Shown one piece after another: positions 1-64,000 of a stretch of DNA of 64,000 nt; position 1 is the stretch's first letter, and each line of letters begins with the position of its first letter. The DNA comes from an uncultured Actinomycetes bacterium (GTDB lineage Bacteria > Actinomycetota > UBA4738 > HRBIN12), in contig CAVPLL010000010.1 in the NCBI GenBank assembly GCA_963706005.1, positions 251,670-315,669 of the forward strand, in the 5' to 3' direction. A program made the translations under genes and the position numbers. The notes beneath the pieces are model-generated. The model was not told where the DNA came from, did not search any database, and was given only the letters and a program-made list of their open reading frames with translations.

Positions 1-1121
1 GCCGTGTAGCGCCGGTGGGGCGCGACGATCGTTCGTGCCGTCATCTGGTTCGTCGTGATCGTTCCGGTCTTGTCTGAGCAGATGACCGTCGTCGACCCGA
101 GCGTCTCGACGGACTCGAGTCGGCGGACGAGCGCCCCGCTGTGCGCCATGCGCGTCGCGCTCATCGCGAGCGAGAGCGAGAGCGTCGGCAGGAGTCCCTC
201 GGGCACGAGGGCGACGATCACGCCGACCGAGAACAGGAAGCCGTCACGCACCGGCATCCCGAGCGCGAGCGCGACGCCGAAGAAGGCCACGCCCGTCCCC
301 ACGGCGAACAGCGCGATCACGCGGACCGCGCGGTTCAGCTGCTGCCGCAGGGGTGTCGGTCGGCGGACGACCTGTCCCGTCAACGTCGTGATGCCACCGA
401 GGCGGGTCCGCGCGCCTGTGGTCACGACGACGGCCGTGCCCGAGCCCGAGACCACGAAGGTCCCCGCGAACACGACGTTGGGGGCCTCGAGCGGGTCTCG
501 GGGCGTGTGGGCGATCGGCTCGGAGAAGCGCGGGATCGGTTCGGACTCGCCGGTCAGGGTGGACATGTCGACCTTGAGCTCCGAGGACCGGATCACGCGG
601 GCGTCGGCGGAGATCCGGTCGCCCTCCTTGAGCAGGACGACGTCGCCGGGGACGAGCTCCGAGGCGGGCACCGTCCGCTTGAGGCCGGCCCGGCGCACGA
701 CGACCGTCTCCGGGAGCAGTGCCGACAGGGCCCGGACCGCCCGCTCGGCCCGGTATTCCTGGAGGAAGCTGAAGGCGCCGTTCACGACGATCACGACGAC
801 GATCGCGACGCCCAGCGCGGGCATACCGCCGACGAACGCCAGCCCGGCCGCGACCCAGAGCATGAGAGCGAAGAAGTGGACGAGCTGTCCGGCGAACTGC
901 CTCGGCAGGCTCGGCCCGTGCGGTTTCGGTAGCTCGTTCGGCCCGGCGATCTCCAGTCGCGCCGCCGCGTCCTCGACCGACAGACCCTCCCGGGAGGAAT
1001 GCAGCATCTGGAGCGCGTCCGCCCAGCCGAGCGCGGTCGCGCGGAGCAGGGCGTCGCCCTTCGTGGAGCGGCCGGCGTCGGTGAGCCCGCCGTCCCCCGG
1101 CGTCCGTCGAGCTGTCGCCAT
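1..1121 (-). CDS. P-type (P2-like Mg/Ca-type) cation-transporting ATPase, N-terminal ~373 aa; remainder lies beyond the window start
   Basis: Not in the ORF track because it runs off the edge. My reverse translation from ATG 1121..1119 (GGAGG upstream) gives MATARRTPGDGG... with TGES (MSTLTGESEP), PEGL (ALVPEGLLP) and the DKTGT phosphorylation motif (ICSDKTGTITTNQM). The + ORFs 55..1146 and 141..932 are its antisense shadows. Confidence 0.9.
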   Translation of the reverse strand, partial: MATARRTPGDGGLTDAGRSTKGDALLRATALGWADALQMLHSSREGLSVEDAAARLEIAGPNELPKPHGPSLPRQFAGQLVHFFALMLWVAAGLAFVGGMPALGVAIVVVIVVNGAFSFLQEYRAERAVRALSALLPETVVVRRAGLKRTVPASELVPGDVVLLKEGDRISADARVIRSSELKVDMSTLTGESEPIPRFSEPIAHTPRDPLEAPNVVFAGTFVVSGSGTAVVVTTGARTRLGGITTLTGQVVRRPTPLRQQLNRAVRVIALFAVGTGVAFFGVALALGMPVRDGFLFSVGVIVALVPEGLLPTLSLSLAMSATRMAHSGALVRRLESVETLGSTTVICSDKTGTITTNQMTARTIVAPHRRYT

Positions 1122-1214
1122 CACGGGCCTCCTGCTACGACGGTAGGCAGATACCCGGGACGGGCTCGGGTCGCACGGCCTCAGCAGAGCGGGGCGTTCG
1201 GCGCTCGCAGCCTG

Positions 1215-1943
1215 CTACGGCTGGGTCTTGAACAGCAGGCGCCAGGTGAGCGGCCCGAAGTTGCCGTCCGCCTGGCTCGCGAGACGCGGCTCCGACGCCT
1301 CGAACGCCTCCACGGCGGCGCGGGTGTCGGGACCGTAGATGCCGTCGATGTCGCCGGGGTGAAAGCCGAGCAGCGCGAGCTGCTCCTGCGCGGCGCGCAC
1401 CCGATCCGACTCCTCGCCGTACCACGGGTACGGCTTGGGCTCGCCCTTGCCGAGCTCCTGCTTCGCCCGCTGGGTGTGTGCGCGCGCGTCCTCCGGCGTC
1501 CCGAGGAACTCGTAGTGCATCGGGTCCTTGATGCTCTGGTACCAGCCGCCCCAGAAGAAGCCGTAGCTCCACCACAGGGTCGGCATCCACAGCGCCATGT
1601 CGCTCACGAACTCCTCGCGGTACGGGTTCGACGGCGCGTTGATGTCGATCGCCAGGCCCCACGAGTGGTTCGAGGGCACGCTCGTCCCCCGGATGGCGCG
1701 GCAGGCGAACCCCCAGGTCTGCCCGTCCTTGACGTCGTAGCCGCGGCGTTCGCTCTCGTCGATCAGGAGCGCGACCAACTGGGAGATCGCCCCGTTGATG
1801 GGGATGCTCAGGCCGTCCTCGCGACTCAGCGTCACCAGCCGGTCCTGCTGGCACTTCGGCCACCCGTTGCCCCACCCACGGGCGCTCGCGCTCGTGCGGC
1901 TCACGCTCGGAGGCTGTGGGTACTCGCGGAGCTCGGGTGACAC
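1215..1943 (-). CDS. M15 (VanY-like) D-Ala-D-Ala peptidase with C-terminal peptidoglycan-binding domain; no signal peptide
   Basis: HSWGLAIDIN and DPMHYEF metal-ligand motifs. C-terminal PG_binding_1-like LALLGFHPGDIDGIYGPDTRAAVEAFE. GTG 1943 is preceded by GGAGGGAG (7-nt spacer). The longer track ORF start (2033) is Arg-rich junk. Confidence 0.8.
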   Translation of the reverse strand: MSPELREYPQPPSVSRTSASARGWGNGWPKCQQDRLVTLSREDGLSIPINGAISQLVALLIDESERRGYDVKDGQTWGFACRAIRGTSVPSNHSWGLAIDINAPSNPYREEFVSDMALWMPTLWWSYGFFWGGWYQSIKDPMHYEFLGTPEDARAHTQRAKQELGKGEPKPYPWYGEESDRVRAAQEQLALLGFHPGDIDGIYGPDTRAAVEAFEASEPRLASQADGNFGPLTWRLLFKTQP

Positions 1944-2085
1944 TAGTTCGCTCCCTCCGTCGTCGGCTCCTCGCGCTCGAGATCCTCGGGTGGCTCGACG
2001 TGGCGGTCGGGGTCGAACGGTTCGAGGTCCCACGGCCCGTGTTCGACGCGGTCGCGAGGCTTCCGCGCCTCGTCCGGCCCGCCGC

Positions 2086-3102
2086 TCACGTCGTCCCCTC
2101 GACGAGGTCGGGGACGTCGAGCACGGCGGCCGAACGGAACTCCCGCACGTAACGGTCGAAGTCCCATCCCTTCAGGAACTCGTTCGCGGCCTTTCGGCCG
2201 CTCTTGAAGAGCAGGTTCTGGATCTTCTCGTCGATGTCGAACGCGGTCGCCCGCACCCCGAACGTGTCGACGAACATCGTCCTCGCGAGCGTCGACGGAT
2301 CGTCGATGTGGATCTGGTCGTGGAAGCTCGTCATCGTCCCGACCATCGCCAGTGCCAGGCTGAACGTCCCGTGCACGTCGTACTTCTGTCGCTGCGCGGC
2401 ATCGGGCTTGGCCGACAGCTTGATCCCGAACGTCGGCCATCGTGGCGGCTGCCCATCCGTGCGATCGAAGACCTCGATCGGGAAGTTCGAGAGCATCCCG
2501 CCGTCGACCATGTACGAGACCTGCTCCTTGCCGTCCGGGTCGCGGCTCGTGAACCGGACCGGCTCGTAGAAGAACGGGATCGACATCGAGGCGCGTACGG
2601 CGTCCGCGACCGACTGCTCGTCGGGGTCCAGGCCGTACTGCGGGTAGTCCCAGGGCAGCCGGACGAGGCGGGCCCGCGTGACGTCGGAGGTCATCACGAC
2701 CAGGCGGTAGGCCTTCTCGGGCGGCAGCGAGCCCTCCGGGTCGTCGATCCGCAGGTCGGCGAACGTGTGCACGCCGAGCGTCGCCAGTCGTTCGGTCAGC
2801 CAGTCGCGCAGGTAGTTCCCCTCGTAGATCCCCTTCTCGAACAGCAGGGAGGCGCCCTTGCCCACCAGCCCCAGATGGTCGAGGAACCCCTTGTCCTCGA
2901 ACCGTCCGTAGTCGATCTCGCGCATCACCCGCTCGAGCTCGGTGGGGGACATGCCACCCGCGATGAGCGCCCCGACGATCGCGCCGGCCGAGGTCCCGGC
3001 GATCCGGTGGAACGAGTAGCCGGCGGCATCGAGCGCCGTGTAGGCGCCCACGAGCCCGACGCCCTTGACCCCGCCGCCCTCGAGGACGAGGTCAGCGTCC
3101 AC
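2086..3102 (-). CDS. Patatin-like phospholipase
   Basis: GGGVKG oxyanion motif, GTSAG nucleophile elbow and DGG catalytic Asp (SYMVDGGMLSNFP). GTG start at 3102 overlaps the stop of the upstream ORF by 11 nt. The track ORF 2086..3486 has a spurious N-terminal extension. Confidence 0.85.
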   Translation of the reverse strand: MDADLVLEGGGVKGVGLVGAYTALDAAGYSFHRIAGTSAGAIVGALIAGGMSPTELERVMREIDYGRFEDKGFLDHLGLVGKGASLLFEKGIYEGNYLRDWLTERLATLGVHTFADLRIDDPEGSLPPEKAYRLVVMTSDVTRARLVRLPWDYPQYGLDPDEQSVADAVRASMSIPFFYEPVRFTSRDPDGKEQVSYMVDGGMLSNFPIEVFDRTDGQPPRWPTFGIKLSAKPDAAQRQKYDVHGTFSLALAMVGTMTSFHDQIHIDDPSTLARTMFVDTFGVRATAFDIDEKIQNLLFKSGRKAANEFLKGWDFDRYVREFRSAAVLDVPDLVEGTT

Positions 3103-3718
3103 CGTTGCTCCGCTCGGGGATGACGACCGGTTCCGCTCGACGGGACGGATCGGGGGGGACGGTCGACAGGCCGAACTCGGACGACAGCCTCTCCCACTGG
3201 CGCTCGCCGATCGTCGGCGATTCCTTCGCGTACCGGTCCATCCGTTGACGGACGCTGTCGAGGTCCCGATCGGGTTGACCGCGGGCCTCTCGAGGGAGCG
3301 CGAGCTTCGTGGCCATGTCGCGCCGCAGGGACTCGTACCGCAGAGCGGCGATGCGATGGCCCTCAGCACGGGTCGCGTACCGCAGGAACGTCTGCAGGCT
3401 CGACAGGACGGCCGCGAGCACGCCGATCGTGCCGACGATCGCGAGCACCACATCCGGATCGACCCCGAGGAACCGGATCTGGTCACTGTTCGCTCTGCTG
3501 ATCGACGCGAACGCGCTCGTGCCGATGAGGGTGGTCAAGATCACGACGGGGATCCCGAGCAGCAGATGACGGCGACGCAGCCGATCCGCCATCAGCCGAT
3601 GCCCGTGCTCGGCGGCCGCGACGCGCCGGTGCCAGGACTCGTACAGGTCCTCGATGGAGTCGTCCCAGACGATCTTGAGAGCGGTGTCGCGGGCCCGTCG
3701 TGTTGGGGTCGTTGCCAA
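3092..3718 (-). CDS. SLATT-like two-transmembrane effector-domain protein (family call tentative)
   Basis: TTG start with GGAGGA 6 nt upstream. His-rich helix AAEHGHRLMADRLRRRH, then TM hairpin LLLGIPVVILTTLIGTSAF / VLAIVGTIGVLAAVLSSL, then QTFLRYATRAEGHRIAALRYESLRRDM. This layout recalls SLATT domains. High GC3. Confidence 0.55.
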   Translation of the reverse strand: MATTPTRRARDTALKIVWDDSIEDLYESWHRRVAAAEHGHRLMADRLRRRHLLLGIPVVILTTLIGTSAFASISRANSDQIRFLGVDPDVVLAIVGTIGVLAAVLSSLQTFLRYATRAEGHRIAALRYESLRRDMATKLALPREARGQPDRDLDSVRQRMDRYAKESPTIGERQWERLSSEFGLSTVPPDPSRRAEPVVIPERSNGGR

Positions 3719-3901
3719 GCCGGTCCTCCTTCGGACCCCACATCGTGACGGGCCGGAGCCCTGGGCGCGATGGGGCGTTCGGGTGACCGATGGAACCGCG
3801 TTCGGACTACGGCACCGCGACCAGCGGCCTCGGCTACGGCGGCGACGCGGCGGCGTACGGGACTCGGAAGAACCCGAACACGGTCGGGCCGGCGGGGAAG
3901 C

Positions 3902-4531
3902 TCAGCGACGTTGCGTCCTGGCCCAGGGGTTCGCCAGGCTGAGCGACAGCGTGACGTGATCGTCCCGCGGGCGGTTCGGGTCGTACAGGTGCAGCGTGAG
4001 GGCGGTCCCCGCCAGGTCGTAGCCGTACGCGAGCACCTGGTGGTTGCGTTTCAGCTCGAACGGGTCCGAGGACTTCACGCGGATCAGCCCGATCGCGGCC
4101 GGGTGGCCGGCGTCGAGCTCGGCGCGGATCGCCGGCCACTCCTGCTTGACCATCCGCCATGCGCGACCGTGCGGGGCAACCCCGAGACGGCTCCACACCG
4201 TCTCGCCGTCCGAGAGCAGCGGACTCATCAGCTCCAGGTACCGGGCCGGCCCCAGCGGGAGGTCGAAGCTGTCGAACAGCCGGTCCACGAGGTAGTCGAA
4301 CAGCTCCCCTTCGGCAGGCGGCTCGGTGTCGTCAGGTGGTGGGCGTTCGGCCTCGAAGTAGTCCCGCGCGGCGAAGGCCATGCCGCCGCACAGGCCGTTC
4401 GACGCGTCCCCGATCGGGACGCTCACCACCCCCGGGATCCCGATCCTTCGGACCGGGACGTGCGGGAACGCGTTCGCGAACGCGAACCCGGAGGTGCTGG
4501 GCAGGAAGCCCGGGACCATGCGCGTCGTCAT
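3902..4531 (-). CDS. Predicted papain-fold (C39-like/BtrH-like) cysteine peptidase
   Basis: Candidate catalytic Cys in NGLCGGMAFAARDYF and His/Asp in NHQVLAYGYD...LYDPN. No signal peptide. Family assignment is from motif spacing only. Confidence 0.45.
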   Translation of the reverse strand: MTTRMVPGFLPSTSGFAFANAFPHVPVRRIGIPGVVSVPIGDASNGLCGGMAFAARDYFEAERPPPDDTEPPAEGELFDYLVDRLFDSFDLPLGPARYLELMSPLLSDGETVWSRLGVAPHGRAWRMVKQEWPAIRAELDAGHPAAIGLIRVKSSDPFELKRNHQVLAYGYDLAGTALTLHLYDPNRPRDDHVTLSLSLANPWARTQRR

Positions 4532-4540
4532 CGGCGCCGG

Positions 4541-4546
4541 ACGGTA
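4541..4546 (-). promoter_or_regulatory. Putative -10 box TACCGT, 9 nt upstream of ATG 4531 (leaderless-type)
   Basis: TAnnnT hexamer with no SD between it and the start codon. Confidence 0.35.
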
Positions 4547-4600
4547 CGAGCGCGGCCGACCGGGCGGCAGTCGGCCGACCGGGCTACGGCACGGGCGGTC

Positions 4601-5206
4601 CTAGGGTGCCGCGACCAGACCCCGGAGCTCGACGACGGCCCGCTCGAGCTCGTCGACCATCCGGTTGGGGAAGCCTCGGAAGGCCTCCACCAACGCCGTG
4701 TAGTACCAGAGCGTCCCGGCCTTGTGGCCGTTGAAGCGCTCGAACACCGGATCGCCGACCTCCCGCACGTCGGCCACGATCGCGCGCGTGTTGTGGAGCT
4801 TGTCCGCGAGGGAGACGCGCAAGGCGGGTCCGTCGCCACCGCGCTCGACCAGTTCCCGCACGTGCGTGACGTAGGCCTCCTTGCGCTCGCGCCACGGTGG
4901 TTTCGGGTCGGCGTAGCTGTCGGTGCACACGTCGACGATGTGCCCCACCTGCTCGCCGAACCGCTCCCGGATGTCGTCGAGGCGCGCCCGGCCGCCCTGG
5001 TCCTCGGCGGCATCGTGCAGGAGCGCCCCGATCACCTCGTCCTCGCGCTCCGCCCCGTTCTCTAGCACCAACGACGCGACCCCGAGCAGGTGCGTGACGT
5101 ACGGGATGCCGGTGCCCTTGCGGGTCTGGTTCGCGTGGATGCGATTGGCGTACGCGACGGCGTGCTCGAAGGACTCGGTCAGTCGGAACGTCGGCCGATC
5201 GCTCAC
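4601..5206 (-). CDS. HD-domain protein, RelA/SpoT-hydrolase-like (small alarmone hydrolase type)
   Basis: IPYVTHLLGVASLV...GALLHDAAED (H...HD signature), followed by ADKLHN. About 200 aa stand-alone. Confidence 0.75.
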   Translation of the reverse strand: MSDRPTFRLTESFEHAVAYANRIHANQTRKGTGIPYVTHLLGVASLVLENGAEREDEVIGALLHDAAEDQGGRARLDDIRERFGEQVGHIVDVCTDSYADPKPPWRERKEAYVTHVRELVERGGDGPALRVSLADKLHNTRAIVADVREVGDPVFERFNGHKAGTLWYYTALVEAFRGFPNRMVDELERAVVELRGLVAAP

Positions 5207-5212
5207 GATGGA

Positions 5213-5218
5213 ACGCTA
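5213..5218 (-). promoter_or_regulatory. Putative -10 box TAGCGT, 6 nt upstream of GTG 5206 (leaderless-type)
   Basis: TAnnnT-N6-GTG geometry immediately after the bcp stop. Confidence 0.35.
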
Positions 5219-5224
5219 CCGGAC

Positions 5225-5680
5225 TCAGGAGAGCGCGGCGAGGGCGTTCGGGACCGTCTCCTCGGGCGTGACCGGTGACCATGCGCCCGCGATGCGCCCC
5301 TCCTCGTCCACCAGGAACGACGACCGGATGAGGCCGACCGAGGTCCGTCCGTCGCGGACCTTCTCCCCCCACGCACCCCAGGCGTCGGCGGTCGCGTGGT
5401 CCGGATCCGAGAGCAAGGGGAATCCGAGGTGGAACTTGACATCGAACGCGAGCTGCTTGTCGGGCAGGTCGGGCGAGATCCCGACGACGTCCGTGCCGAT
5501 CCCCGCGAGATCGCGCCGGTGATCGCGGAGATCGCACGACTGCACCGTGCAACCGGGGGTGTCGGCCTCCGGGTAGAAGTAGACGAGCAGCTTCTTGCCC
5601 CGGTAGTCCTCGAGCCGGACGGTCTCGCCGTGCTGGTCGAGGAGGGCGAACGGCGGTGCGGGGTCGCCGTGCGTGAGCAT
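5225..5680 (-). CDS. bcp: Thiol peroxidase / peroxiredoxin Bcp
   Basis: LLVYFYPEADTPGCTVQSC (peroxidatic and resolving Cys), 151 aa. ATG 5680 sits 3 nt after the upstream stop. The track ORF 5225..6385 is a read-through chimera. Confidence 0.9.
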   Translation of the reverse strand: MLTHGDPAPPFALLDQHGETVRLEDYRGKKLLVYFYPEADTPGCTVQSCDLRDHRRDLAGIGTDVVGISPDLPDKQLAFDVKFHLGFPLLSDPDHATADAWGAWGEKVRDGRTSVGLIRSSFLVDEEGRIAGAWSPVTPEETVPNALAALS

Positions 5681-5682
5681 GG

Positions 5683-6385
5683 TCACCGCCTCACCGTACC
5701 GCGAGCGGCTCCGGTGACGCGATCGTCGATCTCCCAGGCGTGATCGAGGACGTGCCACGCCACGCGGCGGACGAAGGAGCGTGGCAGCCATCGCTTGCCT
5801 CCCCTGGGGCCGGTGGCCGGGACGCCCTCCCGCACGGCGAGCTCGAGCGCTTCCAGCACCGCCGCGCGCGTCCGGTCGAGCGCGTCCGCTTCTTGGGCCG
5901 GGCTCGACCTTCCACGCCAGCCGACGGAGGTAGCCCCCGTCCGCGTCGACCACGTGGTCGACGATCGTGCCGAGGTCGCGTCCGCCGCCGCGCGGGCCCG
6001 TGGCGAGCACCGCGCCGCGAGCGGCCTCCACGCTGGCGTCGAACGACCGCCAGCACGCCCGCAGGATCGTTCGGAGGCTCTGCAGCTCGGCGTCGGTGAT
6101 GCGCCGACCATCGGCCCGCGGCGCGATGGACGGGGCGCCGAAGTCGGTGGTGGCGTCGCCCTTCAGACGCTCGACCACGGCGAACGCCGACGCGTCGGCC
6201 GGCGCCTCGAACCCGAGCCGGGTCCCCCGCAGGACCCGGGCGTACCGGGCTCCGTAGGCGCACAGCGTCTCGAGCGCCGCGTCGGCGTCGCGGGCCGTGC
6301 GGCACCAGCCCGGCCACTCGACGGCGCCCGCGAAGGTGCGCTTGGCCCCGGTCTCCAGGTACGTCTCGATCCTGGGTGGCACCAT
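5683..6385 (-). pseudogene. DinB-like protein, split by one frameshift near 5893-5905
   Basis: N-terminal part MVPPRIETYLETGAKRTFAGAVEWPGW...DHVVDADGGYLRRLAWKV is in the frame of ORF 5225..6385. C-terminal part EADALDRTRAAVLEALELAVREG...HVLDHAWEIDDR is in the frame of ORF 5683..6111. Confidence 0.6.
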
Positions 6386-6465
6386 GAGAGGGTAGCGGCG
6401 GAGGTACGGTAACGAGGCCCGCGCCGCCGGGAACCCGGCCGGTTCCGAGCATTGGGTCGACGTCG

Positions 6466-8385
6466 GTGGAACCGTTCGGTAGCCTGCGCGGTCTCGCAGA
6501 CAGGGGGAAGGTCACGGCGACAACTCGACGACGATCCGCGGCGCCCGCGACCGCTTCGGCGATCGTCGTCACGGTCCTCCTGTTGGCTGCTCCCGCATCC
6601 GCGGGCGGCGGAGACGGAGACGCCGGCTCGTCCGGGGACGCCGGGACGCCTGGTGCGGTGATCCTGGCGCAGCCCGCCGGGGCGCTGCCGGGCATCGACG
6701 TCTCGCACCATCAGGGCTCGATCGACTGGTCGCAGGTCGGCGGTTCCGGGACGCGCTTCGCGATCGCCAAGGCCACGGAGGGCCGGACCTACGTCGATCC
6801 GATGTATACGACGAACAGGACCGGCGCGGAGATGGCGGGGCTCGCGTTCGGTGCCTACCACTTCGCTCGTCCCGACGACACGCCCGATGACGCCGTCGTC
6901 GAGGCCGACCACTTCGTCGACGTGGCGCAGCTCGAACCCGGCAACCTGATCCCGGTGCTCGACATCGAGCGGACCGGCGGGCTCTCGCAGGCGCAGGTGA
7001 CCCAGTGGATCCTCACGTGGTTGGACCGGGTCACCGAACGCCTCGGTGTACGGCCGATGGTCTACACGAGCCCGAACGGCTGGCAGACCCGCACCGGCGA
7101 CACGACGGCCGTCGTCGATGCCGGCTACACGACCCTGTGGGTCGCGCACTGGGGTGTGTCCGCCCCCACGGTGCCGGCGGCGGACTGGGGCGGGAACGGA
7201 TGGACCTTCTGGCAGTACGGCGACTGCGGGGCCGTCCCCGGGATCGACGGGTGCGTGGACGTGGACTGGTACGAAACCGGTTCGTTCGACCCGGTCACGA
7301 TCCCGACGCCCGATGCGACGCCCCCGTCGGCCGCGTTCGCGCTCCCGGCCACCCTGGACGAACCCGTGACCGTCACGTTCAGCGAGATCGTGCACCAGGT
7401 CACGCCGGACAACACGTTCGTCTGGGTCCCGAGCGCGGGGACGTACCCCGAGGTCGACCTGACCTGCAGCTCGGGCAAGGGAGCGCCCGTCGATTGCGTG
7501 TCGGGCAACGTCCGGACCGCGTTGGTGCAACCGCGCGATCCGCTCGTCCTCGGCGAGACGTACGAGGCGGTCGTCAACCCGGCGATCGCGCCGGTGCTGG
7601 TCGTCGATCGCAGCGGGAATCCGGCGTCGACCACCACGCAGGCGTTCGCGACCCCCACCGAGGTCGAACAGGACGGCTCGGCCGTCGGCTACGCCTGGCG
7701 GAACGCGTCGAACGCTCGCGCGCGCGGTGGGTCGTACGCGGTCGAGCACCGCGCGGGTGCGACGGCCTCGTGGGACTTCTCGGGATCCTCGGTCACCTGG
7801 TACACGGCGGCGGGGCCGGCCCAGGGCAAGGCCGCGGTCTCGATCGACGGCACGTCGCGCGGCACGTTCGACCAGTACGCGTCGCGCGTCGGGTTCGGCG
7901 TCGCCCGGACGTTCGACGGGCTCGGGGCCGGGCCGCACACGATCACGGTGCAGGTGCTCGGCCGCGGTCGCGCGAGCGCCACCGACACCCAGGTCGCGGT
8001 GGATGCCTTCCGCGTGAGTGGTCACCTCGTCGCGAACCCGGAGCTCCGGGCGACGTGGGGCAACGTGCAGAAGGAGCGCGCGTCCGGAGGGAGCCTCAGC
8101 TCGAGCGATCTCGCCCGCTCGAGCGCCCAGCTGACGTTCAGCGGCATCGGCGTCGACTGGGTCACCTACCGGGGCCCCGACCAGGGCCGTGCCGAGATCT
8201 ACCTCGACGGGTTGCTCGTCCGGACCGTCGACAACTACGCGGCCGCACCGACGTTCGACGTGCGGCGGTCGCTCACGGGTCTTCCGGACGGCGTGCACAC
8301 GTTGCGGATCGTGGTCCTGTCGGAGGCCAGACCGGCGGCGAAGGGCGCGCTCGTCTCGATCGACCGTTTCGCGATCGTCCCCTAA
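6466..8385 (+). CDS. Secreted GH25 muramidase with a long C-terminal extension containing two repeated beta-sandwich-like modules
   Basis: Signal peptide with TRRRSAAPA...APASA. GIDVSHHQGSIDW, FAIAKATEG and VLDIE GH25 motifs. C-terminal repeats: ...SWDFSGSSVTWYTAAGPAQGKAAVSIDG...HTITVQVLG and ...QLTFSGIGVDWVTYRGPDQGRAEIYLDG...HTLRIVVLS. Confidence 0.85.
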   Translation: MEPFGSLRGLADRGKVTATTRRRSAAPATASAIVVTVLLLAAPASAGGGDGDAGSSGDAGTPGAVILAQPAGALPGIDVSHHQGSIDWSQVGGSGTRFAIAKATEGRTYVDPMYTTNRTGAEMAGLAFGAYHFARPDDTPDDAVVEADHFVDVAQLEPGNLIPVLDIERTGGLSQAQVTQWILTWLDRVTERLGVRPMVYTSPNGWQTRTGDTTAVVDAGYTTLWVAHWGVSAPTVPAADWGGNGWTFWQYGDCGAVPGIDGCVDVDWYETGSFDPVTIPTPDATPPSAAFALPATLDEPVTVTFSEIVHQVTPDNTFVWVPSAGTYPEVDLTCSSGKGAPVDCVSGNVRTALVQPRDPLVLGETYEAVVNPAIAPVLVVDRSGNPASTTTQAFATPTEVEQDGSAVGYAWRNASNARARGGSYAVEHRAGATASWDFSGSSVTWYTAAGPAQGKAAVSIDGTSRGTFDQYASRVGFGVARTFDGLGAGPHTITVQVLGRGRASATDTQVAVDAFRVSGHLVANPELRATWGNVQKERASGGSLSSSDLARSSAQLTFSGIGVDWVTYRGPDQGRAEIYLDGLLVRTVDNYAAAPTFDVRRSLTGLPDGVHTLRIVVLSEARPAAKGALVSIDRFAIVP

Positions 8386-8398
8386 CCGGTCGCTCCGT

Positions 8399-9043
8399 CT
8401 ACCGGCCCGCCGCGCGCACGACGATGTCCGCGGCCGCCTCGGGCTCGACCCACTCCGTGTTCAGCACGAGGTCGTAGTGGGTCGGGAGCTCGTGCTCGAC
8501 GCCGTAGAAGGACTTGAGGTAGGCGGCGCGCGCATCGTCGGAGCGTTTGCGCTCCTTGGCGGCTTCGGGCTCGCCGGCGCCGCGTGCTTCCGCGATGCGG
8601 TGCGTCCGGACCTCGACCGGGGCGGTGACCAGGACGCGGAGCAGGTCGTCCCGTCCCGTGAGGGCGAACGCCGCGGCGTGCGCCACGATCACGACGTCGC
8701 CCGATGCCGCCGTCTCGTGGATCGCCTCACGGATCAGCGTTCGGAGATCATGGCTCTGCGCGAGCCCGGACGCGTCGTCGGGGACCCACATCGGGCCACC
8801 GGGGGTGGCGCCGGCCGCGCCGCTCTGACCCAGGCCCTCGAGCAGGCGCAAGACCGCGCCCTTGCGGCGTTCGGCGTCCGCGATCACCGCGGGATCGACG
8901 CCCTGTTTCTCGGCGGCCGCCGAGATGATCTGCTCATCGACGTACCGGAACCCGAGCCGCTCGGCGACGAGCGAGCCGATGCGTTCGCCTTCGGCTCCGA
9001 TCGCCCTCGAGATCGCGACGACCCTGATCGTGCGTGCCGGCAT
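8399..9043 (-). CDS. Cytidylate-kinase-like family protein
   Basis: MPARTIRVVAISRAIGAEGERIGSLVAERLGFRYVDEQII..., 214 aa. ATG 9043 is preceded by GGAGG. The rest of track ORF 8399..10258 is the antisense shadow of the next gene. Confidence 0.7.
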   Translation of the reverse strand: MPARTIRVVAISRAIGAEGERIGSLVAERLGFRYVDEQIISAAAEKQGVDPAVIADAERRKGAVLRLLEGLGQSGAAGATPGGPMWVPDDASGLAQSHDLRTLIREAIHETAASGDVVIVAHAAAFALTGRDDLLRVLVTAPVEVRTHRIAEARGAGEPEAAKERKRSDDARAAYLKSFYGVEHELPTHYDLVLNTEWVEPEAAADIVVRAAGR

Positions 9044-9162
9044 GGTGGACCTCCTGCGTCGTTCGGCCGGCGCCGAGTCGCGCGCCGGGATCCGGGGGAT
9101 ACCGTATGCCGAGCCGATGATCGGGGCACCTGGGCCAGGTGTTGTCGGCGTCTCGTCGATCC

Positions 9163-9184
9163 CCGATATCGAGATGGATATCGG
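9163..9184. promoter_or_regulatory. 22-bp palindromic operator-like site CCGATATCGAGATGGATATCGG
   Basis: AT-rich inverted repeat in the divergent intergenic region 9044..9325. It matches the perfect palindrome at 39644..39665 at 19 of 22 positions. Confidence 0.4.
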
Positions 9185-9325
9185 GCCGGTCCGATGGAGC
9201 GGCCCGGGCTCTCGACAGGGCTCTGCCGGAACCGCGCCGAGCCCGCCTCGCGCTCCGACCGCCGTGTGGTTAGCATCCTGGGGAAACCGGCGCGTGGCGT
9301 CCGGCGTGAACCCGAAGGGGGCGCG

Positions 9326-10168
9326 ATGTCGACGACCGTGAAGGCCGCACTGCTGCAGACCGACTGGTCCGGCGATCAGGAGTCCATGACCGACAAGCAC
9401 GAGGAGGCGGCCCGCGAGGCGTCGGCCCAGGGCGCCGAGGTCATGTGCTTCCAGGAGCTGTTCTACGGGCCGTATTTCTGCCAGGTGCAGGACGCCGAGT
9501 ACTACAGCTACACCGAGCCGATCCCCGACGGCCCGACGACCAAGCGGTTCCAGAGCGTGGCCAAGGAGCTCGGCATGGTCATGATCCTGCCGATGTACGA
9601 GTTCGTGCAGGCGGGCCTGTACCACAACACCGCCGCGGTCATCGACGCGGACGGGACGTACCTGGGCAAGTACCGCAAGCAGCACATCCCGCAGGTGAAG
9701 GGCTTCTGGGAGAAGTTCTACTTCGCGCCGGGGACCGAGGGGTACCCGGTGTTCGAGACGGCGGTCGGCAAGGTCGGCGTGTACATCTGCTACGACCGCC
9801 ACTTCCCCGAGGGCTGGCGGATCCTCGGCCTGCACGGCGCCGAGATCGTGTTCAACCCCTCGGCCACCCACCGGGGCCTGAGCGAGTACATCTGGCGGCT
9901 CGAGCAGCCCGCCGCGGCCGTCGCGAACATGTACTACGTGGGCGCGATCAACCGCGTGGGGATCGAACCCCTCGGCGACAACGACTTCTACGGGCAGAGC
10001 TACTTCGTCGATCCCGAGGGCAAGTTCGTCGGGGACGTGGGCGACCCGTACAAACCGGAGCTGATCGTGCGCGAGCTCGACATGGGCAAGATCCGCGAGG
10101 TCCGCGACCGATGGGCGTTCTACCGCGACCGCCGGCCCGACGCGTACGACCCGATCGTCGCTCGCTGA
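9326..10168 (+). CDS. Carbon-nitrogen hydrolase (beta-ureidopropionase / N-carbamoyl-amine amidase-like)
   Basis: MCFQELF (Glu), YRKQHIP (Lys) and VYICYDRHFPE (Cys) form the nitrilase-superfamily triad. 280 aa. Confidence 0.85.
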   Translation: MSTTVKAALLQTDWSGDQESMTDKHEEAAREASAQGAEVMCFQELFYGPYFCQVQDAEYYSYTEPIPDGPTTKRFQSVAKELGMVMILPMYEFVQAGLYHNTAAVIDADGTYLGKYRKQHIPQVKGFWEKFYFAPGTEGYPVFETAVGKVGVYICYDRHFPEGWRILGLHGAEIVFNPSATHRGLSEYIWRLEQPAAAVANMYYVGAINRVGIEPLGDNDFYGQSYFVDPEGKFVGDVGDPYKPELIVRELDMGKIREVRDRWAFYRDRRPDAYDPIVAR

Positions 10169-10193
10169 GCGACGATCCCTAGGGAGGGGAACG

Positions 10194-11210
10194 ATGGACA
10201 TCGGCGTGGTGCTGCAGACCACCCCACCCAGCGCCCGCGTGATCGACCTCGGGACCAAGGCGGAGACCTACGGGTTCACCCACGTGTGGACCTTCGACAG
10301 CCACATCCTGTGGGAGGAGCCGTTCCCGATCTACACGCAGGTCCTCGCGAACACCCGCAAGGTGACCGTCGGGTCGATGGTCACGAACCCGGCGACCCGG
10401 GACTGGACGGTGACGGCGAGCGCGTTCGCCACGTTGAACGAGATGTTCGGCAACCGGACGGTGATCGGGATCGGCCGCGGCGATTCGGCCGTGCGGGTCA
10501 TCAACGGCAAGCCGACGACGCTCGCGACGCTCCGCGAGAGCGTGGGCGTCATCCGTGAGCTCGTGAACGGCCGCACGGCCGAGTACCGCGGTTCGAAGAT
10601 CCGGTTCCCGTGGGCTTCGCGCAGCCGGGCGGAGGTGTGGATCGCGGGCTACGGCCCTCAGGCGCTCAAGCTGATCGGCGAGGTCGGCGACGGCTTCATC
10701 CTGCAGCTCGCGGACCCGCACATCACCGAGTGGACGATCGGCGCCGTGCGCGAGGCCGCCGTGGCGGCAGGCCGGGATCCGGACGACGTGATGATCTGCG
10801 TCGCGGCGCCCGCCTACGTCACCGACGACGTCGCACACGCCAGGGATCAGTGCCGGTGGTTCGGCGGCATGGTCGGGAACCACGTCGCCGATATCGTCGC
10901 GCGGTACGGCGAGAGTTCCGCCGTCCCCAAGGCGCTCACGGACTACATCAAGGGTCGGGAGGGCTACGACTACAACGAGCATGGGCAGGCGGGTAACGTC
11001 CACACCGAGTTCGTGCCCGACGAGATCATCGACCGCTTCTGCATCCTCGGACCCGTCGAGGAGCACGTGCGGCGCCTGGAGGAGCTGAAGGGGCTGGGCG
11101 TGCATCAGTTCGCCGTCTACCTGCAGCACGACGCCAAGGACGAGACACTGCAGGCCTACGGCGAACGGGTCATCCCGGCGATCGCCGACACGGTGCGCGC
11201 GAAGACTTGA
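10194..11210 (+). CDS. LLM-class (luciferase-like) flavin/F420-dependent oxidoreductase
   Basis: MDIGVVLQTTPP...YGFTHVWTFDSHILW...IGIGRGDSAVR is a typical LLM fold signature. SD GGGAGGGG. Confidence 0.8.
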   Translation: MDIGVVLQTTPPSARVIDLGTKAETYGFTHVWTFDSHILWEEPFPIYTQVLANTRKVTVGSMVTNPATRDWTVTASAFATLNEMFGNRTVIGIGRGDSAVRVINGKPTTLATLRESVGVIRELVNGRTAEYRGSKIRFPWASRSRAEVWIAGYGPQALKLIGEVGDGFILQLADPHITEWTIGAVREAAVAAGRDPDDVMICVAAPAYVTDDVAHARDQCRWFGGMVGNHVADIVARYGESSAVPKALTDYIKGREGYDYNEHGQAGNVHTEFVPDEIIDRFCILGPVEEHVRRLEELKGLGVHQFAVYLQHDAKDETLQAYGERVIPAIADTVRAKT

Positions 11211-12076
11211 CGAAGCGGGTTCGACGGATCTGGACGTTCGCGCTGGCGCTGGTGCTCGTCGCCGTGGTCTGGGAGCTGTACAAGGCCATCGGTCCGCAGG
11301 ACGGCGGGACGCTCTTCGGCTGGACGATCCTTCCCCGCGCCAACGACCGAGCGATGCCGCACGTCTGGGAGATGTTCTCGCGGTACGCGCAACCGGAGAA
11401 CCGCGCGTCGTCGATCCCCATCGCGCTGGTCGTCCTGCAGGGGGCCTGGTTCACGTTCCGGCTCGCGCTCGCCGGGTTCGCGCTGGGCACGCTCGTCGGG
11501 CTGGGCCTGGCGATCTTGATGGCGCGCTACAAGGTGGTCGAGCGTGGGCTGCTGCCGTACCTGGTGCTGTCGCAGACGGTGCCGCTGATCGCGCTCGCGC
11601 CGCTCGTGGTCAGTTGGGGCGGCAAGCTCCACCTCGGGGCGTTCGAGTGGCCGAGGTGGCTCTCGGCTGCCGTGCTGGGAGCCTTCCTGGCGTTCTTCCC
11701 GGTGGCCGTCGGGACGCTGAAGGGGTTGACGTCGACACCGCCGGCGTCGCTCGAGCTCATGGACTCGTACGCCGCGTCGTGGCGCCAGACGCTGGTGAAG
11801 CTCCGGTTCCCGGCGGCGCTTCCCTACATCGTGCCGGCCCTGAAGCTGGCCGCGACCGCGTCGGTGGTCGGCGTCGTGGTCGCGGAGATCTCGACTGGGC
11901 TGGCCGGCGGCATCGGCCGCCTGATCATCGAATACGCCCGGGAGGCCACGAGCGACCCCGCCAAGGTGTTCACGGCCGTGTTCGGCGCGGCTGCCCTCGG
12001 GTTGGTGATGGCGGGGATCGTCGCGCTGGTCGATCTCGTGGGGATGCGGAACCGCCCACGCGAGGTGACCGAGTGA
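11207..12076 (+). CDS. ABC transporter permease (NitT/TauT family)
   Basis: Multiple TM segments and an EAA-like loop. TTG start overlaps the preceding stop. Confidence 0.8.
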   Translation: MTKRVRRIWTFALALVLVAVVWELYKAIGPQDGGTLFGWTILPRANDRAMPHVWEMFSRYAQPENRASSIPIALVVLQGAWFTFRLALAGFALGTLVGLGLAILMARYKVVERGLLPYLVLSQTVPLIALAPLVVSWGGKLHLGAFEWPRWLSAAVLGAFLAFFPVAVGTLKGLTSTPPASLELMDSYAASWRQTLVKLRFPAALPYIVPALKLAATASVVGVVVAEISTGLAGGIGRLIIEYAREATSDPAKVFTAVFGAAALGLVMAGIVALVDLVGMRNRPREVTE

Positions 12077-12912
12077 CCGACGCCAGAGGGGACGGTCAGG
12101 TCAACGCCGTCGAGGTCCGCGGCCTCTCCAAGGTGTTCAACGTCGGGCGGCCCGACGCGGTCGAGGCGCTGGTCGACATCGACCTCGTGATCCGGCCGGG
12201 CGAGTTCGTCTCGCTGATCGGGCCGTCCGGATGCGGCAAGTCGACGCAGCTGCGGCTGATCGCGAACCTGACCGAACCCACGATCGGCGAGGTCCTGGTG
12301 AACGGCAAGCCGGCCCGCACCGCGAGGCTCGACCAGGACTACGGGATGGCGTTCCAGCAGGCGGGCCTGTTCGAGTGGCGCAGCGTGGCCAAGAACGTCG
12401 AGCTGCCGCTCGAGCTGAAGGGCTGGGACCGGGCCAGGCGGCGACAGCGAGCCCTTGAGATGCTCGAGCTGGTCAAGCTGCCCGAGTTCGCCGAGCACTT
12501 CCCCTGGCAGCTGTCCGGCGGCATGCAACAGCGGGTCGCGATCGCACGGGCGCTCGCGGCGCACCCGCCCCTGCTGCTGATGGACGAGCCGTTCGGCGCC
12601 CTCGACGAGATGACCCGCGAGCACATGCAGACCGAGCTGCTGCGGATCTGCGGGGAGACCTCGACCACGGTCGTGTTCGTGACCCATTCGATCCCCGAGG
12701 CGGTGTTCCTGTCGACGCGGGTGGTCGTGATGTCGCCCCGGCCGGGGAGGATCACCGACGTGATCGAGGTCGAGCTGGGGGAGCGGCGCGACGTCGAGAC
12801 CCGGGAGACGACCCCGTTCTTCGCCAAGGTCACCGATGTTCGTGAGGCGCTCCGCGGTATCCAGCCGGCCGGCGTCGAGCCCGATATCGAGCAGGCGGTC
12901 GAGGACCTGTGA
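12073..12912 (+). CDS. ABC transporter ATP-binding protein (NitT/TauT family)
   Basis: Walker A GPSGCGKST, signature LSGGMQQRV, Walker B LLLMDEPF. GTG start in a GTGA overlap with the permease stop. Confidence 0.9.
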   Translation: MTDARGDGQVNAVEVRGLSKVFNVGRPDAVEALVDIDLVIRPGEFVSLIGPSGCGKSTQLRLIANLTEPTIGEVLVNGKPARTARLDQDYGMAFQQAGLFEWRSVAKNVELPLELKGWDRARRRQRALEMLELVKLPEFAEHFPWQLSGGMQQRVAIARALAAHPPLLLMDEPFGALDEMTREHMQTELLRICGETSTTVVFVTHSIPEAVFLSTRVVVMSPRPGRITDVIEVELGERRDVETRETTPFFAKVTDVREALRGIQPAGVEPDIEQAVEDL

Positions 12913-13700
12913 GGCGATCGCCCCGGCACCTGTTCAGCCTGGTCTGGCCGCCGGTGGTGTTCGGCCTGGCGTTCCTCGCGATCTGGGAGACGGCGGTGCA
13001 CGTCTTCGACTTCCAGCCGTACTTCCTGGCGGCCCCCTCGGCGATCTGGGATGCGTTCCGGGCGAACACCGCCCTGATCTGGGAGGCCACCAGGGTCTCG
13101 GGCCTGAATGCCCTCCTCGGGCTCGTGCTCGGGACCGCGATCGGGGTCGGGATGGCCTTCGCGCTCGCGCGCTTCCGGCTCGCCGACGACCTGATGACGC
13201 CGCTCGCCGTCGCCCTGAACGCGATCCCGATCTTCGTGCTCGTGGCCGTGTTCAACAACATGTACCCGGTGACGAGCGAGGTGCCTCGCAGGCTGATGGT
13301 GACGCTGGTCGTGTACTTCATCGTCCTGGTGAACGTCGCGCGAGGTCTGCGGGAGGTGGGCACCGTGTACCTGGACCTGATGCGTTCGTATGCAGCGAGC
13401 GACGCGACGGTCCTGCGGAAGGTCCGGGTCCCGCACGCCGTCCCCTACCTGTTCATCGCGCTCAAGATCGCCGCGCCCGCGGCGGTGATCACCGCGTTCG
13501 TCTCCGAGTACTTCGGCGGACTGCAGAACGGACTCGGCAGCCGGATCGTGAGCAACATCGCGTTGTCGAACAACGCGGAGGCCTGGGCCTACGTCCTCGG
13601 CGCCTGCTTGCTGGGGCTGGCGTTCTTCCTTTCGGCCGTGACGCTCGAGCGCGTGGCGACGCCGGGTGGATCCGGCAGGCGAGAGCGACTTGGGGCATGA
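12909..13700 (+). CDS. ABC transporter permease (NitT/TauT family), second subunit
   Basis: Six predicted TM segments. Start overlaps the ATPase stop. Confidence 0.8.
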   Translation: MRRSPRHLFSLVWPPVVFGLAFLAIWETAVHVFDFQPYFLAAPSAIWDAFRANTALIWEATRVSGLNALLGLVLGTAIGVGMAFALARFRLADDLMTPLAVALNAIPIFVLVAVFNNMYPVTSEVPRRLMVTLVVYFIVLVNVARGLREVGTVYLDLMRSYAASDATVLRKVRVPHAVPYLFIALKIAAPAAVITAFVSEYFGGLQNGLGSRIVSNIALSNNAEAWAYVLGACLLGLAFFLSAVTLERVATPGGSGRRERLGA

Positions 13701-13750
13701 TGGGCCGTCTCGAAGGTGTGGGGGCGCAGGCCCCGGGGGGAGGAGGCGGC

Positions 13751-14935
13751 ATGAGGGGGAAGCGATCACGGTTCCTGAGCGTCGTGGTGAGCGCGATCGT
13801 GCTCGCGTTGGTCGCGGCGGCGTGCAGCAGCGATGAGGGCGGCGGCGGGACGACCGGCGGCGGGACGACGGGCGGCGAGACGGGTGGTGGCAGCTGCGCC
13901 TCGACGGACTCGGTCAGCCTGCAGCTGCAGTGGTTCATCCAATCGCAGTTCGCCGGCTACTACGCGGCGCAGGACCAGGGCTTCTACGCCGACCAATGCC
14001 TCGACGTCACCATCGTCGAGGGCGGCGTCGACATCGTTCCGCAACAGCAGCTCGCGGACGGGGCCGTGGACTTCGCGCTCGCCTGGGTCCCCAAGGCGCT
14101 CGCCACGCGCGAGGCCGGCGCGAACATCGTCGACATCGCGCAGGTGTTCCAGCGCTCGGGGACGCTCCAGGTCTCGTTCGCCGACGAAGGCATCACGACG
14201 CCCGCAGACTTCGCCGGCAAGACGGTGGGGAACTGGGGGTTCGGCAACGAGTACGAGATCTTCGCGGCCCTGGCTCAGGCCAACCTCGACCCGGCGAAGG
14301 ACGTCACGCTCGTACAGCAGGACTTCGACATGTCTGGCCTGCTCTCCGGTGACATCGACGCGGCGGAGGCGATGATCTACAACGAGTACGCCCAGGTGCT
14401 CGAGACGGTGAACCCGGACACCGGCGAGCTCTATCAGCCTTCCGACCTGAACGTGATCTCCTACGAGGAGGACGGGGTCGGGATGCTCCAGGACGCGATC
14501 TGGGCCGACGGTGAGCGCCTGGCGTCCGATGCGTCGTACCAGGACATCGCGGTCCGGTTCGTCACGGCGTCGCTCCAGGGTTGGGCCTATTGCCGGGACA
14601 ACGTCCAGGCCTGCACCGATCTGGTGGTCGCGCAGGGCTCCAAGCTCGGCGCCAGCCACCAACTGTGGCAGATGAACGAGATCAACCAGTTGATCTGGCC
14701 CGCGCCGGACGGCGTCGGCGTCATCAACCAGGAGGCGTGGGACCGGACGGCTCAGATCGCGCAGACCACGCCGAACCTGGAGGGGACGACGGTGTTGACC
14801 GCCCCGCCGGACGCCGGGGCCTTCACGAACGACATCGTCAACGAGGCCCTGACCAACCTGCAGGCCCTCGGCGTGGACACGACCGGCGACTCGTACCAGC
14901 CCACCGAGGTCACGCTGAACGAGGGCGGCGCCTAG
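13751..14935 (+). CDS. ABC substrate-binding lipoprotein (NMT1/THI5-like)
   Basis: Lipobox LVAAAC followed by a Gly/Thr linker. LQLQWFIQSQFAGYYAAQDQGFY is typical of NMT1-like binding proteins. AGGAGG SD. Confidence 0.85.
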   Translation: MRGKRSRFLSVVVSAIVLALVAAACSSDEGGGGTTGGGTTGGETGGGSCASTDSVSLQLQWFIQSQFAGYYAAQDQGFYADQCLDVTIVEGGVDIVPQQQLADGAVDFALAWVPKALATREAGANIVDIAQVFQRSGTLQVSFADEGITTPADFAGKTVGNWGFGNEYEIFAALAQANLDPAKDVTLVQQDFDMSGLLSGDIDAAEAMIYNEYAQVLETVNPDTGELYQPSDLNVISYEEDGVGMLQDAIWADGERLASDASYQDIAVRFVTASLQGWAYCRDNVQACTDLVVAQGSKLGASHQLWQMNEINQLIWPAPDGVGVINQEAWDRTAQIAQTTPNLEGTTVLTAPPDAGAFTNDIVNEALTNLQALGVDTTGDSYQPTEVTLNEGGA

Positions 14936-15006
14936 GAGCATCGGCGGGCGGGCCTCCGCGGCCCGCCCGCCACCCACTGCGGTCCCGCCGGGCGCGCGCG
15001 ATTCCC

Positions 15007-15012
15007 TATCAT
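15007..15012 (+). promoter_or_regulatory. Putative -10 box TATCAT, 6 nt upstream of ATG 15019 (leaderless-type)
   Basis: TAnnnT-N6-ATG geometry with no SD. Confidence 0.4.
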
Positions 15013-15018
15013 CGGCGG

Positions 15019-15961
15019 ATGGCGAAACTGCTGCTGCTGAACGCCGCCGACGTCCGTTCGCTCATCGACCTGCCCACGCTGTTCGGGGCGCTCGAGGGCG
15101 CGCTCCGCGACCTGAGCGCCGGGGCGGCCTCGGTCCCGCCACGAACCGTCGCGCGGACGCCCGGCGGCTTCCTCGGCTCGATGCCCGGCTACCTCCCCGG
15201 TACCGCGCTCGAGGCCAAGCTGGTCGCGGTCTTCCCCGGCAACCACGACCGAGGACTCCCGTCGCACCAGGCGCTGATCGCGCTGTTCGATGAGGAGACC
15301 GGGGCGCCGCTCTGCGTGATGGACGGGACGATCATCACCGCCGTCCGCACAGGCGCGACCGCGGCGGTCGCCGCCCGCGCGCTCGCGCGTCGGAACCCTC
15401 GAACCCTGGCGATCCTCGGCGCCGGCGTGCAGGGCCGCTCGCACCTCGACGCGTTCGCGCGTCTGTTCGAGCTCGACGAGATCCGCGTGGCGTCACGCAG
15501 TCACGAGCACGCCGAGGCGCTCGCCGCGGTCGACCCGCGCGCGAGAGCGGCGGGGACGTTCGAGGAGGCGGTCCGAGGCGCCGATCTCGTGTGCTGCTGC
15601 ACGGACGCTGAGGAGCCCGTGATCTCGCGCGAGTGGCTGCGGCCGGGCGCGCACGTCAGCTCGGTGGGCGTCGGTGCCGAGGTCGACGACGCCACCGTGC
15701 GGGACGCCTCGGTCTTCGTCGAGTGGCGCGGGGCCGCCGAGAACCCGCCCCCCACGGGCTCGGCGGAGCTCCAGGGCCTCGACCCGCGGGCGATCGCCGA
15801 GATCGGTGAGGTGCTCGCCGGCACGCATGCGGGACGGCGCTCCGACGACGAGCTCACGCTCTACAAGTCGACCGGCCACGCGGTCGAGGACGCCGCGGCC
15901 GCACGGCAGGTGTTCGACCGCGCGAACGGCCGAGGGCGTCGGGCAGACGTTCGACCTGTGA
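15019..15961 (+). CDS. Ornithine cyclodeaminase/mu-crystallin family protein; as sequenced it reads in-frame into the next gene (probable 1-nt indel near 15920-15930)
   Basis: LAILGAGVQGRSH Rossmann motif. The family-typical C-terminus ...TAEGVGQTFDL* is found in the +1 frame (ORF 15674..15961) ending at TGA 15959..15961. Confidence 0.8.
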
Positions 15962-16926
15962 CCGGGACCCCTCGGCACACCGTGCTGACGCTGGAGGAGA
16001 TCGAGCTGGCTCGCGGCCGCATCGAGGGCACGGCGATCCGAACGCCGCTCGTGCGCCTCGAGGTCGACGTTCCCGACACCGAGATCCACCTGAAGCTCGA
16101 GGTCCTGCAGCCGGTCGGCTCGTTCAAGATCCGGGGGGCGGGCTCGCTGATCGAGTCGCTCGCGCCCGAGGAGCTCGCCGACGGTGTGTGGACGGCGAGC
16201 GCGGGCAACATGGGGCAGGCGGTCGCCTGGTACGCGCGACGCAAGGGCCTGGCCTGCACCGTCGTGATGCCGGACACCGCACCGGCATCCAAGACCTCGG
16301 CCGTCGAACGGCTCGGGGGCGCGATCATCGAGGTCTCGTTCGACGAGTGGCTGGGTGTGTTCGCGTCGCGCGCGTTCCCCGGCCTGAGCGGAGCCTTCGT
16401 GCATCCGTTCAGCGACCGGCGCGTGATGGCCGGGAACGGGACGATCGGCCTCGAGATCGTCGAGGACCTGCCGCAGGTCGACGCGGTGGTGATCCCCTAC
16501 GGTGGCGGGGGTCTGAGCTGCGGGATCGCGTCGGCGATCCGGGTGCGGGCGCCGCGGACGAGGATCTACGCCGCCGAGGTCGCGACGGCGGCACCGCTCG
16601 CCCCCTCGCTCTCGGCCGGCGAACCCGTGGAGGTGACCCACACCCCGAGCTTCGTCGACGGGATCGGCGCACCGAGGGTCTTCCCGGAGATGTTCGCGCT
16701 CGCTCGCACGCTCCTGGACGGATCGCTCGTGGTCGAGCCGGACGCGGCGGCCGAGGCGATTCGGCTGCTGGCAACGCGCGCGCACGTCGTCGCCGAGGGC
16801 GCTGGCGGCGTCCCGGTCGCGGCGGCGACCGGTGGTCTGGCCGGCCACGGGAGGGTGGTCGCGGTCGTCTCGGGCGGCAGCATCGATGCGTCGGAGCTCG
16901 CGAGCATCCTCGCGGGCGGCGGCTGA
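15958..16926 (+). CDS. PLP-dependent threonine/serine dehydratase-like enzyme
   Basis: PLP-lysine motif QPVGSFKIRGA and glycine loop IPYGGGGL. GTG 15958 overlaps TGA 15959..15961 of the alternative-frame OCD end (GTGA). Confidence 0.85.
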   Translation: MTGTPRHTVLTLEEIELARGRIEGTAIRTPLVRLEVDVPDTEIHLKLEVLQPVGSFKIRGAGSLIESLAPEELADGVWTASAGNMGQAVAWYARRKGLACTVVMPDTAPASKTSAVERLGGAIIEVSFDEWLGVFASRAFPGLSGAFVHPFSDRRVMAGNGTIGLEIVEDLPQVDAVVIPYGGGGLSCGIASAIRVRAPRTRIYAAEVATAAPLAPSLSAGEPVEVTHTPSFVDGIGAPRVFPEMFALARTLLDGSLVVEPDAAAEAIRLLATRAHVVAEGAGGVPVAAATGGLAGHGRVVAVVSGGSIDASELASILAGGG

Positions 16927-16949
16927 CCTCGAGCCGCTACGCTTCGCCC

Positions 16950-17504
16950 GTGCGCGTCGACCCGGACTTCCAACCGATCGTCACCGAACGTCTGCGGCTC
17001 CGGCGTTCGACGCCGGAGGACGCCGAGACGATCGCGGCGTACCGGAGCGACCCCGACGTCCACAGCCAGCAGGGGTGGGAGCGCACCGACCACGAGGGCG
17101 TGCTCGCCGACATCGTCGAGATGAGCGGCCGTTCGCCGGGGGAGCCCGGGGGATGGGTGCAGTTCACGGTCGAGGAGCGCGAGGGCGGCAGGCTCGTGGG
17201 CGACGTCGGGTTCGCGGTCGCGGACCCCGAGCCCGGCGTGGTCAAGGTCGGCTACACGATCGCGCCGGCGTTCCAGGGGCTCGGGTACGCGAGCGAGGCG
17301 ATACGAGCGCTGGTCGTGTACGTGTTCGACACGCTCGGCGCGGAGGTCGTGCGGGCGCACGCGAGTGCCGACAACGCGCCTTCGATCCGGGTCGCCGAGA
17401 AGGTGGGGATGCGGCTGGTCGAGCGGTTCGAGCACCGCGAGGGCAACGACGTCTGGTACGGCGTGCGGTACGAGCGCGCGCGCGACCCCGAACCTCAGGA
17501 CTGA
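16950..17504 (+). CDS. GNAT family N-acetyltransferase (RimJ/RimL-like)
   Basis: TERLRLRR...VGYTIAPAFQGLGYASEA...NAPSIRVAEKVGM. The N-terminal part of track ORF 16188..17504 is an out-of-frame overlap of the PLP gene. Confidence 0.8.
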   Translation: MRVDPDFQPIVTERLRLRRSTPEDAETIAAYRSDPDVHSQQGWERTDHEGVLADIVEMSGRSPGEPGGWVQFTVEEREGGRLVGDVGFAVADPEPGVVKVGYTIAPAFQGLGYASEAIRALVVYVFDTLGAEVVRAHASADNAPSIRVAEKVGMRLVERFEHREGNDVWYGVRYERARDPEPQD

Positions 17505-17680
17505 CGGCGCGGCTTGAACTCGTCGCAGGTGTCGTCCTTGTGGATCACGCCGCGGACATACCGGCAGCCACCGACCGACAGGCGAGGGAACATGAACTTG
17601 CACTCGCCGCACGCGAACTTCACGTTCTCGGCCTTGCGGTAGTTAGCCTGCTCCTTCGAGAGCCCCTGGACGCCTGGCAC
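17495..17680 (-). CDS. Small (61 aa) Cys-rich zinc-ribbon-like protein
   Basis: CGEC...C...C pattern, high GC3, GTG start with a G-rich SD. Its 3' end overlaps the convergent GNAT gene by 10 nt. Confidence 0.5.
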   Translation of the reverse strand: MPGVQGLSKEQANYRKAENVKFACGECKFMFPRLSVGGCRYVRGVIHKDDTCDEFKPRRQS

Positions 17681-17787
17681 GCGGTCCCCCCTTCAGTCGC
17701 GGTCGACGGCACGCTGGAGCTGCGCCTCGGTCATCCTAGAGCGTCCCTGCACGTGCTGGTCCTTCGCCTCCTGCCCCCGGGGCTCGG

Positions 17788-18105
17788 TCAGTCCTTCGCG
17801 ATCACCAGGCGATCGCGGGTGACCTCGACGACGCGCATCTGCCGCCCGATCCGATCCTCGGCCGCCGCCGAGACCACGACGGTGTCGGCGTCGGTGAGGG
17901 TCCACGTCCCGGTGACCTGCTCGGGGCGGTCGGTGGGACCGATCGCGGTCTCGACGTAGCCGCCGTCGGGTCGCAGCTCGAACCCCATCCGCCCGCGCGA
18001 GGGCGGGAACGCGAAGTCGTCCGGCCGGAAGACCCTCGTGTCGGCCGTGTCCTCCTCGTGAGAATGGATCCAGCGTCGCTCGAGCGCCGCTCGTTCGACC
18101 GTCAT
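17788..18105 (-). CDS. Hypothetical protein (105 aa)
   Basis: Balanced composition and high GC3. ATG preceded by TAGGCT-N7. Confidence 0.55.
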   Translation of the reverse strand: MTVERAALERRWIHSHEEDTADTRVFRPDDFAFPPSRGRMGFELRPDGGYVETAIGPTDRPEQVTGTWTLTDADTVVVSAAAEDRIGRQMRVVEVTRDRLVIAKD

Positions 18106-18112
18106 CGAAGCG

Positions 18113-18118
18113 AGCCTA
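18113..18118 (-). promoter_or_regulatory. Putative -10 box TAGGCT, 7 nt upstream of ATG 18105 (leaderless-type)
   Basis: TAnnnT geometry with no SD. Confidence 0.35.
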
Positions 18119-18169
18119 CCCCTGGCTCCGTGGCCACCGCTCGCGCCGTTCCCAGCGCTCGGGTACCGC

Positions 18170-19081
18170 TCACCGCCCGATCTTCGCGCGCGGACCCGCG
18201 AGCGTCGCGTTCATCCGCGTGATCTGCCCCGGCGTGAACATGAACATCGCGGCGTCGTCGACGTAGTCCATGTAGTTCATGAACATGTCGCCGTTGGGGC
18301 CGTTGTCGCAGCTCACGTGCGGGAACGTGGGCGCGCCGTAGTTCGGCAGCTGGGCGTTCGGCGTGTCCGAGACGTGGTCGGTGCCGCTGCAGTCGTTCTC
18401 GTCGCCCCAGATGTGGCGCAGGTTCAGCCAGTGGCCGATCTCGTGTGTGGCGGTCCGGCCCAGGTCGAACGGGGCCGTGGCGGTCCCCGAGGTGCCGAAC
18501 GCCGAGTGCAGGATCACCACGCCGTCGGTCTTCGACGGGCCGCCGGGGAACTGCGCGTAGCCGAGCAGCCCGCCGCCGAGGTTGCAGACCCACAGGTTCA
18601 GGTACCGGCCGGCCGGCCAGCCCGGCGTGCCGCCGCCGGCCTTGGTCTTGACCGAGTCGTCCGCGCCGAACGACGACCGGGTGGTCGCGGTCCGCGTGAT
18701 GCCGGTGGTGGCCTTCCCGCTCGGATCCTTGGTCGCCAGCGCGAACTGGACCTTGGCGTCGGCCACGAGGCCGGTCCACACGGCGGGGGCGTTCGTCGCA
18801 TCGGTGTTCGCCGCGCGGAAGTCCTCGTTCAAGACGGTGACCTGGCTCTTCACCTGCGTGTCGGAGATGTTCTCCTCGGCCTTCTCGTACACGACGTGGA
18901 CCACGACCGGGATGGTGATCAATTGACGGGCGACGCGCGAGGCGAGGCCGGTCGTGATGCTGCGCGCGGTGAACGCCTCGATGCGGTTCTGGTTGGTGCG
19001 GAACGAGGAGTAGAGCTCGGACAGCCGCTCGTGGGCCTCCATCGAACCGCACTGACGTCTCCTCGGTCTGGTCGGGCTCAT
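18170..19081 (-). CDS. Zinc metalloprotease, M43 (pappalysin/cytophagalysin-like)
   Basis: HEIGHWLNLRHIWGD zinc motif with downstream NYMDY Met-turn region. GAGGAGGAG SD before ATG 19081. Confidence 0.85.
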   Translation of the reverse strand: MSPTRPRRRQCGSMEAHERLSELYSSFRTNQNRIEAFTARSITTGLASRVARQLITIPVVVHVVYEKAEENISDTQVKSQVTVLNEDFRAANTDATNAPAVWTGLVADAKVQFALATKDPSGKATTGITRTATTRSSFGADDSVKTKAGGGTPGWPAGRYLNLWVCNLGGGLLGYAQFPGGPSKTDGVVILHSAFGTSGTATAPFDLGRTATHEIGHWLNLRHIWGDENDCSGTDHVSDTPNAQLPNYGAPTFPHVSCDNGPNGDMFMNYMDYVDDAAMFMFTPGQITRMNATLAGPRAKIGR

Positions 19082-19113
19082 CGCTCCTCCTCGCGCTCGG
19101 TGGTCTGGGCGTG

Positions 19114-19137
19114 GGTCGTGGGGTCGTGGGGTCGTGG
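19114..19137. repeat. 8-bp tandem repeat GGTCGTGG x3 (plus a degenerate flanking copy)
   Basis: Read directly in the divergent intergenic region 19082..19299. Confidence 0.8.
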
Positions 19138-19287
19138 GTCAGTCAAGGATCCGTGGGACGTGCGGGTCAATGCGCCGTTCCACCTACGGACGGTGCGGGG
19201 TGGAAGGTGGTGGGCGGAGGAGCCGATCGTGACCGGGGTCCGGCCGGGGAGTGACGGGCCACCTCAGCCCCCGCGGCCACCGACCGA

Positions 19288-19293
19288 TATCGT
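19288..19293 (+). promoter_or_regulatory. Putative -10 box TATCGT, 6 nt upstream of ATG 19300 (leaderless-type)
   Basis: Embedded in ACCGATATCGTT. No SD. Confidence 0.4.
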
Positions 19294-19299
19294 TGCCGC

Positions 19300-22200
19300 A
19301 TGCCCCAGCTCTGTCCCGGGTGCTCCACCTCGAACCCCGACGAGGCTCGTTTCTGCCTGAACTGCGGCACGCGCCTGGACGTAGCCGCGGGCGTCGATGA
19401 GGAGACCCACCTCGAGCCCTACCTCCCGAAGGCCATGCGGTCCAAGCTCGAGGCGGCGCGCATCGGCCGGGCGATGGAGGGCGAGCGCCGGGTCGTCACG
19501 ATGCTGTTCTGCGACGTCAAGGGCTCGACGGCCATGGCCGAGCGCCTGGACCCCGAGGAGTGGGCCGAGATCATGAACGGCGCGTTCGAGCACCTGATCG
19601 CGCCGATCTACCGGTACGAGGGAACGCTCGCCCGGCTGATGGGCGACGCGATCTTCGCCTTCTTCGGGGCGCCGATCGCCCACGAGGACGACCCGCAACG
19701 CGCGGTCTCGGCGGGCCTCGACATCGTCGACGCGATCCGCGTCTACCGCGAGGAGCTCGAGGCGGACCGCGGTCTGGACCTGAACGTACGCGTCGGCATC
19801 AACACCGGACCGGTCGTGGTCGGTCAGGTCGGGTCGGACCTCCGCCTGGAGTACACGGCGATGGGTGACGCGGTGAACGTCGCGGCCCGGATGGAACAGA
19901 CCGCCGAGCCGGGCACGGTCCAGATCACCTCGGAGACGTACCGGCAGGTCGCCCCGTTCTTCGAGACCGAGTCCCGCGGCGGGGTCGAGGTCAAGGGCAA
20001 GGCCGAACCCGTGCTCGCGTACCGCGTGCTCCGGCGCTCGCTGCGGCCCCCGAGCGTGCGGGGCACGCTCGCCACACCGCTCGTCGGCCGCGAGCGCGAG
20101 ATGGAGATCCTCGAGCGCACCATCGAGCAGACCCTGGAGGGGCAGGGGCGGGTCGTCTCGCTGATCGCGGAGGCGGGTCTGGGCAAGAGCCGTCTGATCG
20201 AGGAGACGCGCAGGGTGTGGACCGAGCGTCGACCGCAGGACGCCCGGCTGTACGGCGGCAACGCGATCCACCGGATCTGGGAGACCTGGCAGTGCGTCTC
20301 CTACGACACGACCCGCCCGTACGCGCAGTACCGGCGCATGCTCGCCCGGATCGCGGGGATCGGCGACACCGATCCGCCGGACGTCGTCCGCGACAAGCTC
20401 GCCGCGACGATCGAACCCGACGCGCCCGAATGGCTCGACCGCCACATGCGCGTGTGGCGGTCGCTGTTCGGGGTGCAGGAGGCCGACGAGGAGCCGCTCG
20501 AGGGCGAGGCGTTCAAGGACGCGATCATGGAGCTCGTCCCCGAATCGACGCGGTACTTCGGCTCCCTCGATCCCCGGCTGCTGGTGTTCGAGGACCTGCA
20601 CTGGTGCGACGACGCGTCGATGGATGTGCTGATCGAGACCGTGAAGACCGTCGACGAGCTGCCGTGCCTGTTCCTGTTCGCGTTCCGTCCCGACCAGCAG
20701 GCGCCCTCGCGGCGCCTCAGGCGTTGGCTCGAGGCCGAGCTCCCCGACCGGTCGACCGAGATCGAGTTGTCGCCGCTGTCCGAGCGGGATAGCGGCGCCC
20801 TGATCGACGCGTTGCTGCCGGACACCGACGGGGCCGACGACCTGCGGGCGCGGATCCTCGAGCGCACCGAGGGCAACCCGCTGTTCGTGGAGGAGGTTGC
20901 GGCGTCCGTGCTGCAGCAGGGGGCCGAACGTGGCGGCGCGGTGGCGATCCCCACCACGCTGCAGGCCCTGATCACCGCCCGGCTCGACTCGCTGGACGAG
21001 GGATCACGGCGGACGCTGCAGCTCGCCTCGGTGATCGGGCGCACGTTCCCCGAACCGGTGCTGCGCGCGGTGTCCGGCGACGGCGACCAGCTCGCCGAAC
21101 GGCTCGACACGTTGCAGCGGGCGGGGCTGATCAGCCGGACCGAGGACCCGCCGTCGCCCGAGCCCGAGTACGGGTTCCACCACAGCCTCACCCAGGAGGC
21201 GACCTACTCGACGATCCTGCTCCGCGTTCGACGGGAGCTGCATCGCCGGGTCGGAGAGGTCTTCGAGGAGCTGTATGCGAACCGGATCGAGGAGTTCGCA
21301 CCGCTGCTCGTCCGACATTTCGAGGAGGCGGGCGATGACGAGCGGACGCTCCGGTACGCGACCGTCGCCGGCGACAACGCCGCCCGGCTGCACGCGAACC
21401 CCGAGGCCGTCACCCACTTCACGACCGCGATCGAGGCCGCGGCCCGTCTCGGGCAGACCGAGCCACCGCTCCACCACCTGTACCCCACCCGCGGCCGGGC
21501 CCTCGAGCTCTCGGGACGCTTCGACGAGGCGGTTGCGAACTACGAGGGGATGGAGCTGCTGGCTGAGGGCTCCGGCGACCGGGACGCCGTGCTCGCGGCC
21601 GAGATGGCCCTCACCACGTTGCACGCGACGCCGACGCCGAAGTTCGACGCGGAACGGGGACGCGCGCTTTCGGAGCAGACCCTCGCGCTGGCCCGTCAGC
21701 TCGGCGATCGAGGCGCCGAGTCCAAGGCCCTGTGGAACCTGATGATCCTGAACGTGTTCGGCGGCGGCGATCTCCACGAGGCGCTGGACGCGGGTGAACG
21801 CTCACTCGCGATCGCGCGTGAACTGAACGCGCGCGAGCAGATGGCCTTCACGCTGAACGACCTGTGGCGTCCCTACGCGGCGGTCGGCGACCTCGCATCG
21901 TCCCTCGCGAGCCTGCAAGAGGCCACCCCGATCTGGCGGGAGCTCGGCAACCGCCCCATGCTGAGCGAGAACCTCGCGAGCATCGCGTCGCTCCGGCGCA
22001 TCGAGGGGGACGACGCGGAGGCGCTCGCGTTGGCGATGGAGGGGTACCGCATCTCGGAGGAGATCGGCAACCAGTGGGGTCAGGCCTACGGCCTGATGAA
22101 CGCGTACCCGATCTTCTGGGATCGGGGCGAGGTCGGCGAGGCGATCTCGGCGATGCAGGACTGCGTCGGACTCGCCGAGCGATCCGGGTTCGTCCCGCCT

Positions 22201-22866
22201 CAGGCGACGACGCGCGCCGACCTCGCATCCGTCTACGCGAACCTCGGCGACCTCGAGCGCGCGTACGAGCTGATCGACGTCGCGCTCCAGGTCGCGACGG
22301 AGCGGCAGGCGATCGCGCTGCCCCGGGTCATGGGCGCCAAGGCCGAGCTCCATCTGCTCGCAGGCGACCTCGAGCAAGCCGAGGCGACCGCCGCCGCGAC
22401 CGAGGTCAACCTGCTCCCCGAGCCGCTGCGCTACGCCGCGTCGGTGCACATCGCGCTGGTCCGAGGGGATCTCGCGGAGGCTGAGGGCGATCATGCCCGA
22501 GCGATCCAGATCGCGGACGCGATCGTGGAGCGGCTCCGCGGGATCGGCATCCGTTCGTTCGTACCCGAGGCCCTCCTGCTGGCGGGGCGGTCGCTCGCGG
22601 AGGAGGGGCGATCGAAGGAGGCGGAGCGGGCGCTCCGCGAGGCCCGTTCGGAGGCCGAACGCATGGGGCACCGGCGGATCCTCTGGCGGATCCTGTGGGA
22701 GCTGAGCGGCGTTCGCGCGGCCGCGGGCGATGTCGACGAGGCGAGCCGGCTCCGCGGCGACGCCGCGCGGGTCGTGTCGGAGATGGCGGCGACGATCGAC
22801 GACGAGCGTCTCCGGTCGACGTTCCTCGCGCGTCCCGACGTGAAGGGGCTGCTGTCCGAGGAGTAG
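19300..22866 (+). CDS. Zinc-ribbon / class III adenylate-guanylate cyclase / AAA (STAND-like) ATPase / TPR multidomain regulator, intact
   Basis: CPGCSTSNPDEARFCLNCG. Cyclase motifs VTMLFCDVKGST and GDAIFAFFG. Walker A AEAGLGKSRL. Long TPR-like C-terminus. Uninterrupted 1188-aa ORF. Confidence 0.9.
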   Translation: MPQLCPGCSTSNPDEARFCLNCGTRLDVAAGVDEETHLEPYLPKAMRSKLEAARIGRAMEGERRVVTMLFCDVKGSTAMAERLDPEEWAEIMNGAFEHLIAPIYRYEGTLARLMGDAIFAFFGAPIAHEDDPQRAVSAGLDIVDAIRVYREELEADRGLDLNVRVGINTGPVVVGQVGSDLRLEYTAMGDAVNVAARMEQTAEPGTVQITSETYRQVAPFFETESRGGVEVKGKAEPVLAYRVLRRSLRPPSVRGTLATPLVGREREMEILERTIEQTLEGQGRVVSLIAEAGLGKSRLIEETRRVWTERRPQDARLYGGNAIHRIWETWQCVSYDTTRPYAQYRRMLARIAGIGDTDPPDVVRDKLAATIEPDAPEWLDRHMRVWRSLFGVQEADEEPLEGEAFKDAIMELVPESTRYFGSLDPRLLVFEDLHWCDDASMDVLIETVKTVDELPCLFLFAFRPDQQAPSRRLRRWLEAELPDRSTEIELSPLSERDSGALIDALLPDTDGADDLRARILERTEGNPLFVEEVAASVLQQGAERGGAVAIPTTLQALITARLDSLDEGSRRTLQLASVIGRTFPEPVLRAVSGDGDQLAERLDTLQRAGLISRTEDPPSPEPEYGFHHSLTQEATYSTILLRVRRELHRRVGEVFEELYANRIEEFAPLLVRHFEEAGDDERTLRYATVAGDNAARLHANPEAVTHFTTAIEAAARLGQTEPPLHHLYPTRGRALELSGRFDEAVANYEGMELLAEGSGDRDAVLAAEMALTTLHATPTPKFDAERGRALSEQTLALARQLGDRGAESKALWNLMILNVFGGGDLHEALDAGERSLAIARELNAREQMAFTLNDLWRPYAAVGDLASSLASLQEATPIWRELGNRPMLSENLASIASLRRIEGDDAEALALAMEGYRISEEIGNQWGQAYGLMNAYPIFWDRGEVGEAISAMQDCVGLAERSGFVPPQATTRADLASVYANLGDLERAYELIDVALQVATERQAIALPRVMGAKAELHLLAGDLEQAEATAAATEVNLLPEPLRYAASVHIALVRGDLAEAEGDHARAIQIADAIVERLRGIGIRSFVPEALLLAGRSLAEEGRSKEAERALREARSEAERMGHRRILWRILWELSGVRAAAGDVDEASRLRGDAARVVSEMAATIDDERLRSTFLARPDVKGLLSEE

Positions 22867-22876
22867 GTTCCGGCTG

Positions 22877-23089
22877 CTACGCCGGCAGTGCCAGGATCTC
22901 GGTGCTGGTCAGGTCGCGACTGCCCGGGGACAGCCGGAGCCCGATCATCCCCCGCGGCGCTTCCGCCCAGACACCGTCCTTCAAGATCTCCACGCTGATC
23001 GCGCCCTCGTCGGTCTCGTCGACGCGGAGGGTCTTGCCGAGCTCCGTCCGGAAGAAGTTCGTCATCGCGTCGGGGTCTCGGGGGCGCAT
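22877..23089 (-). CDS. Hypothetical small protein (70 aa), coupled to the upstream ORF
   Basis: ATG 23089 shares a base with the upstream TGA (TGATG). Confidence 0.4.
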   Translation of the reverse strand: MRPRDPDAMTNFFRTELGKTLRVDETDEGAISVEILKDGVWAEAPRGMIGLRLSPGSRDLTSTEILALPA

Positions 23090-23388
23090 CACAGCGCGTC
23101 CCGGGAGACCTGTCCGACGGACGTGACAGCCCACCGGCTCCCCCCGAAGTCGTCCGTCATAGACGTTCCCATGCCCGAAGCCGATGCGAGCGATCGCGCG
23201 ATACCGATCGCTCGCTCCCAACTCGGGTACGTGGCGGTGGTCGTTCCGGCGCTGACCGTGAACCGCTGGCTCCGTCGGCGGGCCGTGACCGGTTGCTGGG
23301 TCTTCGGCGGGGGGTCGAGCGGCGCGGTCGGTCGTACCGCCGTTCTCGGCGGGACCTCGACGCGGACCGGATCCGTGAGGGTGGTCAT
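23089..23388 (-). CDS. Hypothetical small protein (99 aa)
   Basis: ATG 23388 preceded by GAGGAGG (5-nt spacer). No recognisable domain. Confidence 0.45.
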   Translation of the reverse strand: MTTLTDPVRVEVPPRTAVRPTAPLDPPPKTQQPVTARRRSQRFTVSAGTTTATYPSWERAIGIARSLASASGMGTSMTDDFGGSRWAVTSVGQVSRDAL

Positions 23389-23725
23389 CGTGCCTCCTCG
23401 CTCGGAGGGGCAGCTCACGGCCTCGACGTAAACGGTCCCTGTGGGGGTGGTGCGTCACCGACATCATCTCACGTCGGAGAGGTTGCACATCCCATGTACC
23501 GCGCGCCGCATGCGGAACCGGTCGTGTGCATGTGCCAAAGACGTACACTCCACGGAGACGCGACCCCCGTACCTGTCGGGAGAAGAGGACGCACGGAGGT
23601 CGTCTCCACCGATCCGGTCCCATCGCTGGTTCCAGCGAAGGCTTGATACCCCGAGCGTGTTCCGCTCGTGATCTGGCTCAGTTGGCCCCGGTTGATCAGG
23701 GGCACGACGAGCAAAGGAGACACAC

Positions 23726-24031
23726 ATGCAGCACGTTCGCATCGCTACGTACGAGATCAAGAAGGGCTCCTTCCAGGAGCTCGCAGACGTCGCACGGGAC
23801 GGGATGCTCCGCGAGTTCCGTGACCAGCCCGGGTTCATCCGCTACGGCTTGGCCGACGGCGGCGACAGGACCTGCATCTCCCTCAGCCTCTGGGAGACAC
23901 GTGAGAACGCCGACGCGGCGGTCGCCGTGTCAGCGGCGTGGATCCGCAGCAACATCGCCGACAAGGTCGAGCTGCGGACCAACCAGGTCGGCGAGCTCGC
24001 CTTCTACGAGGGTGTTCCCGCCACCGTCTGA
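23726..24031 (+). CDS. ABM-like (dimeric alpha-beta barrel) protein
   Basis: MQHVRIATYEIKKGSFQE...GFIRYGL...SLSLWETRENAD is typical of antibiotic-biosynthesis-monooxygenase-like domains. AAAGGAG SD. Confidence 0.7.
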   Translation: MQHVRIATYEIKKGSFQELADVARDGMLREFRDQPGFIRYGLADGGDRTCISLSLWETRENADAAVAVSAAWIRSNIADKVELRTNQVGELAFYEGVPATV

Positions 24032-24094
24032 TCGACCGTCAGGGGATCAATCAGCCCGCTCGTGCGATCCACGATCGTGGCTGTGAGAGCGAAG

Positions 24095-24118
24095 GGGGAT
24101 CCACTCCGGTGGGTCCCC
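24095..24118 (+). terminator. Candidate hairpin terminator downstream of the ABM gene
   Basis: GGGGATCCAC-tccg-GTGGGTCCCC (9/10 pairing) followed by TCCTCTCGTT. The T-tract is weak. Confidence 0.3.
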
Positions 24119-24182
24119 TCCTCTCGTTGGAGGGGGTAGCCTGGCGCCAGCGCGCTGATGGGAGTGTTTGCGAGGGAGGGTC

Positions 24183-24611
24183 ATGACCTCGACCGAAGGC
24201 ATCATCGTGTTGGTCGGTAGGGTCCTGTTCGCGGTCTTCTTCGTCAGGTCTGCGATCACGCACGTGCGGAAGCATCGGGGGATGGGCGACTACGCCCGGT
24301 CCGCCCGCTTGCCGGCTCCCTCGATCGCCGGCTGGCCCACGGGGGTGTGGCTCCTGGTGGCATCGCTCTCCATCGCGCTCGGCATCTGGCCGGACGTAGG
24401 ATCCCTGATGATCGCGATCTTCGTCGTGCTCGCCGCGCTCTACTTCCATCGTTTCTGGACTCTGGACGACGCCGAGCAACGGCAGACGCAAGCTGGGAGC
24501 TTCTACCGCAACGTCGCCCTGCTCGGGGCCTCGCTCGCGATGTTCGGGTTCTTCGTCGCGGCCGGAGACGGGCTTCGGTTCGCGATCACCGGCCCGTTGT
24601 TGGATCGGTAG
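24183..24611 (+). CDS. DoxX family membrane protein
   Basis: Four TM segments and YFHRFW. GAGGGAGGG SD before ATG 24183. Confidence 0.75.
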   Translation: MTSTEGIIVLVGRVLFAVFFVRSAITHVRKHRGMGDYARSARLPAPSIAGWPTGVWLLVASLSIALGIWPDVGSLMIAIFVVLAALYFHRFWTLDDAEQRQTQAGSFYRNVALLGASLAMFGFFVAAGDGLRFAITGPLLDR

Positions 24612-24633
24612 AACCCCAAGGACGAGGCCGGGA

Positions 24634-25329
24634 TCACTCGTGCTGGGCGGCGTCCGCCTTCGTGCGATGGATCGTGCCCTCGGGGTGCTCCGGCGGCGCG
24701 TACAGGGAGTAGAGCTTCAGTTCGCCGTCCCCCGTGTTGACCACGTTGTGCCACACGCCGGCCGGGACGACGATCGCCCAGTCGCCCTGGACGTCGTAGG
24801 TCTCGTCGACCTCGCCCTCGCTCCGGCCGAACTCGACGCGGCCCGTACCCGACTCGATCCGCAGGAACTGGTCGCGGTCGGCGTGTGCCTCGCGACCGAT
24901 GTCCTCTCCTGGGAGGAGCCGCATGACTGTCAGCTGGACATGGTCGCCGGTGTAGACGACGGTCCGGAACGTGGTGTTCTCGAGCGTCGTCCGTTCGATA
25001 TCTCCGACCCATCCGAGCATCCGAACCTCCTCGTTGTCCGCTTCCCGTGTCGCATCGACGAACGTGATCGTGAAGGGGGGGAGCTCGAGCGCTGTCCATA
25101 CCTCGAGCGCCCGATCGCGCAGCATGCTCTCCGCCGCGGCTCTCGCCGCCATCTCGTTCGTCGCGTCGAGCCCGATCTGGACGAGGATCGTTCCGGACGC
25201 ACCGCGAGTGACGACGGGTTGTAGGTGAGCCTTCATCAGCTCATCGGTCAGCTCGCGGATCCCCTCATCGCTGAGCTCGCCATCATCATCCCGCGCCAAC
25301 TCGAGCCGAACGAGCCACGCCTGAATCAT
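24634..25329 (-). CDS. Cupin-domain protein with an unrecognised ~100-aa N-terminal extension
   Basis: C-terminal cupin: FRTVVYTGDHVQLTVMRLLPGEDIGREAH...DQFLRIESGTG...PAGVWHNVVNTG. N-terminal region MIQAWLVRLELARDDDGELSDEG... is in the same frame. Confidence 0.7.
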   Translation of the reverse strand: MIQAWLVRLELARDDDGELSDEGIRELTDELMKAHLQPVVTRGASGTILVQIGLDATNEMAARAAAESMLRDRALEVWTALELPPFTITFVDATREADNEEVRMLGWVGDIERTTLENTTFRTVVYTGDHVQLTVMRLLPGEDIGREAHADRDQFLRIESGTGRVEFGRSEGEVDETYDVQGDWAIVVPAGVWHNVVNTGDGELKLYSLYAPPEHPEGTIHRTKADAAQHE

Positions 25330-25338
25330 GCGCGGTCG

Positions 25339-25344
25339 AGTCTA
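25339..25344 (-). promoter_or_regulatory. Putative -10 box TAGACT, 9 nt upstream of ATG 25329 (leaderless-type)
   Basis: Same TAGACT-N9-ATG geometry as at 58767. Confidence 0.4.
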
Positions 25345-25367
25345 GACGGTAGACCTGGATCGTCCGT

Positions 25368-25640
25368 TTACCGCGTCGGCGGGTCGAGATCGCTCGGGTG
25401 GTTCCAGTGGGGGAGCACGTCCCCGAACGATGGGGCGTCGGCCAGGGCCAGGTCGCTCGCGGCCTGCGCTCGGCGATGCCAGACGACGGCGGCGATGGAG
25501 ACGAGCGTGACGATGAGCAGACCCATCCAGATGAACGGACCCGACAGCGCGATCGCCGACTGCACCCCTGCGAGTCCGACGACGGCGATGAGCAGGAACG
25601 CGAACACGTTCCCGATGACGCTCTTCGGCCAATGGGACAC
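25368..25640 (-). CDS. Small 2-TM membrane protein (90 aa)
   Basis: GTG start with GAGGAGG SD. Two hydrophobic helices. Confidence 0.5.
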   Translation of the reverse strand: MSHWPKSVIGNVFAFLLIAVVGLAGVQSAIALSGPFIWMGLLIVTLVSIAAVVWHRRAQAASDLALADAPSFGDVLPHWNHPSDLDPPTR

Positions 25641-25930
25641 GGTTGCCTCCTCGGTCTCAGGGAACCGGGAAAGGCAAGGTCGCGAGCGTCCTCGCAGGTG
25701 CGCCCCGTCTTGGGCGGTTCCACCAGTGGTGGAATACCCAGTCTAACATCGCGCTCGGTCGCCTGGGCGGTCGCCGAGGCAACCATTGCTTGTTCGTGGG
25801 GTGAGGCGTACCGTAGGCGGGCGGACCCGAGATCTCGGCCCGCGCGCGCCTGTCTACCGGGCGCATCGGAGCCCAGAGCCACGCTCCCAGGCCGGAGGGT
25901 GATCACGGCCCTCCAGGAAGGGAGCCGCGC

Positions 25931-26254
25931 GTGCGGGTTCCCTCGGACACCTTCTCCGTTCGGGTCGAGTCGTTGAACGGCGTCGCCCGTCTCCTCCTGT
26001 CCGGGCGCTTCGACGTGGCGGCGATCCCCGCGCTCGACGACCTGATCGGGCAGACGCAGCGCCGCGATGTAGTCATGGACCTGCGCCGCATCACCTCGAT
26101 GGACAGCGCCGCCTGGCTCGCGGTGATGGATCTCGAACGCCGGGCGCGTGACTGGGGCAAGGGACTTCGGCTCGTCAACACGCCCGAACCGATCCGGAGG
26201 ATCTTCGAGCTCACCGCGACGGAATACCTGCTCTCCGAGACGGTCGGCGCATGA
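25931..26254 (+). CDS. STAS-domain anti-sigma-factor antagonist-like protein
   Basis: LLLSGRFDVAAIPALDD...VVMDLRRITSMDSAAWLAVM is a SpoIIAA-like pattern. Confidence 0.75.
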   Translation: MRVPSDTFSVRVESLNGVARLLLSGRFDVAAIPALDDLIGQTQRRDVVMDLRRITSMDSAAWLAVMDLERRARDWGKGLRLVNTPEPIRRIFELTATEYLLSETVGA

Positions 26255-26268
26255 GGGAGGGATCGCAT

Positions 26269-26460
26269 ATGGAGGGGACGACGTTCCCGACCGGGTCGCA
26301 GCGAGAGCTGCAGACCGTGACCGAGGGCAGTGCGACGCAGGGAAGTGGTCTTCCGGCGTTCCAGACGCGTACCTGCGCGCACTGCGGACGCCAGACGACG
26401 TTCGCGCTGCAGGACCGCGCGGGGTGGTACTCGTGTTCGGCATGCGGGCGGTACGCGTAG
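26269..26460 (+). CDS. Small zinc-ribbon protein (63 aa; could start at 26251)
   Basis: CAHCG...CSACG. GAGGGAGGG lies 7 nt before ATG 26269. An alternative ATG at 26251 overlaps the STAS stop (ATGA). Confidence 0.4.
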   Translation: MEGTTFPTGSQRELQTVTEGSATQGSGLPAFQTRTCAHCGRQTTFALQDRAGWYSCSACGRYA

Positions 26461-26470
26461 GCGCTCCGGT

Positions 26471-27604
26471 GTGACCGACGCCGTCGTCGAGGCCCCTCCT
26501 GGAGACGTCGGGCCCGTGGCGACGTCGCCGAAGAGGCGGGCGAGCAGGACCTGGCGGGTCGCTCAGGTCGCCATCGCCATCGCCGTCGTCGCGGTCAGCT
26601 TCCTGTACGCGATCCCCAAGATCGCGGACTACTCGGAGGTCTGGACCGAGATCACCGCCATGACGCCGCTCGAGCTCGGGTTCCTCCTCGCCGCGACGGC
26701 GCTCAACCTCGTCACCTATTGGTGGGCGAACATGGTGTCGATCCCGAACCTGGGACTGTGGCAGGCCGCGGTCAACAACCAGACGTCGACGACCGTGGCC
26801 AACACGATGCCCGGCGGCGGCTACGTCTCGATCGCGGTCAGCTACGAGATGTACCGCGCGTGGGGCTTCTCGAGTACCGATGTCGGCCTGTCCGTCGCCG
26901 TGACCTCTGTCCTGAACATCTTCGCCAAGCTCGCGTTGCCGGCCATCGCGCTGCTCCTGATCATCCTGTCGGGTCGGGCGACCGGGTCGCTGGTCGGTGC
27001 CTCGGTCGTGGGGATCCTGATCCTGGCCGGAGCGGTGGTGCTGTTCGGGCTCGTCATGTGGAAGAAGCGCTTCGCCCGAGCGATCGGGTCGGGGCTCGGC
27101 CGGGCCGCGACACGGACGGCACGTCTGTTCCGGCGGTCACGGACGTTCGATTGGGGCGAGGCCGCCGTCCGGTTCCGCAGGAGCACGATCGACTTCATCG
27201 TCGAGCGCTGGTTCTGGCTCTCGAGCACCACGATCGTCAGCCACCTGTCGCTGTACCTGGTCCTGCTGCTCGCGCTCCGCTCCGTGGGCGTGTCGAACGA
27301 CGAAGTCACGTGGGCGCAGGTGCTCGGGGTGTTCGCGTTCGGCCGGCTCCTCACGGCGGTCCCCATCACGCCGGGAGGACTGGGGATCGTGGAGGTGGCC
27401 TACATCGGCGGGCTGATCCTGGCCGGTCGTGGCCACACGGACGTGCCGGCCGACGTCTTCCACGCCCAGGTGGCGGCGGCGGTGTTGGTCTTCCGAGCCC
27501 TCACGTACGGGATCCAGATCCCGCTCGGCGCGCTCACGTACGTCATCTGGCGGACCAACACGAGCTGGCGGAAACCCGGTGTCGTGCCGGCCGCGGTGCC
27601 TTAG
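26471..27604 (+). CDS. Flippase-like / lysylphosphatidylglycerol-synthase TM-region family membrane protein (UPF0104)
   Basis: About 8 TM segments, with TPGGLGIVE and conserved PGGGY motifs. Confidence 0.75.
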   Translation: MTDAVVEAPPGDVGPVATSPKRRASRTWRVAQVAIAIAVVAVSFLYAIPKIADYSEVWTEITAMTPLELGFLLAATALNLVTYWWANMVSIPNLGLWQAAVNNQTSTTVANTMPGGGYVSIAVSYEMYRAWGFSSTDVGLSVAVTSVLNIFAKLALPAIALLLIILSGRATGSLVGASVVGILILAGAVVLFGLVMWKKRFARAIGSGLGRAATRTARLFRRSRTFDWGEAAVRFRRSTIDFIVERWFWLSSTTIVSHLSLYLVLLLALRSVGVSNDEVTWAQVLGVFAFGRLLTAVPITPGGLGIVEVAYIGGLILAGRGHTDVPADVFHAQVAAAVLVFRALTYGIQIPLGALTYVIWRTNTSWRKPGVVPAAVP

Positions 27605-28215
27605 CCCGCGACCGGTCGCGGACCGGAGGCGCCGGGGTCGAGCCACGCGAGCTCGAACAGGCCTTCGTAGCGCACGACGATGTCGCCGGCCACCCAGAGG
27701 TCGGACGTCCAGCCGGAGTCGAGAGCGGTGAAGCGCCACCGGGTCGCGTCGAACGCGCCCACCGGCGTGGCGACCCGCTCGTCACCGATGAGCTCGTAGC
27801 GCTGTCGGACGCGGCTCGGCGCGAGCGTGACCGGCTCGAGGTAGACGACGTCGATCTCGGCGGTGTCGGTGAGGCGGCGGGTGGTGATCGCGTTCGTGGC
27901 GGGGGTGAAGTAGTCGAGGTGGACGTCGGGGCCGTAGGCGATCTCGATCGGTCGCCGGTCCCGGTAGCCGGTGAGCGTGTCGCCGGCAGGGTTCGGTTCG
28001 AGCAGGAGGTCGTGCTCTCCGGTGTCGATCCGGACGCGTGCGATGCGCCAGTCGGCGTTCACCGCGAAGTCGAGCGTCTCGTCGTGCGGTGACGGATCCG
28101 AGGTCCGGACCTGGCTGAAGGAGCGCCACCCCATCGGGCCGGGGGCGCAACGGAACTCCTCGGTCCCGACGGCGTTGCCGTCGTAGCCGAGCAGCGTGTA
28201 CCGACCGAACGGCAT
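27601..28215 (-). CDS. Hypothetical protein, possibly glycolipid-binding (DUF1089-like) family
   Basis: 204-aa all-beta-looking sequence (DFAVNADWRIARVRID...). The family call is weak. Its 3' end overlaps the convergent gene by 4 nt. Confidence 0.4.
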   Translation of the reverse strand: MPFGRYTLLGYDGNAVGTEEFRCAPGPMGWRSFSQVRTSDPSPHDETLDFAVNADWRIARVRIDTGEHDLLLEPNPAGDTLTGYRDRRPIEIAYGPDVHLDYFTPATNAITTRRLTDTAEIDVVYLEPVTLAPSRVRQRYELIGDERVATPVGAFDATRWRFTALDSGWTSDLWVAGDIVVRYEGLFELAWLDPGASGPRPVAG

Positions 28216-28221
28216 CGGCTC

Positions 28222-28227
28222 AGCGTA
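28222..28227 (-). promoter_or_regulatory. Putative -10 box TACGCT, 6 nt upstream of ATG 28215 (leaderless-type)
   Basis: TAnnnT-N6-ATG geometry. Confidence 0.35.
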
Positions 28228-28303
28228 TCGGTCGCCGGACGCCCGAGGATCGCGACGAGCGAAGGCGAGGGCGCATCTCGCGCCCTCGCCTTCGTCGCGT
28301 TCC

Positions 28304-29951
28304 TTATCCCGCGCTCTCACATGGGTTGTTGGTCAACACCTGCCGGAAGTCGTTCGTCCGGTGGATCGGGACGTTCCCCGGTCCCGGGTAGTCGAGGAAC
28401 AGCAACGGCCCGAACTCGGCCGCCGAGTTCCCGCCGAAGGTGTTCGTGGTGCCCGGGATGCTCGCACCCCCGAGCTGCCACAGGCACCCGTGCGTGGCAT
28501 CCGCCCTGGTGGAGAAGAACGGGTAGAAGTTGGAGCCAGGCGGCGGGTTGACGCAGTTGGCGCCGGTGCTCCGATCGCAGATGCCGCCGAAGTCGGCGGC
28601 CTCGATCCTCGGCAGATCGGCCTCGAACCCGACCCGTTGGAAGTTCTGTCCTCCGCCGAAGGTCGGACTCGTGAACAGGATCGAGGACGGGTTGACGGCC
28701 GCATCCAACGCTGGCGGTGACAGCGTCCCCGGCCAGGTCTTCTGGTACGAGACCCCGTCGAAGTCGTTGTCGGTCGCGATGCACCCGCCGACCTGGATCA
28801 GGAGGGACTCGTCGGCGTTGAAGCAGGCCGAATCGTCCGCGTCCTTCTTGTTGTTGTCGCCGAGGGTGGGGTTGACGCACTTGCCGTGCACGTTCGCGTG
28901 GTCGCAGTACTCGAAGTGACCGATCTCGTCGGAGAAGGCCACGTTGTACGAGTGCGCGGCCCACGGCACCCTCGTGTGTTCGCTCGAGGTCGAGTACATC
29001 GGATGGAACGCGTACGGCGTCTGCGTGCAGGTCGTCGCGGCCGGGTCGTAGTTGACCTGCGCGAAGCCGTTGGCGACGCTGGCGGTCATGGAACCCGACT
29101 CTCCCGTCGTGAGGTCGTGGATCTCGGTCACGAGGCCGGCCCCAGAGTCGTGGATCGAGACGTCGAGCTGGTCCCCCGCGTTCATGAAGAGGTCGGTCGT
29201 CGGGTTGGGCATGAACGAGGCGCCCGTCAGATCGAGCGGTGCGGGCGGGGAGTCCGGCGTGCCGCTCTTGGTGATGAACGCGAAGTTCGCCGGCTCCACC
29301 CCCACCGAGTTCAGGCAGGCGGCGTTGTTGTCCACCCCGGTGTTCTGGTTCCGGTTGAAGCTGAAGATCGCCAGGGCCGCGCACCACTGGGTGTCGTCGC
29401 AGCTGATCGCCTCCTGGAACGGGACCCATCCGGGTGGATAGAACTGCAGTTCCAGGAAGGCCGTGCCCGGATGGCGGCCGATGTAGTGTGGATCTGCCGG
29501 GTTACCGTTGTCGAAGATGTTCGCGTCGGCTGTTCGGCACGCAGTCGGCATGCGTGAACTCGGGCGCGGACTGGTTGTCGCACAGGTCCATCCCGAACCA
29601 GAACGCGATCCGGTCCTGGAAGTTGAACGTGCCACCCTTCGCGTCCTGCGTCGGCACGATCGGCGGTTCTGTCGGGATGGCCACATGGTAGTTCGACTCG
29701 TTGCCCGAGCCCGGGGTGTTGGAGTAGAAGAGCAGCGAGGGTTCGTCGTGACCGGTGTACCCGCCGTTGTAGCCGAGGGCGTCGTTCGCCTCGGCGCAGA
29801 GCGGGCTCCCCTCACCACAGACGAGCCTCGAGCCGTAGTTCTCGGCCCGGCCGGCGCGCGGCCTGACGCGGACCGACATCCTCGCCGACGCCACGGTCCC
29901 CATCGAGACGATGAGCACGGCAGCGGCGACGATCGAAAGCGATCTCCGCAT
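28304..29951 (-). pseudogene. Secreted Cys-rich protein of unknown function, one frameshift near 29528-29533
   Basis: Signal peptide MRRSLSIVAAAVLIVSMGTVASA (GAGGAGGG SD). ...EFTHADCVPNS in ORF 29502..30005 continues as ADANIFDNGNPADPHYIG... in ORF 28304..29818. Confidence 0.65.
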
Positions 29952-30219
29952 CCGACCCTCCTCGTGAAGGATCTGTCGGCGCGCCGGCCCCCGGGCGCGG
30001 CCCATCGACCGCGTCCGTCGTTATCGCAACCCGTCGCCGACCCCTGAGCGGAGTGTCCCTTTTCACCTCCTTCCCGCTGCCCTCGGCTGCGGTCGCAGGC
30101 GACCGCAGATCGTTCCTCCCTGGATCCGCGGACAGGGGACCAGCATCACCCCAGCCCGTCCATCCCGCAACCCCAAGGTAACGCCGCACGCCTGCGTCGG
30201 AGAGCGCGACCGTTGGGCG

Positions 30220-30225
30220 TATGGT
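30220..30225 (+). promoter_or_regulatory. Putative -10 box TATGGT, 9 nt upstream of GTG 30235 (leaderless-type)
   Basis: TAnnnT-N9-GTG geometry. Confidence 0.35.
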
Positions 30226-30234
30226 GGTGCGGCA

Positions 30235-30909
30235 GTGGGGGGGACGGCCGCGAGCGAGCACGGGGAGAGCGTCGAGAGCTCGCACGGTACCGCGCGTACC
30301 CGCGTGCTGGTGGCGTTCGGGGCTGGGGTGGTCGCGTTCGCCGTCGCGATCGTCTTCGCGCCGTGGCAGTCCGCGTCGCTCATCGGCTGGAACGTGGCGG
30401 CGACCGTGTTCATCGCGGTGGTCTGGTTCCGGGTTGGGCGCATGGACGGAGAGGCGACGGCCCAGCACGCGGCGCTCGAGGACGTGTCCCGGCGCACCGC
30501 CGAGCTCATCCTGATCCTCGCCAGCGTGGCGAGCCTGGTCGGGGTGGGCCTCTCGCTCCTCGAGGCCTCCGACAAGTCGGGCCTGGCCAAGGCGGGCATC
30601 GTCGCGGTCGCGTCGGCGAGCGTGATCCTTTCGTGGGCGACGGTCCACACCGTGTTCACGTTGCGGTACGCGAGGCTCTTCTACGCGGACGGCGGGGGGA
30701 TCGACTTCAACGAGGATCGAGCGCCCACCTACGGTGACTTCGCGTATCTCGCCTTCACGATCGGGATGACGTACCAGGTCTCCGACACGGCGATCGCGTC
30801 CAAGCAGATCCGTTCGACGGCACTGCGCCACGCGTACATGTCGTACCTGTTCGGGACGGTCGTCGTCGCCATGACGATCAACGTCGTCGCTGGCCTGTTC
30901 AACCGGTAG
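30235..30909 (+). CDS. DUF1345-family membrane protein
   Basis: TVHTVFTLRYARLFY...DFNEDRAPTYGDFAYLAFTIGMTYQVSD is the characteristic DUF1345 core. Confidence 0.7.
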   Translation: MGGTAASEHGESVESSHGTARTRVLVAFGAGVVAFAVAIVFAPWQSASLIGWNVAATVFIAVVWFRVGRMDGEATAQHAALEDVSRRTAELILILASVASLVGVGLSLLEASDKSGLAKAGIVAVASASVILSWATVHTVFTLRYARLFYADGGGIDFNEDRAPTYGDFAYLAFTIGMTYQVSDTAIASKQIRSTALRHAYMSYLFGTVVVAMTINVVAGLFNR

Positions 30910-31009
30910 CGCTTCGGCATGCACGGGGCCACGGGCATCGCTCCCGCGCCGCGGCGGGCGATCTCGACTTGGGTATCGGGGGTCGGACGAGAGATCCGCC
31001 CCGACGTCG

Positions 31010-31378
31010 CTACATCGGGCTGACGAGCTGGAAGTAGTTGTCGTCCGGGTCGGCGAACGTCGCGACCGACATCTCCGGCGCGTCGGGCGAGTCGCCCACG
31101 TCCGGGGCGTAGGGCTCCTGGACCACGGTGGCGCCAGCGGCCTTCAGTCGCTCGAAGTCGCCCTTCACGTCGGAGCTCTCGATGTTCCAGATCACGCGGC
31201 CCGGCTGCGTGTTCTTACCCTTGACCTCGCTGTGCTCGCCGACGGTGAACCCACCGTTCCCGAGCTGCCACCATGTGTACCCGCCCTCGCTCCCCGCCGG
31301 CTCGCCGAAGAGCTTCGTGTAGTAATCCACGAGCCGTTTCGGGTCCTCGGTCCCGATCAGGACGCTGTTCAGGTTCAT
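31010..31378 (-). CDS. VOC/glyoxalase-family protein
   Basis: MNLNSVLIGTEDPKRLVDYYTKLFG...ATFADPDDNYFQL. GAGGAGGAGGAGGG SD. Confidence 0.75.
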   Translation of the reverse strand: MNLNSVLIGTEDPKRLVDYYTKLFGEPAGSEGGYTWWQLGNGGFTVGEHSEVKGKNTQPGRVIWNIESSDVKGDFERLKAAGATVVQEPYAPDVGDSPDAPEMSVATFADPDDNYFQLVSPM

Positions 31379-31581
31379 GCCCTCCTCCTCCTCTCGTCGG
31401 GCGTCCACCTCCGTGGGCAGGCTACCCCGTCCGTGGGCCTCGGGAACCAGACGAGATGAGCCCACCGTGGTCCTCGACGATCCGATCAGCGTGGTGACGA
31501 GCTACCACGTCGAGGGATGCGCGCTGCTCGACACCCTTCCGTGGGTCTTCCCGTAGTCACCGCCGAGCGGCGGCCGGCGGC

Positions 31582-32529
31582 TCAGCCCGACCGCGGACGA
31601 CCGGCTCGACCGAGCGTCCGTTCGAGCAGGACCCCCGCGTCGACCAGGTCTTCCCCGAGGTAGACCCCGCCCACGCCCTTGCGCGCCGCGGGTGTGACGA
31701 ACGCGTCGCCCGCGTAGAACGCGCGGACCCCCGAGAGCGCGTCGACCGCCTCGATCGCCTCGATCGCCGCCCGACGGGTCACGCGACGCTGCGACGTCAC
31801 CACCGCCGCCAGCGCTCGTGAGTTCGTCACCGCCGAGACCAGCGCCGTGGCCGGGGTCATCGCGCCGAGCACCCGGCAGGACCAGCCGCGCCGAGCAAGG
31901 ACCGCCGCGAACGCCTCGAGGCCGATCGTGTGGAGGTCGCTCGGACCGCACGCCAGCACGATCGGCCCGCGTCGGAACGGCGGCGGGGCCATCGAGACCT
32001 GGCGCGCGAGCCACGTCCGGACGGCCTCGGTGGCCAGGTGCTCCTGCCCGATGTCGCAGGCCCCGGTCTTCCAGCGGGAACCGATCTCGCGCATCGCGGG
32101 CAGGGCGACGCGCCGGATCGCGTCCTCGACCCCGAACCGATCGGCCGAGCGGTCGAGCGCCTCCCGCAGGGCGAGCGCATCGAGGTCGATCGCCGCCCGA
32201 ACGACCGCGTCGGTCAGGTCCGGGTCCGTGGTGCCGCTCGTCTCGACGCCGCGGAGCTTGCCGACCGCGTCGCTCGCGGTGAGCCCCCTCGTCACGAGGT
32301 CGCGCAGCGCACGGAGGTGTTCCAGGTCGCTCGCGCCGTAGCGGCGATGCTGGCCCTTGGTCCTCGGCGGTGCCGGGAACCCGTACCGGCGCTCCCAGGA
32401 GCGGATCGTCGGCACCGGGATGCCGAGGAGCTCGGAGACGGCCGAGATGGATATGCCTCGTGCCGGGATCGGGGCGTCCTCGTCGATCTGCATGCGGATA
32501 GGGTAGCGGGCGCTGGGGTCATCGCGCAT
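31582..32529 (-). CDS. MerR-family regulator with C-terminal cobalamin-binding domain (CarH/LitR-like)
   Basis: MerR HTH ISISAVSELLGIPVPTIRSWERRYG. B12-binding DxHxxG as PSDLHTIGLE. Confidence 0.8.
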   Translation of the reverse strand: MRDDPSARYPIRMQIDEDAPIPARGISISAVSELLGIPVPTIRSWERRYGFPAPPRTKGQHRRYGASDLEHLRALRDLVTRGLTASDAVGKLRGVETSGTTDPDLTDAVVRAAIDLDALALREALDRSADRFGVEDAIRRVALPAMREIGSRWKTGACDIGQEHLATEAVRTWLARQVSMAPPPFRRGPIVLACGPSDLHTIGLEAFAAVLARRGWSCRVLGAMTPATALVSAVTNSRALAAVVTSQRRVTRRAAIEAIEAVDALSGVRAFYAGDAFVTPAARKGVGGVYLGEDLVDAGVLLERTLGRAGRPRSG

Positions 32530-32676
32530 GGATTCCCACGCAGGACTCTATGCATTCTCACCGGGGACGGCCGATATCGCATGGATTCCGAAACGCTGCC
32601 CGAGAGCCACCCGGGATCCGGATGCGAGGAGGGATGGCCTGGGTCGATCTCCGGACCGTGTCCAAGGGCCGCGGCG

Positions 32677-33336
32677 CTACCACTCGACACCGGCGGCCCC
32701 AGCAAGGAACCGCATCAGCGGCGCGATCCCTTGGCAGCTCCGGACGAACGTCTTCATCAGGTTCGGTCCGGTCACCTGCTTGTCGGTGATTCGGACCGAC
32801 GACGTGAAGCTCTTGCGCTTGATGTCCTCGATCATCGGGTGGTCCGGGTCGAACCCCCGGGGCGGCCGCTTCAGCGTCTCCTCCGAAGGATCGAGGTTGC
32901 CTCGGGCCTTCGACCACTCGGACGGCCCGTCGGCGATCCGCTGCCGGATCGCCTGCAGGACCTCCGGCTCCGGCATCCACATCCCGCCGGCGACGAAGCA
33001 CCCGCCGGGTTCGATGTGCAGGTAGTACCCGGGGCCGTGCACGCCCTTGCCGCCGAGCGGGAAGTGCGCGCCCGCGTGGGTCTTGTACGGGCTCTGGTCC
33101 TTGGAGAAGCGTACGTCCCGGTGGATGCGGAACAGCGACCCTCCGGACGGCCGGGGATCGGCCACGAGGTTGCGGCTGATCGTCCGCAGCTCTGGGCCCG
33201 CGTCGGCGATGAACTCGAGGAACGGCTCCTTGAGGGACTCCTCGTAGCGCTCCTTGTGCTCGTGGAACCACGCGCGGTCGTTGTGACGCTTCAGGTCGCG
33301 CAGGAACCGGTATGTCTCGTCGTCGAAATACCTCAC
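32677..33336 (-). CDS. DUF2461 (TIGR02453) family protein
   Basis: FLRDLKRHNDRAWFHEHKERYE...RIHRDVRFSKDQSPYK. GTG start with GGAGG SD. Confidence 0.8.
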   Translation of the reverse strand: MRYFDDETYRFLRDLKRHNDRAWFHEHKERYEESLKEPFLEFIADAGPELRTISRNLVADPRPSGGSLFRIHRDVRFSKDQSPYKTHAGAHFPLGGKGVHGPGYYLHIEPGGCFVAGGMWMPEPEVLQAIRQRIADGPSEWSKARGNLDPSEETLKRPPRGFDPDHPMIEDIKRKSFTSSVRITDKQVTGPNLMKTFVRSCQGIAPLMRFLAGAAGVEW

Positions 33337-33436
33337 CGAGCCTCCTTCCCTCCTCGGGCCGTCGTCGCCCGACCGAGGAACAGACTGCAACGTATCGAGT
33401 GTCGCCCTCGGTCGCGCAACCGTGGCACCCGTCCCG

Positions 33437-33466
33437 TTGACTTCGAGCGCGGCACGGGCCTAAGGT
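33437..33466 (+). promoter_or_regulatory. Candidate sigma-70-type promoter TTGACT-N18-TAAGGT
   Basis: Read in the intergenic region about 120 nt upstream of ATG 33590. Confidence 0.3.
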
Positions 33467-33589
33467 CGATGTTCGGACGTCCCCATGGCCGGGGTTTCGG
33501 ATGCGAAGGCAAGAGCTCAGCGTAGCTCGCGCACCCCGTCGCACCCGCACGCCCACTGAGCGTTCGCGCCTCGCATCGGGGGGACGGGC

Positions 33590-34636
33590 ATGGTGATCTC
33601 CCACCGCCTCGAGCGCATCGCCCCCAGCGTCGAATGTCCACGCTGCGGCTCGGCGCTGGTCGTGCCCGCGATGCCGGGCGGCCCATCGGAGTACGTGCTC
33701 CAGCTCCGGAGCGGCACAGCGACGGGGGGCGGGAGCGGCGCGTTCGACGAGTGGCTCTGCCGGTCATGTGGCCTACGGTGGCCGCACGACCGATCGCCGG
33801 CCGAGGCCGCGCTCGCGAACGCCGATCCGGGATCCGCGGCGACGGTTCCCGGCGAGCTGATCGAGCTCGTCGAGGTCCCGGAGGTCCCGGGCTCGAACGG
33901 CGTGACGTCCGGTCGCGTCGCCGCCGAGCTCAGATCGGCCAGGGAGGCTCGGGGGCTCACGGTGACCGACGTCGCGAAGGGCACGCGGATCTGGGACCGG
34001 TACCTGGAGGCGCTCGAGGCCAACGCGCCGCTCGAGGAGTTCCCCGCCCCGGTGTACGCGCGGTCCTTCCTGCGCTCCTACGCGGAGTTCCTCGGGCTCG
34101 AGCCCGACGGACTCGTCCGCAGGTTCGACGAGGACCATCCCACGCAGGACGACCCGATCCTCAAGCCGCTCCCCGATCCCCGTCCGCGACGCCGGGCCGT
34201 CGCCGGCGCCTTCGTGTTCGTCTCGATCCTCGCGCTGATCGCGATGGCGGTGGTGCGGCTCGAGGGCGCGCGCGACCCGGGACCGGGCGCGCCGACGCCG
34301 GTCGCCTCGGCGCCGGACGGGTCGCTCGCTGGAACGACGGAGACGCGACCGCCGCCACCCCCGCGGTTCGACGGCATCCGCGCGGTCCTGCGGCTCCGGG
34401 ACCGGTGCTGGGTGGTCGCCGTCGCCGACGGGACGACGCTCCAGCCGGGCAGGACGCTGGAGCCCGGCGACCGGGTCGTCTTCCGCGCCGACCGCGTCCT
34501 GGAGCTCACGCTGGGGAACGCCGGTGCGGTCGACCTGGAGGTGAACGGCCGGCGCGTCCGGACCGGGAGCCCGGGAGACGTCGTCACGCTCCGGCTCCGC
34601 TCGAGGGACGGCGAGGTCGTCACGACCTCCCTCTAG
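33590..34636 (+). CDS. RodZ-like protein (N-terminal zinc ribbon, HTH, TM, C-terminal DUF4115-like)
   Basis: CPRCG...CRSCG. HTH region ELRSAREARGLTVTDVAKGTRIWDRYLEALE...YARSFLRSYAEFLGL. One TM segment. C-terminal beta domain. Confidence 0.7.
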   Translation: MVISHRLERIAPSVECPRCGSALVVPAMPGGPSEYVLQLRSGTATGGGSGAFDEWLCRSCGLRWPHDRSPAEAALANADPGSAATVPGELIELVEVPEVPGSNGVTSGRVAAELRSAREARGLTVTDVAKGTRIWDRYLEALEANAPLEEFPAPVYARSFLRSYAEFLGLEPDGLVRRFDEDHPTQDDPILKPLPDPRPRRRAVAGAFVFVSILALIAMAVVRLEGARDPGPGAPTPVASAPDGSLAGTTETRPPPPPRFDGIRAVLRLRDRCWVVAVADGTTLQPGRTLEPGDRVVFRADRVLELTLGNAGAVDLEVNGRRVRTGSPGDVVTLRLRSRDGEVVTTSL

Positions 34637-34696
34637 CCGACCGGGACGCCGTCTACCCTGTCCCTCCTGAACGCCCGGATCGGTGAGCGGAGCGAC

Positions 34697-35593
34697 GTGT
34701 CGGCGAACGCACGGACCTATGGCGGCCAGACGCTCGTCGCGCCGCTGCGGCGCGTGCTCGTCCGCCCGCCGAGTCCGGCCGACCTCGGTCGATGGCGCGA
34801 GTTCGGGTGGGTGGCCGAGCCCGACGCCGCGCTCGCGGGCGCCCAACACGAGGCGTTCTGCGAGATCCTCCGGGACGCGGGCGCCGAAGTCCTGCTCGCG
34901 AGCGGCGATGCCGCCGGCGACCCGGACGCCGTGTACATCTGCGACCCCGCGATCATGTCCGATCAGGGCGCGGTCGTGCTGCGCCCGGGCAAGCAGGGCC
35001 GCCGCATCGAGGCCCGCGCGATCGCGGGGGACTTCCGGGCGCTCGGCGTGCCGGTCGCGTTCGAGATGGCGGAGCCGGCGACGGCCGAGGGCGGCGACAC
35101 GATGTGGCTCGACGAACGCACGCTGCTCGTCGGCCGCAGCTACCGGACGAACGACGCCGGCATCCGGGCGCTGCGCGAGGCCCTGCCCGACGTCGAGGTG
35201 CTCGCGTTCGACCTTCCGCGGCTGAAGGGACCCGACGCCTGTCTGCACCTGCTCTCCCTGCTCTCGCCGCTCGACGACGACCTGGTGGTCGCGTACGTAC
35301 CACTGCTGCCGATCCGGCTGCTCGAGCTGCTCGCCGAGCGAGACATCGCCATCGTCGACGTGCCCGAGGACGAGTTCGGGTCGATGGGCCCGAACGTGCT
35401 CGCGCTCGCGCCACGCGTGGCGGTCGCCGTCGACGGCAACCCCCGGACGAGGCGCCGCATGGAGCGAGCGGGCGTCGACGTCACGGTCTACGAGGGCTCG
35501 GACATCTCGCACAAGGGCGAGGGCGGACCCACGTGTCTCACGCGGTCGGTGCTCCGGTCCGGAACGACGACCCCTGAGCGAGGGTTAGGGTGA
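34697..35593 (+). CDS. Amidinotransferase-fold enzyme (DDAH / arginine-deiminase-like)
   Basis: AEGGDTMWL and C-terminal catalytic GGPTCLTR. Confidence 0.75.
   Translation: MSANARTYGGQTLVAPLRRVLVRPPSPADLGRWREFGWVAEPDAALAGAQHEAFCEILRDAGAEVLLASGDAAGDPDAVYICDPAIMSDQGAVVLRPGKQGRRIEARAIAGDFRALGVPVAFEMAEPATAEGGDTMWLDERTLLVGRSYRTNDAGIRALREALPDVEVLAFDLPRLKGPDACLHLLSLLSPLDDDLVVAYVPLLPIRLLELLAERDIAIVDVPEDEFGSMGPNVLALAPRVAVAVDGNPRTRRRMERAGVDVTVYEGSDISHKGEGGPTCLTRSVLRSGTTTPERGLG
35586..35591 (+). promoter_or_regulatory. Putative -10 box TAGGGT, 6 nt upstream of ATG 35598 (leaderless-type, inside the 3' end of the previous gene)
   Basis: TAnnnT-N6-ATG geometry. Confidence 0.3.
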
Positions 35594-35597
35594 GCGA

Positions 35598-36395
35598 ATG
35601 GACGACCATGGATCGCAGCGGCCCACGGCGCTCGTCACGGGCGCGTCGTCGGGCATCGGCGCGGCGTACGCGGAGCGGCTCGCCTCCACCGGCCACGACC
35701 TCGTCCTGGTAGCGCGACGGGCCGAGCGTTTGCACGCGCTCGCCGAGCGGTTGGGGGCGGAGCACGGGGTCGCGACGCGCGTGATCGTCGCCGACCTCGC
35801 CGAAGCCGACGGGGTTCGTTCCGTCGAGGAGGCGATCTCGGGGGAGCCGAGGCTCGCGCTGCTGGTGAACAACGCGGGCTTCAGCGGCTACATGCCGTTC
35901 GACGAGCTGCCCGCCGCCGAGATCGACCGCCTGGTCGAGATCCACGGCATCGCCACGGCGCGCCTGACGCTCGCCGCGCTGCCGGGGATGACGGCGGTCG
36001 GACGGGGCGCGGTCGTCAACATGGCGTCGTTGTTGGCCTTCTCCCAATCGCTCCCGCCGGAGCCGTTGCCGTACCGGGTCGTCTACGCGGCGTGCAAGGC
36101 CTTCGTCGTGGCGTTCACCGTGCTGCTCCGGCACGAGCTCGAGGGCACGGGCGTGCGCGCGATGGTCTGTTGCCCCGGCGTGGTCGAGTCCGAGTTCCAC
36201 GGGCCGCACTGGAAGGGTCCGCCGCGGATGAGCGCCGACGAGGTCGTCACGGCCTGCATCCGCGGGCTCGAGGCCGATGAGGCGATCTGCGTGCCGGGAC
36301 TCGACGACCCACGGCTGATCGAAGACCTCCACACGGCCCAGCGAGCGCTCTTCGGGTACGCGCGAACCGTCGACCTCGCCGACCGCTACCGCTGA
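35598..36395 (+). CDS. SDR-family oxidoreductase
   Basis: TGASSGIG, NNAG and YAACK motifs. Confidence 0.9.
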   Translation: MDDHGSQRPTALVTGASSGIGAAYAERLASTGHDLVLVARRAERLHALAERLGAEHGVATRVIVADLAEADGVRSVEEAISGEPRLALLVNNAGFSGYMPFDELPAAEIDRLVEIHGIATARLTLAALPGMTAVGRGAVVNMASLLAFSQSLPPEPLPYRVVYAACKAFVVAFTVLLRHELEGTGVRAMVCCPGVVESEFHGPHWKGPPRMSADEVVTACIRGLEADEAICVPGLDDPRLIEDLHTAQRALFGYARTVDLADRYR

Positions 36396-36474
36396 AGCGC
36401 CAACGCAGACTCCCGCCGTGGAAGTCCGCAAGACGGTCTCGTAGGACGCGTCGTCGGCGGGTCGCGTCGAACGC

Positions 36475-37173
36475 TCAGAGGCCCCGTTCGAACTCGAGGT
36501 CGATCGAGGCCCGCAAGCCCTCTTCGCCGACATCGGTGAGATCGACCGCACGGCCGGACCCACGGCGAGCGACCCATCCGAGTTCGAACAGCCGGTCGCA
36601 CAGCTCGGCGCCGAGGGCTCCGGCGAGGTGCGATCGACGCTCGGTCCAGTCCTGACACGCGAGCGCGAACGCCCGGCGCCGCCGTCGCGCGCCGTCGACG
36701 TCGACACCGATCGAGCCGAGGAGGCGCTCGCCGGTGCGGGTCACGACGAACGCCCCGTCCCGGTTCCGCATGGCCCGGCGCGTGACCAGCGCTTCGGTGA
36801 CGGCGACGCCGAGCCGGCCGGCCAGGTGGTCGTAGCAGGTGCGCCCCTGTCGCAGTCGGCGGATCGCAGAGACCGAACGCAGCGAGGAGACGGGCCGCCG
36901 GGGAGCGACGACCGCGATCGCCTCGATGGCCCGCGCCACCTCCGGACGCGAGAGCCGGTACCGTCGCTGCCGTCCGCTCGGCTCGGCCACGACCAGCCCC
37001 GCCTCGACGAGCGCCGCGAGATGGCCGCTCGCCGTCGAGAGCGCGACGCCGGCCTCACGAGCCAGCTCACCGGCCGGATGGGCGCGACCGTCCATCAGCA
37101 GGTCGAGCATCGCCGTTCGGGCCGGGCTGGACAGCACCCGTCCGACGGCGGCGACGTCCGCCTCGGAATCCAT
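36475..37173 (-). CDS. ArsR-family transcriptional regulator with C-terminal extension
   Basis: LSSPARTAMLDLL...ELAREAGVALSTASGHLAAL winged-helix region. Confidence 0.8.
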   Translation of the reverse strand: MDSEADVAAVGRVLSSPARTAMLDLLMDGRAHPAGELAREAGVALSTASGHLAALVEAGLVVAEPSGRQRRYRLSRPEVARAIEAIAVVAPRRPVSSLRSVSAIRRLRQGRTCYDHLAGRLGVAVTEALVTRRAMRNRDGAFVVTRTGERLLGSIGVDVDGARRRRRAFALACQDWTERRSHLAGALGAELCDRLFELGWVARRGSGRAVDLTDVGEEGLRASIDLEFERGL

Positions 37174-37179
37174 AGTTCG

Positions 37180-37185
37180 ATGATA
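37180..37185 (-). promoter_or_regulatory. Putative -10 box TATCAT, 6 nt upstream of ATG 37173 (leaderless-type)
   Basis: TAnnnT-N6-ATG geometry. Confidence 0.4.
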
Positions 37186-37242
37186 GCCGAATCGTCCTTG
37201 TCATACCCTGGATCGCGATCCGACACGGATGGGAGGTGCACG

Positions 37243-37737
37243 ATGGCCGACGAGCGACCGGAGGTCGACGAGCGCGATCCCGCGGATGCGGTGGCGCAGA
37301 TGGTGGCGCACGTCCTGGAGCTGGCCGAGACCTGGGGCGGGTGGGACGGACGCCCGGTCCCGATCGACGACCGCGTGTACACGCCGCACAAGGCGATCCG
37401 CCGCACGGCGGACCACCTGCTCGATCACCTCGCGCAGCTCGAGGCCCACAGCGCCTGCGTCGAGCCGTTGCCCGACCGCTGGCACGGGTCCGCGGTCACG
37501 ACCGCCTCGGACCTGGCCCCGTTCGGGCCGCAGGATCTCGAGGAGGCGAGGAGCCGGCTCGAGCGGCTCGCCCAACTGTGGCGGCTCCGCCTCGCCGCGA
37601 TCGCGCCGGACGAACTCGACCGGGCCGAGGGCGATGCCTACACGCCGCGCGAGATGGCGTTCTGCGCGGCCGGATCCACGTACTACGCTGACGCCGTCGG
37701 TGCGCTCCCCGGTGTTACGAGCGGCCTCGCCGGGTGA
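37243..37737 (+). CDS. DinB-family protein
   Basis: HKAIRRTADHLLDHLAQLE His motifs. GGGAGG SD. Confidence 0.65.
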   Translation: MADERPEVDERDPADAVAQMVAHVLELAETWGGWDGRPVPIDDRVYTPHKAIRRTADHLLDHLAQLEAHSACVEPLPDRWHGSAVTTASDLAPFGPQDLEEARSRLERLAQLWRLRLAAIAPDELDRAEGDAYTPREMAFCAAGSTYYADAVGALPGVTSGLAG

Positions 37738-37746
37738 ATAGGGGTC

Positions 37747-39134
37747 TCACGTGTGGCTGAAGCCCGGCTTCGCCGTTCGCCGGGGCGGGTTCTCGGCGAG
37801 GTAGTCGGTGGCTTCGCGCAGCTCGGCGATCAGCGCGTCGGCCAGGTCCCAGCTGAAGCCCTCGCGCACCACGACGCGCATGACGGCGACGTCCGTCGCG
37901 TCGTCGGGCATCGTGTAGGCGGGCACCTGCCATCCGCCGGTCCGAAGCCGCTCCGAGACGTCGAAGACCGTGTACGGGGTCCCCGCCTTCAGCGCGAACG
38001 CGAGCACCGGCGTCTGCGAGCCGTCGCTCACGAGCTCGAACGGCCCCATCTCGGCGATCCGACCCGACACATGCACCGCGAGGTCCCGCAGGCTCTCCAT
38101 CACGCGCCGGTACCCGTCCCGGCCGAGCCGCAGGAAGTTGTAGTACTGCCCGACGATCTGGTTGCCGGGGCGCGAGAAGTTGAGCGTGAACGTCGGCATG
38201 TCGCCACCGAGGTAGTTGACGTGGAACACGAGATCCTCGGGCAGGTCCTCGAGCGCGCGCCACACCACGAACCCGATACCCGGATAGACGAGCCCGTACT
38301 TGTGACCCGAGACGTTGATCGACTTCACCATCGGCAGCCGGAAGTCCCAGCGCAGATCCGCGTGCAGGAACGGCGCCACGAAGCCGCCGCTCGCCGCATC
38401 AACGTGCACCGGCACGTCGAAGCCGGTCTCGGTGTTGCTCGCGACCACGGCGTCGTGGATCGCCTCGATCGGCTCGAACTCGCCCGTGTACGTCGTGCCG
38501 AGGATCGCTACGACGCCGATCGTGTTCTCGTCGATGCGTTCGACGGCCTCCTCGCGGTGAGATGACATAGCGTCCCTTGTGCACCGGGATGTAGCGCGCC
38601 TCGACGTCCCAGTAGCGACAGAACTTCTCCCACACGACCTGCACGTTGGAGCCGAGGATCAGGTTCGGACGGTCGGTCGGTTCACCCGGCCGCGGACCGG
38701 CGCGCCCGCCATCGCCACTTCAGCGCCAGCCCGGCGAGCATCACCGCCTCGCTCGAGCCGATCGTGGAGGCGCCGACGGCGTCGCTGTCCTCGGGCGCGT
38801 GGAACAGGTGGGCGACCATGTTCACGCAGCGGCGCTCGATCTCGGCGGTCTGCGGGTACTCGTCCTTGTCGATCATGTTCTTGTCGAACGCCTCGGCCAT
38901 GAGGCGATCGGCCTCGGGTTCCATCCACGTCGTCACGAACGTCGCCAGGTTCAGCCGCGAGCTCCCGTCCAGCAGCAGCTCGTCGTGGATCAGCCGGTAG
39001 ACGGCGTCAGGCCGCGCGCCGTGCTCGGGCATCGTGAACTTCGGGATCGGCTCGAGGTCCAGGCGCTGCGTGTACGCGGGGGCGACGTCGGTGCCCGCCT
39101 CGGGGTCGTTCGGTGGGACCCGCAGATGGACCAT
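37747..39134 (-). pseudogene. gadB: Glutamate decarboxylase, disrupted by two 1-nt indels (about 38684 and about 38560)
   Basis: Three pieces in three frames: MVHLRVPP...LALKWRWRARRSAAG* , then QVVWEKFCRYWDVEARYIPVHKGRYV, then ...DENTIGVVAILGTTYTGEF...NVSGHKYGLVYPGIG (PLP lysine). GAGGAGG SD before ATG 39134. Confidence 0.85.
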
Positions 39135-39643
39135 CGTTCCTCCTCGGGAAGGGACCTGCCTCGGACGGGCCTGCCGAGCCGGGATCGCCGGCATCATCCC
39201 AGGCCCCGAGTGGCTCCGCGCGCGACCGAACGGACACTCGAACCCGGTAGACTCGTCGGAGCCGCCACCTCCGCATGGAGAAGGTTCTCCGACGGGGGAT
39301 CGGCGTGCACGATCCCAACCTCATCGCTGGTCCCAGCGACGGCTCGGTCCCCGGCACGTCCGGATCCGATCTCGGCTCGCGTTGGTCCCGGAACGATCAG
39401 GCCACGAACACGAGCAGGAGGAGATCGCGAGATGGAACACGCCCGCATCGAGACGCCGGTCGACGGCACGACGCCCTACGCAGCCCGAGGGACGGAGGTC
39501 GACGACTCTGAGGACGGCTCGCCCCCCGTACGGCGCACGACACAGGGTCCACAACGGTGGATCGAGCGACCGCACCCGAAGATGTCCTAGGCGTACCTGG
39601 CCGGCCGCCGGTCCCCCGGCCCACGGTGTTCTTCGAACGATGT

Positions 39644-39665
39644 CCGATATCGATCTCGATATCGG
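39644..39665. promoter_or_regulatory. Perfect 22-bp palindrome CCGATATCGATCTCGATATCGG (operator-like)
   Basis: Read directly. It is the partner of the site at 9163..9184. Confidence 0.4.
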
Positions 39666-39713
39666 CCGTTCATCGAGCGGGCCCCCACGCCGGCCTCCTC
39701 GCAGTGGGCTCGG

Positions 39714-40652
39714 TCAGAGCTCTCGGATCTCGGCTCGCGCCGCGAGGGCTTCGGCCCTCGCGGCCTCGAGCGTTCCGGCGCCGGGAAGCTCGGCGTTCGC
39801 GGCCGCCGCGCCGAGGGCGAGGCGGAGCGCGGCCGGCCAGTCGTCGCCGCGTTCGAGCCCCACGACCAGGCCCGCGAGGAACGCGTCGCCGCTCCCGACC
39901 GGGTAGCGGCCCCGCTCGTAGAGCATCCCCTCGTACCGGGCGCCGTCGGGCGCGGCGACCACCACCCCGTCCGCCCCCCGGGTGACGATCCCGGCGTGGC
40001 CGTCGCCGCCGGCGAGCTCCCGGAGCTTCGTGCACGCGGCGAGCGCGTTCCCGTGACCGTCCGCGGGCGTGCCGAGCAGGCCCGCCGCCTCCGCGACGTT
40101 CACCTTCACGATCTCGGGTCCGGTCTCCAACGCGAGACGCAGGGGTTCGCCCGCGGCGTCGAGCGCCACCCGCACATCCGCCGCCCGTGCCTCCGCTACC
40201 AGGTCTCGGTACCCGTCGTCGGGGAGCCCCGCGGGCATCGATCCCGAGATCGTGAGCCAGGCACGGGGTCCGAACAGCCCGCTCGCGGCCTCCACGAGCT
40301 CGGCCCACGCGGCCTCCGGCGCGACCGGACCGCGCTCGTAGAACTCCGTGAGGGTGCCCTCGTGGCGATCGGCGACCGACAGGGACGACCGGCTCTCGCC
40401 GTGGGTCCAGACGAACGCGCCGCCGATCCCCTCGGCCTTCAGTGCCTCCTCGAGCCACCTGCCCGCGTGCCCCCGCAGGATCGCCGCGACCCGAACGTCG
40501 GCGCCCAGGCGCCGTGCGGCGCGCGCCGCGTTCAGTCCCTTGCCACCGGCGACCTGGACGAACCCGATCGGGCGGTGGATCGCGCCCTCGACGAGCCGTC
40601 GGACCTCGAACAGCTTGTCGATCGAGGGGTTCGCGGCTACGCAGACGATCAC
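39714..40652 (-). CDS. pfkB-family hexose-phosphate kinase (1-phosphofructokinase/tagatose-6-P kinase-like)
   Basis: NPSIDK, GGKGLN and C-terminal VGSGDAFLAGL. Confidence 0.85.
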   Translation of the reverse strand: MIVCVAANPSIDKLFEVRRLVEGAIHRPIGFVQVAGGKGLNAARAARRLGADVRVAAILRGHAGRWLEEALKAEGIGGAFVWTHGESRSSLSVADRHEGTLTEFYERGPVAPEAAWAELVEAASGLFGPRAWLTISGSMPAGLPDDGYRDLVAEARAADVRVALDAAGEPLRLALETGPEIVKVNVAEAAGLLGTPADGHGNALAACTKLRELAGGDGHAGIVTRGADGVVVAAPDGARYEGMLYERGRYPVGSGDAFLAGLVVGLERGDDWPAALRLALGAAAANAELPGAGTLEAARAEALAARAEIREL

Positions 40653-40659
40653 GCGGGCA

Positions 40660-40665
40660 ACGTTA
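40660..40665 (-). promoter_or_regulatory. Putative -10 box TAACGT, 7 nt upstream of GTG 40652 (leaderless-type)
   Basis: TAnnnT-N7-GTG geometry. Confidence 0.35.
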
Positions 40666-40711
40666 CCCGTCGAGGTCGACGCTCCGCTCGGCCGGCTGCC
40701 AGACTCGCGGC

Positions 40712-42027
40712 GTGTCGAAGGTCACGATCATCGGCGCGGGCAGCGTCGAGTTCACGAGGGGCATCGTCGCCGACCTGTGCGCGTACGAGGAGCTGCAGGG
40801 ATCGCTGGAGTTCGCGCTGCACGACATCGACGGCGATCGTCTCGCGTACGCGGACCGGGCGGCCGGACAGCTCGTCGAGCGGCTCGGCGCGGGGTACGCC
40901 GTGTCGGCCCACGAGCAGCGGGCGCCCGCGTTCGACGGCGCCGACTACCTGATCAACGAGATCCAGGTCGGTGGCTACCCCGCGACGCGGACCGACTTCG
41001 ACGTCCCGAGACGTACGGGCTGCGCCAGACGATCGCCGACACGATCGGTATCGGCGGCATCATGCGCGGTCTCCGCACGATCCCCGTGATGATCGACATG
41101 GCCGACGAGATGGTCGAGCTGTGCCCCGACGGCCTCCTGCTCAACTACACGAACCCGATGGCCATGGTGCCGTGGGGGATCTGGAGCGGCTCGCGCTGGC
41201 CCGCGTCGAACGCGTCGGCGTGTGCCACAGCGTCCGCGACACGCACGCGTTCCTCGCCCGGACGGTGGGCGTGCCGCAGGAGCGGGTCGAGTTCCGCACG
41301 GCAGGGTTCAACCACCAGTGCTTCGTCTACGTCTTCCGCGACCGCGAGACGGGCGAGGACCTGTACCCGCGCCTGCGCGCGATCGTCGAGGCCGATCCCG
41401 ACGGACTCGGGCGGCGGGTCCGCGTCGAGATCTTCCGGCGCTTCGGGTACTTCCCCACCGAATCCTCGGAGCACAGCGCCGAGTACGTGCCCTGGTTCCT
41501 GCACCACGACGACCAGGTCGCGCGGTTCCGGCTCGAGATCGACGAGTACGTCCGGCGCGAGCGACGAGAACCTCGCGGAGTGGGAGGAGCTGAAGGCGCG
41601 CCTCGATGCCGGCGAGGAGCTCGAGGTCGAGCGGAACGACGAGCTCGCGTAGCAGTTCGTCGGGCGCTCGAGACCGGCGACGCCGACCGAGCTGTACGGG
41701 AACGTCCGCAACGACGCGCTGATCGACGGCCTCCCCGACGACGCGTGCGTCGAGGTGCCGGTGACCGCGTCGCCGACGGCGTCGCAGCCCGCAGCGGATC
41801 GGCGCGATCCCACCGCAGTGCCTGGCGCTCAACCGCACGTTCCTGAACGTCGTGGAGCTCACGGTCCGTGCGGTGCTCGAGGGCTCCCGCGACCTCGTCT
41901 ATCAGGCCGCGCTCGTGGACCCGAACACGGCCGCGACGCTGACGACGTCGAGCAGATCGCCGCGATGGTCGACGACCTGCTCGACGCCCACGGGGACCTG
42001 ATCCCCGAATCGATCCGGCGGGGCTGA
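40712..42027 (+). pseudogene. GH4-family glycosidase (alpha-glucosidase/galactosidase-like), at least 7 frameshifts plus an in-frame TAG
   Basis: Family-typical segments jump between all three frames: KVTIIGAGSVEF, then YGLRQTIADTIGIGGIMRGLRTIP...LNYTNPMAMV, then VGVCHSV...FNHQCF...PTESSEHSAEYVPWF, then LYGNVRNDALIDGLPDDACVEVPV, then IPPQCLALNRTFLNVVELTV, then IAAMVDDLLDAH. Confidence 0.8.
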
Positions 42028-42031
42028 ACCC

Positions 42032-42814
42032 TCACGGCCCCGCCTGACGCGACGGTGACGGCGATCCCGGCCTCGGTGAGCCCCCGGATCGTCGCCGCGG
42101 GGCCTCCTCGTCGGTGATCAGCTCGTGCGACCGCGTCGATCGGCAGATGCGCGCGAAGGCCACACGGCCGACCTTCGAGCGGTCGGCGACCACGACGACG
42201 TGGCGCGCGCGCTCGATCAGCGTCGCGGTTGGTGTGCGCCTCGACCTCGTGATGCGTCGTGCAGCCGGCGTCGCAGCGCGATGCCGTCGACACCGACGAA
42301 CGCGACGTCGAGGTTGCAGCCCTCGAGCGCCTGCTCGGCCATCGGACCGACCAGCTCGTACGACTCGGGGCGCGCCGTGCCGCCCGTGACGACGAGCTTC
42401 AGGTTCGGGCGGATCGCGAGCTCGCCGGCGATGTTGAGCGCGTTCGTCACGACGGTCAGGTGCTCGCGATCGACCAGGATCGCCCGCGCGACCTCCGTGC
42501 ACGTCGTGCCGCCGGTCAGGCCGACGACCATGCCATCGGCCACGCGGGCCGCGGCGGCGCCGCGGCGATCCGCCGCTTCTCCTGCCTGGTGCCGCGCGGC
42601 CTTGTAGCGCAGCGGGAGCTCGTAGAGGACGCCGTGCGCCACGGCGCCGCCGTGCGTGCGTGTGAGCAGCCGCTGCTCCTCGAGCGAGCTGGAGGTCGCG
42701 GCGGATCGTCGCGGCCGAGACGCGCGAGCCGCTCGACCAGCGTCGGCGACGCCGACCGTGCCCTCGGCCGAGATCGCCTCGAGGATCGACCGCCAGCCGC
42801 TCCGCCTGGCGCAT
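42032..42814 (-). pseudogene. DeoR-family transcriptional regulator, at least 4 frameshifts (locally one per about 50 nt)
   Basis: Fragments in different frames: MRQAERL, ILEAISAEGTVGVAD, LVERL, VSAATIRRDLQL, AVAHGVLYELPLRYKAARHQA, DGMVVGLTGGTTCTEVA...VVTNALNIA, THHEVEAHTN, LIERARHVVVVADRSKVGRVAFARI. The exact 3' end is uncertain. Confidence 0.7.
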
Positions 42815-42865
42815 GGCGCAGCACGAGCATACGCCCCCTGATGCGTGATTCCGTTGCATGTTGCC

Positions 42866-42895
42866 TTGACCTAATGCTGGATCGCGCACTAGCTT
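42866..42895 (+). promoter_or_regulatory. Sigma-70-type promoter TTGACC-N18-TAGCTT, with the -10 box 9 nt upstream of ATG 42905
   Basis: Both hexamers were read in the comparatively AT-rich 90-bp divergent region between the DeoR and SIS genes. Confidence 0.5.
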
Positions 42896-42904
42896 TGGCT
42901 TGGG

Positions 42905-43786
42905 ATGAGCGCAATCGCGCAAGAGGTGGCAAGCCAGCCCTCGCTGTGGCGACGCGCCGCCGAGCTCGCGACCGTCGCCGGGGGACGAGCTCCCGGGGAC
43001 GGGCGAGCGGGTCGCGGCCGTCGGCTGCGGCACATCGTGGTTATGGCTCGGCGTACGCCGCGCTCCGGGAGGCGAGCGGCCGCGGGTGAGACCGACGCCT
43101 TCACCGCCTCCGAGTTCCCGGACGCCCGCCGTTACGACCGCGTCGTGGCGATCAGCCGGAGCGGCACGACCACCGAGGTCATCAAGCTCCTCGAGGGGAT
43201 CCGCGACCGACACGTCCCGAGACGGCGATCACCGCGGATGCCGGTTCGCCGGTCGCCGCGCTCGCCGACGCGACGATCGTCCTGGACTTCGCGGACGAGC
43301 GCTCGGTCGTGCAGACGCGGTTCGCGACGTCGGCGCTCGCGCTGCTCCGAGCGCACCTCGGCCAGGACCTCGGCCCGGCGATCGCCGACGGCGATCGCGC
43401 CCTGACCCAGCACCTCGAGCCCGAGCCGACCGGGTTCGACCACTTCGTCTTCCTCGGGCACGGCTGGACCGTCGGGGTCGCCGAGGAGGCCGCTCTCAAG
43501 CTCCGGGAGGCGACACAGACGTACAGCGAGGCGTACCCCGCCATGGAATACCGACACGGCCCCATCAGCCTCGCCGGCGAACGCTCGCTCGTGTGGATCC
43601 TCGGCTCGCCCGATCCGGCGGTCGCGGACGACGTCGCCGCGACCGGCGCCACCGTGCGCCTGGCTTCGCTCGACCCGATGGCCGAGCTGATCCTCGTGCA
43701 CCGCATGGCGGTCGCGCTCGCCGAGGCCAAGCGGGCTGGACCCCGATCATCCCGTGCACCTGACGCGCTCGGTGGTGCTGCCATGA
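42905..43786 (+). pseudogene. SIS-domain sugar-phosphate isomerase/deaminase-like (AgaS/GlmS-C-like), at least 5 frameshifts
   Basis: Fragments: MSAIAQEVASQPSLW, VAAVGCGTSW, YAALREASG, RVVAISRSGTTTEV, VVQTRFATSALALL...AALKLREA...EYRHGPISL, and the true end GLDPDHPVHLTRSVVLP* (TGA 43784..43786). Confidence 0.75.
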
Positions 43787-43826
43787 CGAAGCCCCGTTCC
43801 CGATCCCCCGACCGGAGGTGTTCCCG

Positions 43827-45122
43827 ATGAGACGACGAGTGTTGGTGCTGCTCGCCGCGCTTGGCCTGCTGGCGAGCGCGTGCACGGGAGGTAACGACAA
43901 CGGGGGTTCGCCGAGCGGTGGGACCACGTCCGGCCCCGTCACGCTCACGTTCTGGCACGGCTACACGGACGTGGAGGCCGACTGGATGAACGCCGCCATC
44001 GACACCTGGAACTCGGAGAACCCCGACGTCCAGATCCAGCCGCTATTCGTCAACAACGACAAGGCGCTGCAGAAGCTCACCGTGGCCCTGCAGGGCGGCG
44101 AGCCGCCGGACATCACGTACCAGTTCGGTTCGTCCCTGCCGGAGGTGGCGACGGCGCCCGGTCTGGTCGACCTCACCGCATGGACCCAGCAGCCGGACGT
44201 GGACTGGGAGGACTTCGTCCCCGGGGCCCGGGAGGCCGCGACCTTCGAGGGGAAGGTCCTGGGCGTGCCCGCGCTGGTCGACAACCTGGCCATCGTCTAC
44301 AACAAGACGCTGTTCGACGAGGCGGGGCTCGAGTACCCGAACGACCAGTGGACGTGGGACGACCTGCGGACCGCCGCGAAGGCCCTCACCGATCCCGCGA
44401 AGAAGCAGTTCGGGTTCTCGTATCCGATGGACGCCTCCGAGGACTCCGTCTGGCACTACGAGCCGCTCCTGTGGCAGAACGGCGGCTCGATCCTGAACCA
44501 GGACAACACCCAGGCGGCCTTCAACTCGCCCGAGGGTGTCGAGGCGCTCGACGTCCTGCGGGGGATGGCTGTCGACGACAGGTCGGTCTTCCTCGACCTG
44601 CAGAACTCGCCGTACACGGGGCTGTTCAACAGCGGCAAGATCGGGATGCTCGAGACCGGACCGTGGGACCTGCAGAGCTTCCCGGACGTCGACTACGGCG
44701 TCGAGATCCTGCCCGGGTTCAACGGGGACCACCAGACGATCGCCGGGCCCGACATGTGGACCGTGTTCGACAACGGCGGGGGACGGGCGCAGGCGGCGCT
44801 CGAGTTCCTCCAGTGGCTGACCGACCCCGAACAGATGAAGCAGGAGGACCTGGCGACGGGCCACCTGCCGATCCGGCTCTCGGTCGCGCAAGATGCAGGC
44901 TTCATCAAGGACTTCGCGAAGACGATCCCCGGGGTCGACGTCTTCGCGGCGAACCTGGCGAACGTCGAGCAGGCCCGGCCGGTCATCGAGGCGTACCCGA
45001 CGCTGATCTCCGAGGCGATGGGGCTCGCGATCGTGGCGGCCCTGCTGGGCGAGAAGGACTCGAAGACCGCGCTCGACGAGGCGGCCGCGCAGACGAACGA
45101 TGCCCTGGCGCTCGCCGGGTAG
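43827..45122 (+). CDS. Sugar ABC transporter substrate-binding lipoprotein (CUT1 family)
   Basis: Lipobox LLASAC, LTFWHGYT, 431 aa. GGAGG SD before ATG 43827. Confidence 0.85.
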   Translation: MRRRVLVLLAALGLLASACTGGNDNGGSPSGGTTSGPVTLTFWHGYTDVEADWMNAAIDTWNSENPDVQIQPLFVNNDKALQKLTVALQGGEPPDITYQFGSSLPEVATAPGLVDLTAWTQQPDVDWEDFVPGAREAATFEGKVLGVPALVDNLAIVYNKTLFDEAGLEYPNDQWTWDDLRTAAKALTDPAKKQFGFSYPMDASEDSVWHYEPLLWQNGGSILNQDNTQAAFNSPEGVEALDVLRGMAVDDRSVFLDLQNSPYTGLFNSGKIGMLETGPWDLQSFPDVDYGVEILPGFNGDHQTIAGPDMWTVFDNGGGRAQAALEFLQWLTDPEQMKQEDLATGHLPIRLSVAQDAGFIKDFAKTIPGVDVFAANLANVEQARPVIEAYPTLISEAMGLAIVAALLGEKDSKTALDEAAAQTNDALALAG

Positions 45123-45171
45123 GCTGCGACCTGACCGGCGGGAGGCGACGCCAAGAGGTCACGGAGGACGG

Positions 45172-46080
45172 GTGGATCGGTTTCGGCGGTTCCTGGTCTC
45201 CGATCACGCCGCCGGCTGGGCGTTCATCCTGCCCTCGGTGATCCTGATCGTCGTCTTCGGGGTCATCCCCATCCTGTGGGGGTTGATCCTGTCCTTCCAG
45301 AAGGCGGGGCTGATCTCGCCGGAGCGCGAGTGGGTTGGGTTCGAGAACTACGCGCGCATCGCGAGCGACCCCAAGGCGCGGCAGGCGGCCGTCAACACGA
45401 TCTACTACACGGTGCTGTTCGTGCCGACCTCGATCTTCGCCTCCCTGTTCATCGCGCACGCGCTGAACCGCAAGATCGCGTTCGTGCGCTTCTACCGGCT
45501 CGCGGTGTTCATCCCGGTCGTCACGTCCACGATCGCCACGGGGATCATGTTCCTGTGGCTGTTCGACCGGAACTACGGCCTGGCCAACTGGCTGCTCGGC
45601 AAGTTCGGGGTCGGACCGTTCGGCTTCTTCGAGGAGCCGAGCCAGGCCATGATCGCGTTGGTCCTCATGACCGTGTGGGGATGGCTGGGCTTCGACACGA
45701 TCATCTACCTCGCCGCGTTGCAGGGCGTGCCCCAAGAGATGCTCGAGGCGGCGGCGATCGACGGTTCGAGCCGGTGGAGCACGTTCTGGCGCGTCACGTG
45801 GCCGATGCTCGGCCCGGCGACGCTGCTGCTCGTCGTGTGGTCGACGATCAGCGCGCTCCAGCTGTTCGACGAGGTGTTCTTCGTGACCCACGGCGGGCCG
45901 CTCGGCCGGACGTCGGTCGTCGTGTTCTACGTCTATCGTCTGGCGTTCGAACAGGGTCTCGGCAGCCTGTCGCTCGCGGGGTACGCCGCCGCGATCGCGT
46001 ACGTGCTCTTCCTCGTCATCCTGGTGCTCACGCTCGCCCAGTTCTGGCTGGGTCGTCGGGTCGTCCACTACTCCTCATGA
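45172..46080 (+). CDS. Sugar ABC transporter permease (MalF-like)
   Basis: Six TM segments. EAA loop LEAAAIDGSSRWSTFWRVTWPML. GTG with GGAGG SD. Confidence 0.85.
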   Translation: MDRFRRFLVSDHAAGWAFILPSVILIVVFGVIPILWGLILSFQKAGLISPEREWVGFENYARIASDPKARQAAVNTIYYTVLFVPTSIFASLFIAHALNRKIAFVRFYRLAVFIPVVTSTIATGIMFLWLFDRNYGLANWLLGKFGVGPFGFFEEPSQAMIALVLMTVWGWLGFDTIIYLAALQGVPQEMLEAAAIDGSSRWSTFWRVTWPMLGPATLLLVVWSTISALQLFDEVFFVTHGGPLGRTSVVVFYVYRLAFEQGLGSLSLAGYAAAIAYVLFLVILVLTLAQFWLGRRVVHYSS

Positions 46081-46988
46081 GCGCCGTCACCGAGGCCCCC
46101 GTCGTCGCAACCCGGCCCCATCCGCGGTCGCTCCGCGGCGAGACCGGGATGGTCGAGCGCCCACGCCGCCGCTTCATCCCGTTCGACCCGTGGCACCTGT
46201 TCCTCGTCCCGCTCGCCGCCGTGATGCTGCTGCCGTTGGTGTGGATGGTGGTGACCTCGCTCGAGACCGAGGCGCAGACCTTCCACTTCCCGCCGATCCT
46301 GTGGCCGGGGACCCTGCGGTTCGGCAACTACGCCGAGGTGCTCCGTCAGTCCGCGTTCGGGAGGTGGTTCTGGAACACCACCATCGTGACCGTCGCCGTC
46401 GTCGCGAGCAACCTCGTCCTGTGCACGCTCGCGGCCTACGCGTTCGCCCGGATCCGGTTCCTCGGGCGCGGGTTCGTGTACTTCCTGATCCTGGCCACGT
46501 TGATGGTGCCGCTGCAGGTCGTGCTGATCCCCACGTTCCTGATCGTGAAGGACCTCGGGCTGCTCGATCGCCTCGGCGCGCTCGTCGTGCCGAACCTGGT
46601 CAACGTGTTCGGCATCTTCCTGCTCACGCAGTTCTTCCGAACGCTGCCGATCGAGCTCGAGGAGGCGGCGCGGATCGACGGCGCCTCACGGCTGTCGATC
46701 CTGCTGCGGATCGTCGTCCCGCTCTCGCTGCCGGCGCTCGCGACGCTCGCGGTGATCCAGTTCCTGTGGACGTGGAACGATTTCCTGTGGCCGCTCGTCA
46801 CGATCTTGACGAACCAGGACGCGTTCACGCTGCAGCTCGGGCTCGCCACCTTCCAGGGATCCCACAACACGCAGTGGCACCTGGTCGCGGCGGCCAACAT
46901 CATGTCGATGGTGCCGATGATCGTCCTGTTCCTGCTCGCGCAGCGGTACTTCGTCCGCGGCATCGCCACCCAGGGATTGAAGGGTTAG
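46077..46988 (+). CDS. Sugar ABC transporter permease (MalG-like)
   Basis: EEAARIDGASRLSILLRIVVPLS. ATGA overlap with the previous gene. Confidence 0.85.
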   Translation: MSAVTEAPVVATRPHPRSLRGETGMVERPRRRFIPFDPWHLFLVPLAAVMLLPLVWMVVTSLETEAQTFHFPPILWPGTLRFGNYAEVLRQSAFGRWFWNTTIVTVAVVASNLVLCTLAAYAFARIRFLGRGFVYFLILATLMVPLQVVLIPTFLIVKDLGLLDRLGALVVPNLVNVFGIFLLTQFFRTLPIELEEAARIDGASRLSILLRIVVPLSLPALATLAVIQFLWTWNDFLWPLVTILTNQDAFTLQLGLATFQGSHNTQWHLVAAANIMSMVPMIVLFLLAQRYFVRGIATQGLKG

Positions 46989-46992
46989 CGCG

Positions 46993-48125
<1,133 letters not shown>

Positions 48126-48129
<4 letters not shown>

Positions 48130-50128
48130 CCGGCGAGCGGCGGGCCATCCTGGTGCTCTCCGCCGTGTGCATCGGGCTCCTCGGCGTGACCGCGTGGGCG
48201 CTCGCCACGCGGAACGCCGGGACGGCGTCCTCGAACGAGCGACCCGTCTACTGGGTGGCGACCGACGGCGACGACGCGGGCACCGGGACCCGGGACGAGC
48301 CGTGGGCCACGCTCCAGCACGCGGCGGACGCCGCGCGTCCGGGCGCCACGGTGTACGTGCGCGCGGGGGTGTACGCGCAGCGTGTCGACCTGCGAGCCTC
48401 GGGGACGCCCGGACGACCGATCACGTTCGCGGCGGCACCGGGTGAACGGGTCGTGCTCGACGGTTCGTCGCTCGAGGTCCCCGCCGGGCAGAGCGCCATG
48501 ATCGCGATCGACTCCGCAGCGCTACCTCACGATCAGGGGGTTCGAGATCACGGGGTACCGCAGCGACGTGTCCGGGCATGTGCCGATCGGGATCCTGGTG
48601 ACGGGCGCCGCCGACCACATCCGGCTCGCCGGCAACGTCGTCCGCGACATGGGGACGACGTTCCAGGGCCGGAACGGCGGTGACGCGCACGGGATCGCCG
48701 TGTTCGGCACCGCCGGCGACCACCCGATCGAGGAGGTCGAGATCGTCGACAACGAGCTCGCGAACCTCACCCTGGGTTCGTCGGAGGCGCTGGTCGTGAA
48801 CGGCAACGTGACGGACTTCCGCATCGACGGCAACCGGGTCCACGACACGAACAACATCGGGATCGACGTGATCGGCTTCGAAGGTACGGCGCCCGACCCG
48901 ACGGTCGACCAGGCGCGGGACGGCATCGTGCGCGGCAACGAGGTGTGGAACGTCGACAGCTACGGCAACCCCGCGTACGGGTACAGCCGCAGCGCCGACG
49001 GCATCTACGTCGACGGTGGCCGCGACATCCTGGTCGAGGACAACACGATCCACGACGTGAACATCGGGATCGAGCTCGCCAGCGAGCACGCCGGGCGCTC
49101 CACCAGGAACATCACGGCACGCAACAACCTCGTCTACGACTCGACGGCGATCGGGATCGCGATCGGAGGGTACGACCGGCGCCGGGGGAGCACCGAGGAC
49201 TGCGTCATCGTCAACAACACCGTCGTGAACACCGACGGCGTCGAGCTGCTCGTACAGTTCGACACGCGCGACAACGTGATCGTGAACAACGTCGTCGTCG
49301 TCGGGTCCGCGGCACGTCTTCGTCGCGAACCCCTACCGCGAGAACGTCGGCAACGTGCTCGATCACAACCTCTACTTCGCCGTCGACGGGAGCCCCGCCG
49401 GCACGTGGCAGTGGAAGGGCGTCGGGTACGGCGGGTTCGACCGATGGAGCGCGCGGTCCGGGAACGACCGCCACTCGATCTTCACCGATCCCGGATTCGT
49501 GGATGCGGCAGCGCACGACTTCTCCCTCCGAGCGGGTTCGCCCGCGGTCGACGCGGGGGCGTTCCTGGCCGCGTCGGGCGCGACCGACCTCCGCGGGGAG
49601 CCCCGGGCGCAGGCGGGTGGGATCGACCTCGGGGCCTTCGAGGTGACGGCGCCGCCGCCGTCCCCGACCCCGTCGATCCCCCGACCCGTCACGTACGCGG
49701 GCGACCTCGCCTGGCTGCGGGCGAGCAACGGGTGGGGACCGCCCGAGATCGATCGGAGCAACGGCGAACGCCCCCCCGACGACGGTGGGCCGATCCGGAT
49801 CGGGACCGCGGCGTTCGACCACGGGATCGGGGCGCACGCGCCGTCGCGGATCGTCGTGGACCTGGAGGGCCGGTGCTCGCTCTTCCTCGCCGACGTGGGT
49901 CTCGACGAGGAGGTGGGAGACCGGGGCTCGGTGGTGTTCGAGGTGTGGGGCGACGGCGAACGCCTCGCGGTGAGCGGCATCGTGCGCGGGCCGCAGGCCG
50001 CGGTCCCGATCGCGGCCGACCTCCAAGGGGTGGAGCGGATGACCCTCGTGGTGACGCCCGGCGGGGACGGAACCGGCTTCGATCACGCCGATTGGGGGAA
50101 CGCTCGCCTCGCGTGCACGATGGGCTGA
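48126..50128 (+). pseudogene. Exported right-handed beta-helix (pectate-lyase-fold) protein with C-terminal NPCBM-like module; 2 frameshifts (about 48518, about 49305)
   Basis: N-terminal TM/signal region. YWVATDGDDAGTGTRDEPWATL. Repeated NxxVxDxxxxGI beta-helix rungs. C-terminus LRASNGWGPPEIDRSNGE...FDHGIGAHAPS...ADVGLDEE...FEVWGDG. Confidence 0.7.
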
Positions 50129-50140
50129 GCGGCGTCGCGC

Positions 50141-51151
50141 TCAGCCGGCGCCTCCCTCCGTGAGCAGGGCCAGCGCCTCCGCCATCGTGGGTTGCCCGTC
50201 CACGCCGCCGAGGGCCCGGGTCGAGAGCGCCCCGCACGCGTTCGCGACTGCGAGCGAGCGCTCGAGCGGGTCGCCGGCGAGCCGGGAGGCGAGGAACCCG
50301 GCGTCGAACGCATCGCCGGCGCCGGTCGTGTCGAGCGCGCCGACCTCCGTCGCGGCGGCGCGGACGAGCCGCCCGCCCTCGGCCGCGACGGCGCCGCCGG
50401 CGCCGGCCTTCGCGACGACGAGTGGCGCGATGTCGGCGAGCGCGAGCACCGCGGCGTCGAGCTCGGCCACGCCCGCGATGCGGGTGGCCTCGGTCGCGTT
50501 CGGCAGGAAGACGTCGGTGTCTTCCAGGACTTCGTGGAGGCCGCCGTCCCATCGCTCGGACGGGTCCCAGTTCGGATCGACGGACGTGGTGGCGCCCCGA
50601 GCCCGGACGCGCTCGAACAGCACCGGGAGCCCGGGAGCGAGGCGCGTCTGCAAGAAGAAGGAGCTCACGTGCACGTGCCGTGCGCGTTCGAGGAGCGTCG
50701 GGTCGATGAGGTCGGCCCGCAGGTCGGCGATCGTCCCCGCGTGGGTCAAGATCGCGCGGTCGTTCGGATGGGCGAGCACCACGGTCACCCCCGTCGGCCG
50801 GCCCGGGTCGATGACGAGCCCGGCGAGGTCCACGCCACGGCGTTCGAGCTCGTCGCGCATGAAGCGGCCGAACGCGTCGTCACCCACGACGCCGCAGAAC
50901 CCGACGCGGAGCCCGAGCCGCGCGGCGCCGCACGCGAGGATCGCTCCGGAGCCGCCCACGCTGAGGCGTGCCTCGTCGACGAGCCGCTCGGCCTGCCCGA
51001 ACGCGGGCTCGACGTCGCCGGTCAGCACGAGGTCGGGGTTCGCGTCGCCGAGGACGAGGAGGTCGAGCGGGCGGGCGGGGTCGAGCGGGCGGGCGGGGTC
51101 GAGCGGGCGGGCGGGGTCGAGCGGGTGGGCGGGGTCGAGGCTGTCTGGCAC
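50141..51151 (-). CDS. pfkB-family sugar kinase with repeat-encoded N-terminal extension
   Basis: LLVLGDANPDLVL and C-terminal TTGAGDAFDAGF. The N-terminus (PARPLD)n is encoded by the 18-bp tandem repeat. Confidence 0.85.
   Translation of the reverse strand: MPDSLDPAHPLDPARPLDPARPLDPARPLDLLVLGDANPDLVLTGDVEPAFGQAERLVDEARLSVGGSGAILACGAARLGLRVGFCGVVGDDAFGRFMRDELERRGVDLAGLVIDPGRPTGVTVVLAHPNDRAILTHAGTIADLRADLIDPTLLERARHVHVSSFFLQTRLAPGLPVLFERVRARGATTSVDPNWDPSERWDGGLHEVLEDTDVFLPNATEATRIAGVAELDAAVLALADIAPLVVAKAGAGGAVAAEGGRLVRAAATEVGALDTTGAGDAFDAGFLASRLAGDPLERSLAVANACGALSTRALGGVDGQPTMAEALALLTEGGAG
51061..51140. repeat. 18-bp tandem repeat GGTCGAGCGGGCGGGCGG x4.4 (in-frame, 6 codons per unit)
   Basis: Three perfect copies, one copy with a single substitution, and a partial copy, all read directly. 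Confidence 0.9.
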
Positions 51152-51157
51152 GAGCGG

Positions 51158-51163
51158 ACGATA
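51158..51163 (-). promoter_or_regulatory. Putative -10 box TATCGT, 6 nt upstream of GTG 51151 (leaderless-type)
   Basis: TAnnnT-N6-GTG geometry. Confidence 0.35.
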
Positions 51164-51340
51164 GCGGAGCCTTCCGAGCGCGACTTCTTCGGGCGGCTCG
51201 ATAGGGAACTCGATACGGGAAACGGTATCGGCCGGAGGGCGGGAAGATGCTGCCCACCCTCACGGGCCTCGCGTGGTGGACGGACGGTCGGCCGCTTACG
51301 CTGGGTCCGAACGCACCCCAGACACCAGCGGAGGCCACGG

Positions 51341-54300
51341 GTGGCTCGAACCGCGCAGGACGGACCGGGGACGGGAGCGCTCGCGGCGGCCCACGCCACG
51401 CTCTCCCCCCTGGCCCTGCACGCCCTGCTGCCGGCCGGCGCGCTGGTCGGCCGACCGGTCGAGGTGACCGCGATCGAGCAGGAGCTGGCCTCGGTCGCGG
51501 CGGGCCGGCTGGCCGGCGCGACCCTCGAGGGCGAGCCCGGCATCGGCAAGACCCGCCTGCTGCTCGCGACGGGCGAGATGGCGACGGCCCGCGGGTTCAC
51601 GACGATCGCGGTGACGGGTGACGAGGAGCTCCGCGGGCCGTTCCTGGTCGCGCGCTCGATCGTCGGGTCCGTCGAGGCGATGGAGGCGGCCCGCGGGCGC
51701 GTCCGCCGAGGAGACGCTCGGGCGCTGCATGGACGCCATGACCGGGCAGGACGACCCGAGCCTCGCGAGCCTGCCGCCGGACCGCAAGCTCCTGCGGACG
51801 CTGGATCTCGGCGCCGTCGCGATGCGCGACCTCGCGGCGATCCGGCCGGTCGCGTTGCTCGTCGACGACCTCCAGTGGGCCGACGACGACAGCCTGCGGC
51901 TGCTCCGCTACATCGTCCGCGCCGACGCGGCGAGTCCGATCTTCCTGCTGTTCGCGATCCGGCCCGAGGAGTTCGCGCTCGTGACCGAGGCCGTCAACCT
52001 GGTCGCGGACATGGAGCGGGTGGGGCTGGTCCGCCATCTGCGCCTCGACCGCTTCAGCCAGCCCGAAACCAAGGCGCTCCTGCAGCAACTCCTCGGCGGG
52101 ACCGTGAGCGCGTCGAGCGCCGCCGCGATGCACGGGCAGTCCGAGGGCGTCCCGTTCATCGTCGAGGAGATGGCGCACGCCTACCGCGACGGCGGGATGA
52201 TCCAGCAGATCGACGGCGTCTGGACGCTTGCCGGCAACGCCGAACGCCTCGTCCCCTCGGCGGTCCGAACGCTGATCTCGCGCCGCGCCGCCCACCTCCC
52301 CGAGGACACCAAGGCCGCGCTCGCCGAGGCGGCCGTGCTCGGACGCAACTTCAGCCTCAAGGACCTGCGCGAGGTCCGGCTCCGCGTGGACGAGCAGCAG
52401 GTGAGCCTCGAGGAACTGGCGGCATCGCTCGCGCCGGCCGTGGCCGCGGGCCTGCTCGTCGAGCACGACGAGCGCTCCGCCGCCGACTATTCGTTCCCGC
52501 ACGACCAGATCCGCGAGTTCGCATCCGCCGGCCTCTCGGCACCGCGCCGGCGCGCGATCCACGCGGCGATCGTCGACCTCCTGCTCCTGGGCGATCCATC
52601 GCCGGCCAGCCTGCCCCTGCTCGCGCAGCACGCGAAGGCCGCGGGCGACGCCGAGATCTGCGTGCAGGTTCTCGCTCGAGGCGAGCCGCATGGCGCTCGA
52701 CGCGAACGCCCCCGAGGAGGTCCTGCGCGTCGTCGAGGTGGCGCTCCCGTCGGCCGCCGCTCCGACGGAACGGGTCGACGCTCCTCGAGGCCCGCGATCG
52801 CGCGCTCGAGATGCTCCGCCGTCCCGAGGACCGGATGCAGGGCCTCGCCGAGCTGTCGGCGCTCGCCGGAGCCCTCGGGGACACGAGGCTCGAGCTCGAC
52901 GTTCGCCTCCGCCGGGCCGCGACGCTCCGGATGCAGGAGGAGGAGGAGCGGGCCGCGACCCTCGCGCGGGAGGTCCGCGAGCTCGCGGCGTCGAAGGGCG
53001 ATGCGGCGACCGAGCTCGCCGCGTGCATCGAGCTCGGGCAGGACCTGCTCAAGAGCCCGCTCGGCGAGGGCTACATCCCGCCCGCGCGCGAGGTCGACTT
53101 CGACGGGGCCGAGGAGGCCTACCGCCGAGCCGCCGAGCTCGCGAAGGAGCTCGGGGACGACGCGAGCCTGGCCGCCGCGCTCCGCGAGCAGGGCGTGATC
53201 GAGCTCGGCCGGGTGCGGGAGTGGTTCGTCGACCGGATCCTGACCAACGAGCAGCTGCCGGTCGTGCGGCGCATCGCGGCCGGCGAGTCGATCGACGACA
53301 TCCTGCCGGAGCTGCCGATCGCGCCGGCCGCCGAGGAGGCGGGGCGGGACTTCCAGGAGGCGCTCGAGCTGTTCGAACGCCTCGGCGACCGGCGCGGCGC
53401 GATGTCCACGATCATCGCGATGGGGTACCTCAGCTGGGCGGCCGACATCCACCTCGGCTCCAACGCCGCCCGCCACATCGAGGAGATCCGCCGCCTCACG
53501 TTCGCGATGCGTGCGTTCACGAACGAGAGCGAGCGCGTCGCGTCCGAGGCGCAGATGCTGTACGGCGTCCACGTCTTCGCGCGCGCGAAGGTGATCCCCG
53601 ATCTCGCCGTCTCGCGCGGCGAGGAGGCGTACGAGAAGGCGCGGGAGATCGGCGACCGGTCGCTCGAGTTCCTGGCGGCCGGCGGGACCGCGCTGGCGCT
53701 CTTCGACCTCGGCGAGGTCGACGAGGGCGGGCCTGGCTCGACCGCGCCGCCGCGACCGCGATCGGGGCCCGACGCCGCTCCGGGCCCGCCGGCTCGAGAC
53801 CTGGCGCGGCCTCGCCGCCGCGGGCGCCGGCGACGCCGAGCAGATGCGCGGCATCTCGAGCGGGCGGTCGAGCTCGCGGCCGACCAGGGCCGGCCCGCGG
53901 CGCGCTGCGAGGCCCTGGCGCTGCTCGCGATCGAGGCCGCCCGCCTGGGTGCCGAGCGGAGCGACCAGGCGCTGCTCGACGTCGCCGAGCGCGCGGCGAG
54001 CGAGGCGGCGGCGCTCGCACCGAACCTGCCGGGCATCCGCCCTGGCGGGCCCAGGCCGACGCGGCGCTCGCTCAGGTCGCGCTGGCCCGCGGCGACGGGG
54101 ACGGCGCGCTCGAGCCGCCGCGGTCGGCGATGCGACGCTGGAGGCCGCGCTGCGGGAGGACCTGTACCTCGAGATGGTCACGCCGGTCGCGAGCGTCATG
54201 CCGCGCACGGAGGCGCCGGAGCGGCGAGCAGCACTGCGAGTACGTGCAGCGGTCAGCTCGCGATGATCGCGCAGCGCACGCTCGACGAGGACGTCCGGGT

Positions 54301-54583
54301 TCGGTGGTTCCGCGGCCCCGTCGGCCGCGAGCTCTCGTCGCTCGCGGATCGCTCGAGACCGCGCTGGTCGGCGACGGCAACGGGCGAAGGTGCAACCGGA
54401 CGACGCGGAGACCGCGTTGCTGCGGCTGCCTGATCGCAGGGCCGGACCAACGCCGAGATCGCCGAGGAGCTCGGGATCGACGAGAACGAGGTGGTCCGGC
54501 AGCTCGGCGAGCTGTTCGCGCGGCTCGGCGCCTCGTCGCGCGCGGAGGCGACCGCGTTCGCGCTCCGGGAGCGCGTCGTATGA
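51341..54583 (+). pseudogene. LuxR-family STAND regulator (AAA ATPase + TPR-like + GerE HTH), at least 6 frameshifts
   Basis: Walker A GEPGIGKTRLL and Walker B LLVDDLQWADDDSL. Long helical-repeat region. C-terminal NAEIAEELGIDENEVVRQLGELFARLG. Segments are spread over all three frames (ORFs 50192..54433, 51618..53198, 52690..55506). Confidence 0.8.
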
Positions 54584-55330
54584 GCGAGGGTGCCCTGATG
54601 CTGCGGGCGCGGGTCGATCGGCACCGCTGCATCGGCGCGGGCAACTGCATCACGATCGCGCCGACGGCGTTCGACTGGCTACCCGGCGAGCTGCTGAAGG
54701 CCGGCGTCGTCGACGCGAGCAGCGTCGAGGAGGAGCTGCTGCGCGAGGCCGTGCTCGCCTGCCCGACGCGGGCGATCGTCGTCGAGGAGGTCGAGGACCT
54801 CCTGCCGTGGCAGCTGCGCGGCAAGGCGGCGCCCCGCCGGGTCGAGAAGACGTTCATGTTCACCGACATCGGCGGCTCGACCAACCTCGTCGAGGCCCTC
54901 GGCGACGAGGCGTGGCAGAGGCTCCTCCAGTGGCACGACGAGACGCTCACGGCGCTGTTCGCGGCGCACCGCGGCGAGGAGGTTGTCACGACCGGCGACG
55001 GGTTCTTCGTCGGGTTCGACTCGCCCGACGATGCGATCGCGTGTGCGATCGCGATCCAGCGCACGCTCGCCGAGCATCGGCGCGCGCACGGGTTCGCCCC
55101 GCAGGTGCGCATCGGCGTGCACGCGTCGCGGCGCGACGCAGGTCGGGCGGAACTACCTCGGGCAAGGGCGTGCACGAGGCGAGCCGGATCGCCGGCCTGC
55201 CGAGGGCAGCGAGATCGTCGCGAGCAAGGCGACGGCGGCGGGCTCGCGGTTCCCGGCGTCGGAGCCCCGGACCGTGACCCTGCGCGGGACCTCGGAGCCG
55301 GTGGACGTCGTCACGGTGGAGTGGCGCTGA
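54580..55330 (+). pseudogene. Ferredoxin (3Fe-4S/4Fe-4S single-cluster type) fused to a class III nucleotide cyclase domain; about 3 frameshifts at 55125-55200
   Basis: RVDRHRCIGAGNCITIAPTAFD...ACPTRAI. Then FMFTDIGGSTNL, TTGDGFFVGF, RIGVHA, GKGVHEASRIAGL and EIVAS in shifting frames. ATGA overlap with the LuxR stop. Confidence 0.7.
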
Positions 55331-55486
55331 GGTCGCGGACGATCGCCCCGTCCGTTCGGCGAACCCATGTTTGGGCACCGACATCTGCGAGGATCCGGTC
55401 GATATCGAGATCGGCATCCGGACTCGATCCGAGGAACGACCCGGACGGGGCGGAGCCGTGGGCGTCGAGAGCGGCCCGACGATCGT

Positions 55487-58400
55487 TCAGCCGAGCGCGT
55501 CGATGAAGGCGCGGGTCGACGCCGAAGCGGGGACGTTCCCCTTGCGCTCGTACATCGCGAGCGCTTCGCCCGCGGCCGCCGCTGCCTCCGCGGCCTTGCC
55601 GGCCGTGCGGAGCACCTTCGCGAGGTCCATCCACGTGTCCGCCTGCGAAGTTCGGCGCCTCGGCGTCCGCGGACAGCTCGACGGCTTCCCGAGCCAGGCG
55701 CTCCGCCTCGGCGAGCTCGCCCCGCGCGACGAGCACGAGCGCACGCGCACATCGCCCTGCCGTCTGCGACGCCAGATCGTCCTCGGCGGCGACGCTGAGG
55801 GCGATCTCCGCGTACCCCTCGGCCTCGTCGAAGCGTTCGAGCGCGCACAGGGCCAACGCGAGGCTCGCGGCCGCCGTCGACTTGTGTCCCTCGTCGCCGA
55901 GCTCGTCGAGGAGGTCGTAGTTCTCCCGGAAGGCGCGTTCCGCGGCGGGCGCGTCACCCGCGTAGAGCTCGAGGTTGCCGAGCGCTCCCGGTTCGCGGCC
56001 ATGTCGAACCGCAGGCCGAGCGATCGCGCGATCTCGTACGCGCCGTCGAGCATCCGCCGAGCCTCGTCGAACGATCCTTCCATCCCGAGGTAGCACCCGC
56101 GCGAGATGAGGGCGAACGCCTCCATCTGGCGACTGCGCGGGAGGTCCGCGCTCAGCTCGTCCAGCGCGTGGATCCCCTCCTCCGGTCGTGCGGTGCCGAA
56201 CATCGGGGCAGCGATCGCGTACAGCAATGCGGCCGCGATGATCCGTTCATCGTCGCTGCGTCGCGCATGGTCGATCGCGCGACGAGCGGCGATCTCGCGC
56301 GCGGTCGTACCTGCACGGCATCCACTCGATCTGCGCGAGCTCCGCCCAGACCGTCGCGAGCGCCGCATCGTCGCCGAGCACCTCGAACACGCGGACCGCG
56401 TCCTCCAGCTCGGAGCGGAACTCCTCGGTGGGTTTCGCCGTGCGGATCCGTAAGCATCTGGGTCGCGGAGCGCCGGATCCGGGCCAGCCACTCCAGCGTT
56501 CGGTCGCCGGCGTCCGAGGCGAGCCCGATGGCCTCGTCGAAGGCCGCGAACGCCGGCTGGGCCTCGCCCACCCATCCGAGAGCGTTCCCGAGGTCGAACA
56601 GCAGACACGCCCGCTCGGCTCCCCGGGCGGTCCGACGTCGACGCCACGACGGAGCAGGTTCGCCGCGGCGACGTGATCACCGCGGCCGGACGCGCGTCGC
56701 CCGGCGGATGCGAGGCGCGCCGCGGCGCGCACCCCGACCGCCTCGGAGCGCTCGTCCGGGGGACCGAGCTGCGTCCGATACCCATGAGCCTGCTCGAGGT
56801 GGTAGGCGACGATCTCCTCCTGCTCGGCGACGGCGTCGCCGGCAACGCGCTCGAGCCAGTCGGCGAATCGCTCGTGCATCTCGGCGCGCTGCGACTTCGG
56901 GATGGCCTCGTACGCCGCGTCACGGATCAGCAGGTGTCGGAACCGGAACGCGTCCTCTCCGGGAAGGGTCGTGCGCTCGGGACGGATCAGCTCCTTGCGG
57001 ACGAGCGCCATGAGATCTCCGGGCACGCGCGAGCGCGACCCCTCGTCGACGAGGTCTCGGACCGCGCCGACGAAGAACTCCTTGCCGACGACGGCGGCGG
57101 CCTCGAGCACCACGCGCTCTTCGGGCGTGAGGCGATCCAGACGCGAGGCCAGCAGCGCCTGGATCGAGGGCGGGACGGTCAGGGTGGACAGGTCGCCGGC
57201 CGCGACCCACCGGTCGTCCTCGCGGACGACCAGCCCATCGTCGATCGAGCATCGCCAGGGTCTCCTCGACGAACAGCGGGTTCCCCTCGGCCGTCCCGAC
57301 GATCCGCTCGGCGACCTCGTGTCGGGAAGCCGGTCGAGCCGAGCAGGTTCGCGATCAGTGCCGCCGACTGTTCCTCGCTGAGCGGCTCGAGCGACACGGT
57401 CGCGGCGTTCAGCTTGCCTCCGCCCCAGCCCGGACGGACGTCCAGCAGGTCGGATCGTCGCCATGCAGAGCAGCAGGATCGGCGAGCCTCGCGACCAGTC
57501 CGCGATGTGCTCGACCAGGTCGAGGAACGTCGGCTCGCCCCAGTGGATGTCGTCGAACACGAGCACGAGCGGACGCTCGCGCGCCGACGCCTCGAAGAAC
57601 CGTCGGATCGCCCAGAAGGTGTCCTCGCCGGCCGCTGCATCGGCGACGCCCATCAGCTGCGAGACGCGCCGGCACAGCGAGCTCCTGGTGCTCGTCGCCC
57701 TCGAGCACCGAGCAGACCTTGGACTCGCACGACCTCCGGCAGGTCGAAGTCGGCCAGGCCGGCCGCCTGCTTCACGGTCTCGACGACCGGGAAGTACGTG
57801 ATGCCCTCGCCGTAGGGCAGGCACCGGCCGCGGAGGATCCTCGCCCGCTCGCCGACGAGGGACAGGAACTCCTCGACCAGGCGGGACTTGCCCGACGCCC
57901 GCCGGCCCCAGGATCGTGAAGAGCTGGCACGCCTCGTCGCCCTCGGCCGCGTCGAAGGCCTGCCGGAGCTGGGCGAGCGGCCGCTCCCGTCCCACCATCG
58001 GCGAATCCAGGTGTCGTGGGACCGCCGACATCACCTCGCGGACACCGAGCAGACGCCAGGCCGGGACCGGCTCGGCCTTGCCCTTCAGGTCGAGCGGTTC
58101 GACCGCCTCGGCCTCCACGGCGTCGCGCACGAGGCGATAGGTCGGGTCGCCGAGCAGGACCTCGCCCGGCGCCGCGTGCTGTTCGAGGCGGGCGGCCACG
58201 TTGACGGCGTCACCGGTCACGAACGCGGGGTCGGCTGCCGAGACCCCCGCGACGACCTCCCCGGTGTTCACGCCGATCCGCACCTGGATCGTGACGCCGC
58301 GGTCCCGCTCGAGCTCCTTGTTCAGGGTCGCGAGCCCTTCGCGCATGTCCGCCGCCGCCCGCGCCGCCCGCAGGGCGTCGTCCTCGTGCAGCTGCGGGAT

Positions 58401-58685
58401 GCCGAACACGGCCATCACGGCGTCGCCGATGAACTTCTCGACCGTGCCGCCGTGACGCTCGATCGCGGCGCGCATCGCGTCGAAGTAACGGGACTGGACG
58501 TCCCGGAGCGATTCGGGGTCGAGTCGCTCGCCGAGCGCGGTCGAACCCGTGACGTCGCAGAAGACCACGGTGACGGTCTTGCGCGTCTCCCGGCCCGGCG
58601 AGGCCGCCGCGAGCGGGGCCCCGCACACCGGGCAGAACGCGAAGTCCTCAGGGCTCTCTCGGCCGCAGTTCGGGCACGTCGGCAT
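55487..58685 (-). pseudogene. Second zinc-ribbon/cyclase/AAA-ATPase/TPR regulator (paralogue of 19300..22866), many (at least 8) frameshifts
   Basis: CPNCGRESPEDFAFCPVCG, TVVFCDVTGSTAL, GDAVMAVFG, disrupted Walker A ILGPAGVG..., LVFDDIHWGEPTF, and a TPR-like tail ending ...ALAMYERKGNVPASASTRAFIDALG*. Confidence 0.8.
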
Positions 58686-58766
58686 CGGCGCGAGCCTACG
58701 GCGGGGGACCGGCGGATGCTAGCGGTGGCCTCGTCGCCCGCCCGGCCTCGCCGCGGCCGTGGTGCC

Positions 58767-58772
58767 TAGACT
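58767..58772 (+). promoter_or_regulatory. Putative -10 box TAGACT, 9 nt upstream of ATG 58782 (leaderless-type)
   Basis: TAGACT-N9-ATG geometry, identical to the one at 25344. Confidence 0.4.
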
Positions 58773-58781
58773 GGTCGGGTC

Positions 58782-59153
58782 ATGGACGGCACCTCACGAC
58801 CCGAGGTCATCGTCGATCTCGACTTCGAGCGCGGTCTGCTCTTCCTCGTCGTCCGCAACATCGGCGACCGCCCCGCGCTCGAGGTCCGGACCACGTTCGA
58901 TCGCAAGCTGCTCGGGCTCGGAGGCAGCAGGGACGTCGCCGCCTTGCCGCTGTTCCGGAACATCCCGTTCCTCGCACCGGCCAAGGAGATCCGGACGCTC
59001 CTCGACTCGGCGGGCTCCTGGTTCGCGCACCGCCGGGCGACGAAGATCACCGCGCGGGTGTCCTACCGAGACCCGAACGGCGAGGACTACCGTGGGACGA
59101 TGCGGCACGATCTCGAGATCTACCGCGAGCTCGCGTACGTGAAGGGGGAGTGA
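58782..59153 (+). CDS. Hypothetical protein (123 aa), first gene of the tail-tube operon
   Basis: Balanced composition and high GC3. The stop lies 1 nt before the next start. No domain recognised. Confidence 0.6.
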   Translation: MDGTSRPEVIVDLDFERGLLFLVVRNIGDRPALEVRTTFDRKLLGLGGSRDVAALPLFRNIPFLAPAKEIRTLLDSAGSWFAHRRATKITARVSYRDPNGEDYRGTMRHDLEIYRELAYVKGE

Positions 59154-59154
59154 G

Positions 59155-59589
59155 ATGGCGGCCCCGTCGAGGCACGATCCGTACAAGAACTACCCGTTCC
59201 GCGTCGAGATCGACGGTCTGACCTCGTCCGGGTTCGCGGAGGTCTCCGGGCTGTCCGCCGAGGCGGAGGTGATCGAGTACCGGGAGGGCGCGGACATCAC
59301 GTCGACGCGCAAGCTCCCCGGACCCATCAAGTATCCGAACGTCACGCTGAAGCGCGGCCTCACGACGTCGAGGGAGCTCTTCGATTGGTGGATGACCGTC
59401 GTGCACGGGAAGGTGCAACGGCGGAACGTGCTCATCGTCCTCCTCGACGACGACCGCAAGGACGTTCTGCGCTGGATCCTCCACGACGCGTGGATCGCCA
59501 AGATCGAGTTCGGCGACCTCAACGCCAAGGGCAACGACGTCGCGATCGAGTCGATCGAGCTCGCGCACGAGGGGCTCGAGCTGGAGTAG
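59155..59589 (+). CDS. Phage tail tube protein-like (T4 gp19 / TIGR02241 'conserved hypothetical phage tail region protein' family)
   Basis: YKNYPFRVEIDGL...FAEVSGLSAEAEVIEYREG...KLPGPIKYPNVTLKRGL...W...AWIAKIEFGDLNAKGNDVAIESIELAHEGLE is the canonical pattern of eCIS/phage tube proteins. Confidence 0.85.
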   Translation: MAAPSRHDPYKNYPFRVEIDGLTSSGFAEVSGLSAEAEVIEYREGADITSTRKLPGPIKYPNVTLKRGLTTSRELFDWWMTVVHGKVQRRNVLIVLLDDDRKDVLRWILHDAWIAKIEFGDLNAKGNDVAIESIELAHEGLELE

Positions 59590-59714
59590 CGACCACGGCG
59601 CCCGCGACCGCGTGACCGAGGTCACCTCGATCCGGTGCCGCCGGTCCGTGCCTTCGGAGCCCGAACGTCACACCCTTAGGCCCAAAGTCAGATCCGTGGT
59701 CGGGGGTGAACACG

Positions 59715-60902
59715 ATGAGCGGATCGTCCGGAGCTCGATTGGTCATCGAAGGAGGGCCGCGCGGCGGCGAGCGATACCCGCTCCGGCTGGGCGACCAGGT
59801 GATCGGTCGTGCCGACACGGCGGACGTGATCCTTGGCGCCGGGGACGTCAGCCGGGAGCACGCCCACATCTGGTGGGACGGCGCGACGGCGACCATCACC
59901 GACGCCGGCTCGAGTCACGGCACCGAGGTGAACAGGTACCGGGTCGTCGGCAGCCAGACGCTTCGCCGGGGAGACTTGATCCGCCTGGGGAGCGCCGAGC
60001 TACGCTTCGAGACAGCGGACGCCGAGCAGACCACCGGCCCGTTGCGATCCGCTCCGTCCGAGGGTTCCCCGGCCGGTGGGGTCGGCAACCAGGTCGGACG
60101 CGACAACTACGGCGACATCATCCAGGCGGGTCGCGACGTCAACTACGACTACGACGTCGATATCCTCAACCGTCTCGAGCCGGACGACCCGATGGACGAG
60201 CTCTTCAAGGGCCGCGGTGTCGGCCGCTTGCTCATGGCGATCGGACTGCTGATCGCGCTCGCGGGGTTCGGTGGGTGGATGTACCTGATCCTGTCGGGGG
60301 GAGCGACGATCGCCGGGGGTCGCCCCGTGGACCCGTTCTCCATCGAAGTGTTCGGTGTGCCAGCCGCGATGGTGGCGTTCGGTTCGTTCCTCGTCGGCGG
60401 CGTGATCGCTTCCATCGGCAAGGGGATGTCCAAGGCTGCGCGCGAGCGCGCCGAACGCAGCGCAGGAGACACGGCGCGAGCGCGTCGTCGCGTATCGATG
60501 AAAGGGGGAGCAGCGATGGTTCAGATCTCGAACACCATCGGCGGGAACAACTTCGGCGACATCACGCAGGGCGGTCGGGACGTGGTCGTCACGAAGGTCG
60601 TCTCGCCGGATCCGAGGCAGGCGCTGAACGCCGTCCGCAGCTTGCGGGGAACGCTCGACGGCCTCGAGGTGCCGGAACCGGTGCGCTCGGAGGCCGGCCG
60701 AGCGCTCGACGAGATCGAGGAGGAGCTCCGGATCCCCGAACCCGATCGCGGCGTCATCACCGCGCGCCTCGAACGGTTCACCGAGGTCCTCACCAGTGCG
60801 GGTGCGGTCGCCTCGGCCGGCGCGTCGCTGATCCGGCCGATCCGCGCGATCGCAGCGTGGCTCGGTCCGATCGGCGCGGCGCTCCTGCGTCAGGTCGCCT
60901 GA
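59715..60902 (+). CDS. FHA-domain protein with central 2-TM hairpin and C-terminal helical domain (could start at GTG 59706)
   Basis: FHA: LRLGDQVIGRADTADVILGAGDVSREHAHIWWDG...ITDAGSSHGTEVN...GDLIRLG. TM segments LLMAIGLLIALAGFGGWMYLIL and VPAAMVAFGSFLVGGVIASI. Confidence 0.8.
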   Translation: MSGSSGARLVIEGGPRGGERYPLRLGDQVIGRADTADVILGAGDVSREHAHIWWDGATATITDAGSSHGTEVNRYRVVGSQTLRRGDLIRLGSAELRFETADAEQTTGPLRSAPSEGSPAGGVGNQVGRDNYGDIIQAGRDVNYDYDVDILNRLEPDDPMDELFKGRGVGRLLMAIGLLIALAGFGGWMYLILSGGATIAGGRPVDPFSIEVFGVPAAMVAFGSFLVGGVIASIGKGMSKAARERAERSAGDTARARRRVSMKGGAAMVQISNTIGGNNFGDITQGGRDVVVTKVVSPDPRQALNAVRSLRGTLDGLEVPEPVRSEAGRALDEIEEELRIPEPDRGVITARLERFTEVLTSAGAVASAGASLIRPIRAIAAWLGPIGAALLRQVA

Positions 60903-60982
60903 CGCGCCGGTCCGGCAGCGTGCGGCGTCGCGGGCAGTCCCGGTAGGGTTGGAACCAACCCAGAGCGAGGGAGGCGCGCTGC

Positions 60983-61450
60983 ATGTACGACTGGCTGGTG
61001 CTGGTCCACATCGTCGGCGTCCTAGGGTTCATGTTCACGCATGGCGTGGCTGCGGCGATGGCGCTCCGGCTCCGGCACGAGCGCAACCCGGATCGGATCC
61101 GCGTGCTGCTGCAGATCTCGAGCTCCTCGCTGGCGGTCTTGTACCTCTCGATCCTGCTGCTGCTCGTCGGCGGCATCTGGGCCGGGTTCAACGGCCACTG
61201 GTGGGGCGAAGGATGGATCTGGGTCGCCCTCGGCGTGTTCGTCGCCAACCTGGTGTTCATGTACGCGGTGCCGGTCCCGTACTACAAGAAGATCCGCGAG
61301 ATCATGACGATCGAGGAGTCGGGCAGCTCGGCCGTCGGGCCGGAGCAGCTGGAGGCGATGCTCCGCTCGAACCTCCCGCGCGTCGTCATGGCGGTGGGCC
61401 TCGTGTCGATCGCCTTCATCGCCTACCTGATGGTCGTCAAACCCTTCTGA
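60983..61450 (+). CDS. DUF2269-family membrane protein
   Basis: Four TM segments. LVLVHIVGVLGFMFTHG N-terminus. GAGGGAGG SD. Confidence 0.65.
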   Translation: MYDWLVLVHIVGVLGFMFTHGVAAAMALRLRHERNPDRIRVLLQISSSSLAVLYLSILLLLVGGIWAGFNGHWWGEGWIWVALGVFVANLVFMYAVPVPYYKKIREIMTIEESGSSAVGPEQLEAMLRSNLPRVVMAVGLVSIAFIAYLMVVKPF

Positions 61451-61460
61451 GGAGCCGGAG

Positions 61461-62492
61461 ATGTACGCAACGATCGCCGTGGGCACCGACGGGTCCGAGA
61501 CCGCCTCGATCGCCGAACGCGTCGCGCTCGAGCTGGCACGCACGTCGGGGGCCGGGTGCTGTTCGTCTCCGTGTACCCGGACGAGGCTGGCCGGCAACGA
61601 GCCGCCGATGCCGTCGAGGTCGCCGCGGCCCGCGCCGAGGCCTCGGGCGTCTCGCGCCGACACCGAGGTGATGCAGGCCGAGCCGGCCGACGGGATCGTC
61701 GAGCTCGCCGACCGCCGGGATGCCGGCCTCGTCGTCGTGGGCGACGTCGGGATGGGCGGCCGTCGCACGCTTCGCCCCGGCGGCGTCCCCGACCGTGTGT
61801 CCCACAACATGCCGTGCGACCTGTTGATCGTTCGGACGTCCAAGCCGGAGCGCGCGCGACCGGCGGGCGAGTACGGGAGCGTGCTGATCGCCACAGATGG
61901 TTCGCCGACGGCGGACCGCGCGGCCCGGGTGGGGGCCGGGTTCGCACGGTCGCTCGGTGCGCGGATCACGCTCGTGCACGTCGGCGACGAGTCCCTCGGC
62001 GAGATCGTCCTTCGCGACACCGCCGAGCGCCTCGGCGACCGTGAGCTGCCGATCCGGGTCCTGGGGGGCGATGCGGGGACCGCGATCGCCGAGCTCGCCG
62101 ACTCCGAGGGGCACGACCTGGTCGTGGTGGGCAACAAGGGGATGAGCGGAGGCCTCCGGTTCCTGGCGGGTGCCGTCCCGGACAAGGTCTCGCACGAGGC
62201 CCCCTGCGACGTCCTGATCGTGAACACGGTCGGCCGCACGCCCGAGGACCTCGAGCGCGGAGAGGGCGCGATCGTCGAGGTCGACGGGAAGAAGGTGGCG
62301 GCGTTCCGGGACGAGCAGGGCGAGCTCGTGCTCCTGTCGCCCAAGTGCAAGCACCTCGGGTGCACCGTCGGCTGGAACCACCGCGCCAAGACGTGGGACT
62401 GCCCGTGCCACGGCAGCCGGTACGAGAGCGACGGCACGGTCAAGAACGGCCCGACCCGCCATCCGCTCGACCCGCTCGAGACCGCCGGGTAG
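61461..62492 (+). CDS. Tandem universal-stress-protein domains fused to a Rieske [2Fe-2S] domain; contains a compensated double frameshift (about 61550 and about 61655)
   Basis: USP ends GLVVVGDVGMGG...SHNMPCDLLIV and LVVVGNKGMSGG...SHEAPCDVLIV. Rieske motifs CKHLGC and CPCHGS. USP-like RVLFVSVYPDEAGRQRAADAVEVAAARAEASGV lies in the alternative frame (ORF 61556..62044). Confidence 0.8.
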   Translation: MYATIAVGTDGSETASIAERVALELARTSGAGCCSSPCTRTRLAGNEPPMPSRSPRPAPRPRASRADTEVMQAEPADGIVELADRRDAGLVVVGDVGMGGRRTLRPGGVPDRVSHNMPCDLLIVRTSKPERARPAGEYGSVLIATDGSPTADRAARVGAGFARSLGARITLVHVGDESLGEIVLRDTAERLGDRELPIRVLGGDAGTAIAELADSEGHDLVVVGNKGMSGGLRFLAGAVPDKVSHEAPCDVLIVNTVGRTPEDLERGEGAIVEVDGKKVAAFRDEQGELVLLSPKCKHLGCTVGWNHRAKTWDCPCHGSRYESDGTVKNGPTRHPLDPLETAG

Positions 62493-62544
62493 GTCCAGCG
62501 GCCGCCCGGTCCGAGGTCCCACCTGCCGAGTCCGGGCCCGGTGC

Positions 62545-62550
62545 TAGGGT
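62545..62550 (+). promoter_or_regulatory. Putative -10 box TAGGGT, 7 nt upstream of GTG 62558 (leaderless-type)
   Basis: TAnnnT-N7-GTG geometry. Confidence 0.35.
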
Positions 62551-62557
62551 CCGGACG

Positions 62558-64000
62558 GTGCCCGATCTCGAGGACGTCCTCACCGGCCTGAACGAGGCCC
62601 AGCGGGAGGCCGCCCTCGCGCTCCGCGGGCCGGTCGCGATCCTGGCCGGCGCGGGGACCGGCAAGACCACCACGATCACGCATCGCATCGCGTGCCAGGT
62701 GCGGAGCGGTACGTTCGAGCCGTCGCAGATCCTCGCGGTGACCTTCACGGACAAGGCGGCGGGGGAGCTCCGAGCTCGCCTCGCGGCGCTCGGCGTCGAA
62801 GGGGTCGAGGCCCGCACGTTCCACTCGGCCGCGCTCTCGCAGCTCTCGCGGCTGTGGTCGGCGCACACGGGCGAGCCGCTCCCCGAGGTGCTCGACCACA
62901 AGGCCCCGCTCATCGCCTCGCTCGCGAACGCGCTCCCCCCGCCTCATACGTTCCTGCCCCGGCGCGAGCTCGCGGGCGAGATCGAGTGGGCGAAGAACCG
63001 GATGATCCCACCGGGGAGGTACCTCGGCGCGCTCGGCGACCACGAGCCGCCGATCCCGGCGGACCTGATGCACCGCGTGTACGAGGGGTACGAGCGGCGC
63101 AAGACCGCGATGGGGCGGCTCGACTTCGAGGACATGCTCGGGCTCGCGCTGCGGCTGTTCGACGAGCATCCCGGCGCCGCCGACGAGGTCCGGTCGCGGT
63201 TCGCCGCGTTCACCGTGGACGAGTACCAGGACGTGAACCCGCTCCAGGCCGGCCTGCTCGAACGCTGGCTCGGCGACCGTGACGACCTCTGCGTGGTCGG
63301 CGACGACTACCAGACGATCTACGCGTTCACCGGCGCGTCGCCCGAGCACCTCCTGGGGTTCACGACCCGCTACCCGCACGCGACGGTCGTCCGCCTCGAG
63401 GAGAACCACCGCTCCACCCCCGAGGTGCTCGAGCTGGCCAACCGCCTCGCGACCCGCCTGGGCGGGTTCCGCAAGACACTCCGGGCGACCCGGCCCTCGG
63501 GACCGCCGCCCCTCGCGCGCGCCGAACCCGACGAGGAGGCCGAGGTCGCCGCCGTCGTCCAGGCCGTTCGGCGTCTGCACGCGGAGGAGGCCGTCCCGCT
63601 CGAGGAGATCGGGGTGCTGTACCGGATCAACGCGCGCTCCGAGCCGTTCGAGGAGGCGTTCGCGGCCGCGGCGATCCCGTACCAGGTTCGCGACGGCGCG
63701 TTCCTGCGGCGCCCGGGCCCGCGTGCGGTCCTGCAACGGCTGAAGCGCGCCGGCTCAGGTTCGGTGGCCGGGGCCGTCGAGGCCATCACCGACCAGCTCG
63801 GCTACGACCCCGACGCCGCGCCCGATGCCGACGAGGAGGTCACGCGGCAGTCCGACCTCGGTCGCATGCGGTCGCTCGCGGCGGAGTTCGAGCGCGCCGG
63901 TGGGGGCGTTGCCGCGGCGTTCGGCGCGGAGCTCGCCCGTCGGTTCTCGACGGAACACAGCGGCCGCGGCGTGAACCTGCTCACCTACCACCGCGCGAAA
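62558..64000 (+). CDS. UvrD/PcrA-like superfamily-1 DNA helicase, N-terminal 481 aa; continues beyond the window end
   Basis: Not in the ORF track (no stop in the window). My translation gives LNEAQREAA, GAGTGKTTT (Walker A), TFTDKAAGEL, TVDEYQDVNPLQ (motif II), VVGDDYQTIYAFTGA and LEENHRST. Confidence 0.9.
   Translation, partial: MPDLEDVLTGLNEAQREAALALRGPVAILAGAGTGKTTTITHRIACQVRSGTFEPSQILAVTFTDKAAGELRARLAALGVEGVEARTFHSAALSQLSRLWSAHTGEPLPEVLDHKAPLIASLANALPPPHTFLPRRELAGEIEWAKNRMIPPGRYLGALGDHEPPIPADLMHRVYEGYERRKTAMGRLDFEDMLGLALRLFDEHPGAADEVRSRFAAFTVDEYQDVNPLQAGLLERWLGDRDDLCVVGDDYQTIYAFTGASPEHLLGFTTRYPHATVVRLEENHRSTPEVLELANRLATRLGGFRKTLRATRPSGPPPLARAEPDEEAEVAAVVQAVRRLHAEEAVPLEEIGVLYRINARSEPFEEAFAAAAIPYQVRDGAFLRRPGPRAVLQRLKRAGSGSVAGAVEAITDQLGYDPDAAPDADEEVTRQSDLGRMRSLAAEFERAGGGVAAAFGAELARRFSTEHSGRGVNLLTYHRAK

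Follow-up and report, generated by a model that had tools for sequence, protein, structure and literature searches.

A contractile-injection-type tube gene and its small partner gene in uncultured soil bacteria

The 64-kb stretch of DNA analysed here (the window, part of a 355-kb contig) carries an orphan gene for a tail-tube protein. Comparison with related loci, for which 20-kb flanks were used in the other genomes, indicates that the functional unit to which it belongs consists of two genes, p123 and the tube gene, and not of three. In more than 130 loci, the two are paired in an essentially obligate way. As the best explanation, we tentatively propose a self-contained p123-tube module with its own promoter, in which the tube protein would have been exapted for a cellular role.

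Conservation and predicted expression of the p123-tube pair

The p123 gene (58782-59153, forward strand) encodes a basic protein of 123 aa (pI 9.1), predicted to be a cytoplasmic beta-sandwich protein. The tube gene (59155-59589, same strand) encodes an acidic protein of 144 aa (pI 5.3) that resembles the Cis1/Afp1/gp19-type inner tube proteins. Both open reading frames, like the one at 59706-60902, are present in the window as the original prediction had them, and the 1-nt spacing that it gave for the first two can be read directly as TGA-g-ATG. Translation of the two genes is coupled, and the ribosome-binding site of the tube gene (GGGGGAG) is located within the 3' end of p123. A programmed frameshift joining p123 to the tube protein was rejected: the tube-frame stop at 59140-59142 leaves only 8 nt for such an event, which is also contradicted by a spacing that varies between loci.

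Upstream of p123, a TAGACT hexamer (58767-58772, forward strand) is found 9 nt before the ATG, and a Shine-Dalgarno sequence is absent. In about half of the related loci, comprising nearly all the Actinomycetota-labelled ones, a TANNNT motif (mostly TAGGCT or TAGACT) starts 12-15 nt before the start codon. A −10-like TAGNCT promoter, from which a leaderless p123-tube mRNA would be made, is a plausible reading of the TAGACT-N9-ATG arrangement; it had been predicted from the window, and the motif is conserved in relatives, as TAGNCT in Actinomycetota.

The tight coupling of the tube gene to the 123-aa reading frame, also part of the original prediction, was borne out well beyond the window. Every one of the 83 genome loci has p123 adjoining the tube gene, as do 50 of the 53 metagenome loci, which represent a more distant subfamily; the three unpaired ones comprise two that end at a contig edge and one with a weak, partial match. 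Without exception both genes share a strand, and most gaps fall between −17 and +30 nt. The record labels place the pair in uncultured soil bacteria of at least five phyla and in one archaeal MAG, the carriers including Gaiellaceae and other Actinomycetota, Acidobacteriota, Armatimonadota, Ignavibacteria and others. It is present on the chromosome OY970312.1 (L065) and in several MAGs whose contigs exceed 1 Mb. The pairwise identities of p123 and of the tube protein co-vary (Pearson 0.74), and their charges are complementary, with a median pI of 8.9 for p123 against 5.3 for the tube. Our literature searches on PF06841 and orphan tubes returned no description of the pair.

Could the tube gene be decaying, as the last trace of a prophage tail or CIS (contractile injection system) cluster that has since been lost? 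The tube family does originate from phage tails and CIS, and many frameshifts are found in the neighbouring genes of the window. However, protein lengths are constant over the more than 130 loci (141-150 aa for the tube, about 120-150 aa for p123), nearly all of these genes are intact, and the partnership has been kept across phyla. Moreover, none of the 153 close pairs reached a dN/dS of 1 (NG86, values of 0.1-0.8), although these values are only rough, given a GC3 of about 0.9-0.95 and frameshifts in two of the loci compared. Both genes of the pair appear to be under purifying selection, and no further remnant genes were detected with 30 CIS reference proteins. We therefore give very little credit to the remnant reading.

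The pair sits among housekeeping genes in a synteny that is stable within lineages: in about 20 species it lies between an unknown gene and the PALP/MeaB genes, and in 16 species between a gene for a YpfJ-like peptidase and era. Clustering the flanks all against all gave this lineage-level synteny only, and neither a conserved third gene nor a conserved immunity gene beside the pair.

Identity of the tube protein and of its partner

The assignment of the 144-aa protein to the tail-tube family, made at first from sequence motifs, passed the HMM check. It matches PF06841 with 150.5 bits (3e-44; cut-off 28.2), covering positions 2-134 of the 134 in the profile, and TIGR02241 with 142.7 bits (6e-42; cut-off 62.4); it also matches phrog_4542, a tail tube. 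Among solved structures, it comes nearest to the main inner tubes of AlgoCIS and tCIS: residues 9-143, nearly the full length, align with the AlgoCIS tube 7adz at 116 bits, and a score of 108 bits was obtained with the tCIS All3324 tube (7b5h_AN), both ahead of the Cis5-type PDB chains (41-58 bits). Among NCBIfam models, CIS5_fam scores 101 bits and CIS1_fam 76 bits, both far under their equivalog cut-offs. The protein is 55% identical to the tube of a complete CIS cluster on Rhodococcus pWB1 and 41% identical to the Cis1 tube of S. clavuligerus. On these profile and alignment scores, the gene is a genuine CIS-type tube gene. The likeness to CIS inner tubes (Cis1/Afp1/Pvc1/Alg1; PF06841, TIGR02241) concerns family, length and co-linear sequence. 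The surroundings differ, since CIS tube genes adjoin genes for the sheath, tail assembly, LysM tube initiator, spike and baseplate, whereas none of these is near the tube gene of the window, whose constant neighbour is p123.

The pair-associated tubes do not form a derived clade. They share 45-62% identity with real CIS tubes as against 48% with each other; they were monophyletic in none of 50 bootstraps, and CIS main tubes of six phyla nest among them. Tubes as near to CIS tubes as to each other, and with no clade of their own, are what one would expect if they were still working inside a canonical CIS. The pair could accordingly be an in-trans accessory for a CIS encoded elsewhere in the genome, supplying a spare or specialised tube with p123 as passenger or adaptor. 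We consider this rather unlikely on balance, even though the tube is indistinguishable from canonical Cis1 tubes, with no long branch. The size of p123 (14 kDa) would also suit such a role, being within the range of the passengers carried in the Hcp lumen by type VI secretion systems (T6SS), as would its basic character next to an acidic tube.

For the p123 protein itself, no match was found in Pfam, NCBIfam or PADLOC, or in the PDB by profile search, and a Pfam scan revealed no toxin domain. Its AF2 model (pLDDT 86) has seven strands; Foldseek gave no match to the PDB at E<1e-3 and otherwise generic Ig-like sandwiches alone (TM about 0.45-0.5). p123 thus belongs to a new family, of beta-sandwich fold on this model, and a conserved polar patch of the protein comprises D12, N26, D75 and H109/D110. 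The search returned 311 homologues, and the family comprises 1406 clusters at 50% identity, all of small stand-alone proteins. The possibility that p123 is a known CIS component was rejected, as its profile matched none of the 30 proteins of two complete CIS clusters (hhalign) and its HMM gave no match in any of 11 tube-bearing reference loci, of which nine show sheath or other CIS genes. The fixed neighbour of the tube gene in our loci is therefore missing from every reference locus examined. This counts against the in-trans accessory reading, as does the fact that p123 lies in or beside a CIS cluster in none of 135 loci. Known eCIS cargo genes, moreover, are placed at the 3' end of the operon (PMC8213781), unlike p123.

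The p123 protein shows weak links to phage proteins, namely to phrog_9607 (4e-5), a group of unknown function, and, as its best fold match in BFVD, to an uncharacterised siphovirus protein (TM 0.62). Together with a tube that appears to keep its assembly-competent features, these links could speak for a defence or interference module, in which a host-encoded tube restrained by p123 would co-assemble with the tails of infecting contractile phages, or of CIS whether incoming or resident, and poison them. Such a role seems improbable to us. The tube is of the CIS type and not of the phage type, and the component HMMs of PADLOC-DB 2.0 matched neither p123, nor the tube, nor the neighbouring FHA protein. 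The pair, besides, lies in stable housekeeping synteny and not in a variable island. Searches of viral contigs (IMG/VR), phage genomes and plasmids gave no p123 relatives, which also led us to reject a mobile source of the pair.

Missing machinery and possible roles of the pair

The orphan status of the tube gene in the window, as originally predicted, was confirmed with reference proteins and profiles. When 30 reference CIS proteins from two complete clusters were compared with the window and 82 related loci, and then with the 53 metagenome loci, the tubes were the sole matches. In particular, three reference sheaths found no sheath gene (PF04984/PF17482) beside the tube in any of these three sets. 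Rhodococcus and Streptomyces references for gp25, baseplate J/gp6-like protein, VgrG/gpD, gpV, PAAR and the LysM tube initiator gave no match, and baseplate and spike genes were likewise missing from the Pfam scan of the window ORFs. Neither a Pvc16/DUF4255 cap nor a Pvc15-like AAA+ ATPase was found in the window and the 82 loci. For about 10 kb around the pair, every locus is free of CIS and phage genes other than the tube. The 48 window ORFs that were scanned with Pfam and PHROG show metabolic and regulatory genes; no capsid, terminase, portal, integrase or tape-measure gene was found among them, and the other PHROG matches were non-structural (an endolysin with a GH25 domain, an ABC transporter, an ATPase, a reductase and a transcriptional regulator).

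How far do these results bear on a CIS encoded elsewhere in the same genomes? A CIS at a random position would be expected to overlap about one of the 82 flanks and none was seen, so that only tight linkage is ruled out. When compared by length, no contig was common to the pair loci and the sheath matches among the best 120 of more than 8000 of the latter. CIS clusters of the same subtype are present in soil MAGs, and at least one of the families with the pair, the Pyrinomonadaceae, has pWB1-like sheath genes as well (one sheath match so labelled); both observations favour an in-trans supply. On the other side, the pair appears to be inherited vertically among housekeeping genes, whereas eCIS operons, found in 1.9% of isolate genomes, are rare and of patchy, horizontal distribution (PMC8213781), and the flanks hold no conserved immunity-like third gene.

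Returning to the self-contained module that we tentatively favour, the following scenario can be drawn. A promoter of its own, probably leaderless, would drive the pair, and translational coupling would yield p123, a basic 14-kDa beta-sandwich protein, and the acidic tube protein in equal amounts. The tube protein, with its canonical fold kept, would form Hcp-like hexameric rings in the cytoplasm, or else a short tube without a sheath, to which p123 would bind as an obligate partner, whether as a cap or chaperone, as a surface decoration or as a passenger of the lumen. The complex would operate with neither sheath nor baseplate of its own, as a tail-tube protein exapted for a cellular role. 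As regards function, we infer that an acidic tube ring or tube with basic p123 bound 1:1 is the likeliest product of the pair; this complex may work alone or may serve a CIS encoded elsewhere. With somewhat more reserve than for the module as such, we speculate that many uncultured soil bacteria have domesticated a tube and an Ig-like partner as an autonomous ring, filament or nanotube that does its work with no sheath, baseplate or spike and is vertically inherited.

Several known systems come close to this arrangement. In type VI secretion, orphan hcp genes and hcp-effector islands are tube genes encoded apart from the machine. The pair resembles them in that a tube-family gene lies away from the machine with a small partner gene alongside. 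However, Hcp belongs to a different sequence family from the tube of the window, and genomes with orphan hcp genes have a demonstrable T6SS, whereas no machine was found around the pair; in addition, p123 has no toxin domain and the pair no conserved immunity gene, unlike the hcp-effector islands. The cytoplasmic CIS of Streptomyces, CISSc (PMC10066040, PMC10020575), is also actinobacterial and puts an assembly derived from phage tails to intracellular use. Its cluster is complete, however, and numbers about 20 genes, sheath and baseplate included (L084 is an example), as against two genes here. The tandem orphan PF06841 genes of Haloferax gibbonsii pHG1 also lack a sheath in their 2.5-kb flanks, but there the partner of the tube is a second tube paralogue on an archaeal megaplasmid, and not a protein of the p123 type.

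So far, phage-tail parts have been known as domesticated whole machines (T6SS, eCIS, tailocins and the cytoplasmic CIS of Streptomyces). A lone conserved tube with one small partner across phyla would be either the smallest contractile-tail derivative known or a new kind of in-trans supply to CIS and, if the reading as an autonomous assembly is true, a new class of phage-derived cellular structure. Surveys of eCIS require at least ten core genes (PMC8213781); pairs of this kind are thus filtered out, and such surveys are blind to them by design. For the p123 family, which is large (about 1400 of the 50%-identity clusters) and has no Pfam entry, the linkage to the tube provides a functional anchor. 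For annotators, a "phage tail protein" call at these loci is no sign of a prophage.

The neighbouring FHA cassette

Downstream of the tube gene, the window contains an ORF of 398 aa with an FHA domain (PF00498, 53.7 bits), which the original prediction had counted among three intact genes. This ORF appears to be a fusion, through a 1-nt indel, of an FHA-2TM gene and a gene that we call p128. All 18 family-level homologues of the FHA protein are 231-317 aa long, 16 of them 253-274 aa. Relatives and a short-read Logan contig with an identical tube gene have an FHA gene of 260-274 aa followed by a separate 128-aa gene, the latter being found 3' of the FHA gene in L085, L086, L087, L088 and the Logan contig. 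In this contig, which comes from another sample, the FHA product is called as 261 aa. When the one extra base near 60458-60466 is removed from the window, the FHA protein also becomes 261 aa long, with a homologue-like end (...QETRRERVVAYR*) and a stop codon at 60499-60501. The true start is the ATG at 59715, so that the FHA-2TM gene spans 59715-60501 on the forward strand, with a true product of about 261 aa. Behind its repaired stop come a GGGGGAG Shine-Dalgarno sequence and the ATG of p128 (60516-60902, forward strand; 128 aa, function unknown, no Pfam match). Long-read indels can thus yield false fusion proteins, of which this "FHA" ORF is an example that annotators may keep in mind.

In relatives, the FHA-2TM gene (255-274 aa) forms a cassette with the 128-aa gene, its conserved partner, and in L085, L087 and L088 this cassette occurs without a tube gene. 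It carries its own conserved 115-nt leader, including a palindrome, and is placed behind unrelated genes. In an alignment with L085-L088, where other genes lie upstream, conservation extends from about the palindrome to the ATG; in the window, the conserved leader or promoter region of the cassette covers 59606-59714 (forward strand). We found no Rfam match for it. FHA-2TM and p128 make up a separate two-gene cassette, independent of the tube module, that happens to adjoin the pair in this lineage.

The three-gene operon of the original prediction, which had itself named a trio that is not conserved as a refuting outcome, was not upheld, since an FHA gene lies beside the pair in none of 80 related genome loci (in one locus it is found 8 kb away). 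With it falls the proposal that a membrane FHA protein links phospho-threonine signalling to the orphan tube, as Fha/TagH does in the T6SS. The tube and FHA genes are indeed on the same strand and 125 nt apart, both in the window and in the short-read contig from another sample, and no terminator is predicted between them, so that read-through is possible. Against such a coupling stand the tube-free cassettes with their own leader and the fused nature of the 398-aa ORF. The likeness to Fha/TagH is limited to an FHA protein near a tube-family gene; this adjacency is not conserved, and the score against the TagH model TIGR03354 (18.6 bits) is far under the cut-off of 120.25. The comparative data largely refute the operon model, to which we assign hardly any probability.

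The predicted palindrome GTGACCGAGGTCAC (59612-59625, forward strand) is present in the gap between the tube and FHA genes, inside the FHA leader. A function as terminator or riboswitch was rejected, as its 2-nt loop is too short, a T-run is absent and Rfam is negative. Perfect 6-2-6 palindromes are not rare, with 65 in the window against about 41 in shuffled sequences; this copy is nevertheless conserved in relatives.

The tube gene and its surroundings in the window

All three open reading frames originally described were found on the forward strand, encoding p123 (58782-59153, 123 aa), the tube protein (59155-59589, 144 aa) and an FHA protein read as 398 aa (59706-60902); a DUF2269 membrane protein and a USP-Rieske protein are encoded 3' of them, in a window of ~70% G+C. 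On its sequence, the 144-aa product is unambiguously assigned to the T4 gp19/CIS inner-tube family. The original tube call was upheld by PF06841 (150.5 bits for a cut-off of 28.2, with the entire profile covered) and by TIGR02241 (142.7 bits for a cut-off of 62.4), and in PHROG the protein matches "tail tube protein". Residues 9-143, essentially the full length, align with the solved main tubes of AlgoCIS (7adz, 116 bits) and of the cyanobacterial tCIS (All3324, 108 bits), whereas the tube-adaptor chains Cis5, Afp5 and Pvc5 score lower, at only 41-58 bits.

Only one nucleotide lies between the stop codon of p123 and the start codon of the tube gene (TGA-g-ATG), as had been noted, and the ribosome-binding site of the tube gene, GGGGGAG, lies within the 3' end of p123. 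The reported TAGACT hexamer, which lies 9 nt from the ATG of p123 in a stretch lacking a Shine-Dalgarno sequence, has counterparts in relatives: TAGGCT or TAGACT starts 12-15 nt ahead of the start codon in about half of all loci, essentially Actinomycetota-labelled ones, compared with a chance rate of ~1% at this base composition, the loci being phylogenetically non-independent. Such an excess over chance makes a leaderless transcript of the pair a reasonable prediction.

We then asked whether other CIS or phage genes accompany the tube. The reference set comprised 30 proteins of two complete annotated clusters, carried by plasmid pWB1 of Rhodococcus sp. WB1 and by a Streptomyces clavuligerus plasmid, and included sheaths, Pvc16/DUF4255, the AAA+ ATPase, a tail-assembly protein, the LysM tube initiator, gpD/VgrG, gpV, PAAR, gp25 and baseplate proteins. 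When these were compared by phmmer with every window ORF of at least 50 aa, the sole matches came from the tube queries. Scanning 48 ORFs of the window against Pfam and PHROG revealed metabolic, transport and regulatory genes, and no capsid, portal, terminase or integrase. The claim that nothing else phage- or eCIS-like lies near the tube therefore holds for 58 kb leftward and 4 kb rightward. Among the 48 ORFs, one has a GH25 lysozyme domain and one, possibly the same, an NPCBM domain; the "endolysin" PHROG matches, which the GH25 domain explains, are the only further phage-like signal in this window.

A conserved p123-tube pair

In a 90%-identity database, p123 has 311 homologues; a library of 50%-identity representatives yielded 1406 clusters, 84 of them at E<1e-30, and the best 150 of the 1406 are all small stand-alone proteins of ~90-240 aa. 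Scanning a single genome for each GTDB species gave 80 loci, all in MAGs, whose records are labelled Actinomycetota (48, mostly Gaiellaceae/Thermoleophilia), Acidobacteriota (15), Ignavibacteria/Bacteroidetes (6), "beta proteobacterium" (3), Armatimonadota, "Chloroflexia" and unclassified "bacterium" (2 each), and Candidatus Fervidifonticultor and Heimdallarchaeota (1 each). The labels Heimdallarchaeota (L070), "beta proteobacterium" (L034, L046, L057) and "Chloroflexia" (L011, L025) were unexpected; the p123 proteins of L011 and L025 are 74% and 75% identical to that of the window, very near Gaiellaceae sequences. Since some oddly labelled sequences are this close to Gaiellaceae ones, such labels may stem from mis-binning or coarse naming instead of a true host range.

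A tube homologue directly adjoins p123 on the same strand in all 80 loci and in two more from an exact look-up. The order is p123-tube in 72 of the 77 loci with both start codons placed and tube-p123 in the other 5/77, with gaps mostly of -17 to +30 nt. A second scan, in JGI metagenomes, covered more divergent p123 homologues, a subfamily with just 37-52% identity to its query, and there the tube adjoins p123 in 50/53 loci, two exceptions being cut by the contig end and one being a weak partial match. The conserved unit is thus the p123-tube pair and not the proposed trio, the FHA gene having no conserved linkage to it. No further neighbour is common to more than ~23 loci, and what sharing exists is lineage synteny: in one Gaiellaceae group the pair has an unknown 111-aa gene on one side and PALP and MeaB genes on the other, and a second group has it between the gene of a YpfJ-like Zn-peptidase and that of the Era GTPase. 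These surroundings are housekeeping, not islands, and no p123 relative was found in IMG/VR viral contigs, phage genomes or plasmids.

The non-tube CIS references matched nothing in any of 135 pair loci. With flanks of ~20 kb, a randomly placed CIS would be expected to reach into them in only about one of 82 genomes, and this result therefore excludes CIS linkage, not CIS co-occurrence. A tube gene standing apart from a CIS could be taken for a decaying remnant, a reading to which we give almost no credence: dN/dS is below 1 for both p123 and the tube in all 153 close comparisons, the values being rough because GC3 is extreme. Altogether, our results firmly show that p123 and the tube form an ancient, chromosomal unit that is under selection, occurs widely among uncultured soil lineages and is never linked to other CIS genes. 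MAG MFD10007.bin.2.82 holds two copies on different contigs (L036, L040), with p123 proteins 79% and 85% identical to that of the window and frameshift-like splits in both.

A full-text literature search on PF06841 and orphan tail tubes found no description of the pair; it would be lost from eCIS surveys with a minimum of 10 core genes (PMC8213781). The locus sets a tube of the CIS family in a minimal context of two genes, alongside a partner from a new family.

The p123 partner and possible roles of the pair

No match to p123 was found in Pfam, NCBIfam, PADLOC or PDB sequences. From an 18-sequence alignment, AlphaFold2 gave a confident model (pLDDT 86, pTM 0.79), a seven-stranded beta-sandwich for which Foldseek returned no PDB match at E<1e-3, giving only generic Ig-like sandwiches (TRAP subunit, Kir cytoplasmic domains, archaeal pilins; TM ~0.45-0.5). 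The best viral fold match is an uncharacterised siphovirus protein (TM 0.62), and phrog_9607, of unknown function, matches weakly. Despite these viral resemblances, a defence or decoy role of the pair seems improbable to us, there being no PADLOC match. We also considered p123 as a known CIS component and rejected this, as it is unrelated to every protein of the CIS clusters examined.

Invariant residues of the p123 family include D12, N26, F58, D75 and H109-D110. Median pI over 75 loci is 8.9 for p123 (basic) and 5.3 for the tube (acidic), and their pairwise identities co-vary (Pearson 0.74, much of it shared phylogeny). The two products are inferred to form a stoichiometric complex on a tube-type ring or tube. 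We tentatively favour an autonomous, sheath-less p123-tube assembly because the pair shows housekeeping-like vertical inheritance, p123 is wholly absent from CIS loci, and eCIS are rare (1.9% of isolate genomes) and horizontally patchy (PMC8213781).

Alternatively, the pair would be an accessory tube-plus-passenger module for a CIS encoded elsewhere, by analogy with orphan hcp-effector islands. We consider this somewhat less likely, given the same pattern of inheritance, but in its favour the tube is canonical and non-derived in sequence, and CIS like that of pWB1 are found in MAGs from soil, a sheath labelled Pyrinomonadaceae among them. The window tube is 55% identical to the pWB1 tube; pair-associated tubes share a mean of 48% identity among themselves and a median of 45% with the pWB1 tube, the highest single values being 62% to pWB1 (L052) and 57% to Streptomyces (L069). 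In a neighbour-joining tree with the CIS tubes of Rhodococcus, Streptomyces, Nostoc, Cereibacter, Deinococcus and Persicobacter, all adjoining sheath genes, pair-associated tubes were monophyletic in 0/50 bootstraps, with the poor resolution of a 144-aa protein. They show no sign of the faster divergence that might be expected once contacts with sheath and baseplate are lost.

An orphan tube locus of another kind occurs in an archaeon: on Haloferax gibbonsii plasmid pHG1 (L093, 2495-3639), two PF06841 tube-family genes (206 and 175 aa) stand in tandem, flanked by a GH3 glycosidase on one side and a TRAM-domain gene on the other, and the 2.5 kb to either side contain no sheath gene. Soil CIS clusters carry, between Pvc16/CarboxypepD_reg and sheath genes, an unannotated 116-aa gene (L096, 9578-9928; L097, 1608-1958) unrelated to p123.

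The FHA-2TM and p128 genes

The original prediction held all three genes to be intact. The FHA ORF is in fact damaged in the window, and its 398-aa reading is a false fusion by one extra base: all 18 family-level homologues have 231-317 aa (16/18 have 253-274 aa) and span only ~60% of its length, relatives have a separate 128-aa gene 12-14 nt after the FHA-2TM gene, and on a short-read contig with an identical tube protein 261 aa and 128 aa are called separately. Removing the extra base, near 60458-60466, gives a 261-aa protein that starts at ATG 59715 (+) and ends in QETRRERVVAYR as in homologues, with TGA at 60499-60501; p128 follows from ATG 60516 (+), with GGGGGAG between this stop and its start. 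This break and a frameshifted neighbour are together signs of indels from long-read assembly in the window.

Upstream of the FHA and 128-aa genes, relatives have an SRPBCC protein (L087, L088) or two unrelated small ORFs (L085), and no tube; FHA-2TM and p128 are a conserved cassette of their own. The motif G-x-[ND]-x-G-[DE]-I-x-Q-[GA]-G-R-D-V is common to both proteins (window 59715-60902; L085 6001-7226; L087 6001-7183), after the FHA domain in one and at the N-terminus of p128, which has no Pfam match; this suggests a common interaction or oligomerisation element.

The palindrome described in the tube-FHA gap is present and conserved; it is, however, part of the FHA leader, and its 6-2-6 class is common (65 in the window versus 41 in shuffles). 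This leader of ~115 nt (59606-59714), upstream of ATG 59715 and including GTGACCGAGGTCAC, keeps 78% mean column identity in tube-less relatives whose upstream genes differ. As conservation starts at about the palindrome, the latter belongs to the cassette's own leader or promoter. The leader may act as an operator or represent a 5' UTR element of an unclassified type; neither a terminator nor an Rfam element was predicted in this region.

An FHA gene adjoins the pair in 0/80 genome loci, the sole nearby case noted being L032, at 8 kb, and the TagH model gives the FHA protein 18.6 bits for a cut-off of 120. Given also a cassette with its own leader, found without a tube, coupling of the tube to phospho-threonine signalling is unsupported, and the FHA gene is firmly shown to be a bystander. 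The FHA-coupled three-gene operon, despite the closeness of its genes here, is therefore highly improbable and, like a defence or decoy role and a decaying remnant, less likely than autonomous assembly or an accessory module; read-through transcription from the pair into the FHA gene is possible in this one lineage.

The divergent gene upstream (55490-58685, - strand) encodes a Zn-ribbon/adenylate-guanylate cyclase/AAA_16/TPR regulator split by frameshifts. An intact paralogue of 1203 aa is encoded at 19255-22863 (+), and more fragments lie at 51615-55503. In L081 the pair has a neighbour of the same family, as does the FHA cassette in L085 and L087.
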